This document shows positions 1-64,000 of a DNA stretch of 64,000 bases, piece by piece. The stretch lies in NCBI GenBank assembly GCA_964016885.1, contig OZ024762.1:27094001-27158000 (forward strand). The letters run 5' to 3'. Below the pieces are notes generated by a model. It searched no databases. It was not told where the DNA came from and saw nothing but the letters and a program-made list of their open reading frames with translations. The DNA is from Eledone cirrhosa (lineage: Eukaryota). Each line of letters begins with the position of its first letter. The first letter of the stretch is position 1. A program made the position numbers and the translations under genes.

Positions 1-1
1 C

Positions 2-86
<85 letters not shown>

Positions 87-338
87 ATATGTACGTGCAT
101 GTGTGTATATATATAAATATATACATATATATTTACACATATATTACATATATATACACATACACAGATACATATACACCCATATATACACACGAACACA
201 CATATTATATATATTTCTTATACACATATATACACATACCACATATATATATACTACATATATGCACACACATATATATATATATACACACATACCACAT
301 ATATACATACACCAAACACATATATACATATTATACAA

Positions 339-369
<31 letters not shown>

Positions 370-1360
370 CACACACGCACATATATATGTTTATATATAC
401 ATATATATATACACACATACCAATACACACTAAACATACATATATATTATACATATCTTGTACATACACATATATACATATATATATATATATAACTCAC
501 ATACATACAAATATATATTTTCTACATACGTACATACATATACATATAAACATACACACACACATACATACAAATACATATATATATATATCTTATACAT
601 ATATATATATACATATATTTCAAACACATATATATATACACATACATATATTTTTTCTACATACACATTTATATATATACTTATATCATATACACACCCC
701 ATATATATATATTTTTTATTCACATATACCATGCATACATGTTATATCCTATACATATACCACACATATATCATATACATCATATATATACACTATACAT
801 ATCCTACATACATATTATATATATCTCCCACATATATACACACATACATATATATATATATATATCCCATATACACACATATATATTTTATACATACATA
901 CACACATACATATAGACACACATATATACATACACACACACGTACATACATATACATACATATACACATATATATATATATATTCTCCACACATTTTATA
1001 TACACATTCATACATATATACCATATAAATATTCCATATTATATTCCATATAAACACATTTTATACCTCCTACATATATATATATATTTTACATATACAT
1101 ATATATATACTACATACATATACATATACATATAAATATATTATACACATATCCACACATACATCTCCACACACACACATAGATATGTATATACACACAT
1201 ATCTATCTCACACATACGCACGTGCATACATACACACATATATAAATACACACACACACATATGCACACATACACATAAACATGTACACATATATCTGTA
1301 TACCTACAGGCACATATATAAAAAACACATCTATACATACATATATCTACACACACATCC
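1..1360. repeat. Degenerate (TA)n/(CA)n/(TACA)n low-complexity tract
   Basis: Almost only alternating TA/CA dinucleotides; ORFs here are Y/I/H/T artefacts. Confidence 0.95.
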
Positions 1361-1485
1361 ACTCAAGTGTTTAAGTTCATACATACATTGGTGTGGGAAA
1401 GTGGAAATTAATGAAATGTTATTGTACCTCTGAGGGTTTTTCTTCTCTTCAGCGATCGAATGTTTGAAAGTACGGATGTCATCAA

Positions 1486-3730
1486 CTATTTTTCTTTTTC
1501 AATATGAGATTTTTTTAAAGAAAAAAGAGTGGGGAGAATCCCATTATTTGAAAATGGAATATCACTTTTTGTGTTCAGTCGTGGTTTGTATTTTCTAATA
1601 AAGAATTCTTCTTTATATTTTCGGAAGTGTTCGTTGTCCGACCATATCTTAAAGATGGGGAAAATTGTGAAATTTCCCTTTCCACATGTTGCGAAGTGTG
1701 GTGTTTCTGACAGAGGGGTCTCTAATTTGTTGTTTATATACTCGAACTCTGTCATGTAGGCCCATTCCGGTTTCACCAATGTAATATTCTTTACACTGTG
1801 GGCAGGTTGCACAGTAAATCAAGTTTTTTTGTTTTGCAATTCATGTTTGCATTAACTGGTTGTTTTTAAAGGAGATTTGTCGCAAGTTCCACATCGAGGG
1901 TCCCCGCATTTCTGCCTTGGTAAGCAGTTTCTTTAGGTTGGATGCTTAGCGTCTACTATATATAATTTGTGCATCTTTTATGAGTGCATTCATTTTGGGG
2001 GACTGCTGGAGAATCGTGAGATATTGTTTGGCGGCTCTTACAATGTTGAAGTTCCTTGGATTGTGAGTGATGACAAAAGGGATAACTGTTTTTTCCATTC
2101 TATTTTGTTGCTTTGTTTTTCTCAGTTTTGTCACTGGGATGTTCTGGGCTTTGGAGATGGCTGTGTTGATGAGGTTCATCGGATATTCTTGTCCCTTAAG
2201 GAACTTTTTTAATTCATATAATCTTTTTTCCTGTAGTGTGGGGGTGTGTCACTATGGTGCAGATGCGTCTTGCCATGTTAAAAGGAATGTTCCTTTTGGT
2301 ATATGGTAGGTGTGCTGAACGGAAATTCAAGTATTGGTGTGTGTCTGTTGGTTTGTAAAATAAGTTCGTTTTGATATTTCCCCTTCCTTAATGATAAGGA
2401 TATCCAGAAACGGTAGTTCCTTGTTATTACATTCCATGGTGAAGTTTATTTCTTCGTGAAGATTGTTTATGATGGAATGGAATCTTTGAAGGTCTTCTAA
2501 GGCTTCTAATTCCAGAAGATGAAGCAGTCGTCTTGGTAGCGTTTCCAGTTGTGATTAATGTAGGTGGCGAAGTGATAACTGAATGTTTCCTGCAGTTTGG
2601 AATGCAATTTTGCCTCCAGGTGGCCCATAACGAGTGTTGCATGTGTTGGGGCCACTTTGGTATCCACGGCCGTTCCTTTTATTTGTAAATATAGTTCGTT
2701 ATCAAAAAGGAAGTGGTTGTTCTCCAGTTCTAGTTTGAGTCCTTCGAAAATAAATTTTTTGGGGGAATCTCTCTGAAATGTAGTCTGGATGTTTTGTAAT
2801 CCAGAAGTCGTGTGGGGTGTTAGTATATAAGCTTGTTACGTCAAAGCTGACTAAGATTGTTTCTTGGTGTACTTTCTGGGGGATATAGTTCAGGAATTGC
2901 ATATCATCTCTGATGAAGCTTAGCACCTTTTTACATAAGGGTTTCAGTATGATGTCTAATAGGTTGCTTAGACGTTGTGTGCTTGAGGCTGGACCGGCAA
3001 CAATTGGGCGTAATTTTAAATCTGTCGGTTTTGGTACTTCAACATATGATGTATGTTTGCCTTTTATGCTGTTTTGGATTTCTCTGGATTTGTGAACCTT
3101 CGGTAAACCATAGAAGTTGTTGTTTTTCATTTCGAAGTTGGTTAAGTAACTGATTTCCTGTAGTGTGAGGTTGTTTTGGTACTTGGTCGTCAGTTTGCCT
3201 ACTTTAATCATAGATTTTCTTTCTTCGGTTTTGCTGATTTTTCTGTAAAGGTCCTCGTTATTCAGCTGTTTTAGGACCATATCCTTGTAGTGGTTTTTGT
3301 CTATGATGATGATTGCTCCACCTTTGTCCGCTTCTTTTATGATTATTGAGGAGTGTTTTTGTTGTTTGTTTAGTGCTTGCAGTTGGTCTGTAGGGATGTT
3401 GTATTTATGTTTCGTCTCTGCAGTATTTGACTGTGCTGATCGTCGGAGGTAGGTTATGTAGTCCTCCATGTGTTTGTCTCTATTTAACGGAGGCCTGAAG
3501 TTCTTTTTGTTTCTTACTAGTGATTCCTCCTCGTATTCTACACCCTGGAATAATTCTCCTAGACGTAATTTTTGACAAAAATCTTCTGTGTCTTTTATAA
3601 GGTCGGCTTGTTCTGCTTTTGGAGTGGGTGTCAATTTCAGCCCATTCCGTAGCAATTTTATTTCGTGTTGTGTTAGTTTTTTTGCCGATATGTTGATTAT
3701 TTTTGGTTCTCGCCGGGTGACACTCGTCAC
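1486..3730 (-). mobile_element. Penelope-like element (Neptune-like), frameshifted RT + GIY-YIG pseudogene
   Basis: IIIKEADKGGAIIIID (DKG motif), YGLPKVHK, LRPIVA, LVSFDVTSLYTN; further on minus strand a KCGDPRCGTC Cys linker (~1880-1910) and EYYIGETG (~1767-1790). Confidence 0.9.
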
Positions 3731-3765
3731 GTGGCACTTGAAGGGTGGTGTTTACATATGTATAC

Positions 3766-3798
<33 letters not shown>

Positions 3799-3815
3799 TA
3801 TACATATATATATGT

Positions 3816-3877
<62 letters not shown>

Positions 3878-3880
<3 letters not shown>

Positions 3881-5741
3881 CTCTCCGAGGATAAATCTCA
3901 AGGATCACAAAAACAATTTTCGCACTGAACTACCTGTTAGATTAATCGCCCCCCCTAAATCTGATCTGGGGTTGTTAGTAAAGCCATCTTGGATAGGATT
4001 GATTATCCCTCAGGTTAGTTCTAATTGCTCTTCTTTGAACCTAAATTTATGGTTTGGTACTTCTGAAGTGATTGGCTGGTTCAACAAATTGGATAATAAA
4101 AACAAACTAAAATTTATTCAATTTGATATTGCCAGCTACTATTCCTCCATTTCGCCTTCACTTCTCAATAATGCTCTATCTTTCGCACTTAAATATTCTG
4201 ACATCACCACGGATGAACTTCACATCATCCTCACCGCACGTAAAACTATCCTAGAGTTCAACAACGAATATTGGACCAGAGCCGATACTTCTAACAACTT
4301 CGACATCACAATGGGAGCATCCGATTCATCCCAATTGACTGATTTAATTGGTATCTTCATTTTGAAGTCTTTGAGTCGGAAAATTCCTCAACTTCGCGGT
4401 GGAATTTATCGTGACGATGGACCCTTTACTATCCTAAATTGCAATATAGTTAAACTTAATATTATTAAGAACAATATACGTAATCTCTTTAACCAACATA
4501 ACCTAAAAATTGAATTTGATAATAGTATCAAACTAGCTAATTTCTTGGATGTATCTCTTAATCTTGACACTGGCCTATATTACCCTTACCATAAAAACAA
4601 TGAGAACCTTAATTATGTTAACTTTAAATCTAACCATCCTACCAATATCAAGAATGCTATAGTTAATAATATTGGAAATAGAATATCTAACATATCTTCT
4701 AATAAAAACATCTTTGATGCTAACGCCAATTACTATAATAACGCACTTTCTAAAGCCGGATATCCAGATAAAATCAAATATAATAAAGAAACAAATTCTA
4801 GAAAAACTTACAGTAGAATAATTAATCATGACCATTCCAATAATTTTAATAAAAGACCTAGATACAAAAACATAATCTGGTATAATGCTCCTTTCTCCAT
4901 CTCTATTAATAACAATATTCCTAAATTATTTTTTAGTGCCTTAAATAAATGCTTCCCTCCCTCACATATCTATAGTAAAATATTTAACAAACACACCATC
5001 AAATTTTAGTATTCTACATCCTCCAATATTTCCAACATCATCTCTAAACACAACAATAAAATACTAAATACTAAATCTCTTCCTTCCAATATTGAATTTC
5101 ATAATAACAGTAATAGTACTCCCGACGTCATTGTAAACCCTAGGCTAACTTCTGTAAACCCAAATACAACGTCAAACACAACTTCGCTAAATGTTCATAA
5201 TCCAACTCTAAATCAAGAAACTATTATTCCTATTATTCCTATCGCAAACAACTTCTCCAATCCAATTCCTTCTATAGATAACACTAGATCACTCATTAAT
5301 AATCTCTCTAATTGCAGCTGCCGCATTAAAAATAAATGTCCTATCAACAACCATTGTCTCGATAAAAACTTAATTTATGAATGTAAAATTATAACTAGCA
5401 CCAATTCCTTCACCTATTTTGGCTCCACTTCCACCTCTTTTAAAGCTCGTCTCTATAATCATCATTCATCTTTCAAATACAAACTTAAAAGAACTAACAC
5501 TGCTCTCTCAGAACTCATATGGTCCTTAAAAGACAAAAACATTAAATATACCATCTTTTGGAAGAAGATTTCTTCTGCATCCTCATACTTGAACAGCTCC
5601 CTATCTAAAATCTGTAATCTCTGCCTAAATGAAAAATTTACCATTATCTCTAACCTAGATTCTATAATAAATAGACGCACAGATTTATTTTCTATCTGCC
5701 TGCATAAATTCCATAGAACTTTTCACAAAGTATACAGTTAA
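3878..5741 (+). mobile_element. Penelope-like element (YRDD, tentatively Hydra-type) RT + GIY-YIG ORF with a single premature stop
   Basis: [40 protein letters not shown]; frame continues past TAG 5007-5009 to TAA 5739-5741 with CSCRIKNKCP, LIYECK, YFGSTSTSFKARLYNH, CNLC, CLH. Confidence 0.92.
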
Positions 5742-6246
5742 TATTCAATTCTTTATCAATTTAGAATCTTTTCTCAAAGGCACATATACATACACCTCTT
5801 TAAAATATACCCATCTACATTACTTTAAAGGGCATTATACACTCTATAATACTTGTTTACTCATTACCCTCATTCTATCTTCTCCTTATAAAATCATAAC
5901 ATTTGTTTTGACATTAGAATATTCATCCGCAATCATTATTATTTTTTTCTCTCTATCATAAATCTTTTTAATCTCAATTTCATCCTTAATTTATTATTAT
6001 TTTTTTCTCCCCATCAACGAACTCATTATTAATACATATTAACTATTTATTCGCATATATTATCAATTCAATCAATATACAAACTTTAACTTCACATTAT
6101 TTTTCTCAAATCATTCTACACACAAACCTTAATAATTTTTCTCTTCGTTAATTTTGAAATTGCCACAATACATACATTTCTTTTTTTGACGTTAGAATAT
6201 TCACCCACAACTATTATTTTTTCTCTCTATCTTCATACATAATTTC

Positions 6247-6647
6247 CCTTCGTTAATTTTCAAATTCCTTTAATTTATACATTGTCTTCCAACGGTTCCC
6301 AACCTCTCTATATTAAAACAATATATCTTTTTCTCAGTTATAAAAACTATCTCTTTCTCTCTATCACCCATCTCTCCCTCTCCACCTTCACTCTCATCTC
6401 CTCCCCCTTTTTTCATCCTTTCCACCCCCCCTCCCTAAATAAAATATTTTTTCCTCGCACATATCCTCCCTTCGTTAATTTTCAAAATTTTTAATTTATA
6501 CAGTATCTTCCAACGGTTTTCAACCTCTCTATGTAAAAAATATATCTCCTCTCAGTTATAAAAACTATCTCTTTCTCTCTATGACCCATCTCTCCCTCTC
6601 ATCTCCTTCCCTTTTCATCCCCCCCCTCTCTAAATAAAATATTTTTC
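6247..6647 (+). repeat. Imperfect ~200 bp direct duplication in the PLE 3' UTR
   Basis: cccttcgttaattttcaaa...caacctctctat...ctcagttataaaaactatctc occurs at ~6247 and ~6468. Confidence 0.75.
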
Positions 6648-6743
6648 CCAATATCACACATCAATCTAAAACCACTTTTCATATGTTGATTTAAAACTGC
6701 ACTATCCAGAAGTGTTTTTTAGCCTTCATATCATGTTCTCCTG

Positions 6744-6810
6744 TTTTATCTGATGAAAACACAAATATTATTGCATGATGATGTTTGTTTTTGAAATGCG
6801 CATAATAAAA
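6744..6810 (+). ncRNA. Type I hammerhead ribozyme in PLE 3' terminal repeat
   Basis: ttttat-CTGATGA-stem II-GAAA-tgcgca-TA-ataaaa; palindromic minimal stem III. Confidence 0.85.
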
Positions 6811-6898
6811 TATATGGAACTCCTTTAACCATCTTTTGATCTTATATTATACATACATATATATATATATATACATATATATATACATATATATATGT

Positions 6899-7001
<103 letters not shown>

Positions 7002-7418
7002 TATATACATACATATATATATATATATATACATATATCTATATATATACATATATGTATATATATATATATATACATATATGTATGAATGTATATATAG
7101 TGTATTTTGCATTACACTGTGTGCTTAATTAATATCATTTTGAAGACCTTACGCTATTGTTTTAAAGTAGTGACAATGCCACTTACTTCTTTTTTCAACA
7201 AACAAACGGAAATAAGCTGAGAGATCTCTGTTTCATACTAGTTGGTATTGCAAAATACACTATATTTATATTCATGTATACATCGCTATTTCAGAGCACC
7301 AATTCTAATATTCTATTTTTGCTGGACCGGCAACCGCTCTGTATAATCAGTTACTGATTATAAACTGGAGTTCTATGAGAAACCAACATTCATAATTTTC
7401 AACAGACAAGGGGAGTGC

Positions 7419-7466
7419 TAAGCTCTGAGGAATACCAACAGTATGAAACAGAGATCTGTCAGCTTA
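7419..7466 (+). ncRNA. Type I hammerhead ribozyme
   Basis: taagct-CTGAGGA-atac caaca gtat-GAAA-cag agat ctg-TC-agctta; stem I extends (ttcaacagacaa/ttgtctgttgaa); inverted partial copy at ~7213-7250. Confidence 0.88.
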
Positions 7467-7599
7467 TCTCCCTTTGTCTGTTGAAAATAGAAGTAAGTGA
7501 CATAATCAGTACTTTAAAGCAAAGGCGTAAAGTCTTCAAAATGCTTTTAATTAAGAATACACTATATATACATTCATATATATATATCGCTATTTCAGA

Positions 7600-7651
<52 letters not shown>

Positions 7652-7655
<4 letters not shown>

Positions 7656-8250
7656 TGGTAAACGGAATAGAAAATGCTGACAAATTGTTCACAGTTGAAA
7701 AATGGTTTAATTAGGAATAAAAGAGTATTAGTGATTGTATGGGTTAGTATTCAGTTGTGGTTTTAAGTTTTTAAGTTTTTACCGGTTGCGCATTTCTAAA
7801 TGCTTTTCAAAAATAATTTTGAGATAGAGTGTCCGTGCTGTTTGCTCTGATCTGATTAGTTTTGGGAATTGGCGCAAAATCAACTTTTTACATTCACATG
7901 ACCTCTACCGACAAATCAAAATTGTTTTGACCACAAGCATTTTTGCAACACAAAAATAACGCTGGAGCCACTTTTTTAACATAAAAACTGGTAGAATTCC
8001 CAAAACTAATCAGATCAGAGCAAACAGCACGGACACTCTATCTCAAAATTATTTTTGAAAAGCATTTAGAAATGCGCAACCAGTAAAAACATAAAAACTT
8101 AAAACCACAACTGAATACTAACCCATACAATCACTAATACTCTTTTATTCCTAATTAAACCATTTTTCAACTGTGAACAATTTGTCAGCATTTTCTATTC
8201 CGTTTACCAATATATAATAACTTGTGTGTTACACCTCTATTCTTTTAACT
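7652..8250. repeat. ~220 bp inverted repeat (7652-7870 / 7995-8212) with tail on right arm; related copy at ~20825-21210
   Basis: Arms are reverse complements; flanked by (TA)n. Confidence 0.85.
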
Positions 8251-8399
8251 ATATATTTATATATATATATGTATATTCAATGATATTAAATAAATGGAAA
8301 CTATATTTATAGAACCATATTTATTCTATTATATATATTTCAAGGGTACCAAAACTTATATGTATATATATATATATATATAAATATACATATATATAT

Positions 8400-10005
8400 T
8401 GGAAAAAGTATGACCCCGACGGCAGAGTTCAAGCCGTTTCGACGGCTATTTCTGAACTAAATTAGAATGTTTAGCCTATAAATAAATATCCGAACTTGTC
8501 AATGGGTACTTCCTTATATGGGAGGATTGTAGTTGTCAAGAGGATTGGTCAAAATGTGTTGTAAACACAAATAAATCTGTCATGGCATTTGGTGGAAGAT
8601 AGGGTTGGATGAACCTGCCTGTAGAACAATGAGGGAGTGAGTGGAGCCGGTCAAGCGTGAAAGTAAAATCTATACACCACATTATTAGGGTAGTGTATGA
8701 AAAGTCGAAAAATTGTTCTGGAGAAAATGTAGGAGGGAAGTTATAGAATAGGTAAGTCAAATGAGAGTAGGAGACAATAAAAAATAATCGAAAGAAATAT
8801 AAAAAAATATATAAAATTAGATAGTGAGAAATGAATAAAAAACAAACAAAAATAGTAGAGTCTAGTGACAGCTGCTATAAATAGTTAGTAAAGCGTATTC
8901 CGCCAATGCTATCTTACAATTACAGGTTAATAAGTTGAGAATAGAAAATACTAAATAAGAAATTTTGAAATTGTAGAATTGGTATTGTAACAAATATGAT
9001 ACAAAATTACAGGGGTCTATTACACCTGCTATAAATAGTTAGTAAAGTGTATTCGGCCAATTCTATCTTAAAATTACAGTGCTGGGGGTACTGAGGCTAC
9101 AGAGGCCCGATGGGCTGCATCGGAGTAGGCGGAAGGGGAAAAACAGACGTGGAAGAAGATCGGGGGTGAAAGGAAGTGATAGGATGAGACAGGGGGAAGA
9201 AGAGAAAATAGAGGAAAAGAAAAGAGGTACAACTACCTAGGTAAGCGGGGTTTCCCCTAATTTATTCTGCAAGTGGGGGTATCAGCCATTGTATACCCAC
9301 CCGGGTCGTTATGGGGTTTGAGGGCGAGATAAGTCCTACGCAATCCGTGTTTGCATGCGGTTACCAGTTCGTCTTTCTTGTTTAGGAGTTGGTCCTTCGA
9401 AAACTGCATTTGTAATGTTTCTTCCGAGCATAAGTTACATGGAGGGCGTCCTCCCGTGTACGAGTTAGCTCTGGACAGTAAGCTCCAAGTGAGATTGTAG
9501 GTTATATTATTATCTTGGAGGTCCTTGGAGGTCCTATTATCACCGCCGAATGCAGGAAACATTCCAGTGAGTTTAAATAGTAGGAATAATCCTATGAAAT
9601 GTGTGACCTCGGCCGTATACCTCCTCCATTTTCTCCAAAACAATTTTTTCGACTTTCATACCCTATTCTTAGAATCTGCTGTATAGATTTCACTTTCAAC
9701 GCTTGACCGGCTCCACGCACTTCCTCATTGTTCTACAGGCAGGTTCATCCAGCCCTATCTCCCACCAAATGCCATGACAGACTTATTTGTGTTTACAACA
9801 AATTTTGGCCAGTCCTCTTGACAACTACAATCTTCACATATAAGGAATTACCCCTTCAAAAGTTCGGATATTTATTTACCAGGCTAAAAATTCTAATTTA
9901 GTCCAGAAATAGCACTGCTGTCGGTGTCATACTTTTTCCTATTACCCTAAGTATTGAGAACTCTGGTGCGTCATGGTCCATCTGGTTGCTTACCACATTT
10001 CCTTC
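8400..10005. mobile_element. Truncated PLE with ~350 bp inverted terminal repeats and GIY-YIG C-terminal fragment (9257-9540, minus)
   Basis: 8400-8730 is reverse complement of ~9627-9942; WSLLSRANSYTGGRPPCNLCSEE...TACKH; degenerate HHR half GAAAcgg...ccgTC. Confidence 0.8.
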
Positions 10006-10007
10006 GT

Positions 10008-10076
<69 letters not shown>

Positions 10077-10123
10077 AATGAATAATAACAGGTAGACATC
10101 ATAAAAAGGTAATTTATTCCGTG

Positions 10124-10235
10124 TGCTTACAAGCGTTTCCACGGTGGTACTGCAGCCTAGTTCCGCTACGTGCAAATTCACAAGTATTTGCAGAACTCGA
10201 ATATCCAATGCTGTGACCACTGTTTCCTCAGAGCA
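10124..10235 (-). ncRNA. Hammerhead ribozyme with long branched stem II
   Basis: Minus strand tgct-CTGAGGA-aacagtggt...accaccgtg-GAAA-cgcttg-TA-agca, downstream of the PLE ORF at 10728-11987. Confidence 0.7.
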
Positions 10236-10727
10236 GAATGGTAAATGTACAATGTAAAAACCCTTAAGTGGGGTTGTTGGGGAAGATAGAGTGGAACAGG
10301 AAGAGAGAAAAGTAGGGAAGAAGGAGAGAGAAGGAAAGATATGCAGGGGTTGGAGAAGTAGGAGAGAGTGGCTTGTAGATATCTTAATCAAAATGTTATG
10401 GTAGGGGTTTTATTAGTTACTTTTGGAGAGATGCGTAGATAGTTGAGGTCGGAATTATTTATTGCCCCAGAGGGTAGGTTCATAGATGTTGAGAGGGAGG
10501 TAGGTCAAAGGTGAGAGAGAGAGAGTGTAATGGATGTAGAGAGAGATATATAGGTAGAGAGGAGAGAGATAAAGTATGTGTGGTGAGTGAACTTTTGGTT
10601 TTGTAGTAGTAATCTAGGAATTGTACTGAGTTACCATGTATAGTGATAAACAGTGTATTGTCTTGTAGTGTGGGGGGAAGAGAAGGTTGTTAGCTAGAAA
10701 GTGGTGTTGTAGTTACGGGTTCGAATG

Positions 10728-12110
10728 TTAAGTTATTTTATAGTGAGAGAATTTAGCTTTTAGTTTGTGGTTGCAGTATAATGATCGTTCAATTCTATCG
10801 TTAAGTAGTTTGTTTTTGGATTTTAGTATGTAAAATAGCTCAAGGTTACATAACCTGCAGTACTTCAATCCACTCCGATATGCATTTGCGCTGGAAAGTA
10901 TATCCCATTTTAAGGTGAACTGTTGGTTGTGTTCACGGAGTTGCCAGGTCTTGTTGGCGAGCGTGGTCACAAAACGGTGATTCGGATGTTTGATTGAGAA
11001 TCGATGACGGTACCAGCGAGATTTAAACGATGTGGTGGTAGATCCGATATAATACCATTTCTGGTCGTTCGATTCAACCGTGCATTGGTAAACAATGTTG
11101 GACTTTAGGCATTCATTCTGCAATGGACATCTTTCAGGTAGATGGCAGTTACATTCTTTGTTGTGGGTAGCGGGTATACCATGGATAGGTTGTGATAGCG
11201 GTACAGGTGGGTTGTGCAATACCCGTCTCCCATTTAGTGATTGGGAGGCAGATATTGCGTTCTGCCCATCTGTTACTAAAATGTTTTGTTTTGTAGAGTT
11301 GTTTAATTGCCTTAAGTTAGGTTTTTTTATGTATGCTTCAAGGTTTGGTGCCGTGGAGTATGATAGTCTAATAGTTTTAGAGTTCAGAATTTTGCTGTAC
11401 TTATGGGAACTAGGGAAGTGTTTATTGATTAATTTAAAGAATGAAAGAGATAGTTTTGTACTAATCGAGGCATTAAAAATAGGATTATACCAGATATACT
11501 TTCTACAACGTGATTTATTTGGTGGTGATCTTCTATTATTAGTATGTCTGGTAGTACCGTGTGTGTGTGCTTGTGTTTTAGTCCCCCGGTTACGTATACG
11601 TTGATTACGTGTAGAGCTATGTGTGTTGTGGAAATTACTATCGATGTATTCTATTGTATCCCGGTGGTCAGCATTCCTTAATGCATTATTGTAGTATTCA
11701 GCATGTTCACTAAAAATATCAGAGTTAGACGATAGGCGAGAGATTCTAAGAGAAATACTCCGGGGAACTGATTTGATCATGGAGAGTGGGTGGTTAGAGT
11801 TAAAGTCAATATACGTAAGGTTCTCATTTACCTTGTGGAAGGGTCGTATCTGTCCGGTATTTAAATTAAGAGTTACGTCCAGAAAGTTTACTACTTTAAG
11901 ATTGTATTCGTATGTTATTTTTAGACCCAGTTCACTAAAAGATTTTCTAATATTTTTCCGTAGCCTTTCAAGATTTTGGTTATTCAAGTTATTAACTAAT
12001 AAGAGCCCGTCATCTCTATATATCCCCCCTGTAGATTACTAAATCTACTATGTAATATGTGGGCTATGTAAATTCCCACGAGATCCGTGACCTCCGCCGA
12101 GGCTGCATTG
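10728..12110 (-). mobile_element. 5'-truncated PLE (YRDD type), RT C-terminus + GIY-YIG
   Basis: GIYRDDGL just upstream of ORF, NFLDVTLNL, SNHP, CNCHLPERCPL, IVYQC...YYIGSTTTSFKSRWYRH, CRLC. Confidence 0.9.
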
Positions 12111-12348
12111 TGTGAGATCTGCCTGTGGGTAACAAGATGGCTGCCAAAGGGCATATTTACCTTACTAATTAGAGGGTGGTTTCAGGGGAAGTAACTTCTC
12201 GAGATATTAGAGATGGTGTGTATTTTATAGTTATGTGCTAGTATTTAAATTATTTAATTGAGAGACAATGTAGGGAGGTAACTTATAATTATCGAGTTGT
12301 TCATAGCAATTTAACTTATTAACTACAATTAGAGATGGGGCTACATGA

Positions 12349-14280
12349 CTAAGTTGGGTCAAAAACTCTATTGGCGAACGAATTAGCCCTTCGATGTTGA
12401 CAGCTAATGGTTACCTCCGTTCTATCGTTAATTGGTAGAGGTCTTGATAGAGTTATGTAATATGCTTCCGTAACACAGAGATAACAAGATTTCCTTCGTC
12501 CATTGAACAGTTGGGCCCTAGCTACGATATCCCATTTTAGTGAGGGTTGAACTTTGTTTAATTTAAGGTATTTAATGAGCCTAGCTAGCGATGTCGAACA
12601 TCTGTTGCTAGGGTCTCGGAAGGAAAAAGAGTGCGCGTTATAGCGTACCTTAAAAGGGTTAGAAGTAGACGCGATATAAGAGCTGGTATTCGAAGCAGTC
12701 TCAACTGTGCACCTATAGACTATGTTGGGTGTCAGGCAGTGTCCATTTAATGGGCATGCTTTGGGGTACCGGTAGTTGCAGTTGCTTCTGCGGTTAGTGA
12801 GAGTAGGGTTGTTTAACCTAAGCGGTAGGTCCGTGCTAGAAGGATTAGATGGGGGAGGTGTGCTACTAGAGTAATTATTGGTGTAGTGGTGTGGTGTATT
12901 TGATAGGGGTGGTGGTACCGCGGTGTGGGAGTTATACTGTCTTAGCTTATGATGGTTACTGAACGTGATGTGGCTAGCTAGGTTAGGTGTTGTGGAGAAT
13001 GAGATTTTAATGTTATTTTTATTAAAGAGTTCGTAATATCTATGGTTAGGGGGTAAGAGTTTGGATAGGATAGAGAAGAAGCTAATGGGGATATTAGTGG
13101 CTAGATTAGATGAGAATGGTGGGTTAAGCCAGGTGATATTTCTAGGTCTATTCCTTCTAGGGGTTCTAGTGGAGTTGGTAGGGGCCTTCCTAGGGTTATT
13201 ATTACCTGGGGGTTTGTTATTTGTCCTCCCATTTCTCATTCCTATTCTAGGGTTGATTCTTAGTTTGCTACTTGGAGTGGGGAGCAGGCCGCTGCCACCA
13301 TTAAAGTTCCCTGTATAGGTGCTGTTACTGCTAAAATTCCGGCGAATCTGGCTATATGCTAAGGTATTTCTAGTTCTAGTGTTAAGTTTATTATGGTGAG
13401 TTGCTGTGTTATGGCATTTTGGTATGTAATAAATTGATTGTTTATAACCAGATTCAGAGAGAGCCTTATTGTAATATTGTGCGTGGTTTATAAATATCTC
13501 TTCATTTGCTGATAGCATTGAGATTCTATAGGAGATAGATTTGATTACTGCTCTGATGACTGCCGGTTGGTGGTTAGAGTGTGGGCTAATATATCTGAGT
13601 ATTTTGCCTGGTTTATGGTAAGGGTTATAAAGGTTATTGCTGAGATCAAGGGTGATGTCTAGGAAGTTTACTACTTTATGGTTCAGCTCGATGGTGATAG
13701 AGAGACCGTTATTTTTGAAGAATCTATCAAATTGTTTCTTCAGCAAATCGATTCCCCGATTAGTGCAATTGTGGACTGCAAATAGGGCGTCGTCCCTGTA
13801 TATTTCACCTTGCATGGGCTGGATTTCGGCTCTGATGTTACGTAATAGGTAAATCCCAACTAAATCGGTGATTTGCGCGGAGTCACTTGAGCCCATCGTA
13901 ATGTCAAAGTTGTCTGTTCTATCTTTTCTAGTCCAGAGTGCTCCGTTGAATTCAATGATAGTCTGCCTAGCCATGAGTATGATGTTAATCTCATTATTGG
14001 TTATGTCCGAGTTGGTGGTGGCTAGGGCTAGTGCTTTGTTGAGCAGTTCCGGGGTTATTGACGCGTAATAGCTGTCTATATCAAATTGGATGAACCTCAT
14101 AGATTGCTTGGACCTTAGATCGGAGAACCATCTGATGACTTGGCCGGTGTTGGACCACAACTTGTAGGTGGTATCATCCCGTAGCCCAGGGATTATCCTA
14201 TCAAGGATGTTCTTACTGATGCGGCCCAGGTCAGATGTGGTTGGGCTTATGAGTCTAATGGATGGGTTCTCTATAAAGTT
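12349..14280 (-). mobile_element. PLE (YRDD type) with uninterrupted ~640 aa RT + GIY-YIG frame, 5'-truncated
   Basis: FIQFDIDSYYASI, FDITMGS, EIYRDDA, NFLDITL, IVYRC...YIASTSNPFKVRYNAH, CYLC, SCQH; annotated start lies in the adjacent repeat. Confidence 0.92.
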
Positions 14281-14282
14281 TG

Positions 14283-14530
14283 GCAGGTTCAACGGACACG
14301 TCTAATGATTTCGGAGTATATTCGCTCACTGCGGTATCTGACCCTCTGGGACAGTACCGTCAAAAACTTCATCCTCTTCGCGTGTCCTGTGATTAGCCGC
14401 TGGTTGTCTACGTCATCATAATGCTGACCACAGGTACCAGTCCGCTGACCATCAGGGCGTTGTCTGTCCCATGTCTGCTACACTTCAATAAATTACTGCT
14501 GTGTTTGGTAGTTTACACATCCACGCGCGC
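14283..14530 (+). repeat. Partial copy of LTR-like dispersed repeat
   Basis: Reverse complement of 16585-16832; contains AATAAA and ends ...gtttaca. Confidence 0.7.
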
Positions 14531-14782
14531 AGTAGGCTGGCCGACCTGGTGTGGGACTTGAAAGACAAAGGCAACCCGTATGACCTCAACTGGAGTATCG
14601 TTCGGCACGCGAATGCATACTCGGCTGGAAATAGAAAGTGTAGGCTATGCCTATCCGAGGCCATGGAGATAATCAGACTGAAGGATGATGCGGTCAACCT
14701 GAAATCTGAAATAATCATGACGTGCAGACACCCGAGAAGGTGCACACTCTCTGCATGGAATCCACCGGGCAGCCCAAGCTAA
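14531..14782 (+). mobile_element. PLE GIY-YIG C-terminal fragment
   Basis: LADLVWDLKDK...WSIVRHANAY...CRLCLSE...TCRH. Confidence 0.8.
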
Positions 14783-15480
14783 AGGCATGACCAGAGCGGC
14801 GAAAGGAGTTCAAGAGATCAGACACCATACCCTGTTGACTATATATACCCCGTGGGGTAAGTCGAAATAACGAAATAACCCAGGATGCCTACCAGACTCT
14901 GCACGTCACCCTAGGCAAGAACATCGCCTGAGCCGGGACAGGCTGACCCGGATTCCATTGATATTCAGTCAAATACCTTACACCTATAAGACAATATACC
15001 TCAACCACAGTGACATACTCCAGTATGGCCGGTCCCCGCACCCCCATGCATGTGTATATTTTCAGTAGAGAGTGCATACTCTCCACGTATTCCATTGTGT
15101 AACACCTAATGTATTTTCCGTATGCAGACCCACGTGTGTATCTCATACTTCTCTTGTGTACTATCTCATATGCATACACGTTCCTTCTTTTTTATATATA
15201 TTCTGCACACACTTTCTATGTACGGTCTGCGCATACTATTTACTGTAATACCATGAACGCACATTATGTGGCTTTGCAGGAAGATTCCATACATCGATTA
15301 ATCAATGTTCGCAACGTAACAACATCTCTGTAGACTCATACAACTGGACGCAACCTTACCTGTATAGCCCACTGTGTATCTTTATATGACGTTATATGAA
15401 TATTTTTTTATATATTTATACTCTTTATATATATATATATATTTATAGAGTACTCAAAACTTAGGGTAGTGGAGTGGGTA

Positions 15481-15592
15481 ATAGGAAAAAGTATGACCCC
15501 GACGGCAGAGCTCAAGCCGTTTTGACGGCTATTTCTGGACCAGAAAAAGCCGTCGAAACGGTTTGAGCTCTGCCGTCGGGGTCATACGTCTT

Positions 15593-15597
<5 letters not shown>
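15481..15597. repeat. ~115 bp palindrome of the PLE terminal repeat family seen at 8400/9900/36090
   Basis: ggaaaaagtatgaccccgacggcagagc... mirrored; carries HHR 3' half GAAAcgg...ccgTC. Confidence 0.85.
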
Positions 15598-15677
<80 letters not shown>

Positions 15678-15778
15678 ATCAATGTATTTTCTATGTACGT
15701 ACATGTTTATAACAAGATGCATCCTTTCATGTATCACCCATTGTGTATCTTTATATGACTTTGTGTGTATATTCTATT

Positions 15779-15834
<56 letters not shown>

Positions 15835-16502
15835 TAAATTAGCGAGAATCGGTTTCAGCTCAGGAATCAACGAAAATCAACGTCCGATATGTGTGGCAAG
15901 CGCTCAATGATTCATGTGAATCAGAGCTACAACATACGTTAAGGGCCAAACACACTGAGATGATGGTTAAACATATCATCCGCACAGCCAAAACGAACGA
16001 CCAAGTAATTCGGGTCAAACAATAAAAATATGTGTTGATATATATATATATATTTTTATGCGTGCGTGGGTATGTATGTGAATATGCGCATATTTGTAGG
16101 AGTGTATATGAGCCAGTGTGTGTGTGTGTGTACAAGCACCCTTGTAGGGAAAGTGCTTGTTTGTGCATTTATATGTGTGTTTGCGTGCGAGTGTGTATTT
16201 GTGCGTGTATATATGTATATGGGTATGTGTGTGTATATGTGCGTGTGCGTGGGTGGAAGAGGGGGGATCTATGTATATGTATGTACGTGTTTGTGCGTAC
16301 GCGTATATATACGCGTATGCATGTGTATGCACACATGTGTGTTTGTCTGTTGATGTATATAGGCATGTGGGCATGTGTCTGTGTATGTACGTGCCTCTCT
16401 GAATGCATGTATACGTATGTTTATATCTTTATATGTTCTCCTTAAATGTGTGTGTGTATAGCGGGAGTCTATGCGTACGACTCTCGTTATGTGTGTGTGT
16501 GG

Positions 16503-16583
<81 letters not shown>

Positions 16584-16584
16584 T

Positions 16585-16902
16585 GCGCGTGTGGATGTGT
16601 AAACTACCAAACACGGCAGTAACTTATTGAAGTGTAGCAGACATGGGACAGACAACGCCCTGATGGTCAGCGGACAGGTACCTGTGGTCAGCATTATGAT
16701 GACGTAGACAACCAGCGGCCAATCACAGGACACGTGAAGAGGGTGAAGTTTTTGACGGTACTGTCCCAGAGGGTCAGATACCCCAGTGAGAGAATATGCT
16801 CCGAAATCATTAGACGTGTCCGTCGAACCTGCGGTTCCAGAATCAGACAGATCCACACAATGATCACGTCTCGAGCTCTCCACCGGCGAAACAATTGTAA
16901 CA
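16585..16902 (-). repeat. ~300 bp solo-LTR-like repeat (TGTTA...TTACA)
   Basis: TG...CA ends on minus strand; second copy at 14283-14530; no TSD found. Confidence 0.5.
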
Positions 16903-16965
16903 CACAATAAATTAAGTTTAGATGCATCACTTATTTTTCGTTTTCTATTAAATATACACACACAC

Positions 16966-16999
<34 letters not shown>

Positions 17000-19065
17000 T
17001 TCGTTTAACATCCATTTTCCACGCTAGCATGGGTTAGACGGGACTTTTCCCACTTGAGGCAAGGCTGGTCGGGTGACCGTGTCTCGCTTATATAGGACTA
17101 TCTGGCAGGTTTTCTACGGCTTGATGCCCTTCCTAACACCAACCACATTTACAGTGTGGAACTGGGAACTTTTTACCGTGTTACCTACACGGCCACATTA
17201 CAGCATGGACTGTGTGTTTTTTGTCGTGACACCTACACGATCTCGATCTCATTATTTCGTGCTGTTGGTGGGAGTGGGAGGATAGGGTAGGGGTAGTGGA
17301 TTGGGGTGTATATTTGGTTAAGAGGTGCCTACTGACTGTAGGTTTCGCTTTGTACATAGGCAAGGCGGGTCTTCTGTATTACTGCGTAGCGCCAAAGATC
17401 TCGGTCCAGTGACATTATCTTAGAGAGATGTAAGTGTGTGAGGTCGGAGTTTTTCAGATCATCCCAGGTTTTTCTGGGTCTACCTACTCCGTAACTACCA
17501 TCAATTTTGATCGCCCTGCACTTTTTTATGCAGCTATCGTCTTTCATGCGCATCACGTGACCATACCAACATAGTCTTCTCTCAAGTAAACAGCATCTGA
17601 TCCCTCTTATTCCTGATTTCTCACTTAGTTCATTTATGCTTTGCCGTTCACGTATATTACTATTACACATCCAACGGAGCATGCATGCTTCGTTCCTTTC
17701 CAGTCTACGCAGATCCTCTGCACGTAATGCGCATGCCTCACTGCCATGTAGCATTGCTGTTCGTATACATGCAATATACAATCTGCCTTTCATTTTTAGA
17801 GAGAAACCTTTTGTGACCAACAGCGGTATAAGCTCTCTGAATTTTTTCCATCCCGTTCTGACTCTGGCTACTGTACTTTCAGAACACCCTCCACCACTGC
17901 TGATTTCGTCACCCAGGTAACGGAAAGTGTCTACTATTTCTATAGAACCATCTGGGCAATAGAAGGAGCTAGTATCCTTTGGACACTTGCTACTTATTGC
18001 ACCTGAGCATTGGCCAGATATAAAATCTACGTTCTTAGATAGTTTACTTGTGATCCCACTACATCTTTTATGCACCTATACTTTGCATTTGGGACATAAA
18101 ATGGAATTTCTGCCTACTCCTTTCCTACACACTGAGCATGGCCATTTCCCTGAGTGCGCCTGTGCCCTATTTTCCTTTCTACAAACTAGAACTTTAGTCT
18201 TAGACAAGTTAACTTTAAGGCCTTTTGATTCTAGGCCATGCTTCCATGTTTCGAATTTCTTCTCTAGTTCAGCCATTCATTCAGCTATGAGTGTTAGATC
18301 ATCTGAGTATAGGAGTTCCCATGGGCAGCCGGTCTTGAACTCCTCTGTTATTGCCTGAAGGGCAATAATAAATAAGAGGGGGCTAAGGACAGAGCCTTGA
18401 TGAACGCCAACTGTTACACTAAATTCTTCACAATATTCATTGTTAATACTAACCTTACTGACTGTTTCATAATACATAGCTTGTATAGCTCTCACAAGCC
18501 ATTCATCTACACCTAGTTTTCTAAGAGCCCACCAGATAATGGAGCGGGGGCCTCTGTCAAAAGCTTTCTCCATGTCTACAAAAGCTAAGTAGAGTGGTTT
18601 ACTTTTAGCTAGGTACTACTCTTGTAGTTGTTGTACAAGGAAAAGAGCGTCTGTGGTACTTTTACCTGACACAAACCCAAACTGCATTTCATCTAGATCA
18701 ATTCGTTCTCTGATTAGTTGCGCTATAACTCTTTCTGTGATATTCATGACCTGGTCAACTAACTTAATGCCCTTTACCCTTGTAGCAGTTAATGATGATG
18801 CTGCGACGCCAGTCTTTCGGTATGACCAAATTTTGTATTACTTGGTTAACTATACGGATGACCATAGTGTGTCCCACCATACCAGATGTTTTCAGCATCT
18901 CAGCAACTATCTCCGAAGGCCCTACTGCCTTGCCTGTCTTCATATCTTTGATTGCCTTACTTATACTACCTTTAACTTGCACCGCTGGTCCTCCTATTGG
19001 ATCGATTTGGGACAGACTTTTTCCCATTTATTCTCCTCATTTAATAGTCTCTCGTAGTACACTTC
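16966..19065 (-). mobile_element. RTE-type LINE, 5'-truncated RT pseudogene with (GAT)n tail
   Basis: MEKAFDR, VGVHQGSVLSPLLF, LLYSDDL, FRYLG, RLCWYGHV, GRPRKTW; ends ggatgttaaacgaa(gat)n. Confidence 0.92.
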
Positions 19066-19184
19066 CAGGCTATCTTCTTATCAGTATCAGTGAGCGCCAG
19101 TACACCGTTAGCATTACGGACACACTTCTCCCCGACAATATCACGGTTTTCCTTATATATATATATACATATATATATAGAAGA

Positions 19185-19280
19185 GCTTCTACAGGACTAG
19201 AACTGTTTCATTCGTGAGAAATCATCAGGAAGCTTCCTGATGATTTCTCACGAATGAAACAGTTCTAGTCCTGTAGAAGC
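19185..19280. ncRNA. Perfect 96 bp palindrome made of two divergent hammerhead ribozymes
   Basis: gcttc-CTGATGA-tttctcacgaat-GAAA-cag ttctagtc ctg-TA-gaagc on + (19232-19280) and identically on - (19185-19233). Confidence 0.88.
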
Positions 19281-19371
19281 ACTTCTATATGAAAACTTTT
19301 ATACTCTGCTATGTATTGAGTATCCTACTTACTATGGTTACCTCCGATTCAACCCGGAATAATTTATATAT

Positions 19372-19464
<93 letters not shown>

Positions 19465-19544
19465 CATACATACATATATATAGATGGACAACGTTTTTTA
19501 GTAAAACACAATTTCACATGAGCATCAGAAAATCTAATATATAT

Positions 19545-19816
19545 TAACTTGCTGAGGTTTTCGAGAACAATACATAGGCCAGACCAAAAACAGCCTCCGC
19601 CAACGCATGACCGTCCATAGATCCCAAAGCAAAATACGGGAATACAGGAAAATACCACTGAGTGAACACATTGATACCTGTGCCACCCCAAATCATCCCA
19701 ACTTCAGAATCTTTCCCCTCTACAAATTTAAAGATAATGTCACCCACACCCAGCGCATCAGCAATGAATCTCACTTTATTAACAAATACGGACCCCGTCT
19801 AAACACTTCTCCCTAA
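19545..19816 (+). mobile_element. Neptune-like PLE GIY-YIG fragment
   Basis: TYIGQTK..LRQRMTVH, PLSEHIDTC, FRIFPLYK, ESHFINKYGPRLN; resembles the C-terminus at 1486-1812. Confidence 0.8.
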
Positions 19817-20345
19817 GACGAACCCACAACATACACACGTCAACATACATACCTACATCAGCATACATCCTACATACATCTCTATCCACATATAAATACA
19901 ATGACATACGTAAACACACATGTTCTATGGTGCAATACAAATATACACAAATTTGCATACCTTTTGATGTCTATAGATATAAACGTACCGACACACACAT
20001 ACATATACGCACAGATGCATTGCACACTGAGGGGCACATACATATTTGTACACAAGTATTCCAATACGGCAGGGCCTAATGGATTCCCCTTGCAGTACGT
20101 ACAATCTGGACACTCACACACACCTTGATGTTATGACAATACTATATATCATTTCACACCTTTTATTATTAATGTTTTTGGTGTTCTCTTGAGAGAATCG
20201 TTTTTGCTGAAAATATCGAATAATGTACACCATTTTTACCAGTATCACAAAAATACTGGTCAACCCACACACACACACGCACACATACACGCATATACAC
20301 ACACACACATATATATACACACACACGCGTACACTAACATACAAA

Positions 20346-20418
<73 letters not shown>

Positions 20419-20560
20419 CTCCGTATAAGACAAGAGCTGAAAAATATCTTTCAACATGTTAAAATATCCCCCGCACACGTACAGACACATTCCTATTGAC
20501 CGATCCCTCTACCACGAATTACTCTGCTACAAACACACACACACACACACACACACCCAC

Positions 20561-20606
<46 letters not shown>

Positions 20607-21209
20607 ACACACACATACACACACACACACATATTTGTCTTAATAGGCACTTGAACTGTTGACCTGTCAACATGACTGCAATTCACACACACATCCCTAC
20701 TGAACATTATCACAACAATGAACCTCTTTACTATACACACACACACATATTTGTCTTGAAAGACTTATTTTTCAGTGACTTCTCAATCAGGCGAAAAAAA
20801 GACACTATTCGACAAATCTACATTTGGCGCAAAATCAATTTTTAACATTCACGTGACCTCTACCGATCAATCAAAATTGTTTTGACCACAAGAATTTTTG
20901 CAACACGAATTGGCGGGAAACTTATTTTAATACATCTGGAGCCACTTTTTTCACATAAAACAGGCAGAATTTCCAAAACTGATCAGATTAGAGCAAACAT
21001 CACAGGCGCTCTATCTCAAATTTATTTTTGAAAAGTATTAGAAATGCGCAACCTGTAAAACTTAAAACCAAAACTGAATACTAACCAATACTATTACTAA
21101 TTTTTGCTTATTCTTAATTAAACTATTTTTCTCTGGGAACAATTTGTCAGCATTTTCTTTTCCTTTTACCAGTATATCACAACTCGTGTGTTAACCTCTA
21201 TTCTTTTAA

Positions 21210-21940
<731 letters not shown>

Positions 21941-21952
21941 ATGTACATATAT

Positions 21953-22036
<84 letters not shown>

Positions 22037-22239
22037 ATATATATATATAAGGAGATTAATATCCCCACAGGTACTAAGTATCCACGGAAATATATAGGCT
22101 CTCTATAATACAAATGTTTTTCAATGGTATTAATTTGAGATACCAGAACTATAAAATTGAAATGAGCGGAACAAGCAAAATTTAAACAATCTTTCAAAAT
22201 AAATTCAAAATACAATTTAAATCTTTACCTATCCATATT

Positions 22240-22317
22240 GCTTTTACCGACGGTTTCGCCTCACAAAATATTGGAAATCCAAAGACTTCCAATGGAATAA
22301 TCGGCTCTTCAGAAAGC
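22240..22317 (-). ncRNA. Hammerhead ribozyme
   Basis: gcttt-CTGAAGA-gcc...ggc-GAAA-ccg t cgg-TA-aaagc. Confidence 0.85.
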
Positions 22318-22477
22318 GTTTTCCATTACATAGGACATATAGTCCCATAGCAGGCAAATACATTGCTTTCAGCCAGCTAGTGAAAGATCGAGTGGGGTCG
22401 TAAACATGACCTACACGTGAACTGGTCGTTAGTAGAAGCGGGAATATTATAGACTATATATATATATAGATGTATAA

Positions 22478-23173
22478 GTGGTTACACAAGAGTTAGATCA
22501 CCATACCGAGAACAATATTTTCACCTTAGCGATTCCTCACCTCGTAATGCACAAGGTTATACGGAACAGGAATGACAACCGTACGAACACGCATGCGCGG
22601 AAACCGTCACTTCACACAGGCAATACTAAAAAGCGTGCGAGAGGTGTAAGGGAGATAACTGCGAAAGTCCGAAAAGTTTCTATGGAAAGCCATCACTAAG
22701 TCCAAACCATACGCAAGGGGAAATCCGTCGTGTGGACTATGTATTGATGAACGAATAAATATTCTAAAGAGATTATACAATAGTGATTGCCTAAATACGA
22801 GATATGAATTCTTCACACGTTGTCCACACGTCTCGAAACACCTCTTACATAATTACAAAGCTCCGGATTGAATCACAACAACATCCTAATTTTCTTATCA
22901 ACTAGAAACCTTTCGGACTTTCGCAGTTATCTCCCTTACACCCCTCGCACGATTTTTAGTATTACCTGTGTGAATCGAGGGTTTCTGCGCATGCGCGCTT
23001 GTACGGTTGTCCTTCCTGTCCCGTATAACCATGTCCATTACGAGCTGAGGATCTGCTAAGGTGAAACAATTGTTCTTGGTATGGTGAACTAACTGTTGTG
23101 TAACCACTTCTACCTAACTCGTCCCATGGACTAAGTTCTCTACCACTACGGATATTACTTTCCAGTGTTCTAC

Positions 23174-23175
<2 letters not shown>
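22478..23175 (+). mobile_element. Mini-PLE: inverted repeat + GIY-YIG C-terminus + HHR-bearing repeat with tail
   Basis: 22478-22682 mirrors 22902-23108; 22683-22871 reads WKAITKSKPYARGNPSCGLCIDE...LNTRYEFFTRCPH; HHR cgag-CTGAGGA-...-GAAA-caattg-TT-cttg at 23041-23078. Confidence 0.85.
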
Positions 23176-23229
<54 letters not shown>

Positions 23230-23236
23230 TATATAT

Positions 23237-24452
<1,216 letters not shown>

Positions 24453-25249
24453 TACCCTATATCTCATTCCACGAACAAAGGTTTAAATATTTTACACATA
24501 TATATTTTTTTATTATACAAATATCTTTTTACACTCATTTTTCTTGCATATTTCAGAACATTCTACAAAGTTTTAAACAAATGTTATATGGTCTTCTACG
24601 CTTTAAATCACTCTAGCAATTCCCTTTATCTACTTGTTGATATAAAATAATATTTAAATAGTTCATATATAATATTTCATTATATTCTTTTTCTCACTAT
24701 TTTTAAGCCGCTCACCTTTCCTCCTTTATCACATCAAATTTTCAGTATAAACCTTCGTAGATTTTGTAACAAACTATGACGTCATATGTTTTTTTCTTCG
24801 CTTTTTCTACGCTTAAATCATTATAACATTTTCCTTTATTTATCGTTGATTAAAATAATATTTAAATATTTAAATGGTTTTCCCACATATATAATTTTTT
24901 ATATATAATCTATAATTTTTAATAGTAAATTTTTAATTTTTGACATGGTTTGACTACTCTTATTTACTTTTTTCTACACATATATATATTTTTTTACATA
25001 AATATCTTTTCACTCAATTTTCGCACATTTCTCAATTACACTCTGTTTAAACAAACTATGACGTTATATTGTCTTCTACGCTTACAAATCATTTAATTTT
25101 ATTTTATTTTATTTTATTTTATTTTATTTTATTTTAATAATACATTTTCACATCTCTTAATCAATTTTTTAGTATATAAACCCTAAATAAATAATATACC
25201 TAGTTTCTATATCTGTAATTTAAGCACATAAACTTCATCAATTTATTTA

Positions 25250-26400
25250 ATTGTGAAATTAATAGGAAAAGAAAATTCATAATAAAATTCTTCAATAACT
25301 ACAACCTTAAGTTAAAAATAGAGAATAACTATAAAATCGTTAACTTTTTAGACGTAACATTAAACCTTAGCACAGGGCTTTACTATCCATTCCATTAAAT
25401 TAATAAGAATCTAAGCTATATAAGTTTTAACTCTAATCATCCTAGATCTATCAAGAACACTATTGTCAATTTTGTAAAATAACGGATTCACGCATCTCCG
25501 CTAATAAAACCATTTTTGATGATAAGGCGGAATATTATAATGAAGCTTTAAATAGAGCAGGGTATATAAATAAGATTAAATACATCGACAACAATAATAA
25601 GGCAAATCACCCTACTATTAATTGTAATAATAATTTAAAAAATTTAACTTTAAACTCTAAAACTAACAGAAGAACTAGAACTAGAAATATTATTTGGTAC
25701 TCACCCCATTCTCATTAAGCGTTAAAACACCTTTAACAAAGCTATTCTTTAAAGCACTAGATAAATGTTTTCCGAAAACCCACAGTTACCACTCAATCTT
25801 TAACAGACATACTATAAAACTATCCTACTCTACTACTATGAATATAGCACAAAATATAAATAGAATTAATAATAGAAACTTAAATTTAAATCCTAACCAA
25901 AATAATCAAAATAGCAATAATAATATTTCTAGCAATATCCAACCTAATAGTAACGTTCCGAACAACAACAACTCCGCAAAATGTAACTGTAGAATTAAAT
26001 CAAACTGTCCTTTACAAAATAAGTGTTTAGATAAAAACGTGGTCTATAAATGCACAGTTAAGATTAGTGATAATGTACTTAACTATGTCGCTGCCACTTC
26101 TACAGAATTTAAAATTCGCTGGAATAACCACAATTTTTCTTTCCGAAGATTTGATAAAAGATCTTCAACGTTTCTTTCAAACCTGATATGGAACTTAAAA
26201 TGCAAGACTATTCATTAGCCTGGGAAACAGTTTCAAAAACGCACCTGCGCACTGAAACACAGCTTTATCTAGATTCTGCAAATTGTGTATTGAGGAAATG
26301 TGTTATATAATTAACTATAAAAACTCTATTAATCGAAGAACGAATTTATTTAATTCTTGTAGACATCGACCGAATTCAACATTCAGAACTATATATAACT
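25250..26400 (+). mobile_element. Degenerate PLE (YRDD type) RT C-terminus + GIY-YIG
   Basis: IVNFLDVTLNL, SNHP, IKLSYSTT, CNCRIKSNCPL, EFKIRWNNH; stops and frameshifts. Confidence 0.85.
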
Positions 26401-28030
26401 TATAATTATACTTATAATATCCCTATTAATCTCCATAACAATCTCATATACTTGGTTTTAATATATTGATATCTCTAAATCCTAATATCTCTAACATTTG
26501 CTGTATTTCCACTTCTTAAACATTTTCATATAATATATACGTATATAATTCTAATTTTTAAATTTAAATTTTAATAATTTTTTATTTCTTTAAAAATACT
26601 TATCTCTTAAAAAATTATTTAAAAAAAAAAATTTTTTTTTCATTTTCTCAAAAAGATTTTTCAAAATATTTTTTTTAAATTTTAAAAATTTTTTTAAAGA
26701 TTTTTTAAAACGTTTTCAATACTTTTTCAATATTTTAAAAATATTTTTTAAATATTTTTTTAATATTTTCTCAATATATTTTCAATATTTTTTAACAGAT
26801 TAATAACCACTAACTGCATCTGGCTAAATGTATCTTAAACATCCATTTCGACTAAATAGTCTCACACTAACGAATAAATAAATAAAACCGGAGATGTTTC
26901 CTTATATTCCCTTTTCAATCATATAAATATAAATATTCTTACTTAACTCAGTTAATTTAATTTAATTTAATTCATTTAATTTTAAATCATTCTCAATTTT
27001 AAATACATATTTATTTACATAAAATACAAAACCAGTATCCCTCATAACTCATTAGAACAACTATCTATAACATGATATACCCATCTATTTTTTATTTATT
27101 TATTTATTTATCTACTTATAACAGAAGAAAAATATTATATTATAAACAAATTTTAAACAACTAATAATCGTAAAATATCCTTTTAATATAAATACACATA
27201 CTATTAAGATATACACTTACATATATACATAGATAATTGTTCGAATATATTTCCCTCAAATTAACGTTATATGCGTTTTTTATTCATCTTCGCTTTTTTC
27301 TTCTTCTCTCTCCCTCTCACTATTTTGTCCTTCTTTCTTCTCTCTCACACTATCATAAACTCTCCATAGTCGTTTAAATAAACGGTTGTTTTTCAATTAT
27401 TTATGAGGTGGTTGGTGTAAACAAACGAGACAACAACACACGCATACACAGTAGCATTGCACCGACCAGGTAGACGAATACTACTACCATACGAATATAC
27501 TACATTGCTAATACAGAAACCAGCACAGATAAATACTACAATGGATTGACAGCTAACGCCACCCCACTCCCACAATTAAAAGAACTACTTCGACCGTCGA
27601 CCTTTGCTTGACCGCACTTATTCCGCGAGCACGCGCGCTCTGCTGAATACCTCAGTTAGTCAAAAACAGCGAACAGCAGAGGACACGTACCATTCCTCTC
27701 CAACAGATAACCTTACCCCCTGGAAACCCCCCTCCCAGTTGATGGATGCGAATCCGAAATATAGGGAAATTAAATCTCTCCCAAGGAAATAAAATCTCTC
27801 CCATCTCGTGTTATTATTTTTATTTTTTACGCTCTTTCCTACGTTCTTCTACATACTATACATCTCATTCTACATTTCCTTACATCTCTCTCTTCACCAC
27901 CGGATCTTGTTACCCGGAGAATTACCCATCTGCATTGTTGAGGCTTCCAAAACGACCAAAAGAAAATAAATCTTATTATTCCACAATGTTTCAAGCAAAC
28001 TTCAATTCTCTCATATATATATATATATAT

Positions 28031-28641
28031 ACCAGATAGAAAAATGCGTACAGCAAAAAAAAGTAATATTGTTGGAATATAAACCTTTAAAAATACACGA
28101 CAAGAAACTAAAATAAAACTTTAAAGAATGGGGAGCAGGAGGACTGGAGGGATGACGGGACAGAGGGAGGGAGGACCGGTGGTTGAGGGAGGTGCCGTAG
28201 TCGGTGGTCAGAGTCGACATCTTGTCCCGGTCGTCTTCTCCATCTTCATCTGGTGTTGCGGGACCAGAAGTGCATTCTTGGAGGAGACCTGCAGCTGCAT
28301 CGGCCAATTCTCCTTGCAGTGGTCATTCTGACGGAGCAGAACTGCTCAGCCAACCAACCCCGACCAGAACCAACCGCTCAGGGGCAACGCACAATGAGAG
28401 CATGACAATTATTATGCACTAATCAAGAAGATACTGGGGCATGGCACAGGAAACGAATAAAAAAATGTTGACACTAATATTATTGTAAATTTTTTTATTT
28501 CTTGTCCAATTCTTTAAAGTTTTATCTTAGTTTCTTGTCCTATTCTTTTAAAGTTTTATTTTAGTTTCTTGTCGTGTATTTTTAAAGGTTTATATTCCAA
28601 CAATATTACTTTTTTTTGCTGTACGCATTTTTCTATCTGGT
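28031..28641. repeat. ~100 bp near-perfect inverted repeats around ~400 bp core
   Basis: accagatagaaaaatgcg...ctttaaagaat (28031-28129) mirrored at ~28545-28641; left arm abuts (TA)n. Confidence 0.8.
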
Positions 28642-29549
28642 CTACTATTTTTTAAGGCAATGCAAGCAACAACTATCTAATAATTAAAAGATCATAGTGA
28701 ATTACTGACAAGTGATTGACATTTTAAAGTTCTTTTGAGTATAATTGCAATCTAGTTAAGGCAACTGGCTTAATGACAAAGCTAGTAAATCATGAATGCA
28801 TTTGAGATGATTAGTGCATAATAGTGAATTGGTGAAACTTGTGCATTTCAATGGTGTTACGGATAAAAGCTGATACTGCTGTCTACAACCTTTATATAGG
28901 ATTGTCATGTTTCTCTGTATCTGCAATGTGGGTATACAAAATAAGAATTATGATATTAACTTTTATTTAAAATCCCCAAAAATGCTGTGCATGAAAACTT
29001 CAAAAAGTAATTCTATTTCTATTGATGACCTCTTAGTTGCTCATACTAATTTTGTAAAAGATTTCAAGCCAATAATCAGAATGATCTGGTATAATTTGTA
29101 TGCAGATAAATGACTAATTAGTATAAAGGGCCATCCAGATATCATGTGGACACCGCGAACCAAAAATGGACATGGGTCATCATCGTGGAGCACTCACCTA
29201 ATTTTAAAATATTAGACTATGATAAATGAATTTAGTTAAAAATACAATTTGAAATATATTAGATTACCTCCCCTTGTAATTACCTCGTAATTACCTCCCC
29301 TAGCGTCACGCTTACTACTCACTCACTTGAACACAAGATTTATCAGCAAACTTTGATTATAAACTTTTTCCCGCTGGACCAAATTTCTAGATTTTTAAGC
29401 CAAAAGATGCGTAATGATCTACTGTTCATCCTCATATAAGTTTTATCTCAGTTAAATAAAGTAGAGCCGCGCTGTACTGTCATAAACAGACGATTGCCAA
29501 CGAAAACACGACCACAAAATATTACTAAACGGACTACCGTCCGTTTAGG

Positions 29550-30118
29550 ATTTCGTCTCTGAATTTGTTTAGCAAGATTATTTATCTGAAAACGTGTGTT
29601 GAAACCGATATTGTTATACTTTGGGAGGGTCATGATGCCAATAAGAAACACACGAACCAGTTTCTTTCACTCTAATTTATTATAAATTAAATTATAAATT
29701 TTAAAAAATTTATACATTTCCGGTTGGTTGGTTGGTTGGTTGGTTCCACAACCGTCGGTTGTTCATATATTGTCAAAGTTCTTTCGTCACACATTCTGTG
29801 ACCTCATCAGTGACTGGCGATTCTTTTCCTTGTTTTGTGCCTCTCCTTTGTTCTGTCCCACGCCATCTTATTTTTGTGTGCTGTGTGCTTAGTTTCACAT
29901 GTGTTACATCCGGGTGTCTATGTGTTTTTTTATTTGTTTATTTATTTGTTTATTTACATGTTACTAGTTGGTTGTTTATTTTATTCTATGTATGTGTGTT
30001 TTCATTTTGTCCTTAATTGTAAGTTGTGATGTTGCTATTCCATTCATGTTTAGACAAATCACAGAGGCAATAAACATAAATGAACTCCAACCAAAATTAA
30101 ATAGAAAACATGAATGGG
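29550..30118 (-). mobile_element. PLE terminal repeat with HHR (29772-29814) and short inverted GIY-YIG tail
   Basis: gtca-CTGATGA-ggtcaca gaa tgtgtgac-GAAA-gaac-TT-tgac; same family as 56650-57830; MFRQITEAININELQPKLNRK on + at 30046-30118. Confidence 0.8.
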
Positions 30119-31862
30119 GTGGTCAGGGTGGTGCTGGTGGTGCTGCTGAGGGAGGTGGTGATGAAAGTGGTGGGACGGGGTTGGGGGTGGGACAGTGGTG
30201 AGGGAGGTAGTTATGCGATGTTGGTGAGGGGGTGAGGGGGTGAGCATGTTGTGGTGGGACAGTGGTGAGGGAGGTGGTGGGACGGTGGTGGTGGTGATAA
30301 GGGTCGTGGTGGTTAGGTGCTGGTGGCGGTGGGACGGTGGTGGTGGCGGTGAGGGTGGTGATGGTGCAGGTGGTGGTGGTGGTGCTAGTGCTGGTGCTGG
30401 TGATGGTAGTGGTGGGACTGTGGTGATGGTGCTGGTGGTGGTGGTGGTGCGCTGCTACTGCTGGTGGTGGTGGGACGGTGGTGACGGTGCTACTGGTGGT
30501 GGTGATGCTGGTGGTAGGAGTGTTGCCGGTGGTGGTGGGACAGTGGAGATGGTGGTGGTGGTGGTGGTGGCGATAGTGGTGGTGCTGCTGGTGTGATGGT
30601 GGTGGGACGGTGGTCTTGGTGGTGGTGGTGATAGTGATGGTGGTGGTGTTGGTGATGGTGGTGGTGATAGTGGTGGTGATGGTGATGGTGGTGATGGTGG
30701 TGCTGCTGGTGTGATGGTGGTGGGACGGTGGTCTTGGTGGTGGTGGTGATAGTGATGGTGGTGGTGTTGGTGATGGTGATGATGGTGGTGATGGTGGTGG
30801 GACGGTGGTCTTGGTGGTGGTGGTGATAGTGATGGTGGTGGTGTTGGTGATGGTGGTGGTGATAGTGGTGGTGATGGTGATGGTGGTGATGGTGGTGCTG
30901 CTGGTGTGATGGTGGTGGGACGGTGGTCTTGGTGGTGGTGGTGATAGTGATGGTGGTGGTGTTGGTGATGGTGGTGGTGATGGTGGTGGTGATGGTGATG
31001 GTGGTGATGGTGGTGGTAAATGGTGGTGATGGTGGTGGTAAATGGTGGTGATGGTGATGGTGGTGGTGATGGTGGTGGTGATGGTGGTGGTGGTGGTGGT
31101 GGTGGTGGTGGTGGTGGTGATGGTGATGGTGGTGGTGGTGTTGGTGATGGTGGTGATGGTGGTTATGGTGGTGGTGATGATGGTGGTGGTGGTGGTGATG
31201 GTGGTGGTGATGGTGGTGATGGTGATGGTGATGGTGGTGGTGGTGGTGGTGGTGGTGATGGTGGTGATGGTGGTGATGGTGGTGATGGTGGTGATGGTGG
31301 TGGTGATGATGGTGGTGGTGGTGATGGTGATGGTGGTGGCGGTGGTGGTGGTGGTGGTGATGGTGGTGATGGTGGTGATGGTGGTGGTGATGATGGTGGT
31401 GGTGGTGATGGTGGTGGTGGTGGTGGTGGTGGTGGTGGTGGTGGTGTTGGTGATGATGGTGATGGTGGTGATGGTGGTGGTGATGATGGTGGTGGTGGTG
31501 ATGGTGGTGGTGATGGTGGTGATGGTGATGGTGATGGTGGTGGTGGTGGTGGTGGTGGTGGTGGTGGTGGTGGTGGTGGTGGTGGTGGTGGTGATGGTGG
31601 TGATGGTGGTGATGGTGGTGGTGATGATGGTGGTGGTGGTGATGGTGATGGTGGTGATGGTGGTGATGGTGGTGATGGTGGTGGTGATGATGGTGGTGGT
31701 GGTGATGGTGATGGTGGTGGTGGTGGTGGTGGTGGTGTTGGTGGTGGTGGTGGTGGTGGTGGTGATGGTGGTGGTGGTGATGGTGGTGGTGGTGGTGGTT
31801 GTGGTGGTGGTGGTGGTGGTGATGGTGGTGGTGGTGGTAGTGGAGGTGGTGATGGTGGTGAT
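30119..31862 (+). repeat. (GGT/GAT)n trinucleotide tract with higher-order duplications
   Basis: Sequence composition; poly-H/G/V/P ORFs are artefacts. Confidence 0.95.
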
Positions 31863-32918
31863 GCACTCCCACCTGAGATCAACCGTAAATATCTTCTGGG
31901 CTGAAGTGTAACTCTATAATTTCCATAAGCAATATAAACTTAGCGTGGAATGATTTTATAATGAGACATGTTGTAGGTAGGGAGAGGGTGGGGAGGCGTA
32001 GTGTGGGGTAGGGGGCAGGGGAGAGGGGGGTGTATGTTGTGGTGGTGGGGAAGGATGTTTGTGTTGAAAGTGTTGGTGGCGATGGGGATGAGGAATGGTG
32101 TGGGTGTTGTTGTTGTGTTGGTGATGGTGTTTGTGGTGTTGGTTTCACTACATGAGGAGGGTGCGGTGGTGGTGGTCGTCATTGTTGTCTTATTGGTGTT
32201 GTTGCTGCTGTTCATGGCGGTGTTGTTCTTATTGCTGCTGTTTGTGTTAGTGGTGTCGTTGTTGTTATTGTTGTTATTAGTGCTAATGTTAATGTCTTAT
32301 TGTTGTTGTTATTGCTGGTGATGTTGTTGTTGTTGGTGTTGGTGTTGTTGTTGGTAGTGATTTTGGTATTGTTGTAGTTATTGCTGGTGGTGTTGTTACA
32401 ATTGTTGTAATTATTGTTGTTGTCCGTGTTGGTGGTGTTGGTATTGTTGTTATTGCTGGTGGTTGTTAGCGTTGGTGGTATTGTTGTTGTTAGTGTTGGT
32501 TGTGTTGTTGTTGTCAGTGTTGGTGGCGTTGGTATTGTTGTTGTTACTTCTGATGGTGTTGTTATTGGTGTTGGTGTTCACGGTGGTGTTGAATACAAGA
32601 ATGTCAAAAATTGTAATAAATTCTAAACAACAAAAACAACACCAAAAATAAAAAACAAATTTAAAAAATCAAAAAATAATACACTAAATTATAAAACAAT
32701 ATAAAACAAAATAATGCAAAATAAAATACAACAAACAAGTAAACAAGTGAGAAATGGTGAAAGAGTTGAATGAACGAGCGAAGAAAAACAATATTTTTAA
32801 AGTTTATTGATTTATTCTGAAGAATTAACTTCTGGGAGCAATCATTTGCCTTTCTTCTGACAACTAATACTGACAAAAATAGCTAATTATATTTGCAATG
32901 TTTTGGCTGAGAAGAATA

Positions 32919-32954
<36 letters not shown>

Positions 32955-32967
32955 ATTATTATTATTC

Positions 32968-33010
<43 letters not shown>

Positions 33011-33435
33011 TTTTTTTTTTTGACTGATTGAATTGTTTTAAAGAAACAACTTGAAGTTTCGTACGCATTCTTCGTTTATATATTTATTTATATATTTATT
33101 TATAACTGATTTATGTTTATTTACTCATTTTTTAAAAATTAATTTTGTTTATTTATTCATTTGTTTGTTGTTTGTATGTTTTTGCGTGTGTTTTTTCTGT
33201 GTTTGTGTGTGTGCTTTTTCAAGGTGATGTTGTAGAGAGAAGAGAAAAGTTGTACTTGTGAAAAATGAAACTTAGAAGTTTAGTTTTTTAAGATTTATAT
33301 TTTCCGCTATGCCTTATTTTATTTTAGTCAACGCAACGAATTGGTAGAATCATTAGAAGGTCGTAATAAATGCTTAAACATCTTTAATATATCTGTTCTA
33401 GCTGTCTGTACTCTGAGTTCAAACAACATTGGAAT

Positions 33436-33610
33436 CAAGCAGTGGAGACTTCTGATGTCCTTGGTCCTAGGGCTACCTCCCTACTTACCACCATAGGTGC
33501 TGAGCTGGCCAGCTGCAGGTGTGAGCCTCGCGAGATGGAATGGCTCTTCCAGCACATCTCCCTTACCATCCTCTGGGGAAACGCTTTCCCCATTCTCTCC
33601 GCCGGCACGT
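33436..33610 (+). mobile_element. CRE-type LINE 3' fragment
   Basis: AVETSDVLGPRATSLL...WLFQHISL; homologous to 53900-54050. Confidence 0.7.
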
Positions 33611-33679
33611 GGGACCCAATTTGCTCATAATACAGAGAGATGGGGAGGGCGAGAGAGATGAGGGGTAATGACAATGTGA

Positions 33680-34235
33680 GTTCGGCTCTTCAGTGTTCAG
33701 ACCTGGTGTACATGAGAGATGGCGAGAGTGAGAGAGATGGAGGTGGTGACAGTGGAAGTTCGGCTCTTCTGTGTTCGGACCTGGTGTACATGAGAGATGG
33801 AGGTGGTGACAGTGGGAGTTCGGCTCTTCTGTGTTCGTACCTGGTGTACATGAGAGATGGGGGGGGGGGGTGAGAGAGATGGAGGTGGTGACAGTGGAAG
33901 TTCGGCTCTTCTGTGTTCGGACCTGGTGTACATGAGAGATGGCGAGAGTGAGAGAGATGGAGGTGGTGACAGTGGAAGTTCGGCTCTTCTGTGTTCGGAC
34001 CTGGTGTACATGAGAGATGGGGAGGGTGAGAGAGATGGAGGTGGTGACAGTGGAAGTTCGGCTCTTCTGTGTTCGGACCTGGTGTACATGAGAGATGGCG
34101 AGAGTGAGAGAGATGGAGGTGATGACAGTGGAAGTTCGGCTCTTCTGTGTTCGGACCTGGTGTACATGAGAGATGGGGAAGTAGAGAGAGATGGAGGTGA
34201 TGACAGTGGAAGTTCGGCTCTTCAGTGTTCGGACA
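33680..34235. repeat. 78 bp minisatellite, about 7 units
   Basis: gttcggctct recurs at 33680, 33758, 33818, 33900, 33978, 34056, 34134, 34212. Confidence 0.92.
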
Positions 34236-34283
34236 CATTTGTTGGGAGGTTTCTTGGACTTTTTAATTGCTATTAATTGTGAC

Positions 34284-34476
34284 AGGCGTGGATTGGCAGT
34301 ATCGGTAGAGGGTCTGACACCATGCTTTTCAGCATAGAGTTACGGCTGTTTATGGTCTGAGTTCAAATCCCGCCGAGGTTAGCTTTGCCATTCATCCTCA
34401 CGGGGTCGATAAAATAAAGTACCAGTAATACAATGGGATAATTTCTGACATTGTACCAAAAGTAGAAACAATTAAT
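34284..34476 (+). mobile_element. tRNA-derived SINE with Meta-like core
   Basis: B-box gagttcaaatccc followed by ttcatcctcacggggtcgataaaataaagtaccag; copies at 54236 and 59427. Confidence 0.8.
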
Positions 34477-34600
34477 TGTCACATTTATTAATTAATATAT
34501 TTATATAAGAAAGTTAAATCGTAATCCATTTCAATATAAAGCTACAACTAACATGGTGAACAAACTACCCTTCCAGTAATAAGATCGCTTCTTTATCTAA

Positions 34601-34708
<108 letters not shown>

Positions 34709-35289
34709 CTATCTCTCTCTCTATATATATATATATGAGAAAATCGTGCTGCGGGTTGCTATTAGCAACCCGCAGCACGTTTTTCTCATATTTACACATA
34801 TTTTTTTCCCCGCTGTTACACGTCTATTTCGTTCTTACTGCTTCCTCTTTCTCTGTATCTTTACCCTCTCTAGCAGTCACTCTCTCTGTTAGCCTCTTCC
34901 TCACCCTTCACTCACTCATTCTCTGTTACTACCTCTCCTCCTCCTCCTCCTTCTTCCCGTTTGACCTGTGCGTAATTCTTTTCTTTCGCACCCTTGGTCT
35001 GGCAAGTCGCCTTTTTTCTCTCTCTCTCGTCTACGATTTCACAGAACTTACGTTCACCGAATTCACAGACTAGATCCCTTCTTCCTCCCGTTAGACCTGT
35101 ACGGAATTCCTTCCTTGCTTACATTCCAACCAGGTTTGATGGTCTTTATTCTCTCTCGTTCACGATTTCACCGAATTTAAATTCATAGAAATTTGGGACT
35201 TGACTCCTTCTTCCCCACTTTCTGTTGCTTCACCATTTTGTTTGTTTACACTCACGTCCCGTTTAATTAACCCTGATGGTATCCAATGA

Positions 35290-35598
35290 TGTTGACTTGT
35301 TCTTCTTTTTGGTAAATATCATCTTGGTTAAGAGAGTGGGACTGGCTTTGTGCAGTGCCTTTGCTCACTATAAAAGCTTCACGGCACAGGCATTGCTTTA
35401 TATCTGGAGATCTCTCTGCACTTGTCGTCATGGGCCCAGCACTGTGTGCCAATAATTGTCACAAGTGTAGTGTTTGTATCAGAGTTTTCAAGTCGCTGGC
35501 TGGACTAAAAAGTCACACTCGTTCAGCGCATCGGTAGGGTTTCTCCTACATGGATATAAAGTAGTGGTCGTACTCGAAAACGAGTTGGCAGCTATCAT
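35290..35598 (+). mobile_element. LINE 3' end with C-terminal C2H2 finger (RTE-like); inverted twin at 36977-37297
   Basis: [24 protein letters not shown]; reverse-complement copy 1.4 kb away. Confidence 0.65.
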
Positions 35599-35654
35599 GT
35601 ACATATATATGTATGTATGTAGATACATACATACATAGATACATACATACAGAA

Positions 35655-35981
35655 AAATACAGGAGAAGGAGGACATCTACGGACCATTGATGAGGAGTTT
35701 ACAAATCCAGTATCCAAGATACACCTTTAGCTTCTTACCCATCATTATTGGAGGTACGGGTTATATACCAACCCGCTTGGACCAATGTATAACTGAACTT
35801 GGATTTGCGGAGAAAGAGCTCAACTCCCTAATTCATAGTCTACAAATGGCTGCGATAGCTGGCACCTTCAAAATTTGCAAAACATTCTTGCGATTCAAGG
35901 TATGACAATTTCTATTCTTTTACAACCTTGCCACCAGGAGGGTGGCCGGTCAAAAATATACTCGAAATTAAGAGAAAGAGA
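35655..35981 (+). mobile_element. R4/Dong-like LINE 3' end
   Basis: LMRSLQIQYPRYTFSFLPIIIG...KICKTF, homologous to 43690-43901; preceded by (TACA)n. Confidence 0.75.
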
Positions 35982-36432
35982 TAATATATATATATAGCCA
36001 TTTATATATAAATCAGAAGGGATGCAGTAAAACCCAGTTAAACCATTACTCACCAGAGTACTAGATACTTGGCGTAGAAGAGTGGGTAATATGAAAAATT
36101 CGGGACCCCGACGGCTGAGCTTCCGCCGTTTCAACAGCCATATATATATATATATATATATATTTAAACAAGCAAATTATATAAACATGTAAATATGTTT
36201 TTGAAACGGTGCCCGAGTTTGAAATTAGAAATTATAAAATATTTTAGACTAAAGAAATTTCTAGCCTGATAGTGGGGTTTATAACCCTCGGAGAAATTTC
36301 TTGATTTTAAAATACGGTGAAAGCTTATATTTTCTAATTTCTAATATATATATTTATTTATTTATTTATTTATTAAAATAACAGATTAAAGTTTAGGCCA
36401 AGAATCGCTGCTTTCAATCTTAACGGGATCTT

Positions 36433-36496
<64 letters not shown>

Positions 36497-36504
<8 letters not shown>

Positions 36505-36962
36505 TACAAATATTAATAAAATAGATGTTCTTTTGATCAATTACATTTTATTATACATATTTCTGATGTACAACAGTACGTCCTCATCAGACAAAATATA
36601 ATGATACATGACATACCCTGAGATGTTAAATGGTTAAGATTTAATCAAGGTAGTTTATTAAATCTTGATTAAAGGTAGTTTATTAAAGGTAGTTTATTAA
36701 ATCTTAATTAAATCTTGATTAAATCTTAACCATTTAACATCTCAGGGTATGACATGTATCATTATATTTTGTCTGATGAGGTCGTACTGCTGTACATCCG
36801 AAATATCTATAATAAAATGTAATTGATCAAAAGAACATCTATTTTATTAATATTTGTATTTTAATATTAATAACTCTGGAAAATTATTTACCATAGAGTG
36901 CTTCCAATCTACTGTAAAACTCATTCTTTGATATACTCATTGAATCTTGTTTAACTCTTTAA
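36497..36962. ncRNA. ~150 bp inverted repeat with two hammerheads (- 36545-36597, + 36766-36818) and right-hand tail
   Basis: attttgt-CTGATGA-gg..gtac..gtac..cc-GAAA-tatcta-TA-ataaaat and its mirror. Confidence 0.85.
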
Positions 36963-37343
36963 TATATATATATATATGGTGGCTGCCAACTCGTTTTCGA
37001 GTACGGCCACTACTTTATATCCATGTAGGAGAACCCCTACCGATGCGCTGAACGAGTGTGACGTTTTAGTCCAGCCAGCGACTTGAAAACTCGGGTACAG
37101 TACAAACACTACACTTGTGACAATTATTGACACATAGTGCTGGGCCCATGGTACTATGTGACGACAAGTGTAGAGAGATCTCCAGATATAAAGCAATGCC
37201 TGTGCCGTGAAGCTTTTATAGTGAGCAAAGGCACTGCACAAAGCCAGTCCAACTCTATTAACCAACATGATATTTAACAAAAAGGAGAACAAGTCAAGCT
37301 TGTATATATATATATACATATGTATATATATATATGTATATAC

Positions 37344-37432
<89 letters not shown>

Positions 37433-37460
37433 TGTGTATATATATATATATATATATACA

Positions 37461-37748
<288 letters not shown>

Positions 37749-39299
37749 TCTGTATGTATGTACGTATGTACGTACGTATGCATGCATGCATGTAGGTATG
37801 TATGTATGTATATATGTATGTATGTATATACATATGTATGTATGTATGTATATATATGCCTCCTCAAGGAAACATATCCGATATATCTTTTGTTATTACA
37901 CCTCGTAATTTATCATTTTTTTTTCGTTTTTTTTCATAAATCCATTTTAGATGTAAGCTTTTATTGAAATGGATTATGATTTCACTTTCTTATTTCGGAT
38001 ATGGAATTACGGATATGGAATTGTTTTTGAAAAGACTTTTAGATGTTGATTTCTCTGAAACGGATTATGACCAATCCCTATAATCACGATATTTTTATAG
38101 AAAGATAATTTTAAATTCTAAAAATATTAGGATATTTTATATTCAAAATTTTACATTTAAAATTCAAAAATGCTTTACGATGTTGGTTATTTAAATGCAA
38201 TAATCTAGCATGGAATTTTTAATATATGGATTATTTGTTAATTAAATATTTTAAGAAATTTGAATAATTTGTGCGAAATTGAGTACAGCGCAAGATGAAT
38301 ACTGCATTGTTAAAGTTAATAGGATGTTTGCAGAATGCTCAGTCACTTACACGTTAATTTCATGAGCAGGCTGTTCTGTTGATCTAAGATAACAACTAGA
38401 ACATTCATCCTCGAAATTAACGGAAGTCCATTGATGCTTCTTGTCCAAAAAAATAAACGTCCAGATTTTATAAAATACAGATTATTTTCAAAAAGCCCTT
38501 TCAATGTGGTAGAAAAATATAAAGGGTAAATGATGACAAATAAAACAAAACAAAGTAATATTTTACCCATAATATTTCAACGATATTTCAGAGCTAAACC
38601 CCTTTTTCAAATGTAGAGCTAAAGAAGTTCAAACAAAATGAACGATCGATGTATTCTTCTTTAACTGGCCAACATGAATGAAATACGCATGCGTGAAATC
38701 GTTAGAGTAGACAATCTGCCTCGTGCATTTCCAACCTATTATTTATCTGTGGATTTTTTTCCGGTTGGTAATTATCGCCTCTTTGGTACTTAAGTTACCT
38801 ATATTCCTTTCCAACGCTTTGTACCGGCGTTCTAGAACTTATCGGTCTTTTACTAAATATCTCACTTTGGGACGGGTGAGAGATATATTCTCTTGTGATA
38901 ATAGGTATAGCTTTCATTATGTAAAATCTCCCCATTTTGTCTCATTTCTTCCTGTTTTGGGGCAATTTTTTACATCGTACCCCCGTTTGGGTTTTCAGAG
39001 GTTACCAGGTCTGCAACTATACTACAAATTTTATCACGCAAATTTATCTTGCATCGTTTGTTCCTGATCTCAGTTTCGATGTTCAATTAATCCAACATTC
39101 AAATGTTCATCGTCTACAGCGACGATGGATCCATCAATCATTGTTTGCCAGCATAAATCAACAGAAGTTTCCGTCTGAAAAGTCAACGTGCTATTAACAG
39201 CTGAACTTAAGTTTCACGATTAATTAAGGTTTATTATCGCTTATTATTGAGCAGCAATCAATAAGTGTTAACCAGTTCAATTAATTAAAACCTCACTGT

Positions 39300-40295
39300 T
39301 TTAATTAAGAGCAATTACTAACCCTCATAAATTATTACTGAAAGAAAGCGTTTAATTTTGTCGTTTAGGGTTTGAAATGTAATTGCGAAAGTGTCAAATG
39401 ATGAGCTAACATGAAGCCTCTAGCTACTCTCTCTACCAGCTAGAAATAGGAGTCAAACGACCCTCCAAAAACACTATACGGCCTATGAATTATCACTGAA
39501 TGAAAACATTTATGTGTTTTAATATTGTGAAATTCTTGGCAAACTAGAAATAATTGTTAAATCTCCCTCCAAACAACTTATTGCCAATAAATTATCACTG
39601 AAAAAAAACATTAAGTTATTTTGTTTAATTTTGTGAAATTATTGAATAAGAAGCCAACGAAAAAGCATCTCCTTGACATGCTAGAAATAGGAGTTAAATC
39701 TCCCTCCAAGTGCATCACACTGTCTATGAACTATTACTGAAAGAAAACATTTAATTATGCGGTTTAAAATTGTGGAAAAATAATGACCTGCGTATGCATC
39801 TACCTGCTCTCTTGACCAGCTAGAAATAGGGGTTAAATCTACCTCCAAACACACCTTTCTGCCGTTGAATAATTAGTGGGGGAAAACACATTCAATTATG
39901 TGGTTTAAAGTTGTGAAATTTTTAAATAAGGGGCCAAATAGCTAACGAGGAAACTTCTACATGCTCTCTCGACAAGCTAGAAATAGGAGTTAAATGTCAT
40001 TCCAAGTACACCTGACTCTCGTTGAATTATTTCTGAAAAGAAACATTTAGTTATGTGGTTTAAAGTTGTAAAATTCTTGAATAAGGAGCCAACGAGGAAA
40101 CTTCGACAGGCTCTCTCGATCAGCTAGAAATAGGAGCCAAAGCTCCCTCAAACACACCTCACCGCCTATGAATTAGAATTACTACTGAAAGGAAAGATCT
40201 AATTATGAGGTTTAACGTTGTGAAATTCTTTAATAACGAATCAGCGAGGGAGTTACCACAGGCTCTCTCGACAAGCTAGAAATAAGAGTCACATC
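39300..40295. repeat. Diverged tandem repeat, mostly ~140-155 bp units, about 7 units
   Basis: ctagaaatag motif at ~39440, 39544, 39681, 39820, 39977, 40124, 40276 with shared downstream sequence. Confidence 0.8.
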
Positions 40296-40423
40296 TCCTC
40301 AAATCATGCCATATTTTCTTTAAAAGTAGAAGGATAAAGTCACAGATATTGAAGCAATTGTAACTAGATGACACCATAGTTACTGTAATGAATAACGATG
40401 TAGACTCGCGTCTATATGTTAAC

Positions 40424-40515
40424 ACATATCTGAGGATCTTCCGATTTCAGAGTCAGATTCGATCGTGAATGGATCGTTCCTCGAGCTGATCGACAGTGAA
40501 ATATATGTAATATGT
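40424..40515 (+). ncRNA. Hammerhead ribozyme with long stem II
   Basis: acatat-CTGAGGA-...-GAAA-tatatg-TA-atatgt. Confidence 0.7.
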
Positions 40516-42084
40516 AATTAAATATATATATTTACTAGCAGCTGAGCCCGGTTGTACTCGGGGCTACTCGGGTCCACTTTATATTAAGTTAATAAGTTGG
40601 GGGGCGACGTGAAGGGAGTGGTTTGACAGAGAGACGTTGGGTAGAGTAGGGTTCAAAGATGTTATTGCAGGGCTTCTTTGTAGACAACGTTCCTGGTGTT
40701 TCCCGGGTTACCACAAATGAAGAGATTGTGTGGACTGCCGACGCGGGAGCATCCGACCATAGGAAAATACCTGCTGTGTTAGATTTAGGCCAACCACTTG
40801 CAGCGATTGTCCTTGTGCTTTGTTAATGCTCATTGCAAAGCAGAATTTTATGGGAAACTGCCGTCGCGTAAATTCATACTGGGGACGTCAGAGGAAGTAA
40901 GGCTCATAGGGGAAATTAACCTGGTCACGCCAACAGTGGGTCCGCTCAAAATGGTTGTGCCCAGAATTTGGGTCTTTATTTTTTTTTATGATTAAAAAAC
41001 CTTTAGTTTCAGATCAATCATGAGAAGGAAGTCCTGGAAGTAGTTGACTGTTGAGGAATTCAATTGGGTAGATGACGGCGTCGTCCGCGTTTTTATTGGT
41101 GTCAATCGACTTGAAGGAGACTTCATTTCCGGGAATCTGATCGAGTAGTTTTTGGTTCATCACGTCAACTGTGGCATTGTGTGGTGCCAAAATAGCTCTC
41201 CCTTTGAGTCAGGTGTGATCATGGAATCCTGATTCAAGGTCTGGAAATACAGATGACATTAATTCGTCAATGTTTGACACAAAGTTCCCAAAAGGCAAAC
41301 GGATATGCTCTTCATCCACTCCTGGTGTAGTTCCATTACCAACTTCCAGTAGATGTTTTTGAGAAATCGATGAAGTCTGTGTCACCATGCACATGCATTC
41401 TCATGATGGAGGTCAGATGTAGTTTGTGGACATACTGCCATACGTAGGACGACTTGATGCATGGGTTCACTTCGCCAGCTCTAGTGCCTCTAGTGATGAC
41501 AGGAAGAGTCTATCGGAAATCGCCAGCCAGCAGTACTGTCGCTCCACCCATGACGCGTAAGTTCCGACCCAAGTCCTTGAGAGTTCGATCCAGAGCCTCA
41601 AATGCCGCCTTGTGACTCATGGTAGCCTCGTCCCATGTGATCAGACAGCACTCAGAAAGATGATTTGTTTTAGGGTCACCACGATCTATTCTATATGTAG
41701 GATTCTCCTTCTTTGCAATGTCCAAAGGCAATTTGAATGCGGAGTGTGCCGTACGACCGCCATGTAACAGTGTCGCCGCAATACCACTGGAGACATACTA
41801 TAGAAGCAGTGTAAAAGTATTTCAGGTTAAATACTGAACCACTGAGAGAACGTAGTCGTTTCAGTAAAAAGTTGCATTAAAAAAGAGAGGCATTGAATGT
41901 AGAATTTTAAGCTAAAAGCGAAAAATCAATGTCATTGTTTATGTATAATGAATTGAAAATGCTTCACAAAGAGATGGATATAAAAGTATTTTAGGTTAAA
42001 TAGTATAGGGAGGTGTGTAGGATACATACATACATACATACATACATACATACATACATACATACATACATACATACATACACA

Positions 42085-42184
42085 TTCTTGTGATTCAAGG
42101 GATGACAATTTCTTTTCTTTTACAACCTTGCCACCAGGAAGGTGGCCGGTCAAAAAAAATACTCGAAATTAAGAGAAAGAGAAA
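42085..42184 (+). mobile_element. ~100 bp 3' stub of R4/Dong-like LINE inside (CATA)n
   Basis: Near-identical to 35884-35981; (cata)n on both sides. Confidence 0.75.
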
Positions 42185-42234
42185 ACATACATACATACAT
42201 ACATACATACATACATACATAGAGTCTCTCTCTC

Positions 42235-44045
42235 TCTCTGTGATATTGTTCATCTTGTCATTAAACCCCTTGTCATTTCTGCTCAAGAAATGTGAGAGAT
42301 ACATCATTGGCTCACAGGAGGACGGAAATACGAACGTAACCCATAATTTATTTATAGACGATCTGAAACTCTCTGCCAAAAACATGGATGGGATGAAGAA
42401 AAATTTTGACCTGGTCAGAACGTTCTCAAAGGATATAGGAATGGAGTTTGGCCAAGGTAAATGCTCATATATGACTGTAAAGCGGGGAAAAACAACAACC
42501 CAATCTAGAAACATTGTCAACAATGTCCTAACTGTTTCACCGATATCTGATGAGGACTGCTACAGATACCTGGGGATAGATGAGAACATATCCTATAATG
42601 TTATCTGTAATAAAGAACGCTTAACCAGGGAATGCTACACTCGATTAAGAAAGATCTGGTCATCGGAACTCTCTGCCCAAAAACAAAACAGTGGCTCACA
42701 ATGTATTTGCTGTGCCTGTCCTAACACCAACGTTTGGAATACTCAACTGGACGAAATCCGAGTTGTTGATGTTGGAACTCGAAAAATACTGAACAATACC
42801 GGAAACTTCCACATCAACAGTGACATAGACCGTCTTTACTTGAAACGTAAGCAGGGAGGCAGAGGCCTAACATCAGTCCAGACAACATTTGAATGTCGTA
42901 TCATATCTCTCCGACAACATCTACGAACCTCGAAGCATATGAGCACGTTTCTTGAGCAAGTCTATCTGCATGAAACAGATAAGATCATGAGAGTTGGGAA
43001 GGAACTCCTTGAGAGATATTCCCTGTGAGATAATCAAAAACTCACACCCAGGGAAGTCGCTCAGCAGTATCGCAGTGAATCCATGGATGAAAAACTGCAT
43101 ACTTATCAGCAAAAAATCATGCATGGATATGTTGCCAGGAAGCTCCAGAGTGAGAGTAATATAGATAAGGAAAGTAGTCTATCTTGGACCAACAACCGCT
43201 ATATTAGCTCCCACTTTGAAGGATACGCTTTTGCAATCCAAGAACAGGAGATCAACACGAAATACCTGATTCACAAAAGAGATAGGGATGCAGGCAAAAC
43301 ACCTAGATGTGATAACAAGTGGTGACTCTACAGAACTAACATCGAGGATATCGCCCATGTCATCAGCAGCTGTCCAAAGATGTCATCGCGGTACTATCTA
43401 CCTATGAGGCATGATGTAGTGGCCAAAACACTGTACAATGCAATCCGTAAAAACAATAGCCCCGATGATAAACACATTAAAAGCTACAGCAATGTGGAAG
43501 ACATCCATGTACATAATATGAAAGAGTAGAATATGTTCCAGTAAAAACCCCAATAAAATGCAGGCATAACAGACCAGATATTATGATATGGGACGGAGAA
43601 GAAAACATGCGCAGTAGTGGAAATTGGCTGCCCAGCAGATGCCAATATAATATCAAAGATTAGCGAAAAGGAGAATATTCATGCAGAACTGATGAGAAAT
43701 CTGCAAATACTCCACCCTGATTATACCTTCAGATTTATACCTGTGATTATTGAGGCACTGGGATATGTTAGTAACTGCATCAATACAAATCTTGAGAAGC
43801 TAGGCTTCACAGGAACAGAAAGAACACAACTAGTTAGGAAATTACAAGTACAATCCATTAATAGAACAGTAAAAATATGTAAAACATTCCAAAAGTTTTG
43901 AATCTAATAACTGCATATACACATGTACAGATACAAAGCATATACACATGCACACCTACAACTCTTGACGGTCTTGTGTCTATGTTAGAAACCGGCTTTC
44001 TCTATTGCGAAAAAAAAAAATTTGTGAAATTATTAAACCAGAAGA
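42235..44045 (+). mobile_element. R4/Dong-like non-LTR element (RT + CCHC + restriction-like endonuclease), pseudogene
   Basis: HNLFIDDLKL, YRYLG, DIDRLYLKRKQGGRGL, AIQEQEI, HVISSCP, MRHDVVAK, NRPDI, EIGCP. Confidence 0.88.
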
Positions 44046-44079
44046 ACACACACAACGCTCAGCTTTATATATGTATCGT

Positions 44080-44146
<67 letters not shown>

Positions 44147-44208
44147 GCGAGCGACGACAGATGAAAGATATATAACACGTTACTGAAAGTTAACTCAAGT
44201 TTGATGGT

Positions 44209-44245
<37 letters not shown>

Positions 44246-44849
44246 TATCTAACACTTTAATTGTATCTCTCTCTGTCTAACGGCCTATCTCTCTCTGCAG
44301 TGTTGTCATATAGGGAGTGAATAGCGACAGAGAGAGTAAAGCAGTTAAATTATAGAGAGGGAGAATGATCTATTATATAGAACGACGTAGAGAGTAAAGT
44401 TAAGAAACTATAGAGAGGTAAAGTCAATAGAAAAAGACCGTTTTGGGGCCCTAAGAGACCACATTTTTCAATATGGAGAAACTCATGTAGAGTTGTCGCT
44501 GCCTAGGGACCTTTTACATTAATGTGTACATTTTCATGACAATCGGAGCGTTGGTACTGCCCTTTTGCCTGTATCAGACAATGTTCGCCCATTTCACATT
44601 TATTTAATAGATGATGCAACATTGATTCTTTGTTCCCTTATATATTAATATGATTGATACTCTGCTCCCCAAGATCATCGAGTGCTCATTCGGCATACCT
44701 CCTACAGACGCAATCAATTTTCGCCTTTAATACCTGCATATATATATATATATATGGAGTGTAACTTGGAGTTATTGTAGGTTCACCCGGGTGAGCACTC
44801 GATGTTTAGCTTCACTTCAGTGTCGAGGTGTAGAGCTAGACAGAGTGTA

Positions 44850-45317
<468 letters not shown>

Positions 45318-45557
45318 AAATTACAAAATATGAGGAAATAATAGATAAAAATATGCCTTTTTTCCCCTCAAAGACCCGACTGCAGTTTCGCCGATCCGTA
45401 TGCAATGTTTTGCATTATAAAAGTGCATCATCATTGTGAGGCTAATACGGCCTATCAAGAGACCCTTGAGGAAAAAGGACTGTTTCTAGCCGCGTTCGAA
45501 GCAGGTGAGAAAACCTCTATAGGCGGAGGGAGGAATTAACATTTGTGACGGGTTTAC

Positions 45558-45599
<42 letters not shown>

Positions 45600-45645
45600 T
45601 ATGTATATATATATATCTATATCTACATATCTATCTCTATCTTTC

Positions 45646-45686
<41 letters not shown>

Positions 45687-45787
45687 TTAGTACATCCTCA
45701 AAACTCAAAACACCTATTGCATACTACGCATCGAGTGCACACTTTGGAGAACCTATAGAGACTTGATATCGCAATCCCTAAACTGAT

Positions 45788-45842
<55 letters not shown>

Positions 45843-45993
45843 CATTTCCTTAAATGCCTATGTATGTATATGTATGGTTATATATACATAAATGTACATA
45901 TATACGTATATACGCAAATACACACACATATGTAAATATATATATATATATATATCCCTATCTCTCTCTCTATATATATATATATATTCTATT

Positions 45994-46400
45994 CTAAGGC
46001 GGGTAAAATTCCCGAGATCCATGGACGAGTTCTCTCCAGCGGTCTCTGTCCCTCATTATCGCTGCCATGTCCTGCGTCTCCAATAGACCAGTGTTTGTCC
46101 TTAGGGCATCAATATACGTTAACCTTGGTCTTCCTTTTCTAGTGTGTCCATGTAGGGGCTCCCAAAGGACCACTGAGTGCAATGTCAACTCTGGATGTCG
46201 GTGAGCATGTCCAGCTAACCTCAGTCTCCTCTGTGCTGCTGTATGTGTCTGAGACTTGGACACTGACCAAGAAACTCACTCAGATGGTGGATGGGTGCTA
46301 CACGAGAATGCTGAGGATGGCTCTGAACATTAATCAGTATACACTGAGGATGAAAAACTCAGAGCTGTATGGGAGCATCCCAAAAGTCAGCTCAAAAGTG

Positions 46401-46401
<1 letters not shown>
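45994..46401 (-). mobile_element. RTE-like LINE 3' end with inverted 5' segment
   Basis: Minus 45994-46235 QRRLRLAGH...; plus 46230-46401 SVLLYVSETW...IPKVSSKV. Confidence 0.85.
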
Positions 46402-46486
<85 letters not shown>

Positions 46487-46899
46487 GTAATATATATACA
46501 TATATATATTAAACAATAAACATAATCATAAAAAAAAACATGTTTTTGAAATACAATCCGACAATAGTAAGAAACACGAAGTTTTGTGTGGATATCGACC
46601 AGACTTTCTACAACATTACATTCATTACTTCACTACCAACGTTGAAAATATATTCTCTATCCCGCTACACTGATCTGGCGCCGAAAATAAACAAGAGAGT
46701 CTATTTGAATATGGAATGCATTAAATTATATTTACATTCTCTCGATCATTAATCAAGCTTAAAATACATATTACATATTCTATTGTTATCTCCTTTTCGT
46801 ATATATATATGCCTCTCCTCCAAGTACAGATATAGATACATATTTAAGCATTCATACACACCCAAACATACATATTATATATATATGTCCATATTTTTC

Positions 46900-46945
<46 letters not shown>

Positions 46946-47018
46946 TTGTGGATGTACCAAAAGACGTACACAGCTATAAAAATAGATGCGTACATGCGTA
47001 TATATATATATATATATA

Positions 47019-47093
<75 letters not shown>

Positions 47094-47163
47094 GTGTGTG
47101 TTTATAAGTATATTTATGTATGCATGCGCGTGCATGCATACATAAATATTCATATATGCATTC

Positions 47164-47363
47164 NNNNNNNNNNNNNNNNNNNNNNNNNNNNNNNNNNNNN
47201 NNNNNNNNNNNNNNNNNNNNNNNNNNNNNNNNNNNNNNNNNNNNNNNNNNNNNNNNNNNNNNNNNNNNNNNNNNNNNNNNNNNNNNNNNNNNNNNNNNNN
47301 NNNNNNNNNNNNNNNNNNNNNNNNNNNNNNNNNNNNNNNNNNNNNNNNNNNNNNNNNNNNNNN
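47164..47363. other. Assembly gap (200 N)
   Basis: Run of N. Confidence 1.
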
Positions 47364-47429
47364 TTGATAGTGGTTGTGGTAATGGTTGTGATGATAAAGA
47401 GGGTGTTGTTCGTGTTGCTGGCGGTGATG

Positions 47430-48218
47430 CTGTGGTGGTGGTGGTGGTGGTGGTGGTGGTGGTGGTGGTGGTGGTGGTGGTGGTGGTGGTGGTGGTGGTG
47501 GTGGTGGTGGTGGTGGTAGTGGTAGTGGTAGTGGTGCTGGTGGTGCTGGTGGTGGTGGTGGTGGTGGTGGTAGTGGTGCTGGTGGTGCTGGTGCTGGGTG
47601 GTGGTGGTGGTGGTGGTGGTGGTGGTGGTGGTGGTGGTGGTGGTGGTGGTGGTGGTAGTGGTAGTGGTAGTGGTGGTGGTAGTTGTGGTGGTGGTGGTGG
47701 TGGTAGTGGTGGTGGTAGTGGTGGTGGTGGTGGTAGTGGTGGTGGTGGTGGTGGCTGTGGTGGTGGTGGTGGTGGTAGTGGTGGTAGTGGTGGTGGTAGT
47801 GGTGGTGGTGGCGGTGGTGGTGGTGGTGGCGGTGGTGGTGGTGGTGGTGGTGGTGGTGGTGGTGGTGGTGGTGGTTGTGGTGGTGGTGGTAGTGGTGGTG
47901 GTAGTGGTGGTGGTGGGGTGGTGGTGGTGGTGGTGGTGGTGGTGGTGGTGGTGGTGGTGGTAGTGGTAGTGGTGGTGTTAGTGGTGGTGGTAGTTGTGGT
48001 GGTGGTGGTGGTGGTAGTGGTGGTGGTAGTGGTGGTGGTGGTGGTAGTGGTGGTGGTGGTGGTGGTGGTAGTTGTGGTGGTAGTTGTGGTGGTGGTGGTG
48101 GTGGTGGTAGTGGTGGTGGTAGTGGTGGTGGTGGTGGTAGTGGTGGTGGTGGTGGTGGTAGTGGTGGTGGTGGTGGTGGTGGTGGTGGTAGTGGTGGTAG
48201 TGGTGGTGGTGGTGGTGA
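47430..48218 (+). repeat. (GGT)n/(AGT) trinucleotide tract
   Basis: Sequence composition. Confidence 0.95.
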
Positions 48219-48564
48219 TATTACTGCATTTTGTTAGACGTGTGTAGAATACATTTGATATATATATACATATATATATGTATATATATATACACACATA
48301 TACATATATATATGTATATATATATATACACATATATACTTACATATATGTCTATACATATATGTGTGTATATATATATGTCTATACATATATTTATATA
48401 TATGTATATATATATATATGTCTATACATATATGCATATATATATGTATACACATACATACATATATATGTATATATACACACATACATATAAAAATATA
48501 TATATACATTTATATAATCTACATATATATACATATATATATACATTTATATATATATATATAC

Positions 48565-48653
<89 letters not shown>

Positions 48654-48654
48654 C

Positions 48655-48703
<49 letters not shown>

Positions 48704-49070
48704 CATTTACATATATATACATTTTTATATTTATACGTTTATATATATATACATTTATATATATATACATTTTTATATATATACATTTTTATATAACACA
48801 TTTATGTGTGTGTGGGGGGGGGGGGCATCCATATTTTTTCGATCTGTACATCGTTTCGTCATTATGAGGGAAAGACGCCTGCCATGATAATGGAAAGACG
48901 CATCAAGTTTCTTTAAAATATTGTTAACTGAAAATCAATGAGTGACGTTGTTTGTCTCTATTATATTGCTATGATGAATTTATAATTATATGATAAATAT
49001 ATATATGTGTGTGTGTGTGTGTTTATATGAGTATGGGTTTGTCTTTTGTGTGTGTGTGAATGGATGTTTG

Positions 49071-49136
<66 letters not shown>

Positions 49137-49623
49137 TATTTACTGTAGTAAAAGTTTAGTTTACATATCCGACTTAAGTAGTCAATTTTGTAACTAATTA
49201 TATATATATACACATGAAGAGACAGGGGGGAGACGTGGGGAGAGAGAGAGATAGAGCGAAAGAGAGAGACAAAGGTGTGGAGTGAGAGAGAGAGAGAAAT
49301 GTGTGGGGAGACAGAGAGAAAGGTATGGAGAGAGACAGAGGTGTGGAGCGAGACAGAGAGAGGTGTGGAGCGAGACAGAGTTGTGGAGAGAGAGAGCGAG
49401 AGAGAGACGTGGGGAGAGAGAGAGACAGAGGTGTGGAGAGAGAGAGGGGGGAGATGCAGTGGTATGCTCAAGCGCGGAGATACTATAAATTGGCTTCTAA
49501 ATAGGGAGAAAACCCTTAAAGACCGTTAAAAGATTTGTCATCGGCCTCTACAAAGAATCGAAACCCGTATCTCTCTATCTCTCTTCCTTTCTCTCTCTCT
49601 CTCTATCTATTCTATCTATCTCA

Positions 49624-49681
<58 letters not shown>

Positions 49682-49689
49682 CTATCTAT

Positions 49690-52600
49690 TCATCTGCCTG
49701 ACGCGTGGAACATCGCCGGTAAGCTTCTTTGTTAATTTCTATGCAAAAAACCGAACTAATTGTTTGAAAATATATAACATTTTGTAGATTAACCCCCAAG
49801 CTGAATTGTCAGACCGGGTGGTAATCCTATTTTTCGCCCCTTTAGGGGCGAACATTTAATTTAAAATTGTTTTAAAATATCAAATTTTGCCAACTATAAA
49901 AATATGAATAGCTCGGAAAGAACGTTGACAGAGAGAAAAGACGTAGAGAGGCAGATATTAACGTGATATCTGCTTCTGTTACTATGGACGTCACCATAGA
50001 TACGACTGTCAACAAAGAGAAAAAAATATTACCACTTGAAGATTTTAAAATTTCTACCGTTGAAGCGGAGAAAAATAACAATGACACAAAGAAAACACAG
50101 GAATTAAACCTATTAACAAACATACACATGAAAAAGTCAACAACAACAACAACTCCATAGATACATCTACAGATAAAATTTCACCTCATCGAGAAATTGA
50201 GATTTCCAACACAGAGGCTAACAACGATAACAACAACAACAACACCATACAGAAAAAATGCCTTTCGCTGAAACAGTGAACAAAAAACAAGATTTTATAA
50301 ATCTTGACATCTCCAATGCAAGAGATATGCTCCAGCAAGGGAGAAAATTTGTAACTGTCGAAGACAAAGGTGGGTTTAGAATTAACTCACCCCTCGAAAT
50401 AAAAGAAGAGACAGTTCGGAGGACAGTGACCTTTAGGACTGTCTCCAACACAACCAGAAAGCCAATATTTGTTAGTCAAGGAGATATAGAAGCCACCTTC
50501 AAGAAGACTCTAGCAAATATTGACTTTCTCCAACGAGGAAAACAGTACGGAAGTGTTTCCGTACTGTTTAAAAGCAAGGCACTCGCCCCAAAACATTCTG
50601 TGACACTAATGGTGTCAAAAGCATTCACCTTTTTCCCTACGTACATGGGAAAAAGGACACAAAAATTAAAAAATTAAAATATACCACCAAACATTAACAT
50701 TAATGCTTCGTAGAGCCAGAGACTGATATGATTCTTTCGATACGAAAGTCTATCAGACAAAGGTGAGCGGGTACTGATTTGGAGATTCTGATGCAAATGA
50801 GGCCGGAGAGAATCTCCAAAATACACGAAAAAGTCGTCATTGACAACAACAAAAAATAAACATTTCGGTGGAGGGTCGTAAACTTCATTGCTTTCGCTGT
50901 GGTAGCACAGCACACATAAAGGCCTCCTGTTCTTCACAAACACTACCACAAACACACACACCGAAATACCACCACCACTCAACATACACCTAACTCACTC
51001 TCCTGACGATTATTATTCATAGACAGATGAGGCTGCTTCTCCTTCTTTGAGTTTTACATAGGCATGCCGGACTTCTTCTCTGGCGTCCTGGAAGCTGTCT
51101 ACTGCAATTGGCCACAGAACGGGAGAATTCGCAGTTCTGCAGGCAAGGGCGTAGTAACGCTGATCAGGAGAGACGAGAACAAGGGGGACGAAATTAACAA
51201 CTTCAGGCCCATAACTTTGCTCAACACAGAGTTAAAGATTTTGGCAAAGGTGCTAGCGACGAGGTTGGTGCTCGTCGTCGAGAATCTTGTAGGGAGAGCG
51301 CAAACGTGTGCAATCCCGACCAGGTACATACACAACAACCTCCACCTCATGCGATACATCATAGATGGGTGGGCAGTAAACCCGGCTTCGATGTGGCTCT
51401 GATCAATTTGGATCAGTCTAAGGCATTCGATAGAATCGACCATCGATACTTGGAAGCGGTTCTCAAGGCGACCGGTTTCGGTCCCGTTTTCAGAGGCTGG
51501 TTCGAGGCGATGCACACCAGAATCTGCTCGAGGGTCAAGGTGAACGGCTACATATCGGAGCCGTTCGCAATCACGCGTTCCATTCGACAGGGATGTCCTC
51601 TCTCCTCCATTCTGTATGTATTGACTCTAGAGCAACTACTGCGAACATTGGTGCTGTTGCAGGGCATCTCTCTAGAACCGGGACAGCGCAAAGCGGCATC
51701 GGCTTAAGCCGACGACGTGACGGTAATGGTGTCGAGAACCTCGGAAATCGTGGTGATTGGTAACTTACTGAAAGAATACGAAACGCCGAAGGGAGCAAAA
51801 CTAAACCCGGACAAGTTTGTCGGTTTACAACTCGGTACGTGGAGAGGCAAACCGATGACGTCCGACCGCGTCGTTCGGCGCTGGACGGACGGACCGGTGA
51901 AATTGCTCGGGGTCTGGTTCGGTCCAGACCTCCAGGTGGAGAAAAACTGGAACGAGGTCACGGCCAAGGAGTTTGCGCTCACCCAGAAGTGGGCAGAGTG
52001 CAAACTGTCCTTGAAGGTTCGAGCGGAGGTGGCGAACACTTTCATAGCATCCGTCATCTACTACCGCTTGACTGTCGTCCCTTGTCCCCGTGAACACCTC
52101 GCCAAGATGGAACGCACGCTCTTCCACTTTCTGTGGAAGAAGCAGGCTCCGCTGGTGAGGAGATCCGTCTGCTGTCAGCACCCTTCCAACGGAGGGATGG
52201 GAATGCCCTGGCTGATGATGCGCAAACGTGCGCTGAGGCTGCGGCATCTCCAGGTATACCTCACCGACCCCTAACCGGTGTGGGCACCGTTTGTGAGACA
52301 AGCTTTTCCACAGCTCGTCTCGCTGACGCAGCTGCAATCCTGGGTCAGGAAGAGACCGAAAACGATGGGCGCCTGGCACATTGAATGCGCTCAGGCGCTC
52401 ACAGTCCTCTGGCAAGCGGGCACAGCAATCAGTGGAGACTCCACTTCGACATTCTATAGAGGGATTGTACGTTACAAGGGCGACGACGTGCTCGGAGAGA
52501 CGCTGGGAGTCGAAGACGATGAGCTCACCAGTCTGTTTGGTAGGACTTTCCGCCCGGGACCTATGGACAACTTCCAGAGGTCCCTGGCCTGGCAGTGCTA

Positions 52601-53294
52601 CCGAGGAGTTCTACCGGTTCGTAACAAGATTTACAGGCACGGACGCCCCGGCAGGGATCCTTCCAAGAGGACGTGTCCAAGATGCGCGCAGGACATTGAA
52701 ACAGTCCTGCACGCAATTGTACACTGCCCGGGCGTAACCGACCTGTGGAACTATGCAGAACAACTGCTGTCGCGTATGGGACAAATCCAGTTGACTGCCG
52801 AGTCCATAGTAAGGATCAAACCGCCAGCCTCTTTCAAAAACGAAAGAGAGGTGTTTTCCTCTGTACAGTGGCTATGGTGAAAGAGGTTATATGGTGAACG
52901 ATATTGAGAGGACTGAGGACAGATGCCTTTCTCTCCGGACAACAATTGATTCTCTTCTTTAAGTATCACTTTAGAAGAAGAAACAGGGTGGAGAGAGAAA
53001 CACTGCACCCCAATAAATTTACCGAAAATGGCCCGAGTGATTGGGTCTTCTCTGTATATAAACCTGTAGGTTAAAGAAGAGAGCAAAGGAAGAAAGGAGA
53101 ACTTGCACAACACGCTCCTGGAGTTGTTCTATCGACGGTGTATTAAACAACCCATTTATGGCGCTTCCCTCATATTGGGGATTTCGATTGTTGTAATTGT
53201 TTGTTTTATATTTTTTTACACGACTGTATGTAAAATCCCCGGCATGTCTTTGTATTGTCCCCTTTTCTTGTGCGCCCTTGTGGCAAATAAAGAA

Positions 53295-53295
<1 letters not shown>
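49690..53295 (+). mobile_element. Tx1/L1-clade LINE, decayed: ORF1 zinc knuckle, APE region deleted, RT pseudogene
   Basis: ORF1 VEGRKLHCFRCGSTAHIKASC (CCHC 50889-50930); NFRPITLLN, LDQSKAFDR, RQGCPLS, *ADDVT, LLGVWF, CPRC...ETVLHAIVHCP; AATAAA then (TATC)n. Confidence 0.9.
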
Positions 53296-53326
<31 letters not shown>

Positions 53327-53559
53327 CTTTCTCTCTCTCTCACTCTCTCTTTCTCTCTTTCTCTTTCTCTCTCTATCTATCTCAATCTCTGCATGTTTTT
53401 TTTATAAGTAACACAGAAGCAGACATTTTCTCCTCAGCCCCCCCCCCCCCCCCCCCGTCACAATCCATCCTACTCCTGTATCCCAGTCCGCAATTTATTT
53501 TTCCCAGCTCCACCAGAAAGAAAACACCGTATCCCACTGTCAGGAGCTAGTGATGGTGG

Positions 53560-54060
53560 TTTTTCTTTGGTCTCCCATCATTTCCCACAGTGCCGGCCGC
53601 CTTCCACACCATGCTGACCTCAACGAGGTCATAAAGCATGGCTTGGACGCTGCGGGCTTCCCTTCCCAGCTCGAGCCGGTGGGGCTGGACCGAGGGGACG
53701 GCAAAAGGCCAGATGGCATGACCATCTTCCCGTTCCGCGGTGGCAAACCCCTCGTCTGGGATGCTACTTGCACCGACACTTTCTGCAGCTGCAACCTGGT
53801 GCAGTCTGCAACTAACCCAGGTTCTGCTGCACGTCGGGCTGAGGAGGCCAAGCTCCTCAAATACCGGTCGCTCTCCGACAGGTTTGCGGTGGTACCCCTG
53901 GCAGTGGAGATCTGTTCTCCTCGACCCTAGGGCTACCTCCCTACTCACCACCTAGGCGCTGAGCTGGCCAGCCGCATGTGTGAACCCCGCGAGCTGGAGT
54001 GGCTTTTCCAGCGCGTCTCCCTTGCCGTCCTCCGTGGGGAACGCCTTCTCCATCCTGTCC
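53560..54060 (+). mobile_element. CRE-type LINE restriction-like endonuclease fragment
   Basis: HADLNEVI...LEPVGLDRGDGKRPDGMT...LVWDATC...KLLKY...VPLAVE...WLFQRVSLA. Confidence 0.85.
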
Positions 54061-54235
54061 GCCAGGGCTGTGGCGAGGGGGGAGGGGGGGCATCGCGTAA
54101 CATTCGATATTTAGGTATCCAGATTAATGGTTTTTGTCCACAGTCTGCAAGTGTTGAAAATTTCACTGTATCATTTACATATAGACTAGAATTTCTTTCA
54201 ACACGCTGACACGTGTATGTGTATGTTATCATAAA

Positions 54236-54430
54236 TGCGGTGGATTGACGGTACCGGTAGCGGTTCAGATGCCATGTTTTGTAGCACAGAGTTGAGGCCC
54301 TTTACGGTCTGAGTTCAAATCCCTCCCAAGTTAACTACCTTTCATTTTCACTTACAGGGTCGGTAAAATAAAGTACTAGTAATGCACTGGTGAAATTGCT
54401 GGCCTTGTGCCAAAAGTAGAAACAATTATT
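54236..54430 (+). mobile_element. SINE with Meta-like core
   Basis: gagttcaaatccc B-box; gggtcggtaaaataaagtactag; homologous to 34284. Confidence 0.8.
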
Positions 54431-54529
54431 ATAAACACGTAAACACAGATAAGTCGCTCAAGTTTATATTTAGATTGTACACACAAATGTAAAATGTAGT
54501 GAATGTTAGACGCTGTTTTGTATAGTTTG

Positions 54530-54780
54530 TCATCACCCCTTCCTTCCTCAGTCATATCTAGTGTGTGACGTCATCATCCATTCCTTCCCCTGCCATCTCT
54601 AGTGTGTGACGTCATCACTCCTTCCTCTCTCCCTCCGTCATCTTTAGTGCATGAGTTCATCAGCCTTCCCTCCCCAGTTATCTCTAGTGTGTGACGTCAA
54701 CGCTCCCTCCTTCCTTCCTCAGTCATCTCTAGTGCCTGACGTCATCACACCTTTCCCCAGTCATCTCTAGTGTGTGACGG
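54530..54780. repeat. ~42 bp minisatellite containing TGACGTCA
   Basis: catctctagtgtgtgacgtca in about 6 units. Confidence 0.85.
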
Positions 54781-54974
54781 AATGACGGACGGGCGGATTT
54801 CGCTCGAATTTATATATCTATTACTAAGTAACAGTAGCTGCTCTGGAACTGATGACCAACATTCTCAGCGAGATAAGTTTTAATGCCACTTGGAAGATGA
54901 GTTATCTGTATTATAAACATTTCTTCTAGTTCGCCTAGGCTATCACCTGAAATATTTATGATTATATGTATATA

Positions 54975-55006
<32 letters not shown>

Positions 55007-56128
55007 TGTGTGGATGCATATGTATCTATCTATCTATATATATATATATAATATATACATATATATATTATATATACATATGTATATTATATATACATAT
55101 ATATATTATATATACATATATATATTATATATACACATATATATATACATATATATATATATATTATATATATATATATACATTGTATTTATATATACAT
55201 ATATATATTATATATAAATTGTATATATAAATTGTATATATATCATTGTATATATATAATTGTATATATAAATTGTATATATATGTTATATATAAATATA
55301 TATACTATATATACATATATATATTATATCTATATAAATTGTATATATATATATGTATATTATATATATATATGTATATTATATATACATATATATATTA
55401 TATATACATATATATATTATATATATACATATATATATTATATATATGTATACATTATATATATATATATATACATTATATATATATATATACACACACA
55501 CACATAAATGTTCACACACACGCATGAGCATATATATTCATATATAATATGTACGCGTGGGTGTGTGCGTGTCTACACATATACACACATACGGACACCC
55601 GTACATACATAGATAGATAGATACATACATACATACATACATACATACATACATACATACATACATACATACATACAGCCATACATACATACATACATAC
55701 ACATACAGCCATAATACATATATACATACATATCCTTCATATATATTAGGTATCGACTACACGTGCAAGCTACATTACTAGATTCCTAACAATTCCAGAG
55801 TTAGATATCAAATGGAGTTTGATATGGTAACTTTCTGTCATGGCGTCAGTTGATGATGAAGAATGATGTTCACCTTGATTCCATTATGTCTTGTGAAATG
55901 GTGAACATCTCAAATAGTCATATACCCAAAGAACCGACATATGCCATTCCAAATTACCGTATATTCATATATATATATATATATATTCATTCACAGATTC
56001 ATAGTACGTAAGTATATATATATGTGTGTGTGTGTATGTGTGTGTGTACATGTGTGTGCGTGTGTGTGTGTGGTGTGTGCGTGTGTGCGTGTATTAACCG
56101 TCTGATTCTCAGATTCAGACCAAAGAAA

Positions 56129-56184
<56 letters not shown>

Positions 56185-56550
56185 ATATGTATGTGTGTAT
56201 GTGTCTATATCTATCTATCACCCTATTTATATATATTGTTTTCAACGCTCCAAATAATGACGTATTATCTTCGTTTTTTTCCCCTTCTTTGCCAGGGAAC
56301 GTTTCCACGAACCAATGTATCGTCTTCCTGTCTTCCTTCGGTTGCAACGTTTTTTGAAATATTTACTTCTGCATTCATAGATTGACTTTTTTAATTTCAG
56401 AAGATCCCGTTAAGTGTGAAAGCAGCGATTCTTTGCTTAAACTTTAATCTGTTATTTTAATAAATATTTACTCTACAGTTCTTATATATTTGATATATAT
56501 TTATCCTTATCGAGCCCTCTTTGAATTTTAATCTTCAAATGTATTATTAT

Positions 56551-56603
<53 letters not shown>

Positions 56604-56649
56604 TATATACATGTATGTATGTGTGTATATCTATATCTATATATATATA

Positions 56650-64000: not shown

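Follow-up and report, generated by a model that had tools for sequence, protein, structure and literature searches.

A zero-spacer palindrome of two hammerhead motifs in Eledone cirrhosa and its likely origin as a Penelope-like insertion

Anatomy of the palindrome and its hammerhead motifs

The window, that is the whole 64-kb stretch of Eledone cirrhosa DNA analysed here, contains at positions 19185-19280 a perfect palindrome of 96 bp with 48-bp arms and no spacer. Its centre lies between 19232 and 19233 (ggAAG/CTTcc), which confirms the original prediction of a 96-bp perfect palindrome on ggaAGCTtcc. With one mismatch in 58 positions the symmetry continues outward to 19175-19290 (116 bp), and among the 23 zero-spacer palindromes listed with arms of at least 10 bp the stretch 19185-19280 is the sole entry that is not a TA/CA microsatellite. 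The single arm mismatch is A19281 on the direct copy, a minority base within the repeat family described below; the left arm carries the majority base. The palindrome consists of two head-to-head copies of a very common repeat, each with a hammerhead motif.

The whole unit is built from a (TA)n tract, a tail-less inverted copy, a direct copy, a tail of about 72 bp and a second (TA)n tract. The left target tract (19153-19174) adjoins the truncated 5' end of a decayed LINE-type reverse transcriptase (RT) on the minus strand. The inverted copy (19175-19232, minus strand, 58 bp) ends 15 nt past its predicted cut, at distance zero from (TA)4. It mirrors the part of the direct copy that the palindrome search delimited to 19233-19290 (plus strand). 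The tail (19291-19362, plus strand) belongs to the direct copy only and recurs in the copy at 58.6 kb and in family members in public reads. The right target tract, (TA)n/(CA)n at 19363-19481, is followed by a separate truncated repeat, and the 3' part of the repeat right of 19481 is 81% identical to inverted unit B of the window (7871-8245). Judged by eye the right-flank remnant looks like an endonuclease; BLASTP gave no match between it and the GIY-YIG piece at 56.8 kb. A target-site duplication is not readable inside the (TA)n flanks of the palindrome. The fold point at 19228-19237 (no strand assigned), a self-complementary centre that lies in the 5' strand of helix I and includes AAGCTT at 19230-19235, would be the site at which the two copies were joined. 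The window as a whole is animal-like DNA, dense in microsatellites, and contains many broken RT and GIY-YIG ORFs. A PDB search with the ORF at 12352-14301 returned weak, uninformative matches only, and a 200-base assembly gap (N) lies at 47164-47363 beside long trinucleotide tracts.

A second, decayed copy of the family is located at 58588-58684 on the plus strand. Its core box is destroyed, about 31 bp of the tail are deleted and it ends in (TA)n. The segment 58588-58644 matches at 84% identity; this is the decayed single copy that had been proposed at about 58590-58630, and its lost box is CUGAUGA. A candidate remnant of an inverted arm at this copy reached only p = 0.065. Neither window copy carries an ORF, in agreement with the claim that no ORF remains. 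A short hydrophobic frame from the ATG at 19289 was rejected as a chance frame; G19291 is missing in about 99% of the family contig depth.

A type I hammerhead descriptor matched three times in the 64-kb window (+19237, -19228 and +7425) and gave no match in any of 20 shuffled windows. The plus-strand motif (19232-19280) has a helix I of 5 bp (19232-19236/19276-19280), CUGAUGA at 19237-19243, a 3-bp helix II (19245-19247/19252-19254), GAAA at 19256-19259 and a 4-bp helix III (19259-19262/19271-19274) with an 8-nt loop; from descriptor and folding, the cut is predicted between 19275 and 19276. The coordinates of the minus-strand motif (19184-19234) were mirrored from the plus-strand folding result: helix I has 6 bp, CUGAUGA starts at 19228, helix II has 3 bp behind a U.U pair, helix III has 4 bp with an 8-nt loop, and the GUA cut is predicted between 19190 and 19189. 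Thus CUGAUGA, GAAA, the GUA triplet and an open helix I, the core features of type I, are found on both arms, surrounded by three helices of 5-6, 3 and 4 bp. The two motifs had been predicted to overlap in stem I, and they do, to the extent that the core stems I share only 3 bp (19232-19234).

The motif departs from the usual core at pair 10.1-11.1. Instead of a purine-pyrimidine pair, usually G-C, it contains U19244.U19255, and neither base is among the 40 family variant rows listed. Natural hammerheads with U10.1.U11.1 have been described as a tolerated variant (PMC3088659, in the portion available). Rfam gave no hammerhead match at the gathering threshold, nor among 33 matches at E values up to 10; matches to Rfam microRNA families were discarded, as they were far under the gathering scores and reflect the hairpin only. 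A search for exact 27-mers of the element in metagenome and viral contigs was negative. With a degenerate core pattern we obtained 8 microbial and viral loci that resemble the element in this pattern alone, and they served only as independent examples of the U.U core. Seven of the eight loci, representing three of four distinct sequences, fold as type III hammerheads with the same core. These U10.1.U11.1-opened type III hammerheads with a 3-bp helix II are located in L001 (4001-4026, minus strand), L002 (209-234, plus strand), L003 and L005-L008, and the contig of L001 contains a second similar core near 5703-5728. For the half unit of the palindrome, or a tandem dimer of it, we would expect weak to moderate self-cleavage at 19275/19276, and none for the whole palindrome.

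Predicted folding of the RNA and the DNA

The RNA of the palindrome is predicted to form a hairpin of -96.6 kcal/mol (z = -21.8), and none of 200 shuffled sequences was as stable. Using nearest-neighbour energies, which ignore tertiary contacts of the core, the probability of the three-helix fold is about 1e-51 in the whole element and 1-2% in the half unit. In the half unit helices I and III are accessible, and helix II is rivalled by an alternative register that pairs the GAA box. Folding of growing prefixes showed a central pair probability of 1.0 by 19245, a point at which the GAAA box is still absent, so that the ribozyme sequence would be paired as it emerges. Since transcription of either strand reaches the antisense arm first, a block of the ribozyme fold is predicted. 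The palindrome copy is therefore predicted to be a catalytically dead ribozyme, and any read-through RNA would be a double-stranded hairpin of about 55 bp and not a ribozyme. The blocking itself had been foreseen by the original prediction, with a hairpin of 48 bp, which is shorter than the one obtained here. Its proposal that cleavage follows an internal start applies to a much narrower range: the ribozyme fold survives only for RNA starts at about 19227-19232 (about 6 nt), and a start at 19222 lowers it about a million-fold. If transcribed, a long perfect hairpin would be a substrate for ADAR and Dicer. At the DNA level the hairpin is calculated at -62.2 kcal/mol, and extrusion of a cruciform is plausible.

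The repeat family and the other inverted units

Four of the 23 listed public runs were matched to positions 19223-19362 at 80% likeness. Two of them are contig sets of a single sample; the other two are raw RAD-seq runs of a separate study under the same species label. Shares of 0.37-0.40 in runs X1-X3 were left out as support for the locus, as they may stem from the flanking LINE. The family was matched by 9709 and 10442 contigs (of 16.3 and 17.1 million) and by 6728 and 7173 raw reads (of 12.5 and 12.6 million); it is a high-copy repeat. No read or contig piece among those listed spans the 19185-19280 locus. The family depth peaks over the hammerhead core and is very low left of 19233, which indicates that GGAAG upstream is rare in the family. 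Homology among the copies mostly starts at 19234, and the letters upstream are heterogeneous. Among the 40 variant rows listed, variation clusters in loop II (19248-19251) and from 19279 on, and none falls in 19237-19247 or 19252-19261, with the reservation that the alignment favours conserved cores.

The tail of the palindrome copy departs from about 98-99% of the family contig depth at 19291, 19323, 19325 and 19334. Differences from the family thus amount to 4 in 72 positions of the tail versus 1 in 58 of the arms (Poisson p 0.012). Homogenisation of the arms after insertion is not favoured, no near-private change common to both arms being listed; the difference between tail and arms fits a young insertion from a divergent source copy as well.

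Joints between copies were mostly inverted: 13 of the 15 joint rows listed connect opposite strands and 2 are tandem. Copies other than the palindrome locus contain an inverted joint at 19234/19234, which is supported by 16 and 15 contigs of the two contig sets and, with 2 starts in each case, by 3 and 7 raw reads; its shorter side measures 45-46 letters. Hammerhead pairs folded at the same edge (19234) therefore occur elsewhere in the family, with a spacer that is fixed only to the range of 0-40 letters. Four other joints (19245/19298, 19246/19304, 19254/19305 and 19239/19309) were detected in both raw-read samples, with 1-3 starts each and thus from few loci; to judge from their side lengths, they connect the core of an inverted copy with the tail of a direct one, and the arms do not overlap. 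Behind 19290 (43 contigs in X2) and 19297, loose ends continue into (AT)n. A tandem joint leads from 19300 back to 19234 with about 10 letters between; it is supported by 71 reads (16 starts) and 33 reads (10 starts). In runs X21 and X23, tandem units of about 71-77 bp were observed, and every unit has a hammerhead core.

Inverted units are common in the window. A self-BLAST after microsatellite masking yielded 21 inverted pairs, of which 15 were kept; the 6 dropped pairs comprised one match between ORFs, two cross-matches between units, two microsatellite matches and one distant 53-bp pair. The spacers of the 15 units measure 0, 1, 22, 42, 66, 100, 124, 181, 220, 406, 563, 883, 1389, 2031 and 2052 bp, and the zero spacer of the palindrome is the short end of this continuum. 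One outer end lies at most 5 nt from (TA)4 in 13 of the 15 units, an association that its binomial p overstates, because masking pulls arm ends toward the (TA)n edges. A one-sided extension of 42-100 nt before the next (TA)4 was found in 10 of the 15 units, and masking cannot create such one-sided extensions. Units C and D lack the pattern. Mirrored CTGANGA cores occur in 4 of the other 14 units, and two of these four, the pairs 63145-/63362+ and 56852-/57564+, pass a relaxed hammerhead descriptor on both arms. The unit 56647-57771 encloses the end of a GIY-YIG ORF (Pfam PF01541, E 4e-5, above the cut-off) oriented as the tailed copy. The unit 60120-62674 surrounds a broken ORF whose RT shows a YVDD motif and whose end is endonuclease-like; its Atlas neighbours, eukaryotic HTH_animal/GIY-YIG clusters, are a lead only.

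Further structures in the window were noted in passing. The stretches 56647-57830 and 60060-62674 are truncated copies of the Penelope-like element (PLE) type with GIY-YIG/RT remnants, framed by inverted ends that bear hammerhead cores and with a tail on the direct copy only. The 7077-7602 segment is a unit of about 300 bp with a direct repeat at 7254 and 7556. It contains the hammerhead at 7425, a canonical-looking type I motif with a long helix I (fold of -41.5 kcal/mol) and a palindromic loop III, and is preceded by an 80%-identical inverted copy truncated within the ribozyme; its size suggests a retrozyme, and its arrangement an insertion with PLE-type geometry. At 63039-63560 a near-perfect inverted pair has 204-bp arms, a 22-bp spacer, mirrored minimal hammerheads at 63145 (minus strand) and 63362 (plus strand) and a one-sided tail of about 88 bp in (TA)n. 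A palindrome with a 1-nt spacer at 15484-15594 belongs to another repeat family (related to 8445-9913); it has a one-sided tail and no CTGANGA core. Hammerhead-like motifs of other families are located at 6750 (+), 23822 (-), 59957 (+), 21616 (-) and 36590 (-)/36773 (+), some of them downstream of GIY-YIG ORF remnants.

Origin of the palindrome and its relation to known systems

We consider it likely that the palindrome represents the head-to-head, hammerhead-bearing ends of a high-copy repeat within (TA)n, probably a PLE pLTR or a non-autonomous derivative of it, which arose in one retrotransposition event and whose RNA is predicted to be dead. Most likely it is an ordinary by-product of insertion and not a switch of ribozyme and antisense. 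The asymmetric tail, the (TA)n target and the 14 other inverted units, a context missing from the original prediction, point to a tandem/inverted PLE insertion structure. PLE insertions often have an inverted 5'-truncated copy, a tail of 30-40 bp on one end and a bias for (TA)n (PMC8557442, in the part accessible). The corresponding features at the locus are a head-to-head inverted 5'-truncated copy, a tail on one end, a (TA)n target and a hammerhead within the repeat; (TA)n is present on both flanks of the palindrome and on the 3' flank of the 58.6-kb copy. The ORF for a telomerase-like RT and GIY-YIG endonuclease is absent from the truncated palindrome copy, and remnants of such an ORF lie in two like-built units of other families; the PLE assignment of the palindrome family is based on structure and neighbours.

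Within a PLE origin, priming on both target strands with annealing of the two cDNAs is the somewhat better bet. The PLE GIY-YIG endonuclease would nick both strands of the (TA)n tract. Each 3'-OH could then prime reverse transcription on an RNA that would have to be uncleaved, since both copies cross the predicted cleavage site. Starts at about 19362 (the tail end) and at about 19290 (an inner site) would leave the tail on one arm only. Both cDNAs would stop just 5' of the hammerhead core; as identical strands pair only at self-complementary sites, they would anneal through the AAGCTT of helix I, which would account for the zero spacer, and repair would fill in the remainder. According to the sections of PMC11167929 at hand, each of the two target strands is cut and extended by a purified PLE protein, which copies uncleaved RNA and starts reverse transcription at two internal RNA positions that delimit the tail.

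The same PLE origin might have proceeded by fold-back, a less probable course: a single tail-primed cDNA stopped at helix I, snapped back and copied itself, and its end was joined to the other (TA)n through TATAT microhomology at 19286-19290. That both arms start at the same base is explained more simply in this way, and the identical 5' ends are what favours fold-back. Joints of other copies also lie at places where hairpins can form, namely 19252/19253 and 19252/19257 in helix II and 19231/19282 in helix I, and the loose letters in front of 19232 that end in CAGG (74 and 90 contigs, with an agreement of only 0.42) would form a hairpin of 4 bp at the fold point of the palindrome. Palindromes are frequent at head-to-head PLE junctions and were interpreted as self-priming in the portion of PMC3846280 consulted. 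On the other hand, the zero-spacer centre would give only 2-3 initial pairs around a 4-nt loop, and the purified PLE protein uses two start sites and elongates each of the target strands (PMC11167929, in part). Fold-back cannot yield the joints with non-overlapping arms seen in both raw-read samples; two-strand priming predicts them, and for this reason we favour it. The parent, in turn, could possibly have been a tiny non-autonomous hammerhead repeat, similar to a non-LTR retrozyme and mobilised in trans by PLE proteins, a view we hold with some doubt and which alters the name and not the mechanism. It agrees with the tandem units of about 77 bp in the family, with the start of homology mostly at 19234 behind heterogeneous letters and with two window copies devoid of ORFs, and retrozymes are derived from pLTRs according to an excerpt of bioRxiv 10.64898/2026.07.22.740005. 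Against it, retrozyme monomers are described with about 220-390 nt in the text seen of PMC7229834, and solo 5'-truncated PLE ends look identical.

An artefact of assembly or library, be it a fold-back chimera or a ligation at the HindIII-type AAGCTT, is very unlikely. The centre is indeed a restriction-type hexamer, the palindrome lies between microsatellites and, as stated above, the locus is not spanned by a listed read or contig piece. However, one arm base differs and it is the left arm that has the family majority letter, so the arms are not mirror copies made in assembly; a tail on one side only is also present in 9 further window units, whose centres differ, and two studies, one with contigs and one with raw reads, share inverted joints at identical coordinates. 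Highly improbable, too, is a selected device, in which an antisense-held ribozyme is freed by an internal start or a hairpin serves as source of siRNA or editing substrate. The core is intact, helices I and III are possible in the half unit, and the long perfect hairpin would suit ADAR or Dicer if transcribed, but the palindrome is surrounded by decayed retroelements, its zero spacer is the lower limit of a graded series of spacers in the window, and an internal start is productive only within about 6 nt. A foldback DNA transposon of the miniature inverted-repeat kind, with TA repeats as its target, would share the short inverted repeat, the high copy number and the (TA)n flanks; we regard its chances as close to negligible, because the fixed symmetric terminal inverted repeats of such elements are lacking, the tail is one-sided and at least 13 different inversion pairs exist. 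In addition, tandem and single copies exist, the reads suggesting mostly single or tandem copies with one-sided tails, and the hammerhead core is the most conserved part.

The single locus matters little by itself; it is the shortest-spacer case of a known PLE structure that is common in the window. The available parts of PMC8557442 and PMC11167929 describe the way in which PLEs produce tandem and inverted insertions as unresolved, and a short, abundant family that shows overlapping-arm, non-overlapping-arm and tandem joints together could separate the insertion models. A more speculative proposal, which we rate as unlikely, is that the hammerhead helices set where Penelope-type cDNAs stop and join, with helix II and the 5' edge of helix I as preferred places of inversion. 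The element in that reading would be a minimal hammerhead-only one of about 130 bp, or 77 bp in tandem, with very many copies. The clustering of joints on helices may as well be an alignment effect, given that homology starts at 19234 and that loop II (19248-19251) is variable. If the proposal were true, the ribozyme would act as a structural landmark in integration and not only as a nuclease, and the genome would offer thousands of natural junctions to decide between two-strand priming and fold-back. Where insertions of the palindrome type are transcribed, they would also give rise to perfect hairpin RNA.

Compared with the tandem/inverted pLTR insertions of PLEs, as far as PMC3846280 and PMC8557442 were accessible, the palindrome shows the same head-to-head 5'-truncated inverted copy abutting a direct copy, and the junction palindrome, the one-sided tail, the (TA)n target and the hammerhead within the repeat are likewise common to both. 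It differs in that the unit comprises only about 130 bp of the element and no ORF, in its zero spacer, in a fold point that falls within helix I of the hammerhead, and in its tail of about 72 bp versus 30-40 bp. The type I hammerheads of PLEs (PMC4209133, in extract) have the same topology, CUGANGA and GAAA boxes, a short helix I, the same small loop III palindrome (CUAG) and two motifs on opposite strands. In those dual hammerheads the motifs are 100-700 bp apart, whereas here they abut; helix III has 4 bp here and is absent or 1-2 bp there, and helix II has 3 bp and opens with U.U, not with G10.1-C11.1. The same short helix II opened by U.U is found in the natural U10.1.U11.1 hammerheads of PMC3088659, to go by the text obtained. 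The matched microbial and viral U.U loci are of type III and alike only in the core pattern. Animal non-LTR retrozymes (PMC7229834; bioRxiv 10.64898/2026.07.22.740005, both in part) are also non-coding, of high copy number and equipped with a type I hammerhead, and they have tandem forms; their units measure about 220-390 nt in contrast to about 77 bp for the tandem unit of the present family, and the palindrome copy is inverted and not tandem. In the main text of the literature searched, no paper on a zero-spacer hammerhead pair as such was found. In L1 twin priming the second target nick primes an internal cDNA, which leads to an inversion whose inverted part is no duplicate of the direct part. 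The non-overlapping joints of other family copies match this pattern, whereas the arms of the palindrome overlap fully and would need two templates, displacement or fold-back.
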